Of a stretch of 64,000 nt of DNA, positions 1 through 64,000 are shown piece after piece. The notes under the pieces were generated by a model that had not been told where the DNA came from, did not search any database, and worked only from the letters and a program-made list of their open reading frames with translations. The first letter of the stretch is position 1. Every line of letters starts with the position of its first letter. This DNA is from a virus (Duplodnaviria; Caudoviricetes): IMG/VR virus record IMGVR_UViG_3300028048_000112, positions 24,956-88,955 of that record, one strand, 5' to 3'. The translations under genes and the position numbers were made by a program.

Positions 1-492
1 GGTGGCGGCGACGGTTGGGGCGATGACTCTGGAGGAATGGACGATTCCGGTGGCGATGATGGCGGCTGGGGTGGAGATGATTCTGGAGGCGGAGACGACT
101 GGGGCGGCGATTCTGAAGACGGTGGAGATGATTCAGGTGGTGATGGCGATGGTGAAAGCAGTGGCATAGATGTCATTGATAACAATAAAGGTTCATCATT
201 GAACCCTTTCACACAGATTAACCATAAAATCTATACCCTTGATACGTTGAATGATCTAAGTTATTCTATCAAAAATTCTCTCGACCTTTATACGGATCGT
301 TATGCTGATTGGTCTGAAGTTATTCAGCTTAAAGATTTGGCCGATATAATTGATGAAGAAAAGCGCTCATTTATGATGCAACAGAATCCGGAGAATGATA
401 TTAAGTTGGGGTTGTATCTTGAGCAATACAAAATTTTAGTTCAAAACATATCACGTCGGATAGAGGGGCTTAAATCTAATAACAAGATTTAA
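1..492 (+). CDS. 3' part of a hypothetical protein with a Gly/Asp/Trp low-complexity linker; ORF is open from the window edge
   Basis: Frame +1 is open from base 1 (GGGDGWGDDSGG...) through track ORF 37..492; lies directly upstream of the capsid gene. Confidence 0.7.
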   Translation, partial: GGGDGWGDDSGGMDDSGGDDGGWGGDDSGGGDDWGGDSEDGGDDSGGDGDGESSGIDVIDNNKGSSLNPFTQINHKIYTLDTLNDLSYSIKNSLDLYTDRYADWSEVIQLKDLADIIDEEKRSFMMQQNPENDIKLGLYLEQYKILVQNISRRIEGLKSNNKI

Positions 493-549
493 GATATGGT
501 TATATGTAATAAGGGATTTATTTCTCTAATTCTCTTACGGAGTTTTTAA

Positions 550-2517
550 ATGTCAAATTCATTTATCAACCACAAACAGATCACAAAAGACGATGCAATT
601 GCCGAATATAAGAGGTACTTGGGAGAATCTAACCAGGGTTACTTCAAAACCATGGAAGCTTATAACAGAGCTCTCGCTCCTCATCTCGGTGAAAACGCTT
701 TTGGATTTGAAGCATGGAAAAAGATTGTTCAACGCGACGATCTTTTCAATATTGCTAAGACTCAGATGAAGAAGATTTTTGCTAACGATGTTACAAAGCA
801 GAAGTCTTTTGAAAGATTGTTTGATAACAGCCGTGAAGTTTCTTATCAGGCAGATATCATTGGCGATTCCCTCTCTCGTGAAGGTTGGGGTGGCGGTAAC
901 GCTGTCTACGCATCTTCTCAGGGCGCTTTCGCTATGGGTGCTACTCCATTCATTATTGGTGGTTGGCTCGCTGCTGCTCGTTCCGAAGAAATCTTCCAGC
1001 ACATCGATAACCAGAACACAATGCGTCTGGAATTCGAGTACAATATCGATTACCTCCAGGTAGGTGACCAGAAGTTCTACTTCCCACAGGCTTTCCGTTC
1101 TGGAGATATCGTTGGTTATAACAAGTTGCCAAAGATTGACTGGACAACTCCTAACACAGCTGCTGATGGTACATACACAGCTCCTGCTGGAGAAGATTGG
1201 TGTGGTGAAGATCAGTTCATCCTCCTTTCTGCCGGTACTGATGGTGTTGCTTCTAAAGCACAGGGTAACTTGCTCGAAGTTTCTGGATACAACATCCATA
1301 AATATGGTATCGAACCAAACTGGCGTTTGAGTGCTGTTAAGTACACGAACGATGGTAAAGACGTTGTGCAGAAATTGCACCTCAACTACTTTATCACAGA
1401 TCGTCCTAACGAACGCTTGATTAAGGCTTCATTCACACTCAAGAATGTTGTTGGTTTTGCTGATCCTATTCCTGTACAGGTCTTTATGAAAGTTAACCTC
1501 GACAACGGTGACTTCGTATTGATGACTGCTGCTGGTAATACTGCTGCTGAAAACGCAGTTATTAAGGGTCTCCAGTTCGATGGTAAGGTTTCTAACATTG
1601 CTAACGAAATGACCAACATTCCTACAATGGGTACTGACAAGTATCAGTTCATCCGTGAATGTGAATACCGCAACTACTCTAAGGTAAGCTTGAACGAGTA
1701 CATGAGTGACAACTTCCGCATCGGAAGCAACAACAATATCACTTATGCTGCTTATGCTACAGACAAGAACCTCCAGTATACACTTTACAACCGTGAATTG
1801 GAAGCTGAAGACTTCTTGATCCATGACGTTCTCGATGATTCTATCGATCCTGAGAGCTTCGAGCTTACTCATAAGCTTGGTTCATTCGTTGTTAACGACC
1901 TTAGCTTCAATGTTTCAAGATTCGCACCTGGCCTGAACATTCAGGATTACAAGGACGGATTAAAGATTTATCTCAACAAGGTACTCGCTACTGCTGAGAC
2001 AAACCTTAACATTCCTGCTTCCGTTAAACGTGAATGGATCTTCTTGGGTTACGATGCTCTTATCACAGAATTCCCTGAAATCAAGTTCCAGACAAATGCT
2101 ACAGCATTGGATCCTGATGGTGAGGGAGCTGCTAAGAACGAAAACTATGGATTCGCAACTGACACTAAGTGTGGTTACATCGATAACCTCGGTCGTCAGG
2201 TACGTCTCCTTTCTAACAACGATATCCGTTGGCAGAGACGTGGTAGTTCCATCTTCGGTACTCTCCGTACTTACAGCATGGAATATCCATTCCTTGTATA
2301 CTACCCACATGCAATTCGTATGTTTACTGCTATTGATGCTGATAATCCTAACCGCACATCAATCTACATTGGTGGTCGCGAGTTCCGTGGTGCATTCGCA
2401 GCTGCAGCAGTACAGCTTGAGTTGAATGGTGTACTTGATTCTACAGGTGTACCAGTTAACAACTTCCAGGCTCAGGTAGCTGATGCAAAGAAGGGTTACG
2501 AAACCACACAGCTCTAA
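550..2517 (+). CDS. Major capsid protein (phiKZ/AR9-like jumbo phage)
   Basis: 655 aa; codon usage typical of high expression; GGAG SD; strong terminator; segments such as GWLAAARSEEIF...MRLEFEYNIDYLQVG and C-terminal RTSIYIGGREF resemble phiKZ-type capsid proteins from memory. Confidence 0.75.
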   Translation: MSNSFINHKQITKDDAIAEYKRYLGESNQGYFKTMEAYNRALAPHLGENAFGFEAWKKIVQRDDLFNIAKTQMKKIFANDVTKQKSFERLFDNSREVSYQADIIGDSLSREGWGGGNAVYASSQGAFAMGATPFIIGGWLAAARSEEIFQHIDNQNTMRLEFEYNIDYLQVGDQKFYFPQAFRSGDIVGYNKLPKIDWTTPNTAADGTYTAPAGEDWCGEDQFILLSAGTDGVASKAQGNLLEVSGYNIHKYGIEPNWRLSAVKYTNDGKDVVQKLHLNYFITDRPNERLIKASFTLKNVVGFADPIPVQVFMKVNLDNGDFVLMTAAGNTAAENAVIKGLQFDGKVSNIANEMTNIPTMGTDKYQFIRECEYRNYSKVSLNEYMSDNFRIGSNNNITYAAYATDKNLQYTLYNRELEAEDFLIHDVLDDSIDPESFELTHKLGSFVVNDLSFNVSRFAPGLNIQDYKDGLKIYLNKVLATAETNLNIPASVKREWIFLGYDALITEFPEIKFQTNATALDPDGEGAAKNENYGFATDTKCGYIDNLGRQVRLLSNNDIRWQRRGSSIFGTLRTYSMEYPFLVYYPHAIRMFTAIDADNPNRTSIYIGGREFRGAFAAAAVQLELNGVLDSTGVPVNNFQAQVADAKKGYETTQL

Positions 2518-2541
2518 TCTAGGTTAGACTGCTAAAAAAAT

Positions 2542-2567
2542 AACTGGGGGCCATTGAGCCCCCAGTT
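2542..2567. terminator. Bidirectional intrinsic terminator
   Basis: AACTGGGGGC-CATTGA-GCCCCCAGTT hairpin, A-tract before and T-rich after, between convergent genes. Confidence 0.85.
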
Positions 2568-2571
2568 CATT

Positions 2572-3438
2572 TTATTTGCCCTTTAGCTGATTGGTGTAGA
2601 ATTTATCCTGAATAGGATCATTATACAGCAATTTCTCAGTTTCTTTATTCAAGTCAATGAACTTAGAAAGATCATTTCTTGTCAATACACCTTTACGGCA
2701 ATACTGTTGAAGAATTGCAACATTCAAAGGTGTTCCCAATTCATTTAAAATTGCTGAAACTTCTTCAGACGTCATAGTCGAATTCTTGTATGCTTCAACG
2801 ATTCGTTTAACTTCATTCAAAGATTCGTTATATTCAAGAATGAAATTTCTTGGAAGTTTCTTGAAACAATCCGTTAATTCACTTTTAGATGTGTTATAAT
2901 AATACATCTTACTATCAGGAATACTAAACAATGTTTGAATGAACCCAAATGTCAAAATCGACAAACTTTGTCCAATTTGATTTAAACCATTTGTACAATT
3001 CTGTGATTTTTCTGCGAGTTCTTTCAAATCGTAGAGATATCCTTCTAATATAGATGGAAATAATTTACCGATAAATGATCTGGTAAATTTCGCCAGGGCA
3101 TTTAATGTATTTTTATTTTTAACGATTTCTCCATCAATCCCAGTTACATTTACACGATTATATTTCAAATCGTAGTAAACCATAAAAGCCAAAACGATTA
3201 TACCATCTACCATAGCGATATATTTAGTAATATTCATTCCTGTCAGATAGCACAATCCTAACACAGCTCCTGAAAGTAAAAGTACTTTCATAATAAATTC
3301 GAATATGATTATTGCATGGATTTTAATCCTAAACTTAGTCATTCCAGCAACCACTTTATTGTGCTCTTTCTGAGCGATTGAAATAGCATCAAGGGTTTTA
3401 TCCCTTACCTTGCTAAACTTTAAAGTAAACTGTTCCAT
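2572..3438 (-). CDS. Hypothetical membrane protein
   Basis: Start revised to MEQFTL (GGAGGT SD, early motif at 3455); two hydrophobic helices near the N-terminus. Confidence 0.75.
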   Translation of the reverse strand: MEQFTLKFSKVRDKTLDAISIAQKEHNKVVAGMTKFRIKIHAIIIFEFIMKVLLLSGAVLGLCYLTGMNITKYIAMVDGIIVLAFMVYYDLKYNRVNVTGIDGEIVKNKNTLNALAKFTRSFIGKLFPSILEGYLYDLKELAEKSQNCTNGLNQIGQSLSILTFGFIQTLFSIPDSKMYYYNTSKSELTDCFKKLPRNFILEYNESLNEVKRIVEAYKNSTMTSEEVSAILNELGTPLNVAILQQYCRKGVLTRNDLSKFIDLNKETEKLLYNDPIQDKFYTNQLKGK

Positions 3439-3454
3439 AATGGACCTCCACTTG

Positions 3455-3466
3455 TATAATATATAA
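3455..3466 (-). promoter_or_regulatory. Early-type phage promoter motif TTATATATTATA
   Basis: Exact copy of 12-mer found 20 times upstream of leftward accessory genes. Confidence 0.7.
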
Positions 3467-3482
3467 GTGTATATGATTTTGG

Positions 3483-3495
3483 ACAAAAGTATATA
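3483..3495 (+). promoter_or_regulatory. Late-type promoter motif ACA-N5-ATATA
   Basis: ACAAAAGTATATA upstream of 3515/3660 ORFs. Confidence 0.55.
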
Positions 3496-3514
3496 ATATT
3501 GATGGAGTTTTGTT

Positions 3515-3655
3515 ATGAATACTAACAAAAATACAAAGAAAACTATAGTTGTTAACCAATTTGAAGCTCAAATGAACGATGCTAAGAAAGGTTGGCAAGT
3601 TAAAGTTATAAAGAAACAGAACGACAACAATAAATCTAATAAAACAGGAGAATGA
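3515..3655 (+). CDS. Small basic hypothetical protein (46 aa, below the ORF-track cutoff)
   Basis: GGAG SD then MNTNKNTKKTIVVNQFEAQMNDAKKGWQVKVIKKQNDNNKSNKTGE*; ends 4 nt before the next gene. Confidence 0.6.
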   Translation: MNTNKNTKKTIVVNQFEAQMNDAKKGWQVKVIKKQNDNNKSNKTGE

Positions 3656-3659
3656 AGTT

Positions 3660-5525
3660 ATGCCTTCATCTATTACAACATCTTATGGAGTCGATCCTTT
3701 CATCGGAGCTGCAAATACTACAGTACCATTTGAAAGAAAACTTCACAATTCATATGATCGACTAACACTTACAATCAACAATATTCTTGAGTTTGCATTA
3801 GGTTTTGCATTTGATGCTAACGTAAATCTTGACAAGCTTTTAAAAGATAGTAATTTCGCAGATCGTTTGGAGAGCATTAAAAGAGATTGTGCGAAGAGAA
3901 AGCCAATGGTAGCAATTGATGCTGCGGTTACTGATGACGGAAGTATAAATCTTTTAAAAACTGTCGATTTGCTTTGTGATATGACAAGTATTACAAGTCC
4001 GTTTGGAATACTCGTTCCTGCATTTAGCGAATCTATTATCAGTTTCAATAACGACAATTTGTCAGCAGATTTTGATGCAAATCCTGATTCTGTTGTGAAA
4101 GTTCAAATAGGAAATTGTAATAACGATTTCCCAATGGACAAATCATCACCATTGCACGCTTTCAATTATATGCAATATGCTTTTAGAGTTGTTCCTTATT
4201 TCGTAGAAGATAGTGGAATATTCAAAAGCTATAATAACCTCAAGAACGTTGATATAAGAAATAAGATAAAATACAATGTTTATTTTGATATAACTCGTTT
4301 GTTACATATGATAATATCTCTATATGATCCATCAAATCTTGAACAAAAGTTTAAGAATAATGGAGAAGATAAAAATAGAGATGCTTATATTAAGACTGGT
4401 ATGAATGTATTCCGTTCTCTTCCAGAACTTATTGTAAGAAACATTATTGCCGAGGTATATACAAATCATGTTTCTGTTCGTTATGGTTGGAAGCATTTCT
4501 TGGCATGTCGTGAGAAAATTTCTGATAAATTCATGAAATCTGATTCTATAAGTATGATTATTAGAAAATCTACACATGATTACATGTCAAATAATCCTAC
4601 ATTTGAATTTGATCCTAACTCAGGAAGTATTCTTGATGTTGGAAATTATGGTAGTTATTACGACAGAACAACAGCTTTTTATAATCCCAACATGAGTTTC
4701 CTATGGAATCTTTCATCTTATATTACTGGAAACGAATTCAATATCGATACTGAAGAAACAAAAATGACAATTTCTTCATTAGAGAATATTCTCTTTGGTA
4801 AAGCATTTTCAAATTACTTTACCACTTCCGCTATATGGTATCTTGAAAACAGAAACCTCGATGGAGGATTGACATTGGCTCATAGAAGTTATTCAAGATC
4901 ATTCTATCAACAGTATGATTCTAATACTCTTCTTGGAGCTACAGAGTGCATTGATAATTATGTACTTAAGGATTTCTATAAAACCATTATTTCCGAGGTC
5001 ACACCATTTAAGATTTCAAAACCATATGTGCGCACGATTAAAGAAACTAAAGAAAATCTCTTTTTCTATTACTGTAAGACAAGAAAAAAGATATGGCTAG
5101 AGTTCGAAATCGCTTTGAGAACTATGATACGTGTAGCAGCATTTGATAGATCAAATCTTTCAAAAGAGGCTAATGTATCTTGTTTGCGTTATCTGACAGA
5201 TATACTAAGAACAATATTCATTTATGATTTTTCTGAAATTTCTTCATATGGATGTCATTTGATAAGTCCTGTACCTCGAAGCTCATCATATTCTGAAGAT
5301 CTAATTACAAATAATGTCACATTAATTGCTAGAATGTTTGATGTTTTGTCTGGGGATGATTCTTTGCTTAGTACAATTTGTCCTGGTAATTTTTCTTCTG
5401 AAGACAAACGAGCATTACCATTTGATACATATATAAGCGTAATGGACTGGCAAGAATTCTCAGACAAATTGCGTGAACTTATAGCATCTTTAAGACGATT
5501 CAATTACATTCCGTCTGATATATAA
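3660..5525 (+). CDS. Hypothetical protein (621 aa)
   Basis: Long ORF with AGGAG SD, followed by a hairpin at about 5564-5598; no motif recognised. Confidence 0.85.
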   Translation: MPSSITTSYGVDPFIGAANTTVPFERKLHNSYDRLTLTINNILEFALGFAFDANVNLDKLLKDSNFADRLESIKRDCAKRKPMVAIDAAVTDDGSINLLKTVDLLCDMTSITSPFGILVPAFSESIISFNNDNLSADFDANPDSVVKVQIGNCNNDFPMDKSSPLHAFNYMQYAFRVVPYFVEDSGIFKSYNNLKNVDIRNKIKYNVYFDITRLLHMIISLYDPSNLEQKFKNNGEDKNRDAYIKTGMNVFRSLPELIVRNIIAEVYTNHVSVRYGWKHFLACREKISDKFMKSDSISMIIRKSTHDYMSNNPTFEFDPNSGSILDVGNYGSYYDRTTAFYNPNMSFLWNLSSYITGNEFNIDTEETKMTISSLENILFGKAFSNYFTTSAIWYLENRNLDGGLTLAHRSYSRSFYQQYDSNTLLGATECIDNYVLKDFYKTIISEVTPFKISKPYVRTIKETKENLFFYYCKTRKKIWLEFEIALRTMIRVAAFDRSNLSKEANVSCLRYLTDILRTIFIYDFSEISSYGCHLISPVPRSSSYSEDLITNNVTLIARMFDVLSGDDSLLSTICPGNFSSEDKRALPFDTYISVMDWQEFSDKLRELIASLRRFNYIPSDI

Positions 5526-5627
5526 GTAAATTATACTTATATATTATCTCTATAACTAACTCGGGCAAAATTGCTGCGTCGCATGTCAATTTGCCCGTTT
5601 TACAAAATCTAATATGGGGGTAAAGGT

Positions 5628-5807
5628 ATGATGTTGAAGCTGATCTATCTAGTATTATCATTATTCAATGACGATAAGTCTAAGAAACCATCTAATCCAG
5701 ATGAACGAAGAATAGTGTTTACAGATTCTGTAGCATCGTGGTCTCGTGAAGATCCGATCATCAGTCGATTCTCTTTTAATCAACTTTACAAAGAGATTGA
5801 GATCTAA
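5628..5807 (+). CDS. Small hypothetical protein (59 aa, not in track)
   Basis: GGGGG/AAAGGT upstream; MMLKLIYLVLSLFNDDKSKKPSNPDERRIVF...EIEI*. Confidence 0.5.
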   Translation: MMLKLIYLVLSLFNDDKSKKPSNPDERRIVFTDSVASWSREDPIISRFSFNQLYKEIEI

Positions 5808-5834
5808 CTTCTGCGATTATACCATTGGACGGTT

Positions 5835-6221
5835 ATGTATTGTGGCGACTTCTCTACCAATTCGGCATACGAACGTATGAAATCCACATCCGATACCAAA
5901 GGTTACAAAACAACTTATTCGAAACAAACGAATTCCGATTCGAAGAGTAATAGTTCCGGATTTAAAGTAATTACAGGTATAGCGACTGTAGGTTTAATAA
6001 CTTACATGATATGGAAGAATATTATAAAACCTGCATCAGATGTTGTATCCAAATTTGCTGGACTATTCGATGAAGAAAACAAAAGTGACAATGTAATGCG
6101 TGAAGATGATAGGATTTTACCTGGCACGTGTAGACCAATTTCTAAGTCTGAACTTCGTGTTATAAATCGAAAATACAGGCCAATTGAGAGAGATGTCAAA
6201 TACGTAATTTACGACGATTAG
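5835..6221 (+). CDS. Hypothetical protein with a single TM helix
   Basis: 128 aa; hydrophobic VITGIATVGLITYMIW; terminator at about 6261-6288. Confidence 0.7.
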   Translation: MYCGDFSTNSAYERMKSTSDTKGYKTTYSKQTNSDSKSNSSGFKVITGIATVGLITYMIWKNIIKPASDVVSKFAGLFDEENKSDNVMREDDRILPGTCRPISKSELRVINRKYRPIERDVKYVIYDD

Positions 6222-6308
6222 GTGTGATCTCGGAAGTTGAGTTTAACATTGTGTTCTTAGAAAAGACTTTGAATTTATTCGAAGTCTTTTTTTTTCATAA
6301 AAAAAAAA

Positions 6309-6338
6309 TAGGAAGATGGGAGGTATCCCATCTTCCTA
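6309..6338. terminator. Intrinsic terminator hairpin
   Basis: TAGGAAGATGGG-AGGTAT-CCCATCTTCCTA with an 11-nt A-tract on its left. Confidence 0.8.
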
Positions 6339-6342
6339 ATCT

Positions 6343-6394
6343 AAAAAAGAAACTCCCCTACTCACACCCACCTTTCGGCAGGTGCTTTCGGAGA
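6343..6394 (-). repeat. Structured 3' element family 1 (GAAA/GAGUA internal loop plus U-tract), copy A
   Basis: Minus strand: TCTCC-GAAAG-CACCTGCC-GAAA-GGTGGGTG-TGAGTA-GGGGA-GTTTCTTTTTT. Confidence 0.8.
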
Positions 6395-6401
6395 GGCCAG
6401 A

Positions 6402-6695
6402 TTACATTTCCCTAGTTACCTTAAGGAATTTGAATTCGCAATCTGGCGGCAGGGTTGTAGCACCTTCTGGCAGGCGGCCTTTTCTTAGCTGGGCCACGTA
6501 CAGAATTTCTCCAGGTTCTATTTTTACATTGATACGATTGGGCTCATAACCGAACACATGAGCCGTGTCGGCATGTCCAATTGCGGACTCCAATCCTTTT
6601 GGAAATTCTGCAACCTCTTCGATCAAAACGCGAGCAGGAAACTGATCAATCATCTGAAGGCTGAATGCATTGCAAATATAAACTTTCTTTTCCAT
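6402..6695 (-). CDS. acrIII-1: AcrIII-1 family (DUF1874 / STIV B116-like) cA4 ring nuclease, anti-type III CRISPR
   Basis: VYICNAFSLQM, SAIGHADTA (catalytic GH), NRINV, and LYVAQ...RLPEG align with SIRV1 gp29 motifs (VYLANAFSINM / SIGHDST / NRVEI / LYVVQ..RLEEG); AAGGAG SD; early promoter. Confidence 0.88.
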   Translation of the reverse strand: MEKKVYICNAFSLQMIDQFPARVLIEEVAEFPKGLESAIGHADTAHVFGYEPNRINVKIEPGEILYVAQLRKGRLPEGATTLPPDCEFKFLKVTREM

Positions 6696-6788
6696 AATAA
6701 TACTCCTTGGCTACTTTATCCAATGTGGGCCTCGTAACCTGAGGGGTGTATGGTTTTCTCTCCATACCACTTTACTATCTACTATTAT

Positions 6789-6800
6789 TATAATATATAA
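6789..6800 (-). promoter_or_regulatory. Early-type promoter, island head (followed on + by G-rich spacer and TTGAACAGAAA at 6814)
   Basis: Exact TTATATATTATA. Confidence 0.75.
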
Positions 6801-6861
6801 GTGAAAAGGGTGGTTGAACAGAAAATATAAACAGGGCCTTGTGACCCTGTTTATTAATACT

Positions 6862-9078
6862 TTATGCCCAAGCGAAAGATTGTTTGAATAATGAATGAGG
6901 ATCATTAGAAGTATCACGTTTTTCAATAACTTCAGCTTCTTTTTTCTCAGGTTCATCATCATCGAATACATAAGTTCCATCATCTCTGGTTTTACCATAT
7001 TCTGGAGCATCATTAATGTATTCATCAGCAATCTTATCTACAATAATGTCTTCTTCTTTAATCTTAGGAGAAGCATCATAATTTGTTAAATAATCCTCTG
7101 CTCCATAAGAAGTCTCTTCAGTTTCGAAACCACTTTGACCAAGAGCATTATCCATAGCAAGTTTAATTCTGTTTGTTACATGGGCATTATCTCTATCCCT
7201 ATTTCTTAAATCTTTTTCTATAGATTTGAGTTTACCTCTATCGCCAAATACGTAATCCATCATAGCTCTATCAGAACCTCCATAAGCATAATTATTTAAT
7301 TCATCCAATTCTTCTGTAGTATAATTTCCGTCGAGATTAGAATTGAAATAAATCAAATCCATATATTTACTCTTAGATTTACAATACATAATGAACCATC
7401 TACAGTAAAGATATGCTATAAGAAGGTCATCGTGTCCACCGTTTTGTTTATGATCTATACGGCCATTTTTATCGGTAATCAAACCTGCAATTTCGTCAAT
7501 AATTGTTTTATCATGTATCTTATTACCATGCTCAAAGATAGACACACGGATTACATCTCCATACATCAACTTACGCAAATTATGAACCATAGATACACCA
7601 AGACGTTCATCTTTTTCATCTTTGTATATTCTAGATTGACTCATATTTTCTGCAATAATTTCTGTTACAGGCAAACCAGTGTAGTTTCTTTCTGGAATAA
7701 GTACACTCTTTGGAAACAAATATGTTAAAATATATGCAACTGCTCTACCAAAACGTATAATAGAGAACTGATTACATCTCATAGTGAATACAACTTCAGA
7801 ATTAGTAACATCTACACCAACTAATGTAGAAAAGTCTCGTCTATTATTACCAGAACAGTCCATACCAAACACAATGTGATGTGATTGTGAACGTAATAGA
7901 TCGGGATCTCTATAGAACTTACAAACATAAATTCTATCAACCATGATAATACGTACTGGATCCATACCAGTTTTCATAAGTTCTTGAATACGTTCCTGAC
8001 CCAATGGGTGGTCACTATTAGAATCTGTCCAATGGTTAAGAATACCACGTTCAAATTCATCCATACCAGCCATTTCACGTCTTTGTTCTTCAAGATATGT
8101 TTCTGGTTTACCCAACTCATACCATTGGTACTCAATTCTTAAAAAGAATTTACCATGGTTATTATTCTGAATATATTCTTGAACAGCATCTTTATCTATA
8201 CCAATATAATTACCATACTGATCGGTTACAGCGCAATCGTAAAGGAGTTCTGTAAATGGTGCACAATCATTGAAAAACTGATATGCCCATCCACCGCTTT
8301 TAGATTTTTTATTAGCAGCAGTAGTGGTAATAATAATATGGTGATGAGATCCATTACGTTCTGCAGCTTTTGAAACTGTAGAATATGCAGGAATAGCAGC
8401 ACCATACTGTACCCAAATATATGGAATAAAAGCAAACTCATCATACCATTGACCCATAGTAGAAGCACCACGACCTACATTGTTTGCAGATTCTTCATTA
8501 TTGCCTGGACTACGAGTAGTAATAGTATTAGAATATTCACCTGTTCTATAAATAATCGAATGTACGTTATCTGTATCTAAATTGGATTTTAGATTAAGAT
8601 ATGACGGAAGCGATTCTCTAACATCTTTTACACGAGATAAATTCTGTGTTACAAGAGTATCATTCTGTGCAAAAAATGCAGCATTAAAGTTTTTAGCTCC
8701 CCAATATATAATCCAAGAATAAAAACAAGCAACTGTATAAGATTTATAACACTGACGAGGAATAACTACATATGAGTGCAAGTCATTTATCAATGTCCAT
8801 AAAATTGCCAATGTTGCTCTAGTTAATTCAAAATCCAGTTTAATATCAGTCATTGGAATTTTGACTATTTCTCGGAAATAATACCAAGGATTTTTACTTA
8901 TTTCTATATGAACTCTAAGTTTTTGTTCGTTTGTTAAAGAATCTTCGTCTAATGGATCAATATCTAACAAAGTTTCATCATAAAGCTGTAAAAAGAATGT
9001 ATTATTTTTAATTCCCATTTCTTTGAGAATATAATGCATTCTTAAGAACGAAACGTTCTTTGTATTGTATTGTAGCAT
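6862..9078 (-). CDS. terL: Terminase large subunit
   Basis: PRQCYKS Walker A-like, QWYDEFAF Walker B, ITTTA coupling motif, RNase H-like FGMDCSG / IPERN / HDDLLIA. Confidence 0.9.
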   Translation of the reverse strand: MLQYNTKNVSFLRMHYILKEMGIKNNTFFLQLYDETLLDIDPLDEDSLTNEQKLRVHIEISKNPWYYFREIVKIPMTDIKLDFELTRATLAILWTLINDLHSYVVIPRQCYKSYTVACFYSWIIYWGAKNFNAAFFAQNDTLVTQNLSRVKDVRESLPSYLNLKSNLDTDNVHSIIYRTGEYSNTITTRSPGNNEESANNVGRGASTMGQWYDEFAFIPYIWVQYGAAIPAYSTVSKAAERNGSHHHIIITTTAANKKSKSGGWAYQFFNDCAPFTELLYDCAVTDQYGNYIGIDKDAVQEYIQNNNHGKFFLRIEYQWYELGKPETYLEEQRREMAGMDEFERGILNHWTDSNSDHPLGQERIQELMKTGMDPVRIIMVDRIYVCKFYRDPDLLRSQSHHIVFGMDCSGNNRRDFSTLVGVDVTNSEVVFTMRCNQFSIIRFGRAVAYILTYLFPKSVLIPERNYTGLPVTEIIAENMSQSRIYKDEKDERLGVSMVHNLRKLMYGDVIRVSIFEHGNKIHDKTIIDEIAGLITDKNGRIDHKQNGGHDDLLIAYLYCRWFIMYCKSKSKYMDLIYFNSNLDGNYTTEELDELNNYAYGGSDRAMMDYVFGDRGKLKSIEKDLRNRDRDNAHVTNRIKLAMDNALGQSGFETEETSYGAEDYLTNYDASPKIKEEDIIVDKIADEYINDAPEYGKTRDDGTYVFDDDEPEKKEAEVIEKRDTSNDPHSLFKQSFAWA

Positions 9079-9114
9079 ATATAGAATAGTTTTATATTAT
9101 AAAGTAAACGTATC

Positions 9115-9127
9115 ACATTTTTATATA
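9115..9127 (+). promoter_or_regulatory. Late-type promoter motif
   Basis: ACATTTTTATATA upstream of 9148. Confidence 0.6.
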
Positions 9128-9147
9128 ATTTGTATGAGGTTTGATTT

Positions 9148-9966
9148 ATGCCAGCATTAAATTACGATAATTTTATGCAACCTATGAAAGGACAGGCTGC
9201 ATTTTCTCTAAGAGGCAAACTTGAAGAATATAAAAAACTTTATTTCGAATTATATGCTAAAGAATTATTAGTTTCTTGTGTATATAATAAACGATATGAT
9301 AGATTCACTTTCTTTTTCAAACTTCCTAGTGCAGAAAATGATAAATATCCTACTGCAATTATGTACGATATTGTCATCGAGTTTGATCCGAATAAAAAAC
9401 TAAAGGACGCTTTGAAAAATTCTGCATCTATTAAGGATTATGATATTTATATTTATTCTAATTCTCCTAGTTTTGTGTTTACATTTGATTATGTAGTAAA
9501 ACACAGATATGGATTCCCACATTGTATACCATATAGTCATTTGAGCAAAGTTGCTGTAACCCAAGCCCCTGAAATAAGAAATACGTTTGAATTAATGACT
9601 GTTGAGAAAACAACTTGGATGTGTTTCTATCATTTGGTCTATAATGGGTATATAAATAATAAAGAATTAGCTAAATCTCTTTCTATTCCTGGAAAAGATG
9701 AAAGTTTCTATATGAGACGTGTAGAAACTCAACCAAGAAAGCTGAAAGAGATAAAAGAACTTCACGAGATGATGAAAGAAGCAAAAGCTAAACAAAAAGC
9801 CGAAAAAAATAAAGGATTAGTAAAAGATTATGCTAAGCAACCTAATCCTATGGCTTATTCTTTCAAAATGACAGATCGTAAAGAAAGATCATTAATGAAG
9901 TTTAATGATAAAAATAATTTTAAAAAGACTATGCATCAAGGATTTAGATTTGGAGGAAAGAAATAA
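9148..9966 (+). CDS. Hypothetical (probably virion/morphogenesis) protein
   Basis: 272 aa, GAGGT SD, late motif, located between terminase and tail sheath. Confidence 0.8.
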   Translation: MPALNYDNFMQPMKGQAAFSLRGKLEEYKKLYFELYAKELLVSCVYNKRYDRFTFFFKLPSAENDKYPTAIMYDIVIEFDPNKKLKDALKNSASIKDYDIYIYSNSPSFVFTFDYVVKHRYGFPHCIPYSHLSKVAVTQAPEIRNTFELMTVEKTTWMCFYHLVYNGYINNKELAKSLSIPGKDESFYMRRVETQPRKLKEIKELHEMMKEAKAKQKAEKNKGLVKDYAKQPNPMAYSFKMTDRKERSLMKFNDKNNFKKTMHQGFRFGGKK

Positions 9967-10796
9967 TGCTTGAAAATATTATTGATGATAACGAAAACGC
10001 TGTAGAAATGGCTACAAGCGAAACACAACAAACCGAAATAGCCAATCAGGCTATTCAGGAGTACATAGATGCTATACGCTCTCAAGCAGAATCTTGTATA
10101 AGAAAACCTGTAGAAGATGATTATTTTGAATCGTTTGCTAATGGATTTTTAAAAATACCTGCTGAAGAGTTCTATGATTCTGCATATATTACAGATGATA
10201 AACTATCAAGAAATGATAAAGATTACATGACGATGTTTCTTGACGCAATGAATTACACATTCGAAATGAATTTCGGTATAAAATTGCTTGAACCTACATC
10301 TGGTATGCTTTATTCATTATATAAGATATTTATTACGAATTTCTCAGACTTTTTCTTGAATTATATATGCGGATTACAGAAACTTGATAGTTTGTACGAA
10401 GAAGATATTCCTAACTGGGAAGAACTTTCTTTCGAAAACTATAAAAAAATAACGGGAGTAACAACCCCCGCTATTTCTTATAATCTTGTAAATTCATACA
10501 TAGATCACATAATCGAAAATGGCATTATAGCCGAAAGTTATTTCGATATATGTGATCTAGAATCATCAGGTAACGACGATTTGACGTATCTCATGGTAGA
10601 AACAGCCAATTACAGGGTCCAGTATGATAATGAATTCTTCAGGATTAAACTCGGAAAAATTCTTTCTACGAATGTAATACGCGATTCTATCGTTAATAAA
10701 CTCGTAGATATACTTGCGCCCAATGAATCCGATGGAAACGTTTCTACTGCTTCCCCCGAACTTCTCGACGTAGACGTCACAGAGCATGTCGACTAA
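9966..10796 (+). CDS. Hypothetical acidic protein
   Basis: 276 aa, TAATG stop/start overlap with the previous gene, GGAGG SD. Confidence 0.8.
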   Translation: MLENIIDDNENAVEMATSETQQTEIANQAIQEYIDAIRSQAESCIRKPVEDDYFESFANGFLKIPAEEFYDSAYITDDKLSRNDKDYMTMFLDAMNYTFEMNFGIKLLEPTSGMLYSLYKIFITNFSDFFLNYICGLQKLDSLYEEDIPNWEELSFENYKKITGVTTPAISYNLVNSYIDHIIENGIIAESYFDICDLESSGNDDLTYLMVETANYRVQYDNEFFRIKLGKILSTNVIRDSIVNKLVDILAPNESDGNVSTASPELLDVDVTEHVD

Positions 10797-11435
10797 TTGG
10801 TCTCTAAGCTCTTCAACGAACGGAATGATTTCAGCTTTATGCTGTTTAACAAGCTTTCTAACTTTTCTGTTATAAGCTCTTACATTCTTTACAAGGCTCG
10901 ACATGTTCGGGCTTTGTATATTTTGCTTTATAGCTACTACTGCTTTATCACCACCATTGTATGCATAAAATGCATACGCATCACCATGTCTTTTATATAG
11001 ATCGTGATAATAATTAATGGTCATTACCATATAATAGCAATATACCGAAGTGATTTTAGATTCATCTTTCGGCTTAAAAGCATTTACAAACCGTTTGTTT
11101 TTAAGATTTGAAGAATTCAGTTGAGATGGTCCTAAGTCAACAGAACCATTCTTATTAACATGACGAAATGCTGTAAAATTAGCACTTTCGTGAACCATTA
11201 TTGAATAGAAATTCAAACGAATTTCCGGAAAGTCTTTAGTGTAATAAAGAAAAGCTTCAGCATATTCTTCAGGTATAACACTTCTGTAATATTCCTCTTC
11301 AAATTCTATGTCAGATTTGATCTGATAAGAGATACAATAAAGATCATTTCTGACTCTCTCTGGTACGCCTGATGAAGCGAAAAGATTGCTGATTGTCATG
11401 AAAGAGACAATCAGTACCAAAATTAAGTTTTTCAT
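10566..11435 (-). CDS. Lytic transglycosylase (SLT/lysozyme-like) with N-terminal signal peptide
   Basis: IMVHES catalytic Glu, NKNGSVDLGPSQLNS (GxxQ), AYNGG motif; signal-like MKNLILVLIVSFMTISNLFA. Confidence 0.85.
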   Translation of the reverse strand: MKNLILVLIVSFMTISNLFASSGVPERVRNDLYCISYQIKSDIEFEEEYYRSVIPEEYAEAFLYYTKDFPEIRLNFYSIMVHESANFTAFRHVNKNGSVDLGPSQLNSSNLKNKRFVNAFKPKDESKITSVYCYYMVMTINYYHDLYKRHGDAYAFYAYNGGDKAVVAIKQNIQSPNMSSLVKNVRAYNRKVRKLVKQHKAEIIPFVEELRDQLVDMLCDVYVEKFGGSSRNVSIGFIGRKYIYEFINDRIAYYIRRKNFSEFNPEEFIIILDPVIGCFYHEIRQIVVT

Positions 11436-11509
11436 TTCATTTCCCTCATAAAATTGATGTATATTAGCTTTGTTTGGTGTAATTTAACACTAAACAAACC
11501 CCTCACAGT

Positions 11510-11521
11510 TATAATATATAA
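11510..11521 (-). promoter_or_regulatory. Early-type promoter upstream of the transglycosylase
   Basis: Exact TTATATATTATA. Confidence 0.7.
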
Positions 11522-11537
11522 ATAAAAAAATTAAAAT

Positions 11538-11560
11538 AGGGCATGCATAAAGCATGCCCT
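11538..11560 (-). terminator. Intrinsic terminator
   Basis: AGGGCATGC-ATAAA-GCATGCCCT with T-tract on the minus strand. Confidence 0.75.
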
Positions 11561-11641
11561 CTCATTTATTATTCATCATTCCTCCTGTATATTTTTATTT
11601 TTACTGAACACAATTATGTATTTACTGAATACATTTATACA

Positions 11642-11836
11642 TTAGCATCCCAGAAACGCATACATTTCTGGTTGAGCTAACCTATGTTCAGACGAACCGA
11701 GCATAACCCCATCAAATGGGCTAAACCCGGTTCGTTTGACAAACTCAGAATATGACAGCAAATCATATCCCGAGGTCAAACCACCATTCTCGTCTGCTAC
11801 TGGGTAGTAGTAACGAAAAACTTTAGGTTCGGTCAT
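11642..11836 (-). CDS. Small early hypothetical protein (64 aa)
   Basis: AGGAGGTG SD, long 5' hairpin and early promoter upstream. Confidence 0.75.
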   Translation of the reverse strand: MTEPKVFRYYYPVADENGGLTSGYDLLSYSEFVKRTGFSPFDGVMLGSSEHRLAQPEMYAFLGC

Positions 11837-11909
11837 TTCGCCTCACCTCCTTGTAAAGACGAGATTAAGGAAGAGTGGGGGCGACCACTCTTCCTTTTCT
11901 TTACAATAT

Positions 11910-11921
11910 TATAATATACAA
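11910..11921 (-). promoter_or_regulatory. Early-type promoter (1 mismatch)
   Basis: TTGTATATTATA. Confidence 0.65.
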
Positions 11922-12017
11922 TTGAATACTCCGTTTTACCAGAAAGAAGGGTTAAACCCTTCTTTTATTTTATTTTCTATATAACAATAAAATTATCTTC
12001 AAAAACCAGTTTTTCAA

Positions 12018-12030
12018 ACATTATAATATA
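12018..12030 (+). promoter_or_regulatory. Late-type promoter motif (tail sheath operon)
   Basis: AACATTATAATATA. Confidence 0.65.
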
Positions 12031-12121
12031 TTTAATGATCGAATATCACGCCGATATTTCATAGAAATTTCAGGCGGATAAATTGAATATTCAATATAAA
12101 ACCTAGCTAGGAGGAATCACT

Positions 12122-14218
12122 ATGGCTATAGAAGACAGTGGTTTCGGCATTAGTAGCATTCAAGTTGTTGACAACTCTATTGCTACCGTTGCTGCTACAA
12201 CCGCTCTTAACATTCTTCCTTCACTTCATCCTGTTTTCTCATCCGACGGTAAAGACAACAAGATTTGTGAAATGAAGAATTTCAATAGTGTATTATCAAA
12301 CTATGGCTCAGATTTCGCCGACATTAACACATTTGGTCAGCAGAATTTGAACGTACAGCAGGTATTCGATGCTGGTGGATCTGGTTATATCTGCCGTCTT
12401 ATGCCAGCTGACGCAACTTATGCTCATGCCGTTATTAAAGTCGGTGTACGTAAAGCCGATAACATCCCTGTTTATAAAAGAGATGGATTTGGTGAATACA
12501 TTCTTGATGAAAATGGAAACAAAGTTCAACTTACTGCAAAACATTCAGAGACTGTAACCGTTGCTGGTCCTGATGGTGTTGATACTGAGCAGATTGTAGA
12601 AACTGAAGTTCCTGTAACTATGTCAGGTTTGGAACTTAAAGTTTTTGTCGATCATGCTACAAACGAAGAGCTTGCAAAGTATCCTTCACATCGCGCATTG
12701 ACAACATTCTTTGAACGTAGTGGCACTGATGCTGATGGATATTTCGTAGTTCCTATGGCATTTGTACGTTATTATGCACGTGGTAAATGTGGTGGAAATT
12801 ATGGTGTACGCATCATCAATGACTTCTTGAGAGATTCTAAAGTTAATGATGGTCGTCGTTATCAGATCTTCCTCGGTAAAAAGACTTCAGCTGGTGTAGA
12901 AATTCTTTCAATCGGCAATGGATTGTCATTCTCTTTCAATCCAAAAGCTCAGATTTCTAAAACAATCAGCACTATTGAATCATTGCAGAAGATTTATCAG
13001 AACAACGATGAAAGTCTTCAGGAAAAGCAGATTCAGATTGAACACTATATAAACAACTATGACAAATTGATGGCAAAGATTGGTGAAATCTTGTCTGAGG
13101 ACGATAACCTTACTGAAGGTATCGATCCTGATTACGAACTTCGTCTTCCTGCAAGTGCTGAAGACGTAGACTTCTTTAATGGTTATGATAAAGAAGGCTA
13201 TAGGTTCGATAACATTACTGTTGATGCAGATAGTGTTAACTTTAGCAATTATCAGTTCCTTCAGGGTGGTACTGATGGTGAATTCGAAGGTAAAACTGGT
13301 GATGAACTCGAAGCATTGAGAAATTCTATGCTTAAGTCATTCTTTAGTGGAGATGTTGATACAAACACCTTCATGAATGTTCTTAAGTGCGATGCTGGAA
13401 TCATGTATGACGCAAACTATCCGTTGGATGTTAAACAGGCTATGGCCGGTGTTATTAACTATCGTCGTGATATTTGTGCTATTTTTGACTGTGGTTTCAC
13501 AGAAAATCTCGAAGAAGCAGTTGCTGTTGCTAAGTCTATCAGAACATTTGCTGAATCTATGGATGGTGGCGAAAACTTCGCTATTTGTCCTCACTGTGGT
13601 GTAACTGCTGACCGTATTATTAACGTACGTGTTACAGGTACATACGAAATGGCTTATGGTATTCATAGACTTTATCGTGTTTCACCATTTGCTATTTATG
13701 CTGGTCAGCAGAATGGCGATGCTGGTTGTGTACGTAAGACAATTTTTGACTGGGTAGTTGAGGAAACGAAGCCTCGTGGATATCAAGAAAAACTTGCTAA
13801 ACAGAATAACCTCTATTGGGCAGTTGATCTTGGTAAAGCTCTCAGCACTCCTGCACAGGGTAACTACACAGGTAGAAATGTATACTTCTACAGCAATTCT
13901 TCTCTTTATACTGAGAAGATCAGTAAATTGGCAGAATTCCGTAATGGTATTCTTGTTAATGACCTTCGTCGTGTTGTTAAACTTATCCTTGTCAAATACA
14001 CATTTGATAATGATGGTGCTGACGCTGCAATTCAGAAAGCTACATCTGAGCTCTCATCTAAGCTTTCTTCAAGGTATCCATCAAATGTTACTATTAACTA
14101 TAACTTGTACCAGAGCGAACGCGATAAGCTTTTGAATATGGCTACATGTGAGTTGAAAGTAACGTTCCCTGACATTTTCGAAACGTGGACATGTTACATC
14201 TACGTAGAGAGAGCTTAA
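12122..14218 (+). CDS. Tail sheath protein
   Basis: 698 aa; LQGGTDG and MYDANYP...KQAM...RRDICAIFD sheath motifs; C-terminal YIYVER; directly precedes the tube gene. Confidence 0.88.
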   Translation: MAIEDSGFGISSIQVVDNSIATVAATTALNILPSLHPVFSSDGKDNKICEMKNFNSVLSNYGSDFADINTFGQQNLNVQQVFDAGGSGYICRLMPADATYAHAVIKVGVRKADNIPVYKRDGFGEYILDENGNKVQLTAKHSETVTVAGPDGVDTEQIVETEVPVTMSGLELKVFVDHATNEELAKYPSHRALTTFFERSGTDADGYFVVPMAFVRYYARGKCGGNYGVRIINDFLRDSKVNDGRRYQIFLGKKTSAGVEILSIGNGLSFSFNPKAQISKTISTIESLQKIYQNNDESLQEKQIQIEHYINNYDKLMAKIGEILSEDDNLTEGIDPDYELRLPASAEDVDFFNGYDKEGYRFDNITVDADSVNFSNYQFLQGGTDGEFEGKTGDELEALRNSMLKSFFSGDVDTNTFMNVLKCDAGIMYDANYPLDVKQAMAGVINYRRDICAIFDCGFTENLEEAVAVAKSIRTFAESMDGGENFAICPHCGVTADRIINVRVTGTYEMAYGIHRLYRVSPFAIYAGQQNGDAGCVRKTIFDWVVEETKPRGYQEKLAKQNNLYWAVDLGKALSTPAQGNYTGRNVYFYSNSSLYTEKISKLAEFRNGILVNDLRRVVKLILVKYTFDNDGADAAIQKATSELSSKLSSRYPSNVTINYNLYQSERDKLLNMATCELKVTFPDIFETWTCYIYVERA

Positions 14219-14233
14219 AGGAGTTTTTAGCAT

Positions 14234-15370
14234 ATGAGTTACGTTCCTCCAACACTGAAATCTTATGAAGGTATAAGTATTGCTGATCCTAACGGTGCCG
14301 GATACGGTATTGGTGGCATCAATGGTATGCACCATAACGATCCGGGTTGGGATAACACCACCGTAGGTATGGCATCTTCTGTATTCGATAACCTTTTGTC
14401 TCAGAATGGTGTTCGTACTAACGATCCAAACTATATTGGTGCTCTTGAACCTATTCGTTCTGGTCGCTTTATTGTAAAGTGGCTTAAACTCCCTACATTC
14501 TTCTCACCAACTGCAGCAAAGTATCTCAAGTTCTTCTTGGAAAATGCTGTACGTCAGGTTTCAGGTGTTACAGATAGCCAGATTGCTGAAGCTGGTTCAG
14601 TAACATTCGGTGCAAACGGACAGGAAATGTCCTTCCCAGGAAACCTCAAAGAGAATAACAAGAACGTTACACTTACTACTATTACCTGTACTGGTGATGG
14701 TCTTGGTAAGCTTATGCGTTATTGGATGTATGGTATAACCGACCCTCAGACAAACGTACACCACATGTACGGAAAAGACCTTCGCTTCATTCGTCCCAAT
14801 TACTGCGGTACACTTATGTATATCTTCATGGGACCAACTTGTCGTCCTGGAGATATTGAGTATGCCTGTATTTGGCATGAAGTATGGCCTACGTCTGGTG
14901 ATGGTAAAGGTAAATGGGAATCAAATGAAATTGGTTCTGATACTGCTGTAGGTGAACAGACTGTAGAACTTTCTGGTATTTTCCAGGATGGTCCTGAAGT
15001 CAATATCTTGGCAAAGTATATCGTTGCTGGTACTGGTCTTGCTGGTCAGTCTTACTTTGATCAGATGCTTCCTGCTTATATGTATAATGAATACATCAAT
15101 AAGCTTCAGTCACCTTCTAACGATGATTCAGAATTCATGTCATCCTTCTCATTGGCTCAGTCTCAGAAAATGGGTGCAGCCAACGTTGGTGCTGTTTATG
15201 GTGCGACTGATGGCGATGGTGCTAAGAAGATCAGAAACGATATCACAGGAAAATATGGTATTGATGCTGCTAACTTGCCATCTGCTTCTTTCGACGCAAC
15301 TAAGATGGTAGCAGAAATTAACGAATTTGGTGTAAACAAGTTCGAAGATCCTACTTCTTCAAAAAAGTAA
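14234..15370 (+). CDS. Tail tube protein
   Basis: Follows the sheath; LEPIRSGRFIVKW...YWMYGITDP...IEYACIWHEVWPT tube-like pattern. Confidence 0.8.
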   Translation: MSYVPPTLKSYEGISIADPNGAGYGIGGINGMHHNDPGWDNTTVGMASSVFDNLLSQNGVRTNDPNYIGALEPIRSGRFIVKWLKLPTFFSPTAAKYLKFFLENAVRQVSGVTDSQIAEAGSVTFGANGQEMSFPGNLKENNKNVTLTTITCTGDGLGKLMRYWMYGITDPQTNVHHMYGKDLRFIRPNYCGTLMYIFMGPTCRPGDIEYACIWHEVWPTSGDGKGKWESNEIGSDTAVGEQTVELSGIFQDGPEVNILAKYIVAGTGLAGQSYFDQMLPAYMYNEYINKLQSPSNDDSEFMSSFSLAQSQKMGAANVGAVYGATDGDGAKKIRNDITGKYGIDAANLPSASFDATKMVAEINEFGVNKFEDPTSSKK

Positions 15371-15390
15371 ATTGAGTTTATGATTTTTTT

Positions 15391-15418
15391 TACACCCAGG
15401 ATTTATTCCTGGGTGTTT
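15391..15418 (+). terminator. Intrinsic terminator after sheath/tube
   Basis: ACACCCAGGA-TTTAT-TCCTGGGTGT followed by TTT. Confidence 0.85.
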
Positions 15419-15444
15419 TATATTGATTTATATGGTGAAAATCG

Positions 15445-15457
15445 ACATTTTTATATA
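15445..15457 (+). promoter_or_regulatory. Late-type promoter motif
   Basis: ACATTTTTATATA upstream of 15478. Confidence 0.6.
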
Positions 15458-15477
15458 CTTAATAGAGGGTTATTTAT

Positions 15478-24968: not shown

Positions 24969-25136
24969 AAAACTCGGCTATTCGATTTTTACTTAATCGA
25001 ATAAAAACACATCGGTCTTTCTTTTTCAATCGGTGTGTTTGGTCAGTTTTTATTACATGGGCTCCTTTTTGGCTTGCGAAAACCTCCTTTTTTTGGCATG
25101 AGGTCTCTCCCTCTTTTGAGGGAGAGACATTTTTTT
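24966..25136 (+). ncRNA. Candidate small RNA (about 170 nt) with two hairpins, two anti-SD repeats and a terminator
   Basis: Promoter motif; hairpins 24979-25003 and 25005-25040; CTCCTTTTT(TT)GGC twice; GTCTCTCCCTC-TTTT-GAGGGAGAGAC-ATTTTTTT. Confidence 0.55.
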
Positions 25137-25144
25137 ATACATTT

Positions 25145-25157
25145 ACAATCTAATATA
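25145..25157 (+). promoter_or_regulatory. Late-type promoter motif
   Basis: ACAATCTAATATA. Confidence 0.6.
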
Positions 25158-25179
25158 TCAAATTATAAAGGTGTAAATT

Positions 25180-27333
25180 ATGGCTGAGATTGATATAGAT
25201 AGTAGTTTGAAAACTAATCAAACTGCTGCTGAAGCATATAATGACTTTAACGTCGATAGAGCCGGTTTATATGAAAATACGATGAATGAACGTATGCAAA
25301 ACAATAACAACATCTATCGACATGAAAATTTCGATGTGTATATAAAAGACGTTATGACTGGTCAAACTATTCCTTATATGACTACTTTGGATCCTATAAG
25401 AATGGCTAGAGCTGGTAATAATCCTGAAGATGATGCTTCACTTGTATATAAGCACAATATAAGTTCTAGTACATTAGGTCAAATGCGTGTTAATTCATCA
25501 GACCATTTTAATGCTAGATCATGTGTAGAAGCATTAGGATTATATACTACCACATACATAAAAGAACAAGTTATGAATATGGGAGATAAAAACTCAGATT
25601 TGGGTGCTATGGAAGATCGTACAGCAGTAAATAACATGACCTTCCGTAATTATCTTAAAACCGGCACAATGCAAGATGCTGCTGGTCGACCTGTAATCAA
25701 AATGAACAGCGAAGATCAAAAGGATTATGAACGTGTTCCTGCTAACTTAGGAATAGGTTTAGGTGAAGCATTTGTATTAAATCCTGTATTCCAATTCAAT
25801 AAACGTGATGATCCTAGAACTAATCCAGTTTATACAAAAATAGGTCGTGTATATTCTACAAGAGTTATGAATAACTGGCCTATAGCACTATTTCAACCCG
25901 GACGATTAAAATATAATACCGGATTTATGAAATTGATTGGTCTTTTCGGTGGCGCAGGACCTAACGAAGCTTACATTAGATCTGGTGGCGAAGGTTTAAT
26001 GGGAATCATTTCGACATTCTTGACCACTCTTACAGATATTGGCGCAACCATTGGTGCTATTGGTAGTGCAGTATTTGGTGGATCTAAACTTGTTGAATTC
26101 CGTCAAGCAATTAAACTATTTAACGTTTATTATAGATCATTCTTAATCTCACTTTCTCAAATGATGGGTTTGTGGCATAACAATCCTGAAGGTAAATATG
26201 TCTATGGAGGACATGTAGACGATTTACAAATATGGAATATGCTACCAACATTACATATGAATGGATTTCTTAGTAGATTCTTAAATGCTCAATTCATTCC
26301 ATTCCGTTGTCAGAAAGGAATGATTGGTAGCGAAACATTCAGCAATAATACTGAAGAAAACCCGTTGATGGAAGAGATGAACTCTCAAGCTACACAAAAT
26401 GATGATACTGTTTCTCAAGGTAGTGTAGGATCATGGATTCAAGACAAACTTAAAGGTGTTTTGGGGCAATTCTCTGATAAAGCTGCTGTTCTTGCTGGTA
26501 ACGGACGTATTACATTACCTAACGTTTATTCATCTTCTTCATTCTCAAGATCATTTAACTGCGATTTCGAATTCCATTATCCGTATGGTGATGTTCTTGG
26601 TAAGTTTGAAAATCTTTATATACCATTAATTACATTATTGACTATGGGATTACCTAGACAGACTGGTAAATTGGTATACACATCTCCATTTGCAGTAAGA
26701 GTATTTGTTAAGAATCATATTATGATAAACTTTGGGATGATACAATCTATTTCTGTAACTAGAGGTGGAGATTCTAATGACTGGGGTCCAGATGGTTATC
26801 CTAAAACATTGAAAGTTACTGTTACTATACAAGATATGGAACCTAATATTTCATTGCCATTATCTGCACGTGGTCCTCTTCGTTGGGGTCTTGAAACACT
26901 ATTCCCTGCATCAGGATTCTCAGAATATCTGGCTACTCTTGGTGGTTTGGAAATAGATCAGTTACTATCTAACTCCAAAGATGGTTCTTTTAAACGTGCA
27001 ATGAATGTATTCCGTTCATCATGGTCAGCAAAATTGAATCCTGACAATATGTTAGCTTCTATTGTTAACTGCAGACCTATAGCAAGCATAATGTCATACT
27101 TTAGAGCAACAGATATGGAATCTATCAATAGAGCTGGAGACTTGAATAGAATTTGGCAAGATAATGCTAATGAATCTCTTTCAAATCCTATGGCATTCTC
27201 TCCAGAATCATTCCACTCTATGATGGATTTGGGTGGTGCTACTAAAGTCAATAAGGATAGTCAAGCTGGTGAAACTCAGGTTACACAAGCTATTAACGCT
27301 GAATCTAATCCAGCATTTAGAAACAATTCTTGA
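25180..27333 (+). CDS. Baseplate hub / tail-tube-initiator-like virion protein
   Basis: C-terminal SFNCDFEF...YTSPFAVRVF...FGMIQSISVTRG...GYPKTLKVTVTIQD tube/hub fold pattern; context. Confidence 0.6.
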   Translation: MAEIDIDSSLKTNQTAAEAYNDFNVDRAGLYENTMNERMQNNNNIYRHENFDVYIKDVMTGQTIPYMTTLDPIRMARAGNNPEDDASLVYKHNISSSTLGQMRVNSSDHFNARSCVEALGLYTTTYIKEQVMNMGDKNSDLGAMEDRTAVNNMTFRNYLKTGTMQDAAGRPVIKMNSEDQKDYERVPANLGIGLGEAFVLNPVFQFNKRDDPRTNPVYTKIGRVYSTRVMNNWPIALFQPGRLKYNTGFMKLIGLFGGAGPNEAYIRSGGEGLMGIISTFLTTLTDIGATIGAIGSAVFGGSKLVEFRQAIKLFNVYYRSFLISLSQMMGLWHNNPEGKYVYGGHVDDLQIWNMLPTLHMNGFLSRFLNAQFIPFRCQKGMIGSETFSNNTEENPLMEEMNSQATQNDDTVSQGSVGSWIQDKLKGVLGQFSDKAAVLAGNGRITLPNVYSSSSFSRSFNCDFEFHYPYGDVLGKFENLYIPLITLLTMGLPRQTGKLVYTSPFAVRVFVKNHIMINFGMIQSISVTRGGDSNDWGPDGYPKTLKVTVTIQDMEPNISLPLSARGPLRWGLETLFPASGFSEYLATLGGLEIDQLLSNSKDGSFKRAMNVFRSSWSAKLNPDNMLASIVNCRPIASIMSYFRATDMESINRAGDLNRIWQDNANESLSNPMAFSPESFHSMMDLGGATKVNKDSQAGETQVTQAINAESNPAFRNNS

Positions 27334-27391
27334 AATATTTGTTAAATATGCTAGGGATCCAATCCCTAGCATATATTTTATTTACGAATTT

Positions 27392-27404
27392 ACAATTTTA
27401 TATA
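27392..27404 (+). promoter_or_regulatory. Late-type promoter motif
   Basis: ACAATTTTATATA. Confidence 0.6.
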
Positions 27405-27425
27405 CTATATCGAGGTTAACCAACT

Positions 27426-28631
27426 ATGCGCATAGCCGATACAAATTTCAATTCAATATCACTTGGTTCTGATTCTAATAGAGATACTATAGGAATAGTA
27501 TTCAAAACCTCTGCAGAATTAAATAATAGACCGTTGTTAGGTTTAATTATTCCTAAATTCATGATAGGTTACGACTTTAGAAATGGTGATAAACCGTCAG
27601 ATACAGATCTCAAAATTTCTGGTTCTAAATGTATTAATGACGAATCGTGTAAGAAATTCTGGGATACAGACATAAACATTAAGAACTATATATTAGTAAG
27701 ACCTTATTTAAATCAAAACATTTCGATGCCTTTGTATACTGTTGGAGATAAGGTTATTGTAACTGTGATTGATAATGATATAAAAACGTTAGCATTTTTA
27801 CCATATTCAATCAATCGTCTTGGTCAAAGAGCTACTGATAAATTTATGGCTTCGGTTCCAGCTAATCCTAAAGAAAACACATCATTGACTGAAAATAACA
27901 CATACTTTATTAAACTTGATTCAAAAGCTAAAGTTCTTATTCTTTCAACATCAAAAGAAAATGGAGAAACTGCTGCTCAAACAATAGGTATGGATCCAGG
28001 AAATGGTCAAATTGCTATTACAGATAACGATAAGCTTGTTTGGATGATGGATACTAATCAAGATGCTATAACAAGTAAAACGTCTGGAACAACTATCGAG
28101 CAAAAGTCTAATGCTATAACAATGACTGGAGATATCATTAACCTGAATGGTGAATCTCAAGTTAATATAAAAACTGATGCTATGAATGTAGATTCAAATA
28201 CGATAAAATCTAAAGCAACGGACGCTAAATATGAATACGATTCATTTACACATACTAGTCAAATGGGTAAATGGGAAGTAGATACTGAAGAGCATAGTAA
28301 TATGGCAATGGCTGTAAAAGCTTCAACATATCATAATGATACACCAATAATAGGTTTGAATGGAAATACAATATTCCCATCATTTACAATTGGTGCTGTA
28401 CCAAATATAAACGTTCCTGTAGCTCCTACAGCAGGATTATCAGGTCCTCAAGGATCAATGCTAATGCAAACAGATCCTGGTGCTGTACCATTAGTAAAAT
28501 TCCCGCAATTGGTTCCGATATTACGTGCTATTGCTTCTGCGGCAGATTCTTATCCATCTGGTGGTGGTTCAGCTTCTGCAGCTGTTGCACAATTGGCTAA
28601 TGCTGCTACTACGAAAATGATGTCATCGTGA
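27426..28631 (+). CDS. Baseplate central spike-like protein (gp5/VgrG-like OB fold plus beta-helix)
   Basis: PLYTVGDKVIV...DND OB motif, followed by repetitive beta-strand segments (IEQKSNAITMTGDIINLNGESQVNIKT). Confidence 0.6.
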   Translation: MRIADTNFNSISLGSDSNRDTIGIVFKTSAELNNRPLLGLIIPKFMIGYDFRNGDKPSDTDLKISGSKCINDESCKKFWDTDINIKNYILVRPYLNQNISMPLYTVGDKVIVTVIDNDIKTLAFLPYSINRLGQRATDKFMASVPANPKENTSLTENNTYFIKLDSKAKVLILSTSKENGETAAQTIGMDPGNGQIAITDNDKLVWMMDTNQDAITSKTSGTTIEQKSNAITMTGDIINLNGESQVNIKTDAMNVDSNTIKSKATDAKYEYDSFTHTSQMGKWEVDTEEHSNMAMAVKASTYHNDTPIIGLNGNTIFPSFTIGAVPNINVPVAPTAGLSGPQGSMLMQTDPGAVPLVKFPQLVPILRAIASAADSYPSGGGSASAAVAQLANAATTKMMSS

Positions 28632-28641
28632 GGTAAAAAAA

Positions 28642-29082
28642 ATGAATTTAACTACTATACACAACAATAATCAAAGCTTTTCTTCTACAGTAATTCAACA
28701 AATACGAAATAGTGCAAACATAGAAAAAGCTTCATATCCTGAAAGATATACTAATCCAGAATTAAACAAATTCACAACTAGCAATTTGAATATGATTCTT
28801 AGAGATAATATTCTTATTGGTAAATATTTTAACAAAATCAAATCTACTGCTAGAACAATAACTCTATCAAGAGAATTGAATATCCGCTATAGATTTAAAC
28901 CAGAATTGTTAGCTTCTGATGAATTTGGTATGCCAGGTTTATGGTATGTAATACTTAAACTAAATGGTTGTGAAGATTTTTCCGAATTCCACGATTTACA
29001 GTATGTTATAGTACCAGATTTACATACTATAACACAATGTATTCTCGATGAAGAATACATACTAGAAAAAGAAGTTTTATAA
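28642..29082 (+). CDS. Baseplate wedge protein, gp53/LysM-like
   Basis: YRFKPELLASDEFGMPGLWYVILKLNG motif. Confidence 0.7.
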   Translation: MNLTTIHNNNQSFSSTVIQQIRNSANIEKASYPERYTNPELNKFTTSNLNMILRDNILIGKYFNKIKSTARTITLSRELNIRYRFKPELLASDEFGMPGLWYVILKLNGCEDFSEFHDLQYVIVPDLHTITQCILDEEYILEKEVL

Positions 29083-29115
29083 AAAAAAAGAAGGGCTTAA
29101 CAGCCCTTCTTTTAA

Positions 29116-29682
29116 TTAAAATTCAATCACGTTTAGGTTAAACCTTTTAGACATCGTATAAGAGAGATTCTTTTTCATAACCTCTTTTTCTTTATCTGTA
29201 TAAGGTCTATAACCTAAGAGAGTTTTCTTATAGTAGGATGATAATGCGTAATTTACAATTTCGCTATTGAGAAACGCATTCTTACGAATCCCAAGTTTAT
29301 TGAACGCATACTTGTCAGCTTCTTGCTCGAGTTTCATGTCATTGCACTCATAGTTTTTGTGTCCTAATACAATGTGGCCAATCTCATGCCATAACACAAA
29401 ACGTTTTGCTGTTCCTCTCGTATCACCATTCTTAACATGACGAACGATATAATGACGAGAAGCTGTGAATTTATTCTTCTTAAGAGAATAAGTTATAGTT
29501 CGTTCAAATGCTGAACCTCCTCCACAAGAAGATAATACTTTCTTAGTTTTTCTAGACAACTTGATCGAGTTGTCTAAGAAAATCTTGTCGAAATCGACAT
29601 TTATGACAGTGATCTCATGATTTTCAACTTTCATGGTCTCAATATCACCAATGCCGATTAACACCTCCAAATCTCTATTCAT
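29116..29682 (-). CDS. ImmA/IrrE-like HExxH zinc metallopeptidase
   Basis: FVLWHEIGHIVLGH...EQEADKYA. Confidence 0.7.
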   Translation of the reverse strand: MNRDLEVLIGIGDIETMKVENHEITVINVDFDKIFLDNSIKLSRKTKKVLSSCGGGSAFERTITYSLKKNKFTASRHYIVRHVKNGDTRGTAKRFVLWHEIGHIVLGHKNYECNDMKLEQEADKYAFNKLGIRKNAFLNSEIVNYALSSYYKKTLLGYRPYTDKEKEVMKKNLSYTMSKRFNLNVIEF

Positions 29683-29697
29683 CTTTAATACTCCTCC

Positions 29698-29976
29698 TTA
29701 GTATTTTAATGAGACCGATTCGAAATAACGCTCAGCGTCGAGCTTCGCACCTTCCAGCGTCATATAACGATTCCTGATGTTAAACTTAGGATAATCTTCA
29801 GGATCAATATCCACTTCGTCTTTAACACATATTGATCCCCAATAATATCCTTCATTATTTTCTTCAGGAAATACAGCTACTATAATACGATTACTGTAAT
29901 TGTCCTCGTATTCCCAGTATTGAATGGCTTTTTCATAAAGTTCATTCAAATCGACTTTGATCGATTCTATAATCAT
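29698..29976 (-). CDS. Small acidic early protein
   Basis: AAAGGAG SD; start revised to MIIESIK; in-frame upstream ATG at 30018. Confidence 0.75.
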   Translation of the reverse strand: MIIESIKVDLNELYEKAIQYWEYEDNYSNRIIVAVFPEENNEGYYWGSICVKDEVDIDPEDYPKFNIRNRYMTLEGAKLDAERYFESVSLKY

Positions 29977-30021
29977 AATTACTCCTTTGGATAGATATAG
30001 TTTTCTTGTTCTACCCATTAA

Positions 30022-30033
30022 TATAATATATAA
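30022..30033 (-). promoter_or_regulatory. Early-type promoter
   Basis: Exact motif. Confidence 0.75.
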
Positions 30034-30096
30034 ATAATAAAAAAATAAAGGCAGTCATTAATGACTGCCTTTATTTATAGATCAAGAAAATGTTTA

Positions 30097-30636
30097 TTAA
30101 TGATTGTGAATATATAAATCTTTTCTATATAAAGCACTTTTGCATCTACAGATATTCCACCATTCATTCATTTCTTTCTGATCATCTTCTGTAAATGTCA
30201 TGCCAGATAACATTATAGCTTCATCTTGATCTATAGTACCTTTTCCTAATTTAGTCATAATAGATTTTTTCAACCATTCATCTTCTAGTTTCATTATAGT
30301 AACAAAATTCTTTAAAGTTATGAACCTAGAAAAGTTTTTTCTAAAATATCGTCGATATTTATTAAATTTAAGAACTAGATCTTTATTAGATTCGTAATAT
30401 TTTTTGGACCGTTCAAGATATTTGTCTTTATGAGTTTCACGATAATTTTTACAATATTCTCTTTTCTCTTCCTTATGATTCTCATAATACTTTTTACAAT
30501 ATTTCTTATTATACTCTTTATAAATCTCGCGATATTTTTTTCTGTCTTCTTTATGAGATTCACGATAATTTTTATAATAATCTTTATGAGTCTCATAATG
30601 CTTCTTCCAATATTCTCTTTTCTCTTCATTATTCAT
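30097..30636 (-). CDS. Basic repeat protein (K-Y-Y/R-E-x-H-K repeats), paralog 1
   Basis: Start MNNEEK after AAGGAG; C-terminal ~80 aa near-identical to 30749..31303. Confidence 0.8.
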   Translation of the reverse strand: MNNEEKREYWKKHYETHKDYYKNYRESHKEDRKKYREIYKEYNKKYCKKYYENHKEEKREYCKNYRETHKDKYLERSKKYYESNKDLVLKFNKYRRYFRKNFSRFITLKNFVTIMKLEDEWLKKSIMTKLGKGTIDQDEAIMLSGMTFTEDDQKEMNEWWNICRCKSALYRKDLYIHNH

Positions 30637-30687
30637 CTCCAATACTCCTTTTGAGCAGGTTTGATTTTTTTTTATCCTACTCATTAA

Positions 30688-30699
30688 TATAATATATAA
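30688..30699 (-). promoter_or_regulatory. Early-type promoter
   Basis: Exact motif. Confidence 0.75.
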
Positions 30700-30748
30700 A
30701 TAATAAAAAAATAAAGGCAGTCTTAAAAAGACTGCCTTTATTTATGGA

Positions 30749-31303
30749 TTAAGAAAAAGCGCTTTTACATCTACAGATGTTCCACCATTCATTCATTTCT
30801 TTCTGATCATCTTCTGTAAATGTCATGCCAGATAACATTATAGCTTCATCTTGATCTATAGTACCTTTTCCTAATTTAGTCATAATAGAACGTTTCAACC
30901 ATTCATCTTCCAGTTTCATTATAGTAACAAAATTCTTTAAAGTTATGAACCTAGAAAAGTTTTTTCTAAAATATCGTCGATATTTATTAAATTTGAGAAT
31001 TTGATCTCTATGAGATTCACGATATTTTTTAGCTTGTTCTTTTTGCTTTTCGCTACGATTCTCATAATACTTTTTATAATGGTCTTTATGAGCCTCGTAA
31101 TATTTTTTAGCTTTGGCTTTTTGATTTTCTTTATGAGTCTCATAATACTCTTTCCAATGTTTCTTCGTATACTCTTTCCTTTCTTCTTTATGAGTCTCAT
31201 AATACTTTTTCCAATGTTTCTTCATATACTCTTTCCTTTCTTCTTTATGAGTCTCATAATACTTTTTCTGGTATTCTTTGTTCTTTTCCTTATCCTTAAT
31301 CAT
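30749..31303 (-). CDS. Basic repeat protein, paralog 2
   Basis: KKYYETHKEERKEY(M/T)KKHW repeats; shared C-terminal domain. Confidence 0.8.
   Translation of the reverse strand: MIKDKEKNKEYQKKYYETHKEERKEYMKKHWKKYYETHKEERKEYTKKHWKEYYETHKENQKAKAKKYYEAHKDHYKKYYENRSEKQKEQAKKYRESHRDQILKFNKYRRYFRKNFSRFITLKNFVTIMKLEDEWLKRSIMTKLGKGTIDQDEAIMLSGMTFTEDDQKEMNEWWNICRCKSAFS
31130..31263 (-). repeat. 57-bp tandem repeat (about 2.3 units) encoding 19-aa units
   Basis: TTTATGAGTCTCATAATACT starts at 31130, 31187 and 31244. Confidence 0.9.
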
Positions 31304-31355
31304 ATATTTAATACTCCTTTTGAATAGGTTTGGATTTTATTTTCCTATTCATTAA

Positions 31356-31367
31356 TATAATATATAA
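31356..31367 (-). promoter_or_regulatory. Early-type promoter
   Basis: Exact motif. Confidence 0.75.
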
Positions 31368-31376
31368 CTAAAAAAA

Positions 31377-31413
31377 GAAATCCTACTCACACCTTTCGGT
31401 GCTTTCGGATTTC
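31377..31413 (-). repeat. Structured 3' element family 1, copy C
   Basis: Minus strand: GAAATCC-GAAAG-CACC-GAAA-GGTG-TGAGTA-GGATTTC-TTTTTT. Confidence 0.85.
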
Positions 31414-31433
31414 TTTTAGAGACTACTTTTGGA

Positions 31434-31634
31434 TCACCATCCAAATACAACTTTTCTCAATTTAATGAAGAAAGTTTTTACTGTGATCCAAATCTTCTTT
31501 ACCACTCTAACTGGCAAAGAAGATCTTTTGTCAGATGACCAGCTCTCGAGCTCTTCGAGACTGATCGTGTGATACTTACCATTGCGGATGTTATCAGCAA
31601 TGATTTCCGCCAGAACGTTGTTTACCGTATTCAT
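31434..31634 (-). CDS. Small early hypothetical protein (66 aa)
   Basis: Start revised to MNTVNN after AAGAGGT SD. Confidence 0.7.
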   Translation of the reverse strand: MNTVNNVLAEIIADNIRNGKYHTISLEELESWSSDKRSSLPVRVVKKIWITVKTFFIKLRKVVFGW

Positions 31635-31690
31635 ATAATACCTCTTGAAGATAGGGATTGAGATTTTGGTTGTTTCCCCTTCTTCAGTAT

Positions 31691-31702
31691 TATAATATAT
31701 AA
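31691..31702 (-). promoter_or_regulatory. Early-type promoter, island head with poly-G spacer
   Basis: Exact motif followed on + by GT-G10-A-TTGAACAGAAA. Confidence 0.75.
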
Positions 31703-31772
31703 GTGGGGGGGGGGATTGAACAGAAATAAATATAGTGACTCTGGAATAATCCAGAGTCACTTATATGTTAAA

Positions 31773-34013
31773 TTAGTTAATCAGTGTACTTTTTACTCTA
31801 GCAGATTCATCTTCAGATAGCAATCCGAGTTTATATGCAGCAACGAATGTTGTTGTTAAAGCTTTAGCTTTATTCAAAACTACGAGAGCTTCAGAAGAAT
31901 TAGAAACATCTACCTTTTCTGTACATTTAGTAAGAATACGTTCAAACAAGTTAGTATTGATTTTAGTAGTATCTACTTCATCAACAACGAATTCTACAAG
32001 ATCATCAATATTGAAATTGATTACTGTAGATTTACCTTTAAACGTTTCTTTGTACCTATTCTTAATATCTTTTTTAACTTTTTCGATTTCATCAGCATAG
32101 CAGAATCCATAAGCATCGATGTCTTTCAAACTGTTGAGTTTAATCTTGTCTGGAGAATCAGTATTCTCACTCTTTGACAAGAAGACCTGCATGTTAACAA
32201 AGTCATCAATAGGACACACTGCTTCCATAGAGTTGAGAGCTGTAATCTTATTTTCAACATCGATCTTTTCACCTGGTTCAAGATCAAACATCTTTTCATT
32301 AAGAAGTTCTTCAAGATAACCAAGCTGATTCTTATTACCAATTACATCGATACCATTTTTAATATCGTTCTGAATATCTGTAATCTTTAAACCAAGTTTA
32401 AAGATTTCTGCAAGTTCATGTTCATGTAATTCCTCTTTAGAAATAGCAGGATCAGCTTTATCTCTGATAATCTTGTTATTGAAAAGAGAGTTTACTGCGT
32501 TCTGAACGTGATCGTCTGTTCTCTGATACTTACCATCAAGAATACCGACAATTCCAAGATCACCAAGGAATGTATCTGTAGCATCTTTGATACTATTTAC
32601 CTGATCAATCTGTTTTTCAAGTTTCTTATTCAACTCATCAGCGGTTACACCGTCGATAGGAGAAGACTCATTAGAAAGAAGAGATTTAAGTTCTGCTGAA
32701 CGACGTCCTACAGAATCGAAGAAGTGCTTACCGTTATCTGGTGTGAGAGCAAGGAATGCTATCAGATTACGTTTAGGATTAATGATTCTACCATTGAATC
32801 TTTCACAAGAAAGTGGGAAGAAATCTTTAGCAAGTGCTTCTTCTGTAAGTTCATCGGCTTTAATTTCAGGAACTTCACTAGTACCATACTGGAATTTGTC
32901 GACATCTACGGTTATTTCTTTAACAGAATCAGGGTCATCAGCATCATCAAAATCGGAATAACCATCATCAGAATCATTGTCTTCAGAGGTACCATAGTCG
33001 TCATCACCACCGTTATCATCGTCATAATTGTCGTAGTCATCATCTTCTGTAGAATTCATATCATCGCTGTCTGTGTCAGATGTTGACATCGTTTCGTGAT
33101 TTGCAGGAACCGCATCTGAATCAATACCATCATCAAGCTGACGGAATTCTTTAAGAATATCCTCAGCAGTTTGCTTAGAGAATGAGTTTTCATCGAATGT
33201 CGATTCATTCAATGCTTCTGTAGAAGAGATATTTGCATCGACGACTTTATAAAGATCGTTCTTTGTAAAGGTTTTGGTACTCTTTTTAGCTTCGACCAAC
33301 CAACCTTCTGTACCCATATCTTCATCTTTCTTATTGGTTTCACCATCTTTAGAATCACCATTGATTTCATTTTCGAAATCCTGTTTAAGTTCACCAATCT
33401 CTGTTACAGCATCACGAACGATTTTGTTTTTAGCTTCTGTAGCAGTTGTGAGTTTGAGAACATCTTTTTTAAGTTCTTCTACGATTGATCCACCTTCGAT
33501 AGAAAGACATGTTTTCATCTGAGCTTTGAAGTTTTCTTTGTTAGCAAACTCATCTTCAAACATCAGATTCTCGAAAGTTTTTTCAATGTATGTAAGACAT
33601 TCTTCTGAGCTAAGATTATCGAGTTTACCAGCTTCGAACTCAGCTTCAAGAGTATTAAGTCTGTCTTGAGACTCATTATAGATATGTGTAGCCAAAAGTT
33701 TTTGTACAGATTCGCTGAAATCTTCAGGATTTACAATCTCTCTTGCCATATCTACATCATGAAGTTTATTTGTTTCATCAACAAATGCGTTGTTGATAAT
33801 CTTTTTGGTAGCTTCAGCAATACTGTGTGTAGATTCCTTAAAAATAGCCTCTTTAGTTCCAAGACTTGTACCTTCAGGAATCTTAAGTACAGTTGACTGC
33901 TTAACAAGTTTTGTCATAAAACCGTTAAGATATTCTTCAAAGGCACGTTCTTTCCATTCATCTGCACGTATCCTGGCAGCTGCCATAAAATCGGATTTAC
34001 TATCATTAAGCAT
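31773..34013 (-). CDS. Acidic virion/head-assembly protein (putative)
   Basis: 746 aa, Asp-rich linker, several S/G-x-E motifs (STEA, SMEA, SSEA, GTEG); co-oriented with the baseplate gene. Confidence 0.6.
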   Translation of the reverse strand: MLNDSKSDFMAAARIRADEWKERAFEEYLNGFMTKLVKQSTVLKIPEGTSLGTKEAIFKESTHSIAEATKKIINNAFVDETNKLHDVDMAREIVNPEDFSESVQKLLATHIYNESQDRLNTLEAEFEAGKLDNLSSEECLTYIEKTFENLMFEDEFANKENFKAQMKTCLSIEGGSIVEELKKDVLKLTTATEAKNKIVRDAVTEIGELKQDFENEINGDSKDGETNKKDEDMGTEGWLVEAKKSTKTFTKNDLYKVVDANISSTEALNESTFDENSFSKQTAEDILKEFRQLDDGIDSDAVPANHETMSTSDTDSDDMNSTEDDDYDNYDDDNGGDDDYGTSEDNDSDDGYSDFDDADDPDSVKEITVDVDKFQYGTSEVPEIKADELTEEALAKDFFPLSCERFNGRIINPKRNLIAFLALTPDNGKHFFDSVGRRSAELKSLLSNESSPIDGVTADELNKKLEKQIDQVNSIKDATDTFLGDLGIVGILDGKYQRTDDHVQNAVNSLFNNKIIRDKADPAISKEELHEHELAEIFKLGLKITDIQNDIKNGIDVIGNKNQLGYLEELLNEKMFDLEPGEKIDVENKITALNSMEAVCPIDDFVNMQVFLSKSENTDSPDKIKLNSLKDIDAYGFCYADEIEKVKKDIKNRYKETFKGKSTVINFNIDDLVEFVVDEVDTTKINTNLFERILTKCTEKVDVSNSSEALVVLNKAKALTTTFVAAYKLGLLSEDESARVKSTLIN

Positions 34014-34031
34014 TGTTTTCTCCTCAATTTA

Positions 34032-37000
34032 TTACTGTACAACTTGAACAGTTATATTCGGTTTAAACGTAATATTACCATTTTCGTCATACACGATTTT
34101 TTGTGATACAGTGAGAACTTCATCTGTTATTGAAGTATCGTTTAGAATGGTCTGTACCTCACCATTGATATAATTATTCATCTGTATAATGTTTATGTAT
34201 TGAATATCAGGTACCGAGGTTTTAATGGAGTCGAACATGGCATCCATAGAAACATCGTTATCGCCAATAGTGTTAATGTAATTCATAACAGCTTTAACGA
34301 TCTGATCCTCTTTATAATCGAGCGATTCATTATTCTTGTATTTAACTCTAAACACAAATTTCATAGCAACATTATTTAGAGGTTCAGTTACACCAGTATT
34401 CAATTTGTATGCTGCAAATTTCTTTGATTTACCAGAAGTTCTGTACAAACCACAGAAAATTGTTCCACCGTCAAACAAGTTTTTACGAACTTCATCAGTT
34501 CTATTAATAAGGTCATTATATAGATCATGGATTGTTTCATACATTACTTCAGAGTTCATGTACAATCTATTTATCCATGGAACATTTTTACAAATTCCCA
34601 TATATGCGATTGGTAACGGTTTGGAATAACGATTTACATAATCGTCAATTTCGCTAGCCGGAACATCAATCTCAGTATTTGTATATGTGTCATACCATAC
34701 ATATTCACCTTTCTTATGTTTAATTACGGATCTTGCGTAGAAGTAATCTATAGAAGGATCGAATGCTGTTAAATTCTCAACCTTCTCATAAATATACTCA
34801 TCATTCATATCCATTGCATAGAAAGTATTTCCACCAGACACATGATCGATTTTACGAACATAATATTCCTTAAATTCGGAAGGTCCAGCTTCAATATCTT
34901 CATCAGGAACTTTAGTATAATTCAACTTAAAGTCACCAATGTTTCTAGCTATAATGTATTTAGGTGTTCCTGTATCTCCACTAATTCTGAAGGTTACTTT
35001 TCCTTCATTTGTCTCAACCTTTTCTGGATAAGATCTAGGATCAAGAGGATCACTTATAGAAGAATCGTAATTTAGATTCTTGGCATATACAATGGCATTA
35101 TACTTTTCAGGAATATCATTAGGATAAGTTTCATATCCAGGTATCATTGACTCAATATCAAAACCAATATTGAATGTTTTTGATATGAGCTTTGAGAGTA
35201 CTATTGTATCAGATTCGTAAGTAATACAGGATTGCCTTGTAGGGTTATTCGTATCGTCCACGAATCTACCTGTAATTCTAAAATGAACTTCAGTATCCAT
35301 ATTGATAAATGTGTTAAAATCTTTTGTAGCGGTTAAGCTATTTCTAACACCTTTAACCTGCATTTCTGAAGAATCATTAACAAAGTTTGATGTTTCAAAT
35401 GTAGCTTGATAGTTTATAAAACCGTCTTCAGCCATTGTCTCCAAATTGGTAATTTTCAATCTTGTTGGATCGAGATTAAACACTCTTCCTGTAAGATCGC
35501 CAATAAGTTCAACATCAAACAAAACATACTGTTTATTATATTCTTCAGGTACATCTGAGTTAACGTATTGTTTTGTAACGTCAGGATTATATGCCTGTTC
35601 AAGAATCTTATTTATCGTATTCTGACCAGTATAAACTGTAAATACAACGTAATATGTGTTAGCTTCATTTTTGTCAAATGAACCAGTAAGAGCACCCTTG
35701 AATGGATTTCTAAGAACGCGCATTAATGAAATATCAAGTTTATCAAGACTTGTAGATTCGTTAAAATCTGTAAATTTCATTGTTTCTGTAACGTTCGTAT
35801 AGAAATCGTATACTCTAATCGTAGGAGTATCAGTATTTTCATATCTCATATAGAATGGGAATGAAACTTCTGTTACACTTTCAACATCGTCAGCATTATT
35901 GTAGATATCTACATATTCATTCCAAGGTTCTATAACAGGTTCTTCAGGATTTTCAGATACAGTAGGAACAAAAACGAATCTGTTAGTGTTTTTGTCAAAC
36001 TTAAATACATCTGAAGGCTCAATCAAATAATAATTATAACCATTGAGAAGTTTCTTTTTCTTAGAAAGATCAAAATAGAAATTTGATGAACCTGTAGAAA
36101 GAATCATATCGTTATATGTGAGTTTATCAGAACTTGAATAACTCATTGCTAACAAATCTTGTTGAACACGTGTTAATGACAAACCTTTAGTTGCTCCAAA
36201 GTTAACAATTTCAGTATTTGTAACTAAAACGTTTCTAGAATGATTCTTAGCAATAAGATTAGCTCTTATTTCTTCAAAAGTCAATGCTCTTTTACCACCA
36301 ACAGCGGCTTTATCTCTAGCAAATGCTAAACAAATAATATTCAATAGAGCATTCTGATATGCGTTTTGAAGATCCTGATTATACATAATAGAGAGATCAT
36401 TGATATTGTGTATCATATAAGGGAACTGGATGTTTCCTCTTTCTCCCTGAGTAGTATAAATAACAGTTCTTATTGTATCACCTACCATAAGAGCAGTATC
36501 ATCATTCATTTTAGAAAAAAGAATGTTAAAGTTCTGACTGTTACGTTTATAATCATAAGAATAGTTGTATGAGTTTAGACTTAAAGCATTTCCTTCAGGA
36601 AAACCTTTCATCAATTCCCAATTGCTAGAATTGGCTCTCTTACGGAATACTTCTACACCGACAAGCTGATTAGGAAAACTTAATGTCGTATCAGCAGTAT
36701 AAGGATCTCTTACATAAAACTCACTAATTTTGCGTTCCATCTGGAACATTTTTAAGAAGAAACAAACATAAGTTGTTCCTTCAAAACGCATTTCACGAGA
36801 AGAAATATACTGATTATAAATCTGAAATACACTTCTCATACCATCATTTGCTAATTGTGGCATATCATAGTGAGCATAAATGTTGTATTGTGTATTAGAA
36901 ATGGTTTCTCCAGTTTCGTCTATGTAAGTTGTAGTTATAGGTTTACAACTTATTATTACATCATATGGTAAAACAAAAGTAGGATACGATTCAAATGACG

Positions 37001-37412
37001 CAACCATCTCTTTATTTATTATAAGTTTTCTAGTTCCATCTGAAGGATCGGGTATAGAAAACTTAATAATTTCGTCTTTCTTAATACAGAAAGCCATAGA
37101 TGTTGAAGCTGGTGTTCCAAATATTCCAGTCAATTCTTCGGAGCTCATTTTATTCAATAATGATTTGGGTAAAACTGCTGTAGATTCATTCGTTTCAAAT
37201 ATTCTAGCGGCTTGCTCATACATCATCTTTGCAGCACCTTGAGCCGTTAGATGAGTAAAAATATTGAATGAACTAGCTGGATCATCAGACAATTCTTCAT
37301 ATGTTTCCATAGCATATTTCTTAAAAACCTGTGACCAAGCTGCGGTTAAACCCATAGCACTATTGTGGGAATTCGCATCAATAATATCTTTAATAGCTAT
37401 TGTAGTTGCCAT
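34032..37412 (-). CDS. Baseplate wedge protein (T4 gp6 / baseplate J-like)
   Basis: AVGGKRALTFEEIRANL...NVLVT motif; C-terminal SVPDIQYINI. Confidence 0.75.
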   Translation of the reverse strand: MATTIAIKDIIDANSHNSAMGLTAAWSQVFKKYAMETYEELSDDPASSFNIFTHLTAQGAAKMMYEQAARIFETNESTAVLPKSLLNKMSSEELTGIFGTPASTSMAFCIKKDEIIKFSIPDPSDGTRKLIINKEMVASFESYPTFVLPYDVIISCKPITTTYIDETGETISNTQYNIYAHYDMPQLANDGMRSVFQIYNQYISSREMRFEGTTYVCFFLKMFQMERKISEFYVRDPYTADTTLSFPNQLVGVEVFRKRANSSNWELMKGFPEGNALSLNSYNYSYDYKRNSQNFNILFSKMNDDTALMVGDTIRTVIYTTQGERGNIQFPYMIHNINDLSIMYNQDLQNAYQNALLNIICLAFARDKAAVGGKRALTFEEIRANLIAKNHSRNVLVTNTEIVNFGATKGLSLTRVQQDLLAMSYSSSDKLTYNDMILSTGSSNFYFDLSKKKKLLNGYNYYLIEPSDVFKFDKNTNRFVFVPTVSENPEEPVIEPWNEYVDIYNNADDVESVTEVSFPFYMRYENTDTPTIRVYDFYTNVTETMKFTDFNESTSLDKLDISLMRVLRNPFKGALTGSFDKNEANTYYVVFTVYTGQNTINKILEQAYNPDVTKQYVNSDVPEEYNKQYVLFDVELIGDLTGRVFNLDPTRLKITNLETMAEDGFINYQATFETSNFVNDSSEMQVKGVRNSLTATKDFNTFINMDTEVHFRITGRFVDDTNNPTRQSCITYESDTIVLSKLISKTFNIGFDIESMIPGYETYPNDIPEKYNAIVYAKNLNYDSSISDPLDPRSYPEKVETNEGKVTFRISGDTGTPKYIIARNIGDFKLNYTKVPDEDIEAGPSEFKEYYVRKIDHVSGGNTFYAMDMNDEYIYEKVENLTAFDPSIDYFYARSVIKHKKGEYVWYDTYTNTEIDVPASEIDDYVNRYSKPLPIAYMGICKNVPWINRLYMNSEVMYETIHDLYNDLINRTDEVRKNLFDGGTIFCGLYRTSGKSKKFAAYKLNTGVTEPLNNVAMKFVFRVKYKNNESLDYKEDQIVKAVMNYINTIGDNDVSMDAMFDSIKTSVPDIQYINIIQMNNYINGEVQTILNDTSITDEVLTVSQKIVYDENGNITFKPNITVQVVQ

Positions 37413-37438
37413 AATTCTTCATTTAACTCCCGCAAAAG

Positions 37439-37451
37439 TATATATAATTGT
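37439..37451 (-). promoter_or_regulatory. Late-type promoter motif
   Basis: Minus strand AACAATTATATATA. Confidence 0.6.
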
Positions 37452-37520
37452 TTTCGATTAAAGCTCATATTATAGAACAAATATAAAGAAACTAGGGCAA
37501 AACCCTAGTTTCTTTTCAAT

Positions 37521-39560
37521 TTAAACTAATGTCGCATTACCAATAAACTGATAATTCTTAACATCTTTAGCTGTAGAATTTGATCCAGAACCTGTGTATG
37601 AGTTGCGACCATGATCCCAACCTGTACTACGAGTAGAACCTTCTTTATTGCTATTAGCTGCTTTTCTAGCTTCTTGATCATATACTGCTCTAGCAGCATC
37701 ATGAGTATAATTGTCGACACTTCCTGAATTCGGGAACTGGTCTCTAACAACACCCTGACGTTCAGTATATTGTGGCAAAACCCATATTAGTTCGGAACCT
37801 TTATTAACATAAGGGAATCCTCCCCAAACTGAGTTAACGTGATTGATAATAGAATCTCTTTCATCAGCTTCAATAAGTGCTGCAGGAAGCTTTCCAGACA
37901 TTCCAGGATCTTTTACTCTATCCCACAAACTTGCAGGACGTTTAATATCATCCAAGAACTGTCTTTCATAATCGTCTACACCTTGAGATAACGCATTATT
38001 TGCTTCATCAGCAATACGTTTTAATTCTTTTGTAGTTGCAGATGATCTGTCATACAAGTTTTCCCACAAAACGTTCTTAAGTTTAACTAACCATTCTGTT
38101 TCACTAAGAAAATTGAAATCTGTGAATGTCTGAGGATCCATGGCTTCAAAATCATTAAATGCCCAGTTTATTGTAACCTTTTGAAGAATATCTTGATCAA
38201 TACTTGTATTGTGTTCAATCTGTGATCCTAAGTTAAATGTTGTTGGATAACAACCTGTAAATTTACACCAACGTTCAATACGTCTACCATCTTCACCAAC
38301 CATGAATACATATACAGAACAAGTATAATCCAGAATTCTTTCAAGTACATGGTCTCTAGTAGTCATTATATAACCTCTAGATACGTAATGTATATACATT
38401 ATCCATGCCATGAACAGTAATGATACAGGTCCATATCCAATATCATTAAAGTTGGTTGTCAATGATCCTGGACCCCAGAAACTATCCATACCTGTTGCAA
38501 CTTGGAGAGTTTTTCCAAATTCATCTTCTTCATAAGTATGACTATCCAATGTCATATCTTTGGCGCCAGTAACTTGTGTACAAGTATTTCCTAATAGAGG
38601 AATAAATGGTGATGTAAAGTTGAATGTATCGTATTTGCTTTTATGTGTAGGCATTAGAATAGATTTACCTTGAAATAAACCCATTCTCACTAATTCATGT
38701 GTAAGATTTTTAGTATTATCCAAATTCAATGCATCTTGCAATAAACCGGATTTAAATCCAGATTTCAAATGTCCTTCATAATTTGCATAGAAAGCATTAT
38801 ATCTGGCAGAAATTGATTGTAATTGACCATTAAGGGATTCCAATTTTGCGGAATCATATAGAGTTCCGAAATCCAAACCCATCAAACGTTCACGTTCTGC
38901 AGCATCATCCATAGCTTCAGCTTCTTTAGCTTTATTCATTTCATCACTAAGAATAGAATTGACTGGATTTCCATCGGCATCTGTTGCAGTAAGTTCGTTT
39001 AATGCTTGTTCGTAACCACCAGAATTATTATATGCATTTTCATTCCACAATCTTTGATACTCTTCACTATATCCTGCATCTTTAATAAATTCTTTGTCTT
39101 CATTTCTAAACCATGTTACAAATTCATCAATAACTTTTCTAATATCTGCAGAAGTAAGTTTCTTGCTGTTTAATGTAGATGGAGCATTGATGAAATATTC
39201 TGGATCGGTCAACGATGCCATGATCATTTTTCCAATCTTTTTACTATATAGCCATTTAAAGAATGGAACGGCTTGAATATTTTCAAAAGAAAAATTCAAT
39301 TCTGGACGGGTAAAAAATGCATAAGTTTTAGTAACTCTAGGATAATCAACATTTCCTAGCATACCAGTTTTATTATAATGAAAGAAATTTGCATATATTG
39401 GATCTAGGACGTTCAATCCTTTTACAGACATTGCACATCCATACATCTGATTCATTTTTTTCAGATAATTAATATCATTATCGCTGTAATAATCAGTATT
39501 ATTCTCGTACGTTTTTTCAGCATTACGTACGAATTCAGCATTTACTTTATTGTAATTCAT
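37521..39560 (-). CDS. Virion structural protein with a tube-like (gp19/gp54-type) domain
   Basis: YAFFTRPELNF, FIPLLGN, LDYTCSVYVF...KFTGCYPT...KVTINWAF. Confidence 0.6.
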   Translation of the reverse strand: MNYNKVNAEFVRNAEKTYENNTDYYSDNDINYLKKMNQMYGCAMSVKGLNVLDPIYANFFHYNKTGMLGNVDYPRVTKTYAFFTRPELNFSFENIQAVPFFKWLYSKKIGKMIMASLTDPEYFINAPSTLNSKKLTSADIRKVIDEFVTWFRNEDKEFIKDAGYSEEYQRLWNENAYNNSGGYEQALNELTATDADGNPVNSILSDEMNKAKEAEAMDDAAERERLMGLDFGTLYDSAKLESLNGQLQSISARYNAFYANYEGHLKSGFKSGLLQDALNLDNTKNLTHELVRMGLFQGKSILMPTHKSKYDTFNFTSPFIPLLGNTCTQVTGAKDMTLDSHTYEEDEFGKTLQVATGMDSFWGPGSLTTNFNDIGYGPVSLLFMAWIMYIHYVSRGYIMTTRDHVLERILDYTCSVYVFMVGEDGRRIERWCKFTGCYPTTFNLGSQIEHNTSIDQDILQKVTINWAFNDFEAMDPQTFTDFNFLSETEWLVKLKNVLWENLYDRSSATTKELKRIADEANNALSQGVDDYERQFLDDIKRPASLWDRVKDPGMSGKLPAALIEADERDSIINHVNSVWGGFPYVNKGSELIWVLPQYTERQGVVRDQFPNSGSVDNYTHDAARAVYDQEARKAANSNKEGSTRSTGWDHGRNSYTGSGSNSTAKDVKNYQFIGNATLV

Positions 39561-39579
39561 ACTGTACGTCCTTAAAAAA

Positions 39580-39592
39580 TATATTGTTTTGT
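39580..39592 (-). promoter_or_regulatory. Late-type promoter motif (divergent pair, left)
   Basis: Minus strand ACAAAACAATATA. Confidence 0.6.
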
Positions 39593-39614
39593 CGCCTATA
39601 GGCAGCTACTGAAA

Positions 39615-39627
39615 ACATCTAAATATA
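39615..39627 (+). promoter_or_regulatory. Late-type promoter motif (divergent pair, right)
   Basis: AACATCTAAATATA. Confidence 0.6.
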
Positions 39628-39674
39628 CTATAAAATGTGTATATTATTCAGATAAAATAGGAGTGAAACCTAAC

Positions 39675-41105
39675 ATGGGCGCTTTAACAGAACTTTTAGA
39701 TCTAGTATCATTAGGAAAAAGTACTAAAAATCAGCTTATGAAAAATCCTGACGATTATAAAGCAGTTTCCAGTCTTTTTACTAAAGCAAAATCTATATCA
39801 GCACAGGCATCCAAATATGTAATGGAATATCCTGTTGCAGTTTCAACAACGATTACAGAATACGATACGGCCCTTTCTATTGCTAAACAGGTAGAATTCG
39901 ATTGTGCAAGATTTATTATTCTTGCATCAGGTCTTAACCCTGTTGTACGTCAAGGTGCCGGAGATACGATTGAAGCACATATTAACAAACTCATGTCTTC
40001 ATATGAATCTTATTCAGGTCTTAAAGTTGGTATCAGACCAGCTACTGAAGAAGATATAAGAAATGGCGAAGAATATATGGCGAAGTATTACAGTACAAAA
40101 GAATACAAAACCATGAAAAATCAATCATCATTTTCTAGAGAAGCTAATTCTTCTTCATACAATTTCGTCCCGGGTCAAGAAGCAGATCCAAATGCTAAAT
40201 TTGCAGATTATGTAGAATTCATTAACGAATGGCTCTATAATAACCACCACGATGTAAATGGCGGCGTTTATCCACCATTTGACCAAATTGTAGGTTTGCC
40301 TCCATCAAGTTCTTCAGCAAAAATTGAATATGATAAGGCTCTTCAATATTACAATAACAAAAAAGAAGTCATAGGAATGTCAGCAGGTAGCGCCGCAGTT
40401 TCCGATATTACTAAAGGTTTGGGAAAGATTGGTCCAACTATTATCAATCTTAAACTCTTTATTATGGATGCTAATGGGGCTGACCGTGAAGTTACATTCC
40501 CATTGGCTATCAAAGCTTCTCTTCAGTATGTTGATGCTATCGATATTCAATCAATGCTTAAACAAGTTCAGACTCCTGGTAAAAAGCTTTTTGAATTCAT
40601 TAAGCTTACTACAGGCCAAACATCATTCTTTAAAGACTTTATTTTTGCACTTGATAGTGCTAAAGGTGATGTAGAACGTGAAAGAACTATTGGTTCTACT
40701 CCATTCTTTAGACGTTTGATGTCTAATAAATCCAAATACAGATTTAAGACTGTAGCTAATGTTATTCCAGGTTTGAATAGACTTGTTTCTAAAAAACAAC
40801 AGAGCGATCTTCCGATGTGCACTATTGTTGTAGATGAAAGTGAACTTAGACCTATTGGACTTAGACTTTCTGAATGTCTCAAAAATCGTGCAAAGTATAT
40901 TGATCCTATCTTGGATACATATATGCTTCTCGGTTTTGGTATTGTTGATGCAGATAATGAAGTCGTTCATTTCTTTTATGCAGGAGAAAATACGCATATT
41001 ACAGCTAAAATATCTGATCTTGCTGGTGGTAAGGGATCAGCTGATGCAACAACAGCTATGTCTCAGGCTCTTGCTAGCATGACTAAGATGATGGCTAGAC
41101 ACTAA
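39675..41105 (+). CDS. Virion structural protein (putative head-associated)
   Basis: First gene of the head-protein cluster; start GTG 39663 or ATG 39675. Confidence 0.7.
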   Translation: MGALTELLDLVSLGKSTKNQLMKNPDDYKAVSSLFTKAKSISAQASKYVMEYPVAVSTTITEYDTALSIAKQVEFDCARFIILASGLNPVVRQGAGDTIEAHINKLMSSYESYSGLKVGIRPATEEDIRNGEEYMAKYYSTKEYKTMKNQSSFSREANSSSYNFVPGQEADPNAKFADYVEFINEWLYNNHHDVNGGVYPPFDQIVGLPPSSSSAKIEYDKALQYYNNKKEVIGMSAGSAAVSDITKGLGKIGPTIINLKLFIMDANGADREVTFPLAIKASLQYVDAIDIQSMLKQVQTPGKKLFEFIKLTTGQTSFFKDFIFALDSAKGDVERERTIGSTPFFRRLMSNKSKYRFKTVANVIPGLNRLVSKKQQSDLPMCTIVVDESELRPIGLRLSECLKNRAKYIDPILDTYMLLGFGIVDADNEVVHFFYAGENTHITAKISDLAGGKGSADATTAMSQALASMTKMMARH

Positions 41106-41118
41106 GGGAGAAATATAA

Positions 41119-42579
41119 ATGAAACTTAAGAACGAAACAGTCATTAAAATGTCTGGTGACCAACTAATGAAAATGGTTACAGATACTGAACGCATTTCTG
41201 CGAATAAAGAACTCAATCCTAAAGAAATCCGTGAAGCTCAAGAACAAATGCTTTCATTTGGAAAACTTATGGAAAAATGTTCTAATGGACGTATTGTTCC
41301 TGTAGAAATGAAATCAACTATAAAAGATTTCGAAAATGCTGGAATGGATGTTTCAAAACTGAAACCATCTATGCGTCATAATCTCGAAATTACTTATAAC
41401 GATTTGAAACGTGCTTGCAGCGATCATCCAGGAGAACTTAAAAATACTCCAGCTGATGTATATTGTAAGCTTTTTGAATTTTTCGGAAAGAAAGAAAACA
41501 GAGATTTCGCAAATAGAATTAAAAGCGATCCATTCATAAAGAAAGAAATCGGTAGAGAAAGTCTCGATGCTGAATCTATCGAAGAATGGTTGGCTGATAA
41601 TCCAGAACGTTCTGAAGAAATATTTGGATTAAAATCTGCTATTGGCGCTGCAACTGGCGCAATTGGATCTCTTTCTGCTTCTACAACATTTTTAAGCGCA
41701 GTTCTAATTATCTGTTTGATTCTTATTACAGTCTTTATGGTCTTAATGTTTATTTTGACTCTCCAATATAAAGCAGAACTTACAAAACTTCTTTCAAAAC
41801 TTACAGAAAAGGAAGTTGAAGAAGATGGTGCTGAAGAAACCAGAAGGAAATCGGCTTTTAGAGCTGCAATAGAGATGTCAACTAACACCGGACCATTGGC
41901 AAAACACATGATTTATAAGCCTGTGGAAAGTGCTATCAAAACGGCAGAAAACATGATTGCGAAATCTAAAAACTGGTTTGATAAGACTCTTAAAGACGCT
42001 AATGCTAAAAAAGGAGCATTTGCTAAAGAATCTTATGAAGAAAATGAACAATCCGAAGAAGGCGTTATTACTGCAGTAGGTGCAGCTATGACAACTATTT
42101 TTGCTGGAGTATCATTTACACCAGTTATTGTTGTAGTAAGTATTATACTTATTATAATTATGATTAAACCTATTGTTTACGCTATTTATCGTTGGAAGCT
42201 TAAATGCAAAGAATTTTTTGATGATGAAGCTGATATGGTCAACCTCAACATCGAAGAATTGGAAGATATGAAACTTAAAGCTACCAGCGATGCAGAAAAA
42301 CAGCGTCTACAAAAGATTATCGATAAACAGCGAAAGATTGCACGAAATCTTGCTGCAATGGGTAATTTCTTCTATAAAACTCAGTCAAATGCTGCTATGG
42401 ATGCCAGAGATGATGTTCGTGATGACGATAATACTCAATATGGAGACGTTATTGATCAGACAAATACAAATCCTAATGAAACGACTGGTGACACTCCAGT
42501 AGCAACTGATGGTGGCGATGGTGCAGGATCTGATGGTTCTACACCACCAACAGATGGTAGACCTGTAATACTATTTTAA
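41119..42579 (+). CDS. Putative head/ejection protein with two hydrophobic TM-like segments
   Basis: S-x-E motifs (SIEE, SEEI, SYEE, SEEG) precede the hydrophobic stretches. Confidence 0.65.
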   Translation: MKLKNETVIKMSGDQLMKMVTDTERISANKELNPKEIREAQEQMLSFGKLMEKCSNGRIVPVEMKSTIKDFENAGMDVSKLKPSMRHNLEITYNDLKRACSDHPGELKNTPADVYCKLFEFFGKKENRDFANRIKSDPFIKKEIGRESLDAESIEEWLADNPERSEEIFGLKSAIGAATGAIGSLSASTTFLSAVLIICLILITVFMVLMFILTLQYKAELTKLLSKLTEKEVEEDGAEETRRKSAFRAAIEMSTNTGPLAKHMIYKPVESAIKTAENMIAKSKNWFDKTLKDANAKKGAFAKESYEENEQSEEGVITAVGAAMTTIFAGVSFTPVIVVVSIILIIIMIKPIVYAIYRWKLKCKEFFDDEADMVNLNIEELEDMKLKATSDAEKQRLQKIIDKQRKIARNLAAMGNFFYKTQSNAAMDARDDVRDDDNTQYGDVIDQTNTNPNETTGDTPVATDGGDGAGSDGSTPPTDGRPVILF

Positions 42580-42583
42580 ATAA

Positions 42584-42596
42584 ACAAATAAATATA
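42584..42596 (+). promoter_or_regulatory. Late-type promoter motif with a ~130-nt leader
   Basis: AACAAATAAATATA. Confidence 0.55.
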
Positions 42597-42727
42597 AAAC
42601 TCCGGATTACTATTGGCTTTATTTCGATGAAATTTTTATAGCTTCAGACCCTATGATTAAAGTAGTTTAAAAATGGAATATTGTCAAACCCATGGAATGC
42701 TATATTCTCATTAAGGAGATTATAATC

Positions 42728-44089
42728 ATGGCATATTCAGAATTTTCTATCGAATCAGCCCTGACGCCAAGAACTGCTTCCAAAAAGATTGAGCTCGAAG
42801 GTGTAGGAACTACTATTGCTATTTTGCAAAGCGGTTCCAAGTCTACTGAAGAGTTCATGCAGGGAGCTATTTCTGCACTCGGCAATGCTGATCGCCAGAT
42901 TATGTATATCAACAGTTCTCTCGAAGCCTTGAATGATCGTCTTATGTTTGCTTCAAAGCTTGCAAAAGCAATCAACACATCTAAGGCACATGGAGTAGAA
43001 GGTTTCTCTAATACTCCTCGTCTTGATCCTTGGGCTTATGCTATTGAGGACGCTTCCAAAGATGGTGGATTCTTTTCAAGACTGTGGGCAGCTATCAGAA
43101 CTGCTTGTCGCCGCGTAATTGACGCTATTGCCAACTTTATTAAGTGGCTTGGTAACGCTATTGCAGGTGCTGGTGTTCGTGGACAGGCTAAGGACTATAC
43201 GTTCTACAAGCAGAATGAGAAGACTATCACAAAGAATGCAAATGCCAAGAAAGTCGACGCACAGAAGTTCAATTCTGTACAGTGGGCACTTGATAGCAAG
43301 AAACTTGCTACACTTATCACTAAGGCTGCTGGCGAATATGCTAAGGGTAGTGCTAAGAAGGGCGAAGATATCAAAGTTATGGAGAATGTCTCTCGTCAGA
43401 ACTTCTCTGTAATGAAGGACGCTAAAGATTACAAGCGCGCTTATGGCGACTTGTTCTCAAAGTGGTTCGGTTTGTCTGGAAACACTCCTGAAAGCGCATT
43501 CAAGAACGCAAGTGCAAAGGTAAAGAAGATGTGCGAAGATATGAACGCTCAGCTTAGAGGTGAGATTGGTTCTATCTTTGGTAAATCTGGATCTGATAAA
43601 GTTTCTGCTCATACTCTCGTTATGGGCGTTGTATCTAAGGGTGATGGCAAAGTTGGTCCTATCACTGTTGGTACAATGAAGACACTTTCAGACAACTTTG
43701 CTGTTCTTTCAGAAGCTTGGTTGGCAGATAACGTTAAGAAGTCTGTTTCTTCTGTACATGCTCAGCAGAAAGCTTTCACTGAGTATACAAAGAACGTTGA
43801 TAAGGTTGCTTCTGCATTCATGAAGGATAACGGAACAAAAGAGAACCCAATGAAGTCTCTTTCTACATTGCTCTCTGAGCTTAGTAGAACTCGCATCCGT
43901 TACAATTCTTTCTGGACTGGTTTGATGCTGGAACTCGAGAGCGCAGCTCTTCGTTTCCGCAAGTCAGCTCACATTGCACTCAAGTATTACATCCGTGCTG
44001 CTCAGAAGGGCAACGCAGATGCTAAGAAAGCTGCAGAGTCACTGAACGATCAGTCTATCGAAGCATTGTTCAACTTCGACATGATGTAA
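42728..44089 (+). CDS. Internal head protein (phiKZ-type, proteolytically processed)
   Basis: Start MAYSEFSIES after AAGGAG; SIE/SLE/AIE sites then amphipathic GFFSRLWAAIR helix; strong codon bias. Confidence 0.7.
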   Translation: MAYSEFSIESALTPRTASKKIELEGVGTTIAILQSGSKSTEEFMQGAISALGNADRQIMYINSSLEALNDRLMFASKLAKAINTSKAHGVEGFSNTPRLDPWAYAIEDASKDGGFFSRLWAAIRTACRRVIDAIANFIKWLGNAIAGAGVRGQAKDYTFYKQNEKTITKNANAKKVDAQKFNSVQWALDSKKLATLITKAAGEYAKGSAKKGEDIKVMENVSRQNFSVMKDAKDYKRAYGDLFSKWFGLSGNTPESAFKNASAKVKKMCEDMNAQLRGEIGSIFGKSGSDKVSAHTLVMGVVSKGDGKVGPITVGTMKTLSDNFAVLSEAWLADNVKKSVSSVHAQQKAFTEYTKNVDKVASAFMKDNGTKENPMKSLSTLLSELSRTRIRYNSFWTGLMLELESAALRFRKSAHIALKYYIRAAQKGNADAKKAAESLNDQSIEALFNFDMM

Positions 44090-44143
44090 TGTAATCCAAA
44101 TATAAGGGACGGGATTTTTCCCGTTCCTTATATATTACGAAAA

Positions 44144-44156
44144 ACATAGTTATATA
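44144..44156 (+). promoter_or_regulatory. Late-type promoter motif
   Basis: AACATAGTTATATA, after the terminator at 44101-44131. Confidence 0.6.
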
Positions 44157-44174
44157 TCTGAAATATGGACAAAA

Positions 44175-45728
44175 ATGATGGAAAACGATCCTTTTTATAG
44201 CGTAGGCTTAGAATTAGCTGAAAAAGAAGACGAGCAATTTTACAAAAATGTTCGTATACCTAATGACATGATCACTATGAAAAATGATACTAAAGATGAT
44301 GTAAATAAGGACGTCGAATATACCGAAGATGGTAGAAGAAAAGATGTATTTTCGGTCATATTTAAACCTGATCCTAAATATCCTAATCCGGATGTAACAG
44401 GAAATGGTGTAGCAACATCTTTAGAAAATCTTACACAAAATGATTGTGAAAATGCGTTTTATAACATAGAATGCTCATTCAATATGATTAAAGAAAGGGC
44501 TAAGTCTATATTAGATTTGATTCCACCAAAGAGTAATTTAGCTCACAAGGTTATTTTCAAAAATCTTGTAGCAAATGGTTCTACAGTTATTGCTCATTAT
44601 GACTATCACAAAATAATCAAAATGAGTGATAATGAGATGGTAAAACTCATTATCGGTTTCTTTAAAGGTATATCAAGAATCAATTTCGGAAAACCTGTGG
44701 AAATTATCGGGAATTCGAATGTTGTAGATACTCTTTATAAGAACTATGAAGAAGATAAACTCCATGCTATTGGTGGTATCGAGCATGCTCTTAATCAAGA
44801 TCAGCCAAATCTGATAAAACTTATTTGGAATGATACTTATGACAAAGCTGTTGAAGAAATAGAAGAATTCGCAAGAATCATTTATAAATTTTGCATCAAT
44901 TTCAATACAGAAAAAGTATTTTCTAAAGTATCTAAGAACTTTTCAAGATATTTTAACCTGTATAATGATGAAAATAAAAAGAAATCTGTAGTCAAGTTGT
45001 TATCATTTATGGTTACTGTATCCAAAAATATAGAAACTATATTAAACAATGTGTCTTCAGATTATAAGTTTATTAATGCTACTACAGTTCCTGCAAAGAA
45101 TCTTAAAATTATAAAAAAAGGACTTATAACTTCAGTAGAAAAAATAAATCCTTGGATAGGTTCTGATTATCATTTACTTAAAGAATACATAACTTCTGAC
45201 GGAAGCGATGTTAGTAGAACTGAGAATATAATAAAGATGCATAACTCTGTTGTAAAACCAGATGATGTGTTTTTATTCTTAGGTGACCTTTCTGAAAGTG
45301 AATTCTTTGATCATAACCATAAGAAAATGCAGGAAATGATCATTCAGTATTGTAAACGGCTCAATGGTAAGAAAATCATAATCACAGGTAATAATGATAC
45401 TTGTGACGATTCGTTCTTAAAGAAATGTGGTTTCATCGAAATATATAGAAATCCTATCATTACTGAACGACATATTTTTTCACATGGTCCAATAGAGACC
45501 GACAGAATGATGAATGTTCATGGTCATATCCATGGAACCAAATCTTACTGGGGAATAGATTATTATAATCATTTCGATGTATTCCATGAACTATGGGGAA
45601 AGCCAGTTAAACTTTCTTTCATCGATAAAATTCCTAACCAGGAAGCATATTATAACGGGTGCAAATCAGAAATGGATAAAGCTCGTGATCCGGAATCTCA
45701 AAAGATTCCAGAAAATTATATAGAATAG
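44175..45728 (+). CDS. Calcineurin-like metallophosphoesterase fused to a ~310-aa N-terminal domain
   Basis: GSDYH, FLGDL, ITGNND, FSHGP, NVHGHIH motifs in the C-terminal third. Confidence 0.85.
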   Translation: MMENDPFYSVGLELAEKEDEQFYKNVRIPNDMITMKNDTKDDVNKDVEYTEDGRRKDVFSVIFKPDPKYPNPDVTGNGVATSLENLTQNDCENAFYNIECSFNMIKERAKSILDLIPPKSNLAHKVIFKNLVANGSTVIAHYDYHKIIKMSDNEMVKLIIGFFKGISRINFGKPVEIIGNSNVVDTLYKNYEEDKLHAIGGIEHALNQDQPNLIKLIWNDTYDKAVEEIEEFARIIYKFCINFNTEKVFSKVSKNFSRYFNLYNDENKKKSVVKLLSFMVTVSKNIETILNNVSSDYKFINATTVPAKNLKIIKKGLITSVEKINPWIGSDYHLLKEYITSDGSDVSRTENIIKMHNSVVKPDDVFLFLGDLSESEFFDHNHKKMQEMIIQYCKRLNGKKIIITGNNDTCDDSFLKKCGFIEIYRNPIITERHIFSHGPIETDRMMNVHGHIHGTKSYWGIDYYNHFDVFHELWGKPVKLSFIDKIPNQEAYYNGCKSEMDKARDPESQKIPENYIE

Positions 45729-45738
45729 GAGAACACAA

Positions 45739-47136
45739 ATGAGTGTTGATAATGAGGCTAAATTTATTCATCTGTCTTTTGAAGAATATATAGCAGATTC
45801 CAAAAAAGATTTTGAAGAAATAAAGAAACTGAATACGAGTCTTGTGAAGAACGATAGGTCATTTGAAAACGATATCAGAATGATCAAAGAAGCTTATGCT
45901 AATCGTTCTCTCGAAGATACTGGTAAGGATCAGAAAATTGCATTCGGAACAAGAATTAAGGAATTTTTCTTGAAGTTGTGGAAAATGATTTGTGTGATTT
46001 TCGAACGCATTTCTGCACTTGTTGTGAATCTTATCAAAAGTATAATCATATTCCTCAAGAAAAAGAAATTGCAGTCAAATCTCATATTCCAGAAAGTTGA
46101 ATCTGCTGGTGGTGTAAAAGCTTACAATTTCCGTAATGATGATATTATCGGTAAAGCTTTTGCTAAAAATCCTACAGTTAAAGTTCTTGCAAGTCCTAAG
46201 AAAGCTAATGCTTGTCTTGGTCACGATTACGTTATCGGAAGACTTAACTCTAAGATGCTCAAGTCATTTATGAGTGTAAAAGTCAATGCTGATAATCCTA
46301 AGAGTATGTATGACTTCGAGATTCTTAAGCAGCGTCTTGTAGATCTAAATAAAACAAAAACTGCTGATAAACTTAAGATTCTTAGTGGTCTTGAAGTTGC
46401 TGTTAAGTCTTGGTATGCAAGAGCTGTATTCTTCAATGAACCAGAACCTTCTGCAGGACAAACAGCATTTGCTGAAGCTACATATGAACGTGATACGATT
46501 GCTAATTTCCTTTTGACACGTAATGTGGATGCTCTTGCACATTATCTGGTATTGGGTCAGTCAAATCCTAAATACCTTAATGCTCCTTTGCGTGCTTATT
46601 TCGGTCTTACAGGATACAATCCTGCTATAGATATTACAAAACTTGCAATTTACTTTGAGGAGTATTACAATACTTCTCAGCTTGTAATTGGCAATGGTGG
46701 TTATATCGAACAGCTCGAAAGAGTTCTTAAGACTTATAACGCAGCAGCTAAGAGAGATGCAAAAACTATTAAATCTATGAGAGACAGCATTATTGCTGCA
46801 ATTACTGGCATTGCTAATATGGACGATTCTACAGCTAAAGAAACTGGAAAATCATACGATTTCTATAATCGTTTGACAAATGTTGTACAGCAGATTAAGC
46901 TCATGAAGACTCACTTTATTAGACTTCGCCAGACAGCTCTTATAGATATCATCAATCTGTATTCTATGGAAAATACAGCGTGGTCTATTCTTACAGGAAA
47001 CTGGAAGAAAGTTGATCCTAATGATGCTATCATGAACGATGAAAAAATTGATCTTGATGATAATACTATTATCAAGCGTCCTGGTGCACAGTATTCTCAA
47101 CCAGAAGACGAAGCTCCAGTATTTATTGCATCTTAA
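45739..47136 (+). CDS. Internal head protein paralog
   Basis: SFEE/SFEN/SLED sites then RIKEFFLKLWKMI amphipathic helix. Confidence 0.65.
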   Translation: MSVDNEAKFIHLSFEEYIADSKKDFEEIKKLNTSLVKNDRSFENDIRMIKEAYANRSLEDTGKDQKIAFGTRIKEFFLKLWKMICVIFERISALVVNLIKSIIIFLKKKKLQSNLIFQKVESAGGVKAYNFRNDDIIGKAFAKNPTVKVLASPKKANACLGHDYVIGRLNSKMLKSFMSVKVNADNPKSMYDFEILKQRLVDLNKTKTADKLKILSGLEVAVKSWYARAVFFNEPEPSAGQTAFAEATYERDTIANFLLTRNVDALAHYLVLGQSNPKYLNAPLRAYFGLTGYNPAIDITKLAIYFEEYYNTSQLVIGNGGYIEQLERVLKTYNAAAKRDAKTIKSMRDSIIAAITGIANMDDSTAKETGKSYDFYNRLTNVVQQIKLMKTHFIRLRQTALIDIINLYSMENTAWSILTGNWKKVDPNDAIMNDEKIDLDDNTIIKRPGAQYSQPEDEAPVFIAS

Positions 47137-47184
47137 CAATAAACAGAGGCTCGTTCATGAGCCTCTGTTTTATATTATTCATTC

Positions 47185-47197
47185 ACAATTCTATATA
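47185..47197 (+). promoter_or_regulatory. Late-type promoter motif
   Basis: ACAATTCTATATA. Confidence 0.6.
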
Positions 47198-47214
47198 ACA
47201 AAGGAGTGTTTTAA

Positions 47215-48027
47215 ATGACTATAGAAGAGAAAAATCCTAGACCAGATATGGTCGATTTGAAAATGAACATTGATCCTAATCTTAAAGACGATACAATGTT
47301 GAAAATGGGTGATAGAGATGTGTCATATGCGGATCTTAAAAAATATTTTTCACCACGAAAACAAGATCCAATCAGAGCTCTAATATACTGGGACGATATA
47401 TGCCAATTAACTTCTATTGGTCTTATAGAAGTTATAAACGAAGTTGCAAAATCTAATGCTAAAATAGATATTGAGCACTTTTTAACAAGACCTAACGAAT
47501 ATGCATATGGTATACATTACGTTTATAAGCTTTATGAAAAAGTTTTATCTAAACAGAAAATCCTTGAAATAAAACGTGCTCTTTATTGGGAAATTATGGA
47601 AAGATCATTACGAACTGCGTTCTTTACTAGTATTTTACGTCTAGATAAATATTTTGATAAACTCGGATTCTTTTTTCCATTTCATTTCAAAAATGAACAG
47701 AAACTTAAATCCGAATTCAAAGATATATTCTTCAGAGATTCTACTCCAGATAAAATAAATTTTTATTTCGCTTGTGATAAAGTTGCATTTAATGATTGTA
47801 TTAAAGAAAGCTATAATTGTGTAGTTACACCAAATATTTCACAAACTTACGAATACATATTGAAAAACGATTTGAAACGTATTATGATTTTGGGTCCTGA
47901 GGCTCATAATGGTTTAACTCCAGAGCTTTATGATATGCTAAATAAAATCAGTATATTGCCAAAACCTAATTATTGTGAAATTAACGTATTTCATGAGCAA
48001 ATTTCATTACTAAGCGACACTATATAG
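47215..48027 (+). CDS. Hypothetical protein
   Basis: 270 aa, AAGGAG SD. Confidence 0.8.
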   Translation: MTIEEKNPRPDMVDLKMNIDPNLKDDTMLKMGDRDVSYADLKKYFSPRKQDPIRALIYWDDICQLTSIGLIEVINEVAKSNAKIDIEHFLTRPNEYAYGIHYVYKLYEKVLSKQKILEIKRALYWEIMERSLRTAFFTSILRLDKYFDKLGFFFPFHFKNEQKLKSEFKDIFFRDSTPDKINFYFACDKVAFNDCIKESYNCVVTPNISQTYEYILKNDLKRIMILGPEAHNGLTPELYDMLNKISILPKPNYCEINVFHEQISLLSDTI

Positions 48028-48038
48028 AAGAAATATGA

Positions 48039-48051
48039 ACATTTTTATATA
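48039..48051 (+). promoter_or_regulatory. Late-type promoter motif
   Basis: AACATTTTTATATA. Confidence 0.6.
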
Positions 48052-48090
48052 ATACACATAAGGGAGAACTTTGATGAAAAGGGTGCATTT

Positions 48091-49311
48091 ATGAGTGATA
48101 ACATGACTTACAATGAACTTATGTGGTCATTAGAAGAAGAAAAGGAAAAATTACAAGTCGAAAACAAAGATAAAGAGATGAGATCTGAAATAAAACCGTC
48201 TAAAGCGGACAATAACAAATCGATTCTCGATAAAGCAAAAGAACTGCCAGCTAAAGCAGATCATATTGCTAAAAACTTTAGATTATGGGCTAGAAAGCGC
48301 AAAAATCTAAGTTTTTATAAAAAATATTTGGATCGTGTTAGATCAGGCCTTTATGACCGTTATGCTAGTGAAGCACAAATCATGGAATCTACTATGGTAG
48401 ATGATCCAGTAACAGTTTTAAAAGGCCCGGCTAAATCATATATAAGTCATTTGGTCAAAAAGACTAATGAACTTTATAAGGTAATCAGCGAAATATCTAA
48501 GAAACTTGAAGATGCTACAACTGCAGAAAGTGCAATAGATGTAGTTAAAGGATATTGTAAAGATGTTGATGGAAAATCGCAAAATATTAAAGGCGATATG
48601 ATTAATGATGAAAAATCTTCTTGGAAAGAAAAAATAATTAGAGCTACACGATATAAACTTGCTACCATTCTTTTTAAAGGTAGAGATACCGGTATTTACG
48701 GATATACTATAAAAAGTTGTGTTCTCAAACACTTTCCAAAGCCAAATCATCTTATAGTAACGCTTTTTTGTCAAGATCCTGAAGAACATCCACATGAACA
48801 GAGTGTTTCTGAAATTTTCAAATCCGCTGATAGTTTCGATATTCTTGCTAATTCCGATAAAACTGATATCTTTAACGTCGCTAACATGACTAGTGCGGTT
48901 TTAAACAAAACCGTTAATGGAAATGTTATGAACGAAATTAAAGAAAATAAAGCTTCAGCTATTTCGAATTTCAAAAGAGCTGATGTAGAAAACAAAAAAG
49001 ATGAAGCAAAAATCATCGATTCTATATGGGATGGTGTTAATGCTTCATGCAAACTTCTTTTAGGACAAAAGTCTTATCTAATTAAGTGTATTAACATTTA
49101 CTTTGATATGATATTGCGCATAGACAATCTCGCTGTTAACAGTATCAAACAAATGCTTCAGGTCGAAAATGAACATCGTGATACAAGATACGATAAGCAT
49201 TCGAAGCTTTCTCATATAAAAGATACTAAAGAGCAACGTGAAAAACATCAAGCAGATGTTGAACGTGCTAAACGTATACGAGATGCAACAAAACGTCTTA
49301 ACAGAATGTGA
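48091..49311 (+). CDS. Putative head protein
   Basis: WSLEE N-terminal site; cluster context. Confidence 0.6.
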   Translation: MSDNMTYNELMWSLEEEKEKLQVENKDKEMRSEIKPSKADNNKSILDKAKELPAKADHIAKNFRLWARKRKNLSFYKKYLDRVRSGLYDRYASEAQIMESTMVDDPVTVLKGPAKSYISHLVKKTNELYKVISEISKKLEDATTAESAIDVVKGYCKDVDGKSQNIKGDMINDEKSSWKEKIIRATRYKLATILFKGRDTGIYGYTIKSCVLKHFPKPNHLIVTLFCQDPEEHPHEQSVSEIFKSADSFDILANSDKTDIFNVANMTSAVLNKTVNGNVMNEIKENKASAISNFKRADVENKKDEAKIIDSIWDGVNASCKLLLGQKSYLIKCINIYFDMILRIDNLAVNSIKQMLQVENEHRDTRYDKHSKLSHIKDTKEQREKHQADVERAKRIRDATKRLNRM

Positions 49312-49541
49312 TTTGTCCTAAATACAATGCTTAATTTGCATTATTCACTTGCTATAAGATTTTCGGTCATGGTGAACGTTTTATTTATGGGATGAGTTAT
49401 TTTATATATTCATCTATAAATAGATTAATAACTATAGTCCATCTTATTAGCAATTTCAATATTTCGTATCGTGTGTAGTGGATGAAGAATGCACGATTAA
49501 ATATATAAAATAAACCACTAAAATTAATGGAGATAATAATT

Positions 49542-50714
49542 ATGGATTATTCAATCGAATCTTTGATTGCTGAAGGTACAGGTCTTAAAGTTAGGGATAC
49601 AACATATCCTTCAACTTCTACTGAAGCTTATGATGGATATTATGATGGTGTTTGTGCAGAACTTGCACGTTCTTTTGAGAACCTTGAATTCCTCGACACA
49701 TATTCTAAGATCAATGCTGCAAATGCTGATGCTAAGCTTCGCATGATGAAGAGACTTAAGAGAGTTTACGGTTCAACAATCGATGATCAGGCTAAGGCAA
49801 GTTCTGTAGAAAGCTACATCGATAACAATATCAGATCTCTTGAAGCTGATGATGGTAAGAAAGATGCTCAGAAAAAAGGTTTCTTTGCACGTATTGTTGA
49901 AGCTCTCAAAACACTTCTCGCAAATATCAGAGATTTTTTCAAAAGAGTTTGGGAAAAAATTAGAGGCCTTTTCTCTAAGAAAAATGAGAATAACTCTGAG
50001 GTAATGACTAAAGAACAGATCGAAGAGTTGTTTAAAGAAACAAAAATCAAGCACGGTGCTGTAAATAAAGGAACACATGAAATAAACGCAAATCAGTCTG
50101 GTTTACTTCTTGTAAATTTTGCTAAAATCGATTTTAACAAAGTAAAAGCCACAATGGCAAGAATTGCCAAAACAACTGATCTTGCTGCAAATATTAACGA
50201 TGCTGGCGGTCTCAAAAGACATCCTGATGCAAACGGCAATACACCACAGTATGTTAATATGAATGTTTCAAAAGATTCCGATCCCAAATTGTATGGAGAA
50301 GTCCAAGCTGCTCTTAAAATGGATGACATGGGTATTGCAGAAAGATACTTTGGTGCTAAAAAAGCTACTCCAGAAGAAATTTCTAGATTGGGCGTAAGGA
50401 ATATTGTTAACTGCATTAACGCATTTAATAATCTTCATGTGGAAACAAATAATGTTGAAAAACTTCTCGATGCAAAAATCAAAATGCTCGAGAATAAAAT
50501 CAAGTCTGGTGCTCAGGTCGACGAAAAGTATATGAGCACATTGACCAACAACATTAGGAATTATGCTAAATTCTGCACAAAGATTACAAGCGTAGGTGTA
50601 AAGATTTGTACATCAGCTAACAAGGTTCTTGTTCCTAAAAAAGGTACAAACAAAACACCTAACCCAACAAACAATAACGCAGCAACAAAGAAAGGCCAGA
50701 AGAAGACTGCCTAA
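49542..50714 (+). CDS. Internal head protein paralog (YSIESLIAE family)
   Basis: Start MDYSIES after GGAG; shares a ~105-aa propeptide with 50802 and 52534. Confidence 0.7.
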   Translation: MDYSIESLIAEGTGLKVRDTTYPSTSTEAYDGYYDGVCAELARSFENLEFLDTYSKINAANADAKLRMMKRLKRVYGSTIDDQAKASSVESYIDNNIRSLEADDGKKDAQKKGFFARIVEALKTLLANIRDFFKRVWEKIRGLFSKKNENNSEVMTKEQIEELFKETKIKHGAVNKGTHEINANQSGLLLVNFAKIDFNKVKATMARIAKTTDLAANINDAGGLKRHPDANGNTPQYVNMNVSKDSDPKLYGEVQAALKMDDMGIAERYFGAKKATPEEISRLGVRNIVNCINAFNNLHVETNNVEKLLDAKIKMLENKIKSGAQVDEKYMSTLTNNIRNYAKFCTKITSVGVKICTSANKVLVPKKGTNKTPNPTNNNAATKKGQKKTA

Positions 50715-50801
50715 TATTCATTTAGCGTGAATTAATTTTAACGGAGGGAGGGTTCCTCCCTCCGTTTTTCTAAAAACTTTAATTTATGAGGAGAAACGCA
50801 A

Positions 50802-52451
50802 ATGGCTAATGCCGAATTTTCTATCGAATCTCTCATTGCTGAAAGTACAGGTCTTATAGAAAAGAAACCTATACAGCAGACTGCCATTCTTAGTGAAGAG
50901 GCATATGACGGTGATGAAGATTCTCTCACAAAAGAATTTTATAAATCCGTAGAGGATTTTGACTCATATTGTACACTTGAACGTATCAACAAAATGCACA
51001 ATGCTGAAAAGATTAGAATGCTTAATAACCTTAGAAAAGTTTATGGCTCTTCTATTGAACATTATGGTGCTAAACTCTCCATAGAATCGTATATCGATCG
51101 TGAAATACGTTCTACAGAAGATGACACAAACAATCCTTCTCCTTCTAAACCAAACGATAATAACGGAAATGAAGGAAAAAAGGAAAATATAATTGTCAGA
51201 TTCTTCAAATGGATAAACGAAAAAGTCATTCAACCAGCATGGCAATGGCTAAAAAAGAAACTCGCAGCATTCTGGGAATGGGTGTCTAAAAGAATCGATC
51301 GTTTCCGTGAAAGAAAAGGTGATAACATAACAGCTGAAGTAGAAGAGATCGAAAAAGAACTGGATAATGTTATTTCCGAAATCCAAAATGATAATAGCTC
51401 CGATAATTCAACTACGACTAATGAAACTGAAACTACCAAAACCAAAGATAAAAAACCTAGCAAATTGAAAAACGCATTTGCAGATGCTGGTAAAAAAATT
51501 AAAGAAGGTGCTGGAAAATTCATTAGTGGCGAATGGGGCGAAGAACAACAAAAGAAAATCGCTGCAAAATTCCATAAGATTTCAGAAAGAACTTCTAAAA
51601 TTTTGGAAAAAATCAAAAAAGCGAAAGAAACCAATGAAGAAAATGCAAAATCTAACGAAGTTGCAGAAGCTGAAAAAAAGCTTGTTGAAAGTAAGAAAGA
51701 AGTAGAATCTATCATTTCTAATATCGCAGCATTTATGAAAAAACCAAACGCTTTCACAACTAAACTCAATTCACTGAAACAAAGATTTAGTGAAGCTAGA
51801 GAAAAATCTAAAGCGATTAAAGCAAATAAACTCGACATGAAGAAAATCCTTAAAGAACTTGGAACAGACAAAATTGTCGATATACGTGGTTCAAAAGGAC
51901 AGAGCGGAAAACTCTTTACTTATCTTGAAGAAACTACTAGATTTGCAACTGATATGCAGAAAAAATTTACAGCATTCTTTAGAAAAGGAACTGCTGTAGA
52001 TATGAATTTTAAGAAACCGGAAAACGACAAATCGGATTTCGAAAATTTTGATAAATTCGTAACGAATATTCTCGGATGGAAACTTATTTCTATGAGAGAT
52101 GTCAAAAAAGACGAAATCACAATTAGAGAAGTCTATAAGCCTGGATCTATAGGCCCGCTTTCAAAATTTTATAATATGACGACGGCAAAACTTGAAGCTT
52201 GTGCGAAAACTTTGAACGATCTAACATCAAATATTTCTAAAACTGCTGAACAGCAGATAAAAAATGGACAACCAGTAAATATGGATGCGTTAGCAAAATT
52301 AAAAGAAATCGTACAGGTTCATACAACAGTATTTACTAAATCACAAATGAATCTTGGAAAAATTCATTCTCAAGCAAAGAAAATAATAACGTCGCTCTAC
52401 GATGTTGGTGGTTCTGATAAATCTTCAAAAGGTGAGTCAGCAGCTGCTTAA
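50802..52451 (+). CDS. Internal head protein paralog (FSIESLIAE family)
   Basis: Shared propeptide KIRML..L.KVYGS...SIESY. Confidence 0.7.
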   Translation: MANAEFSIESLIAESTGLIEKKPIQQTAILSEEAYDGDEDSLTKEFYKSVEDFDSYCTLERINKMHNAEKIRMLNNLRKVYGSSIEHYGAKLSIESYIDREIRSTEDDTNNPSPSKPNDNNGNEGKKENIIVRFFKWINEKVIQPAWQWLKKKLAAFWEWVSKRIDRFRERKGDNITAEVEEIEKELDNVISEIQNDNSSDNSTTTNETETTKTKDKKPSKLKNAFADAGKKIKEGAGKFISGEWGEEQQKKIAAKFHKISERTSKILEKIKKAKETNEENAKSNEVAEAEKKLVESKKEVESIISNIAAFMKKPNAFTTKLNSLKQRFSEAREKSKAIKANKLDMKKILKELGTDKIVDIRGSKGQSGKLFTYLEETTRFATDMQKKFTAFFRKGTAVDMNFKKPENDKSDFENFDKFVTNILGWKLISMRDVKKDEITIREVYKPGSIGPLSKFYNMTTAKLEACAKTLNDLTSNISKTAEQQIKNGQPVNMDALAKLKEIVQVHTTVFTKSQMNLGKIHSQAKKIITSLYDVGGSDKSSKGESAAA

Positions 52452-52533
52452 TAAATCTTATAAAAACGTCTCGTCTCAAACGCGAGACGTTTTTTTTTTT
52501 TTACTTTTTTTTTAAGAAGGAGTAGAAAAAAAA

Positions 52534-54006
52534 ATGGAATATTCGATAGAATCACTTATTGCAGAATCTACCGGGATGAAATCTATCGTAGATGATAAAT
52601 TCACGAATAGTGAAGAAACTTTATATGACGGTTATGCTGACGGAATTGTTCAAGACACTTATCGTCAATTGGAATCCGTGGAATCAGCTTTATTGTTGGA
52701 AAAACTTTCTAGCAATAACGATGCTTCTAAGATTCGTATGCTTAAGCGTCTTAAACAAGTTTATGGCTCTACAATAGATAATCAAACTGCTCTTAAAGGA
52801 GTAGAATCGTATTTCGATAAAGCGTTCGAAAGATCTGATGAAGGTCTTATCGAAATGTGGATAAAGTTTCTTAAATGGATTAAATCCATAATCGAAGCAA
52901 TTCTTCGTGCTATTAAAAACTTTATTACTGGTCTTATAAGTGTATTTACAAATAAATTCAAAGACAAAAGTCGTAATCGTGAATATAGTAAAGAAGACGC
53001 ATTAAACATTATCGCTAATATTAAAACACAAGTTTTTAAAATGGATGCCAATTCTTCTCTTCGTTTATGGACTACAAATCCTAGCAAAGTTGAATCTGCC
53101 AATAAAGATCTTATAAAAGCTGTAGATGGTGTAAACAAAATGTCTAAGCGTTATAATGATCTAATTTCACGGCAAAAACACGACGATATGGACACTATAA
53201 AATCAAATAATACTCGAGCATCTGGATACTCTGAGGTTGAATATAAAATACTTAAAGACATCTCATTAGGACTAAGCGAAGGTGTTAAGAGCGATTGTGC
53301 CAATTTTGCTACAAAATATTTTAAACAAAGTTTATTTGAAGCTAACGTTTTTAATTTCAATCAGGTCATTAAAAACTTTAGTGCTGATGCTGTTAAAACT
53401 TGTAACAGTGCTGTAAAGAAATCTATGGTACAAATCGAATCTCTTATGAAAAGTATGAAATCTTGTATAGACAGTTTGGAAAAAAGTCTTGCTGTAAATA
53501 ATGAGAAAATTTATGTTAAACAAATAAATCACGATTCGATAAAAGATAGTCTAAGATCAATTGGTAATAGGGAAGAATCTACTAAGAGTTTGAAAGAAAG
53601 TTTGAAACTTTCTGTGGAATGCTGTAATTGTGCTACACGTGCTATGGTAGATTTTACTCAGAAAAATATCGCGATTTGTTCAGTGATCGATAGATTTTCT
53701 AAAAACGAAAGAATCGAAAAGGTCATTCCTGGAAGTGAAAAAGTTATTAGCAGAACTAACAGTGATTGGGGTTCGAACAAAGGATCGTCAAAATTAACCA
53801 ATCCTAATAACTATTATCAGAAATATAAAGCGGGTGTTTACAAAAAGGATGGAAGACCCGACTATTATAAAATGGCGAATGATCCGGTATATAAACAGAT
53901 TTGGAATGAAAAAATTGGGGAAACTGCCAATGCTTTCAATTCTGCTGTTAAAAAAGAACGAGATTCGCTTAAAGACATTGATGATGTATTAAATCAAATT
54001 CCATGA
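52534..54006 (+). CDS. Internal head protein paralog (YSIESLIAE family)
   Basis: Shared propeptide KIRMLKRLKQVYGS...GVESY. Confidence 0.7.
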   Translation: MEYSIESLIAESTGMKSIVDDKFTNSEETLYDGYADGIVQDTYRQLESVESALLLEKLSSNNDASKIRMLKRLKQVYGSTIDNQTALKGVESYFDKAFERSDEGLIEMWIKFLKWIKSIIEAILRAIKNFITGLISVFTNKFKDKSRNREYSKEDALNIIANIKTQVFKMDANSSLRLWTTNPSKVESANKDLIKAVDGVNKMSKRYNDLISRQKHDDMDTIKSNNTRASGYSEVEYKILKDISLGLSEGVKSDCANFATKYFKQSLFEANVFNFNQVIKNFSADAVKTCNSAVKKSMVQIESLMKSMKSCIDSLEKSLAVNNEKIYVKQINHDSIKDSLRSIGNREESTKSLKESLKLSVECCNCATRAMVDFTQKNIAICSVIDRFSKNERIEKVIPGSEKVISRTNSDWGSNKGSSKLTNPNNYYQKYKAGVYKKDGRPDYYKMANDPVYKQIWNEKIGETANAFNSAVKKERDSLKDIDDVLNQIP

Positions 54007-54011
54007 AAAAA

Positions 54012-54041
54012 AATACCAGAGAGTTCTACTCTCTGGTATTA
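54012..54041. terminator. Bidirectional terminator between the head cluster and the early island
   Basis: AATACCAGAGAG-TTCTA-CTCTCTGGTATT. Confidence 0.85.
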
Positions 54042-54096
54042 TTGTTAAAATGATTTAAAGTTTTAGATCAATAATGTAAAAATTGTATTAGATATA

Positions 54097-54564
54097 TTAC
54101 TGATCCCACCATCTCCATAAAATATGTTGATCAAGTGTGACGAGATTTGTTCCTCCTTTTTCGCAACATTCTATAATAATTTTTTGGATAAATTCATCTA
54201 GTAATGCTTCCAAACCATTTGCTTCAATACATATACTTCTAGATGTAACATTATATAATTTACATCCAGCAAGTTCAATGTTCCACTGGTGTTCTTTAAA
54301 ATCGATGAACGGTTTTATATTACCTACAGCTTCTTCAAAGAGCTTAATACCTTCATGAGTTAACACAAGATATAAACGCGAAGGTGTAATCATGGAAGCA
54401 TTCTTCCAAAATATAGAATCTCTTAAAATTTTCGCAATAGTTCTATAAGATCTTGCGACAAGTTCTTGATTTTCTTTCTCAGTTTCTATCTTTTTTGATA
54501 GTTGTTGAGAGACCTCTATTTCTCTTTTTTCATTACAAATAGTGACAAATTCTGACATTTCCAT
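54097..54564 (-). CDS. Hypothetical protein
   Basis: 155 aa; N-terminus resembles 61341..61808 (FV/I..CNEKR). Confidence 0.75.
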   Translation of the reverse strand: MEMSEFVTICNEKREIEVSQQLSKKIETEKENQELVARSYRTIAKILRDSIFWKNASMITPSRLYLVLTHEGIKLFEEAVGNIKPFIDFKEHQWNIELAGCKLYNVTSRSICIEANGLEALLDEFIQKIIIECCEKGGTNLVTLDQHILWRWWDQ

Positions 54565-54566
54565 AA

Positions 54567-55580
54567 CTATTCATCCTCCTTTTCATCAGAATCTGCCATT
54601 TCATCTTTCTCACTTGTTTCCCTTGGACAAGTGACCTCCAATGTCACATTTTCAAACATTTTTGATTCGGCAACTTTTTCATATATTTGAAAATCTGCCC
54701 AACCGCAAATCATATCTTTAGGAACAGTTGCATCATTACAACTACGTTTCCATACACCATTAGTTTCGTCATACCACCCTGGAAATGTTATTATATTTTC
54801 ATTTCTAGGTATAGAAAATGCAAATATTAATACACCATCACAAGATTTTTTAGTAGGAACGTCATTCGGATTTTCCATTAGATTATGTATATGTGGCTTC
54901 ATTATAACTCTATCATTATTGTAAAATTTATTCCATATAGATTTCCTATAAAGTTCGGAACCTACATCACTGAGATAACCCGTTTTATAATTGGGATAGG
55001 TCAATTTCTTATTTTCTTTAATTTCATCTTTAATAGTTTCGGTAACTTCTTCTTTTTCCTTGTTAGAATCTGATACGTTATCGTTTACTTTAAAGAATGG
55101 TGACCAGCCAATTACATCACTGATTATCGGATTTGAATATCTATTAATTACTTTCCAACAACTGTTATTTATATCGTAAAAACCTGCAGTTGATACTATA
55201 CTATCTTCACTTTCGTCATATCTGAATATAATAACAGTATGACTAGGTTTTGGATACTCATTCGTTTTATCTCCTTCTTTAATTCGATGAAACACCATAA
55301 TCGGTAATTTCATTAAAAGATCATCTATTCGTTTTTCTCTGTTATGATATTTTGGTATGTATGTCCAAGCAACAATATCGTTTTGGTTTAACTCAGTCAT
55401 GAATATTTTATTGTACCAACCTTCTTCTTTGTTTACTCCACGATAATATGCTGCATTAAATCGATCTCCGTACCTTGTTTGAACATATACTTCCTCAGAC
55501 CATACAGAACTTTTACTAGGTGGCAGATCGCTTGGATCTTCGATTAAATCATGCCACACAATAGTCATTTCTTTATTCAT
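54567..55580 (-). CDS. Protein with three tandem DUF551-like repeats
   Basis: WHDL...LP...VAWTYIP; ...YPKP...GFYD...IGWSP; ...DVP...GWYD...CGWAD; start revised to MNKEM. Confidence 0.65.
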   Translation of the reverse strand: MNKEMTIVWHDLIEDPSDLPPSKSSVWSEEVYVQTRYGDRFNAAYYRGVNKEEGWYNKIFMTELNQNDIVAWTYIPKYHNREKRIDDLLMKLPIMVFHRIKEGDKTNEYPKPSHTVIIFRYDESEDSIVSTAGFYDINNSCWKVINRYSNPIISDVIGWSPFFKVNDNVSDSNKEKEEVTETIKDEIKENKKLTYPNYKTGYLSDVGSELYRKSIWNKFYNNDRVIMKPHIHNLMENPNDVPTKKSCDGVLIFAFSIPRNENIITFPGWYDETNGVWKRSCNDATVPKDMICGWADFQIYEKVAESKMFENVTLEVTCPRETSEKDEMADSDEKEDE

Positions 55581-55917
55581 AATTATTTCCTCCTCGGTTT
55601 TTCCTTTCAAATTTCTTTATTTTAGCCCAACCAAGTACAATATCGTCCCAACTATCGGTTGAGTCAAACATACCATCACTAGAATTTAAAACAAAATGAC
55701 CATTGTGAAAATCTAATATGCCATAAAACATAGAATTTTCATCGTGATCGACATTTGTAATGTAGCACAAATAAGAGCCTTCTTCTTCCGGTTTATCATC
55801 TGGATTATTTTCAAAATCGTGCCATTCTAAATCAATAGTTTGGATTAACTTCTTCCGAACTATATAAATAAGATAAATAAGAAGCATAACTATTACTATC
55901 ATTTCTACACCTGACAT
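55573..55917 (-). CDS. Single DUF551-like domain protein with an N-terminal hydrophobic anchor
   Basis: WHDFENNPDDKP...YLCY...VLGWAKI. Confidence 0.65.
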   Translation of the reverse strand: MSGVEMIVIVMLLIYLIYIVRKKLIQTIDLEWHDFENNPDDKPEEEGSYLCYITNVDHDENSMFYGILDFHNGHFVLNSSDGMFDSTDSWDDIVLGWAKIKKFERKNRGGNNYE

Positions 55918-55919
55918 AA

Positions 55920-56162
55920 TTATTTCCTCCTCTCGATTTTTAATCCTTTGACTTTAGATTTAGTTGTAGGCGTTTTCTTTTTCCTTTTCACACGGTCTTT
56001 ATGACTCATATGTTTATCTTTATTATACTCTCCAGCAGCACCTTTCATTTGTACTGGTTCATATTCTATAGGAGGAAATCCTCCATCAGAATCACAACCA
56101 AATATACTAGAAGTAAATGTACTAAATGCTGCCAGAGTTGTAAAAAGTCTTTTCTTATTCAT
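55920..56162 (-). CDS. Small putative lipoprotein
   Basis: MNKKR + hydrophobic core + IFGC lipobox-like; basic tail. Confidence 0.55.
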   Translation of the reverse strand: MNKKRLFTTLAAFSTFTSSIFGCDSDGGFPPIEYEPVQMKGAAGEYNKDKHMSHKDRVKRKKKTPTTKSKVKGLKIERRK

Positions 56163-56180
56163 TTTCTGTTTATCCCCTTA

Positions 56181-56585
56181 TCATTCTAGCCAAATGCCAA
56201 TGAATAATGAACCAGTTTTATGATCCATATTCACATCAGCAATAATTCCTTTTCTAGCCATCAATGGAAGACAATCTTTTACTTCACGGTATGGAATTGA
56301 ACCAAGCTTTTCGTCGAGTATTAGTTCCTTAAAAGCCCATTCAGTAATATAGACGTATTTCTTATTATTTCTATTATTTGTACCATAAAATTCAAGAATT
56401 TCAAATTCTTTTGATACATATGGGTCACGTATCCCATATTTAAAAATTCCTCTCCACATAAAATAATCTTTAGAAATAATTTCCCAATCAAAATCCTTTA
56501 TTGCGGCTTCAACCGTACTACAGATAATATTAACACATTTGTCAACATCAGGATTTATCTTCTCCACCAATTCTTTTAATTTCAT
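56181..56585 (-). CDS. Early hypothetical protein
   Basis: GGAGG SD; promoter at 56618. Confidence 0.75.
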   Translation of the reverse strand: MKLKELVEKINPDVDKCVNIICSTVEAAIKDFDWEIISKDYFMWRGIFKYGIRDPYVSKEFEILEFYGTNNRNNKKYVYITEWAFKELILDEKLGSIPYREVKDCLPLMARKGIIADVNMDHKTGSLFIGIWLE

Positions 56586-56617
56586 AATACATGTCCTCCA
56601 TAAAATAATGTCAATAG

Positions 56618-56629
56618 AATAATATATAA
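56618..56629 (-). promoter_or_regulatory. Early-type promoter (1 mismatch)
   Basis: TTATATATTATT. Confidence 0.65.
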
Positions 56630-56639
56630 ATAAAAAAAA

Positions 56640-56689
56640 GAAACCGTAGCAATCCGGTACAGAAAACCTCCTAAGAGGTTTTACTGTTT
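56640..56689 (-). repeat. Structured 3' element family 2 (double hairpin plus U-tract), copy 1
   Basis: Minus strand: ACAG-T-AAAACCTC-TTAG-GAGGTTTT-CTGT-ACCG-GATTGCTA-CGGT-TTCTTTTTTT. Confidence 0.85.
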
Positions 56690-56706
56690 ATGAAATGAGA
56701 AATCGA

Positions 56707-57171
56707 TCAAAGAATTTTTACACAGATGTCCTTAGATTCTTCGAATGCTTTGATAATGGCTTTCTTGGTCCACCATTCTGCGGGTCGTACAACCCCATAA
56801 TTTTCATCCCAGATCTCAGGAACAAATCTGATCTCATCATCAGGTTGTATAATACCGATTTTGCAAAACTCGTTGAGTGTTCCATCTTCTTTCGTGACGA
56901 CATATTTGAGTGCCTCTGGATCAGTAATCCAGTTCCATGCACCAGCTTTGTCCTTTATTTCCTTCCATTCTGCCTTTGTGATATTATCCCTAAGATCATG
57001 AAGCTCGTCAGCTTCATCCCCAAGATATACAATTTTCCCTTCCTGTTTCCAAATCGAGTCTGGATCTTTTAAATACAGAGCACCGTCGTGCTCCTCAGTA
57101 TACATTTCACTGCTCCATTTAGACAATTCATTGATGAAATTCTTTGCAAACTCGCTAACTTTAACCTTCAT
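56707..57171 (-). CDS. Acidic early hypothetical protein
   Basis: AAGGAG SD; ~120-nt leader from the promoter at 57291. Confidence 0.8.
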   Translation of the reverse strand: MKVKVSEFAKNFINELSKWSSEMYTEEHDGALYLKDPDSIWKQEGKIVYLGDEADELHDLRDNITKAEWKEIKDKAGAWNWITDPEALKYVVTKEDGTLNEFCKIGIIQPDDEIRFVPEIWDENYGVVRPAEWWTKKAIIKAFEESKDICVKIL

Positions 57172-57290
57172 AATATTTCTCCTTGTGTTTTATCCCCTTT
57201 CGGTAGTCTAGTTCTCTCTAGAGCCGCTTTATTTCTCTTAATCACGGTCTTTTGGTTGTTTTGTTTTCACTCATATGAGCTACTCATTAA

Positions 57291-57302
57291 TATAATATAT
57301 AA
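57291..57302 (-). promoter_or_regulatory. Early-type promoter
   Basis: Exact motif. Confidence 0.75.
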
Positions 57303-57351
57303 ACAAAAAAAAATAACTAGGACAATTGTCCTAGTTATTATAAAAACGTTT

Positions 57352-57513
57352 TTACGGATTAACTTTTACTTCCTGAATAAGAGCCAGTGATCCATCAGAC
57401 TTTTTCTGGTAGAGTTCGATGTCGTCGATCTTTACTTTGACCTCTGTTTCCTTTGGATCGGAAGCTTTAATTGCGCCTTCGAGAAGGCCCTTGTCAAGTT
57501 TAATTGTAAACAT
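57352..57513 (-). CDS. Small early protein (53 aa), paralog of 57613..57789
   Basis: MFTIKLDKGLLEGAIKAS...KKSDGSLALIQEVKVNP*. Confidence 0.75.
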   Translation of the reverse strand: MFTIKLDKGLLEGAIKASDPKETEVKVKIDDIELYQKKSDGSLALIQEVKVNP

Positions 57514-57552
57514 AGTATTCTCCTTGAGTAGGGTTGTTTTCCCACTCATAAA

Positions 57553-57564
57553 TATAATATATAA
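57553..57564 (-). promoter_or_regulatory. Early-type promoter
   Basis: Exact motif. Confidence 0.75.
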
Positions 57565-57612
57565 ATAAAAAAAAAAATAACTAGGGCGTTGCCCTAGTTA
57601 TTATAAAACATT

Positions 57613-57789
57613 TTACGGATTATCGATTTTTACTTCCTGAATAGGAATTAAAGATCCATCTGGCTTTTTAAAATAGAGGTAATTGTCGAGCTTTACTATT
57701 ACTCCTACTTCATTTTTCGGTTTATTCACACCATTAGATGCTTTAATTTTACCTTTAAGAGGATTATTATTGAATACAAGTTTAAACAT
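57613..57789 (-). CDS. Small protein (58 aa, not in track), paralog of 57352..57513
   Basis: AAGGAG SD; MFKLVFNNNPLKGKIKAS...KKPDGSLIPIQEVKIDNP*. Confidence 0.8.
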   Translation of the reverse strand: MFKLVFNNNPLKGKIKASNGVNKPKNEVGVIVKLDNYLYFKKPDGSLIPIQEVKIDNP

Positions 57790-57814
57790 ATTTTCTCCTT
57801 TAGATTAAGTTTAA

Positions 57815-58141
57815 TCATAACGATAAAGGTTTTCCTTTAAATTTGTTTAAAACTAGTTTAGTTAATTCCGGTGATGGAATTTTGAAAATCGTTCCTAAAG
57901 CTCCATCGCGTTCTGTGACAGTAAAATCTTTCACAGTTTTAGTAGCTTTATCAAACACTACATTTGCGCAAGTATATCCGGGATACCTTATAAACCAACC
58001 ATATTCTGTATCAGTTTCAAATGTATCCGGAACACCATTGTGCTCAAATATGTAAACATGATATCCATCACATTTGCAATCATCACTAACATATTCGTCA
58101 AGGAACATTGTCAACTCATTTCTTATACCTAAAATGCCCAT
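57815..58141 (-). CDS. Hypothetical protein
   Basis: 108 aa ORF. Confidence 0.7.
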   Translation of the reverse strand: MGILGIRNELTMFLDEYVSDDCKCDGYHVYIFEHNGVPDTFETDTEYGWFIRYPGYTCANVVFDKATKTVKDFTVTERDGALGTIFKIPSPELTKLVLNKFKGKPLSL

Positions 58142-58258
58142 AATATTTGTAACCTAATCTCCTTATATCAATCGTTTGTTAAGTACGACGTACTCATTAT
58201 CATAACATAAAGGTGGAATCAGTCAAATGACTCCACCTATAATAAATTGAATTATGTT

Positions 58259-58504
58259 TTAATTTGACGCAACTAATACAAATTCGTCGACTCGTTTATA
58301 AGATACGACTTTTCCTTCCTTTACGTTTTTATCAAGGTCAGCATAAGCATCATCTTTTGTATCAAAACAACACGGACAAATGTGTTCTTTATTTGGAGTA
58401 CAATTAACAAATCTCCATCCATATTTTTTATCAAACATTAAAGCAACCTGTCTTTTCGATCCATCAGGTTTAATTATTTCGAGCAAATCCAACATCGTTT
58501 CCAT
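58259..58504 (-). CDS. Hypothetical protein with a C/H cluster (HICPCC)
   Basis: Start revised to METML after AGGAGG. Confidence 0.7.
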   Translation of the reverse strand: METMLDLLEIIKPDGSKRQVALMFDKKYGWRFVNCTPNKEHICPCCFDTKDDAYADLDKNVKEGKVVSYKRVDEFVLVASN

Positions 58505-58691
58505 TATCGGTTTCCTCCTTTTTATGATCATCGACAAATTTACCATATTTTAACATACAAACAATCCAGTCCAATTCTTCTCTAGAAATATTTAATTTTA
58601 TTCTAGTAGAAAGATTTGAACTGGATTTATTCTGTATTCCGACTAGATAACCAATAAGTCTCGCATCAAACTCGGAATTAGTAGAACTCAT
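58470..58691 (-). CDS. Small protein translationally coupled to the RNAP subunit
   Basis: ATGA-type overlap with the stop of 58688..60808. Confidence 0.6.
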   Translation of the reverse strand: MSSTNSEFDARLIGYLVGIQNKSSSNLSTRIKLNISREELDWIVCMLKYGKFVDDHKKEETDNGNDVGFARNN

Positions 58692-60808
58692 ATTATCTTT
58701 CCTTTCTTTAAAGCCTTTCTCATATATGAGAAATCGTGCTTTACAGAAGTCTTAAACAATGAGTCATGTATACCTTCTCCGATACTAGGATCCTTGTAGA
58801 AAGAATCTATATCTTTGAACAATTTTGTAAGTTCCTGATAAATGAGTGCTGAATATAAATCGCCCTTAAATATAGATGTTTTAAGGTTTATAACATTCAA
58901 CTTAACATCCTTTTTACTGAAATCAGGACGTTTCATCACATTATCTGGACATCTTGTTAAAGCATATATTGCAGGTTCTATAAAGACCATTTCTTTATCT
59001 TTCAAACCAGCTTCGATAATAAGATTTGTAAAATCTCTAATAGGTTCATCAAGATTATCGTACCATGTTGGCTTAGCACGTTCTATAATATTCTTGAGAT
59101 TCTTCAGATACCTAGAAGTTTCTGCAGTAATATATTTGACATTAAATACTGCTGTTCCAGGTTTAATATCTTCAAGATGTAATATAGCTTGATCTGAATC
59201 AATAGGAATTTCAATCTTCTTAATAGAACTAAGATTCATCATCTCTTCAGATAAAGTCAAGAAAGAACCATCGAATTTGATTTCTGTAACAACTTCGTTT
59301 TCCTCTTCAGTCATTTCGTCATAAGTTTTAACGACTAATGAAACATCAGAAAGCATTTTAGAAACCAATGATGAACCATCGGTTTCTCCATCATCTTCAT
59401 CGCCATTGTCATATTCATCGTTATTCAAACGATCAAGAACGTCTTCGATATATTCCTTATTGAAAATCAAGGAGACTTTTTCTGGGCCATGCATAGGTTT
59501 TAGAACAAGTCTAGATTCTACAATAGAGAAATATGTTAGCAATTCTGGATTATCGAACTCTTTTGTTTTTGTACCAGAGTGATGTTTTACTGCCATAACA
59601 GCATTAGACAATGGATTCTGAACTTCGGTACTTGTAGCTCCACCAATCATATATTCATCTTTAAAATCTTTTGGTGATCCATAACATGCTTTACATACAT
59701 GATGTCTGTCAGGATGCGCACAGCAACACATACTTCTTAACCGTATAGTAGTACCAATAAGATCTTTATCGTTCTTTGTTACAGATTTCAATTTACCATT
59801 AGGAAGAATCATATTCTTTCCAACAATAAAATTCAAATGCTTTTCGCTTTCGACTTCATAATTGATGTAATTAGGGGTTCCACAATCTTCCATATTGTAA
59901 TCAATCTTTAAGAACATTCCAGAAAGATTTGTCTCTCTAGACATATATCCAGACACACCAACATAATTCTTTTTATAGAACAATGCTTTAGAAGCAATTT
60001 CTGCTTCAGCAATATAGTCACCAACATTCTGAAGACCATTAAGATAAGAAGTTTTCATAACGTGATTCATAACAACATTAGAAGAACTCATACGTGGTCC
60101 TACAGCTACAAGCAACTGCGTAAGCTGTTGTTCATTAATACAATTAGAATCGATAAATGGAACAAGACATGATCTACCATCAGAAACTATAACCTCTTTA
60201 AGTTTCTTACCATCTTCAACCAATTCGTTTTCAATCTGATGAAAAGATTTTGTTGTATCAAGTTGTGTAGATAGCAATTTATTAAACTTGTCATTACGAT
60301 GACAGAATTCTGAAAGATCGAAAAGCGAAATAGTAGGTGCAGCTATAAGAGAAAGTGTCTCTGTAAGCTTAGTCATTCTTTCAGTAAGGTTAGAAAGTAT
60401 CCAAGAGAATACTCTTTTAGAATTAAGTTTCTTTTTCTTGATAATAGGATATATCTTATTCTGACACATATTATCGATATAGGAATGATAGGACTTCAAA
60501 AATTCTTTATCAACATCAATGAGCCAATCCTTAGTAATAGGAATTTTATACATAAAATTAAATTCAAGAAAGTACAAATTGATTAAGAATTGAAATAATG
60601 TTATATGATATTCTTCATTATTCTCATCAAAAATTGTAACATTATTTTCCATGCGCTTATAATCATCGAGCATATAATTCGTAATAAACTCACAAAAGAG
60701 ATCATAATCATATTTTGTGGTAAAATTTTCATGAATATTTTTAAGTTGTAATTCAAGTTGTCCCTTATATAGGGACTGTACAAGTTCATTTGTTTGAAAA
60801 GAAATCAT
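58688..60808 (-). CDS. rpoC: Split multisubunit RNA polymerase, beta'-C-terminal subunit (probably non-virion RNAP)
   Basis: Bridge helix GL...SGYMSR; Zn site DCG...LRSMCCC...VCKACYG; trigger-loop-like QNPLSNAVMAVKHH; no NADFDGD in this ORF, so a split subunit. Confidence 0.85.
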   Translation of the reverse strand: MISFQTNELVQSLYKGQLELQLKNIHENFTTKYDYDLFCEFITNYMLDDYKRMENNVTIFDENNEEYHITLFQFLINLYFLEFNFMYKIPITKDWLIDVDKEFLKSYHSYIDNMCQNKIYPIIKKKKLNSKRVFSWILSNLTERMTKLTETLSLIAAPTISLFDLSEFCHRNDKFNKLLSTQLDTTKSFHQIENELVEDGKKLKEVIVSDGRSCLVPFIDSNCINEQQLTQLLVAVGPRMSSSNVVMNHVMKTSYLNGLQNVGDYIAEAEIASKALFYKKNYVGVSGYMSRETNLSGMFLKIDYNMEDCGTPNYINYEVESEKHLNFIVGKNMILPNGKLKSVTKNDKDLIGTTIRLRSMCCCAHPDRHHVCKACYGSPKDFKDEYMIGGATSTEVQNPLSNAVMAVKHHSGTKTKEFDNPELLTYFSIVESRLVLKPMHGPEKVSLIFNKEYIEDVLDRLNNDEYDNGDEDDGETDGSSLVSKMLSDVSLVVKTYDEMTEEENEVVTEIKFDGSFLTLSEEMMNLSSIKKIEIPIDSDQAILHLEDIKPGTAVFNVKYITAETSRYLKNLKNIIERAKPTWYDNLDEPIRDFTNLIIEAGLKDKEMVFIEPAIYALTRCPDNVMKRPDFSKKDVKLNVINLKTSIFKGDLYSALIYQELTKLFKDIDSFYKDPSIGEGIHDSLFKTSVKHDFSYMRKALKKGKII

Positions 60809-60855
60809 AAGCGTTAAACCTTCCTTAAGTATATTGTTATTGTGTTTATCACTTT

Positions 60856-60867
60856 TAAAATATATAA
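60856..60867 (-). promoter_or_regulatory. Early-type promoter (1 mismatch) upstream of the RNAP subunit
   Basis: TTATATATTTTA. Confidence 0.6.
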
Positions 60868-60886
60868 ATGAAAAAATTACAAAAAA

Positions 60887-60932
60887 AAAATCTTACTCAC
60901 ATCCACCTTTCGGTGGAATGCTTTCGGATTTT
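60887..60932 (-). repeat. Structured 3' element family 1, copy D
   Basis: Minus strand: AAAATCC-GAAAG-CAT-T-CCACC-GAAA-GGTGG-ATG-TGAGTA-AGATTTT-TTTTT. Confidence 0.8.
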
Positions 60933-60949
60933 TAAGAGAACAGCACAGC

Positions 60950-61336
60950 TTATTTATTAGTTAAGCTGAATACCAGTGTCCAGTCACAATAAAATGGAGC
61001 ATCACGTTTGTCATCTTTTTCATATCTTGTGACATAATTCTTAAGATAAGCTTCTTTGTAATCTGGCATGTTTGTCAACATCCAGAATGCACGCTCAATC
61101 CTAGAATATAACGGATCACTAATGAAATCTACTGTTGATAAATTATGAAAACCACATTTGCCTAACACGACTTCCATAAATTGCCTTGTTTCCGCTGGTT
61201 CCAACCTGAACAGAAACTTGTTAATGACACCGATCTCAATAGTAGACCAGTCAAATGTTTTGACCGTTTCTACAAATGCTTTTGCGATCTCTTTAGCGAG
61301 ATCCTCTTCTTTTTCTAACCTTTCTTCGATAGTCAT
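60950..61336 (-). CDS. Early hypothetical protein
   Basis: Start revised to MTIEER after AGGAGGAG. Confidence 0.75.
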   Translation of the reverse strand: MTIEERLEKEEDLAKEIAKAFVETVKTFDWSTIEIGVINKFLFRLEPAETRQFMEVVLGKCGFHNLSTVDFISDPLYSRIERAFWMLTNMPDYKEAYLKNYVTRYEKDDKRDAPFYCDWTLVFSLTNK

Positions 61337-61340
61337 AGTT

Positions 61341-61808
61341 TTACTCCTCCTCTTTCTTATCAGCCAAATATACACTTTCGTCTTCTTCAACGGAAGAATC
61401 GAAAAGATCAGAATAATTAATACCGGATTGTTTGCACAAATCCTTTACCAACTCCTGGAACAAGAAGTCCGTTGTTCCATCAATTTCTTTGGTGAAGAAC
61501 CTGATTTCAAATTTTCTATCGCTTAATGGAGCGATTTTGTACCAGGCTCCAGGTTTTCCACCTTTTACGATCAAATCATTCGGGGAAATGTATTCTATAG
61601 CACTGCGCGCTGTATCACTTCCGACGATATTTAACTGAATGATGTATGTAGTACACACATTCGTCTCAGATGCCAATTCGGCATCAGTCCAATAATCGGG
61701 CTTGCCGAATACCATCGCTAGCTGCTTGTAGCAGCTTTCTTTTTTCGCTTTACGTTTTTCGTTGCACTGTGCAATAAAATCTCCCATAGTAATTTTCTCT
61801 TCATCCAT
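61341..61808 (-). CDS. Early hypothetical protein
   Basis: Start revised to MDEEK after AAGGAG; in-frame upstream ATG at 61853. Confidence 0.75.
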   Translation of the reverse strand: MDEEKITMGDFIAQCNEKRKAKKESCYKQLAMVFGKPDYWTDAELASETNVCTTYIIQLNIVGSDTARSAIEYISPNDLIVKGGKPGAWYKIAPLSDRKFEIRFFTKEIDGTTDFLFQELVKDLCKQSGINYSDLFDSSVEEDESVYLADKKEEE

Positions 61809-61856
61809 AATAATACTCCTTGAACAGGTTTGGATTTTGTTTATCCTGCTCATTAT

Positions 61857-61868
61857 TATAATATATAA
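61857..61868 (-). promoter_or_regulatory. Early-type promoter
   Basis: Exact motif. Confidence 0.75.
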
Positions 61869-61915
61869 ATAAAAAAGAAGAAGTGAGATTAGATCTCACT
61901 TCTTTTTATAAATCA

Positions 61916-62254
61916 TCATGAATTAGATGATGAATTATCACCCAATTTTGTAATAGCTGCTTCAACGAAATTATTTACACAACTTGAGATACATCGTCCA
62001 ATTACAACAAGTGCTGCTGTTTTCGCAATGTGTTTTGCAAAGATTTTAATTCGAAGGTTTCGTTCTTCTTTTTTTCGTTCTTCTTTACTCTGTTCAGGAT
62101 AGTAATCCGGATCCAAATCAGAAACTTCTTTTCTAATCGAGTGGATACATTTAGCACCTGCTAAAATGTCTCCAATGATAACACCTGTTGCGACATTATC
62201 ATTTGCTTTTTCTAATAGCGATTTAATCACATCATTACTAGATTCTTTTTCCAT
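61916..62254 (-). CDS. Early hypothetical protein
   Basis: Start revised to MEKES after AAGGAG. Confidence 0.75.
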   Translation of the reverse strand: MEKESSNDVIKSLLEKANDNVATGVIIGDILAGAKCIHSIRKEVSDLDPDYYPEQSKEERKKEERNLRIKIFAKHIAKTAALVVIGRCISSCVNNFVEAAITKLGDNSSSNS

Positions 62255-62296
62255 AATTATTCTCCTTGAGAAAATAGTTTCCCTATTTCTCATTAT

Positions 62297-62308
62297 TATA
62301 ATATATAA
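62297..62308 (-). promoter_or_regulatory. Early-type promoter
   Basis: Exact motif. Confidence 0.75.
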
Positions 62309-62352
62309 CTATAAATAAAAAAGAAGGACAAAAGTCCTTCTTTTAAAACAGA

Positions 62353-63072
62353 TTATTTAGTCCAACAATCTTTTAAATCATGATAATTATAATAATATCT
62401 GATTCCGAGTTTTGGATATTTCATTTCCGAATCTCTTATATTAGAATTACTATATTTATCATATACATATTTTTTGAATTCTTCAGGTTCACGAATAACG
62501 ATAATATTCTTGAAACCCATTTTAGTAACAATTCTGTTGCACATATCGTTAAGATAGTTTGCTGTTCGTGATACAACCACATTTTTATTGTTTATGCATA
62601 GTACACGATTATTTTTCCATTCAGGATCTGAATCATCTATCGGATCAATAATGTTTTTATAAAGAAAATCATTATAAATCCTCTCAATGTCAGTTATTGT
62701 AACTCCACATTTTCCACATAAAGAATCACAAGAATCCTTATTGAGACCAGCTTTGGGATAAACGAATTTGTATTCTTTATCATCCTCAAACAACGAATCG
62801 TAAATATAATTGTTTGTATAATTCACTGTAAATCTACGTTTATCGTAGTCATCTAATGCATAAACGTTTTTTAGTGTAGAATAAATATAATCGTCATCAC
62901 CAATATACTCAATAGTGTCAAAGAAGCTTCTATAACGATTCATAGAAACTATCGAATAATATACAAACCTATCGATCAGATATTCAAAACTTCTAAGATT
63001 AGGTTTGGATCTTTTACGAGTTGTAATTTTATTTTCTCCTCGTAATCTTTTAGTAGCAGTCAATATAATCAT
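62353..63072 (-). CDS. Early hypothetical protein
   Basis: Start revised to MIILT after GGAGG. Confidence 0.75.
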   Translation of the reverse strand: MIILTATKRLRGENKITTRKRSKPNLRSFEYLIDRFVYYSIVSMNRYRSFFDTIEYIGDDDYIYSTLKNVYALDDYDKRRFTVNYTNNYIYDSLFEDDKEYKFVYPKAGLNKDSCDSLCGKCGVTITDIERIYNDFLYKNIIDPIDDSDPEWKNNRVLCINNKNVVVSRTANYLNDMCNRIVTKMGFKNIIVIREPEEFKKYVYDKYSNSNIRDSEMKYPKLGIRYYYNYHDLKDCWTK

Positions 63073-63089
63073 ATCATAACCTCCAAAAA

Positions 63090-63101
63090 GATAATATATA
63101 A
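63090..63101 (-). promoter_or_regulatory. Early-type promoter (1 mismatch)
   Basis: TTATATATTATC. Confidence 0.65.
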
Positions 63102-63113
63102 ATAAAAAAAAAA

Positions 63114-63163
63114 GAAACCATAGCAATCCGGTACAGAAAACCCCTTATGGAGTTTTACTGTTT
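63114..63163 (-). repeat. Structured 3' element family 2, copy 2
   Basis: Minus strand: ACAG-T-AAAACTCC-ATAA-GGGGTTTT-CTGT-ACCG-GATTGCTA-TGGT-TTCTTTT. Confidence 0.85.
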
Positions 63164-63180
63164 TTAAATATGGAGGTTAG

Positions 63181-63546
63181 TTAAGATTCTGACAGAAGAT
63201 CGACTTCCAAATAATAGTGGATATCGGTCGGATTGTCTGGATCCCAACATCTTGTTAGTTTGGCATGATGTGGATCTCCATCAAGGTCCGTGAAGTCTAT
63301 CCATTTAGAAACCGAGACCCAGCTATCAAAACCATCAAAACTGTTGAGATGCCAACTGTTATCTGTTTCAACGATATCTGCATCTGATAATGAGAAAATC
63401 GGTTCAACATTGTCATCACCGTGATCTTTAAATGTGGAATCTACAATGCCTAGAAGCACTTCTGTATGATCCTTCTCCCTGCTAAGATCTCCAATTTTTA
63501 CAGTTGTTCCACTATTTTTATTAAACATCTTCTCAACAAATTTCAT
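63181..63546 (-). CDS. Acidic early hypothetical protein
   Basis: AAGGAG SD, Asp-rich. Confidence 0.8.
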   Translation of the reverse strand: MKFVEKMFNKNSGTTVKIGDLSREKDHTEVLLGIVDSTFKDHGDDNVEPIFSLSDADIVETDNSWHLNSFDGFDSWVSVSKWIDFTDLDGDPHHAKLTRCWDPDNPTDIHYYLEVDLLSES

Positions 63547-63607
63547 AAAATACTCCTTTGCGAATATTAATTCGCCTCTTAATTTATAAGTACAATGTAC
63601 TCATAAA

Positions 63608-63619
63608 TATAATATATAA
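63608..63619 (-). promoter_or_regulatory. Early-type promoter
   Basis: Exact motif. Confidence 0.75.
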
Positions 63620-63631
63620 GTATAAAAAAAA

Positions 63632-63681
63632 GAAACCGTAGCAATCCGGTACAGAAAACCTCTTAGGAGGTTTTACTGTTT
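63632..63681 (-). repeat. Structured 3' element family 2, copy 3
   Basis: Minus strand: ACAG-T-AAAACCTC-CTAA-GAGGTTTT-CTGT-ACCG-GATTGCTA-CGGT-TTCTTTT. Confidence 0.85.
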
Positions 63682-63690
63682 TCGAAGTGC

Positions 63691-63912
63691 TTACATTTTC
63701 AGCACTTCTTCGACTGGGGTTTCTACCCCATCGACTTGGCATGTGCAATAAATGCACCCACCAAGATCTGGCGGACCAGATATTGTGAGGTCGGCACTTT
63801 CGTGCCACTTCTTAAACTCCTCGACAGATCCCTCGAAAGAGTTCCAAACTCCTTCGTATGTAAGATCATTATACCCGGATACGCCCAATTCATACTTTAC
63901 TGTCTTTGACAT
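63691..63912 (-). CDS. Small acidic early protein with CxxCxC
   Basis: GAGGTG SD; GCIYCTCQ. Confidence 0.75.
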   Translation of the reverse strand: MSKTVKYELGVSGYNDLTYEGVWNSFEGSVEEFKKWHESADLTISGPPDLGGCIYCTCQVDGVETPVEEVLKM

Positions 63913-63970
63913 AATTCACCTCTTTGAAGAAGGGCTTGAATTTTTTGGTTGTTTTTCCCTTCCTCATTAA

Positions 63971-63982
63971 TATAATATATAA
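63971..63982 (-). promoter_or_regulatory. Early-type promoter with a G13 tract on its upstream side
   Basis: Exact motif, then TT-G13-TTT at the window edge. Confidence 0.75.
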
Positions 63983-64000
63983 TTGGGGGGGGGGGGGTTT

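Follow-up and report, generated by a model that had tools for sequence, protein, structure and literature searches.

A sarcin-ricin-type internal loop conserved in terminator-like hairpins of early-type transcription units of an uncultured AR9-like jumbo phage

Intrinsic terminators are usually viewed as hairpins free of sequence constraint, and the locus at 6,343 raises the question of why a subset of those in one phage genome should bear what is, judging from its letters, an invariant three-dimensional module of ribosomal type. The window, meaning the whole stretch of 64,000 nucleotides that was analysed, corresponds to bases 24,956-88,955 of an IMG/VR record assessed by CheckV as 32% complete, which puts the genome at about 280 kb. 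The record encodes a terminase and a subunit of a split multisubunit RNA polymerase (RNAP). The RNAP subunit gene (58688-60808) matches phrog_3015 and AR9 gp153, with 27.7% amino acid identity to the non-virion RNAP beta' C-terminal subunit of AR9, and by this subunit the closest cultured relatives are the Bacillus phages AR9 and PBS1, followed by Staphylococcus jumbo phages. The source is an uncultured AR9-like jumbo phage. The window also has a 2180 aa open reading frame (ORF) at 15478-22020 (+), and nine ORFs elsewhere in it (103-1126 aa) are without a Pfam match.

Four copies of a repeated, terminator-linked hairpin, here called A to D, had been proposed in an earlier note. All four are present where it had placed them; the coordinates follow the plus strand and the element is read on the minus strand. 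The four intergenic copies share a single plan, which from 5' to 3' consists of an outer stem, GAAA, an inner stem-loop, GAGUA, the other half of the outer stem and a U-tract. The outer stem is 5-11 bp and the inner stem a variable 5-9 bp, including three loop-adjoining pairs, R-U, C-G and A-U. The two-stem fold that had been claimed is found in 4/4 copies, with folding z-scores of -3.1 to -5.8, and the hairpins are stable (-13 to -24 kcal/mol) and followed within 0-4 nt by a tract containing 6-10 U. GAAA tetraloops cap three copies, as had been described; these are A, C and D, and copy B has AAUA. The change from G-U to A-U reported for copy B likewise holds, the loop-adjoining pair being G-U in the other three.

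Copy A (6343-6397, -) ends a DUF1874/AcrIII-1-like gene. Its hairpin (6353-6395; -24.1 kcal/mol) has a 6 bp outer stem and a 9 bp inner stem, with the GAAA strand of the internal loop at 6386-6389, GAGUA at 6359-6363 and the U-tract at 6343-6352. Copy B (22892-22946, -) follows a 129 aa ORFan, with its hairpin at 22903-22943, GAAA at 22935-22938 and GAGUA at 22908-22912. Copy C (31370-31417, -), after a 66 aa ORFan, is a short form in which the inner stem is CACC/GGUG plus a G-U pair; the outer stem of its hairpin (31373-31417) reaches up to 11 bp, and GAAA and GAGUA lie at 31403-31406 and 31384-31388. Copy D (60878-60933, -) follows a two-gene early unit and immediately precedes the gene for the non-virion RNAP beta' C-terminal subunit. 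In its hairpin (60888-60931; GAAA 60922-60925, GAGUA 60894-60898) the outer closing pair is C.A instead of C-G, which the earlier note did not mention, and one U is bulged from the inner stem.

The recurrence of this arrangement exceeds chance. The pattern CGAAAR-N(4-34)-TGAGTAR matches four times, always on the minus strand, where 0.34 would be expected, and 0/100 shuffles reach four. Two covariance models were built, R1 from 7 copies and R2 from 17, and over the whole 88,955 bp record they recover exactly these four copies at 53-65 bits (R1 scores of 64.4, 59.3, 65.3 and 55 for A to D), with no score between about 20 and 46 bits. When the loop words were permuted in 120 ways across this phage and three relatives, only GAAA/GAGTA recurred in two-stem hairpins (9 matches, against 3 or fewer for any other), and the flipped orientation of the loop had 0 occurrences in the same search.

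The loop is a 4x5 internal loop between canonical pairs in which AGUA stands opposite GAA with a further sheared pair, and it reads GAGUA/GAAA in 17/17 instances of the element, in several of them by construction since the search patterns fixed the loop. For the core A3-G4-U5-A6 / G9-A10-A11, positions 3, 5, 10 and 11 were filled with what we take to be the established letters of the sarcin-ricin motif, and the A.A and U.A pairs within the loop were presumed on the same grounds. Read with this canonical core, the catalogued sarcin-ricin variant #10_U2G/C12A becomes 5'-GAGUA-3'/5'-GAAA-3'. The catalogue, drawn from solved structures, describes 4x5 loops with a bulged G and a U in a base triple, in which the 'upper' pair is A-G trans-Hoogsteen/sugar and the 'lower' one varies (PMC8450098). 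With position 2 occupied by G and position 12 by A, variant #10_U2G/C12A adjoins a G7-C8 flank, combines an A-G upper with a G-A lower trans-Hoogsteen/sugar pair and has been observed in three-dimensional structures; with Mg2+ it was the most stable of four upper-pair variants compared (PMC8450098). The U-A, U-G and C.A flanks also occur in solved sarcin-ricin structures (PMC8450098). The claim that the loop is a bulged-G (sarcin-ricin/loop E) motif is thus supported, since GAGUA/GAAA with a G-C flank corresponds to a 4x5 variant seen in three dimensions (PMC8450098), and at the level of sequence the assignment is well founded. The hairpins themselves would be expected to adopt the sarcin-ricin fold. 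Nearest-neighbour folding counts the loop as open, and for this reason the stability of the hairpins is underestimated.

In Rfam 15, searched in gathering and permissive modes with the window, 3 kb loci and 100 nt slices, no family matched at or above its gathering threshold. The nearest resemblance, below threshold, was to DUF3800-IX, at 15.5 bits where the gathering score is 36.8; in that family, too, a G+C stem has GAA...UA at its base. The 5S rRNA and TEG147 models gave no match even at E<=10.

Several other RNA motifs were considered for the element. By inspection neither strand has the NNN-GA / GA arrangement of a kink-turn. A GNRA tetraloop/receptor was rejected since the inner loop is unconserved (GAAA, AAUA or loops of 6 to 14 nt) and its distance from the module ranges from 2 to 10 bp. 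A decoy of the sarcin-ricin loop was rejected as the module is flipped and set apart from the tetraloop, unlike helix 95. The letters CCGA.../GAGUAGG are, we assume, common to the element and the bacterial 5S rRNA loop E, the L25 site. Mimicry of that site was nevertheless rejected, the loop being 4x5 and not a symmetric run of about seven non-canonical pairs, and the 5S_rRNA model being without a match.

The proposed link to terminators is borne out: the copies sit on the gene strand 6-20 nt past the stop codons of four minus-strand genes, and each continues into its U-tract. The four hairpins would thus be predicted to end transcripts. A census of the record found about 30 clean terminators composed of a hairpin and a U-tract, most with perfect 10-15 bp stems, including those of units under the same promoter class as the sarcin-ricin copies, and GAAA/GAGUA was the only internal loop to recur in the census. 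Because the other terminators, some 30 of them, are plain hairpins, the module appears to be an addition that is dispensable for termination.

Antitermination, which had been suggested for the element, or regulated read-through is an unlikely general role, because a second strong terminator comes 5 nt past copy A and a convergent gene lies beyond. Together with copy A, two further hairpins make a stack of three terminators in this convergent intergenic region, one a perfect hairpin of 13 bp at a distance of 5 nt and the other a terminator for the plus strand (6309-6338 and 6262-6289). A second repeated 3' element was also seen, with three copies on the minus strand (56640-56689, 63118-63173 and 63632-63700); it has a long hairpin (...ACAGTAAAACC-loop-GGTTTTCTGT...), then ACCGGATTGCTA(C/T)GG and a U-tract.

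The position of the U-tract also bears on whether the loop is a processing signal. Internal-loop RNase III sites are known in the early mRNAs of T7 and SP82, and an asymmetric loop could guide RNase III, or an RNase of the phage, to make one endonucleolytic cut through which early transcripts mature or become inactive. An intergenic hairpin in early polycistronic regions, with an asymmetric 4x5 loop and about 15-20 stacked pairs in total, would suit such an enzyme. However, with the U-tract following directly most transcripts should already end at the element, and the short forms are joined by only about 11 Watson-Crick pairs, which makes processing an improbable explanation.

The transcription units that these hairpins close are of early type. 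The record has about 25 copies of TTATATATTATA(A/T)TA, all on the minus strand. The early promoter of AR9, defined experimentally as AAATATATATTAT-(6N)-G(+1), is read by the injected virion RNAP (PMC5312081), and the minus-strand copies here fit the early consensus of that polymerase, TATATATTAT-N6-G(+1) (PMC5312081). On this fit the four elements are placed at the ends of early-type units, the promoters of which would, by analogy with AR9, be read by a virion RNAP. One-gene cassettes end at copies A, B and C, and each of their promoters has a TTTCTGTTCAA element together with a C-rich spacer. The promoter of cassette A (6786-6800, -) has a TTATATATTATAATA core downstream of its TTTCTGTTCAA element and fits the AR9 consensus; in cassette B (23472-23486, -) TTTCTGTTCAA is joined to a C-rich spacer and in cassette C (31688-31702, -) to a C-run. 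The two-gene unit ending at copy D is preceded by an early promoter (61854-61868, -) without the upstream element. Downstream of copies B, C and D a further early promoter core lies within 6-25 nt. Directly past the U-tract of copy B it forms a composite terminator/promoter (22872-22886, -), past that of copy C there is again a promoter core (31353-31367, -), and past copy D, ahead of the RNAP subunit gene, the early-type promoter is degenerate with 2 mismatches (60853-60867, -).

Other features of the early units were seen in passing. In a subset of promoters TTTCTGTT(C)AA lies upstream, with a run of C, or in one case of G, after it (6801-6826, 23487-23511, 31703-31727 and 63983-64000, and 18543-18570 of the record, G000), and units with such promoters own 3/4 of the sarcin-ricin terminators (rough hypergeometric P about 0.02). 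The G of ATGAG appears to be the first base of early transcripts, which fold directly into a hairpin at the 5' end that reaches as far as the Shine-Dalgarno sequence; such hairpins are found at 30652-30683, 31321-31351, 61821-61852, 62267-62292 and elsewhere (-), and their stems covary between units. A tRNA-like gene at 22412-22491 (-; 51 bits with the Rfam tRNA model, 'tRNA-???' with a four-base anticodon 'cccg' by ARAGORN) has its own early promoter (22508-22522), is preceded by a plain terminator and appears to have an extended, GAAA-capped anticodon arm. Two tandem paralogous genes (30097-30684 and 30749-31303, -) share 64.7% amino acid identity, and an early promoter, a 5' hairpin and a plain terminator are present for each gene separately, the two terminators being nearly identical; an entire expression unit has been duplicated.

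The cargo of cassette A (6402-6695, -) is a 97 aa STIV_B116-like/DUF1874 protein, assigned by Pfam, PHROG and PADLOC to the AcrIII-1/Csx16-type ring nuclease family. The Pfam score (PF08960, 25.2 bits, E 1.8e-5) is just below the cut-off of 26; the match to phrog_5063 is at 5.8e-12 and that to PADLOC Csx16 at 1e-4. For the 129 aa protein of cassette B (22963-23352, -), the 66 aa protein of cassette C (31434-31634, -) and the 128 aa product of the last gene ahead of copy D (60950-61336, -) there is no family. Pfam, PHROG, PADLOC and Atlas gave no leads for nine other cargo proteins, and a common function of the genes upstream of the element was rejected, a family being assigned for the gene of copy A only. 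Ahead of cassette A, the terminase gene (6862-9078) is closed by a terminator of its own (6827-6854). In a complete relative, G004, the terminase is followed by a co-oriented 252 aa gene and the cassette is absent, which is consistent with cassette A being an insertion.

Taken with the structure, the placement of the copies suggests a reading that is preferred here tentatively and at a little less than even confidence. The element would be an intrinsic terminator of early units, the sarcin-ricin module of which serves as a docking platform on the finished 3' end of mRNAs from small accessory genes. The stem would be interrupted by the module 5'-GAAA-3'/5'-GAGUA-3', bordered on the inner side by the invariant R-U, C-G and A-U pairs. 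In Mg2+ the nominal 4x5 loop should form an unbroken stacked helix with an S-turn, so that termination at the hairpin is still to be expected. The module would be retained by selection acting on the RNA strand and would offer sequence- and shape-specific docking on the finished 3' ends of a subset of early mRNAs. The marked mRNAs would encode small accessory genes, one of them the AcrIII-1-like ring nuclease, and a phage or host protein bound at the hairpin may protect or mark the transcripts. What had been proposed earlier is upheld in part: the structural reading, the terminator link and the conservation of the loop hold, a 3'-end signal bound by a phage or host factor would be a candidate role with transcript sorting as one possible use, and antitermination as its general role is unlikely.

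Further instances were sought with pattern scans of IMG/VR, restricted to exact patterns, followed by filtering with the covariance models. This gave 17 instances in all, mostly from a clade of uncultured jumbo phages. G001, which is 94-96% identical in nucleotides to the first 31.8 kb of this record, has one copy. Fragments of phages of about 280 kb have one (G002, 90 kb), three (G003, 130 kb), two (G005, 195 kb) and one (G006, 122 kb), a 4.7 kb contig (G009) has one, and two complete small phages (G007 and G008) have one each. Among the matches listed, the bacterial copies that pass the model are one in a candidate-phyla-radiation metagenome-assembled genome (MAG), after a methyltransferase-like gene, and one in a Spirochaetia MAG. 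A host signal in bacterial genomes was rejected, pattern matches there being mostly chance and, among the matches listed, these two MAGs alone passing the model. About 300 other sampled candidate-phyla-radiation genomes had no copy, and a metagenome scan with the 23 nt short form returned the known contigs and one close relative of G002 only. No copy was found in G004 (99% complete, 276 kb; 62-69% amino acid identity in RNAP and terminase), in the G004-like fragments G162 and G163 or in the cultured phages AR9, vB_BpuM-BpSp, Internexus and Staphylococcus phages S6 and LY01, where the best score was 25 bits. The element family is rare in the collections searched, although, with the candidate-phyla-radiation copy, terminators of this kind may make up a broader class that is thinly scattered.

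Two of the instances, in G006 (locus L199, 18077-18121) and G008 (locus L200, 19789-19834), are in a leader or short RNA and not after an ORF. At these loci the hairpin and U-tract come soon after a promoter-like sequence, either before a Shine-Dalgarno sequence and start codon or ending a short non-coding stretch. The hairpin may act there as a leader attenuator or a small RNA. Such placement would be expected of a portable RNA module more than of a signal tied to particular genes.

Conservation of the loop in other genomes, which had been set beforehand as the test of its importance, was found: it is kept in both homologous and non-homologous elements of related phages. In the alignment of 17 sequences, whose numbers lean towards structure because it was fitted to the model and its members were in part found by pattern, 95.6% of helix positions are paired, 8/11 pairs have double-sided changes and the covariation score is 0.654, compared with 0.20 in shuffles (0/500 reach it) and 0.164 or less with slid partners. 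Observations that are independent of the search pattern carry more weight. Between the near-identical G000 and G001 the inner stem of copy A is longer by 4 perfectly paired bp in G000 and the loop is untouched. One of the G003 copies has a U-A outer closing pair, an 8 bp G+C inner stem and a 7 nt loop around the same module. The loop-adjoining C-G and A-U pairs are invariant in the 9 copies of G000-G003, at positions that the search left unconstrained. A scan for an inner hairpin and T-run with the loop left free found only sarcin-ricin hairpins (3) or fully paired ones (10), and near-variant or degenerate loops were found neither there nor in the terminator census nor by R1 and R2 over the whole record.

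These conserved pairs are what most clearly separate docking from a purely structural role. The module could simply be a rigid, Mg2+-stabilised insert that gives a long 3' hairpin resistant to exonucleases and RNase III and interrupts what would otherwise be a DNA repeat, with no partner at all. The GAGUA/GAAA variant is indeed thermodynamically stable in duplexes (PMC8450098), the element is always within a terminator-like hairpin, and low copy number with absence from close relatives would be expected of an optional stabiliser. Against this, perfect 12-15 bp hairpin terminators work in the same genome, and neither the three invariant loop-adjoining pairs nor the fixed orientation is needed by structure as such. 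Flanking pairs vary freely in the sarcin-ricin motifs of rRNA, so a purely structural insert should not need fixed ones. A structural role without a partner is accordingly thought unlikely, though it keeps a sizeable minority share of belief.

The module probably has a role beyond ending transcripts, since it persists in related phages whose stems have changed. A sequence- and shape-specific reader is indicated instead, because the module appears dispensable for termination, the adjoining pairs are fixed and the orientation to the U-tract is fixed. The most economical such reader would be a protein docking on the completed 3' hairpin. The invariance of the C-G and A-U pairs would point to a reader of sequence and not of the fold alone. 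We infer the existence of such a binding partner, and its role, from these features. Since G004 and the cultured AR9-type phages are without a copy, any partner would not serve a core function.

The element belongs, too, to a set of exchangeable parts. G000 and G003 share almost no DNA, and nearly all the stretches they do share are promoters, 5' leaders and terminators. Cassette C (31353-31730, -) and a cassette of G003 (105835-106276) have a 101 nt promoter/leader module that is 90% identical and a 68 nt terminator/next-promoter module that is 94% identical. The ORFs between these matching flanks are unrelated: that of G000 encodes 66 aa, and that of G003 a small hydrophobic product which is probably a membrane protein. 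With a different G003 copy, copy C has 100% identity across 43 nt. Some copies are thus probably related by recent copying or exchange, which inflates the apparent conservation. By sequence comparison the module is one of the clade's conserved, exchangeable promoter/terminator parts in early cassettes, an aspect that the earlier note had not seen.

Such exchange may be a partial alternative reason for the sequence conservation and may account for part of the identity between copies. Carried further, it would make the element a hitch-hiking part, a composite terminator/promoter family spread and homogenised by recombination among co-infecting phages, with the loop kept through recent descent. 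The matching flanks around unrelated ORFs, the confinement of similarity to expression signals and the precedent of the PeSL cassettes of T4-type phages (PMC2839356, PMC4122927) all favour this. However, copying and exchange leave unexplained that the stems have diverged widely with compensatory changes and the 9 loop nucleotides and 3 pairs have not changed, that no decayed versions were found in the scans described above, and that the loop matches exactly a textbook three-dimensional motif, which would not be a product of drift. Instances in unrelated small phages and in a candidate-phyla-radiation bacterium also speak against it, and hitch-hiking is distinctly unlikely as the reason for the loop.

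The presence of the element at cassette boundaries with swapped cargo could further suggest a DNA-level site for protein binding or recombination, for example a single-stranded DNA hairpin like the attC sites of integrons. This is very improbable. The fold is specific to the transcribed sense strand because of its G-U pairs, the antisense fold being weaker (for copy C, -13.2 kcal/mol for sense and -8.3 kcal/mol for antisense). The U-tract is always downstream, the loop is a textbook RNA motif and no recombinase context was seen.

In a wider form of the docking reading, the sarcin-ricin terminator would serve as an address label for a hitherto undescribed post-transcriptional system of AR9-like jumbo phages. 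A dedicated phage or host protein would read GAAARCA/UGUGAGUA on the 3' hairpin and selectively protect, time or localise mRNAs from exchangeable early accessory (anti-defence) cassettes, the label being reused sporadically in other phages and a few bacteria. This is a doubtful extension, for which confidence is low. An antisense partner for UGUGAGUA was looked for as well and was rejected, as the complement TACTCACA is found only within the elements themselves. The retention of the module through stem turnover in a giant-phage clade, although it appears dispensable for termination, makes it a compact candidate for a 3'-end recognition signal on early phage mRNAs, and at least one of the mRNAs with this candidate signal encodes, by family assignment from sequence, an anti-CRISPR-type enzyme.

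In comparison with known systems, the copies resemble intrinsic terminators in their G+C-containing hairpin, directly adjoining U-tract, placement after stop codons and, often, an A-run on the 5' side. Ordinary terminators have uninterrupted stems of arbitrary sequence, whereas here the stem is split by a fixed 4x5 module of non-Watson-Crick pairs and three fixed pairs. Between the loop of this phage and sarcin-ricin loops of the rRNA type the loop letters, 4x5 size, G-C flank and canonical flanks are the same. Sarcin-ricin instances are known in rRNAs, RNase P, the HCV IRES and the raiA, ROOL, RAGATH-18 and Dictyoglomi-1 RNAs (PMC13085918). None of the known instances is listed within a transcription terminator, unlike the copies in this phage, and the text of a recent Rfam survey of the motif mentions neither terminators nor phages (PMC13085918). 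A small family absent from Rfam may be added to the RNAs that use the sarcin-ricin module.

The early units of AR9 are alike in the promoter, TATATATTAT-N6-G(+1), and in being many and short (PMC5312081), although AR9 itself does not have the element. The PeSL cassettes of T4-type phages combine a composite terminator/early promoter and conserved modules with swapped, unrelated small genes (PMC2839356, PMC4122927). Like the parts described here, they join a terminator stem-loop to an early promoter, are repeated in the genome and flank unrelated genes in related phages. However, a conserved internal-loop motif has not been reported for the PeSL stem-loops, and their promoter is of the sigma-70 type, whereas this phage belongs to another lineage with split multisubunit RNAP genes and a promoter of the AR9 virion RNAP type. 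PeSL-like exchangeable promoter/terminator parts thus exist in AR9-like jumbo phages as well.
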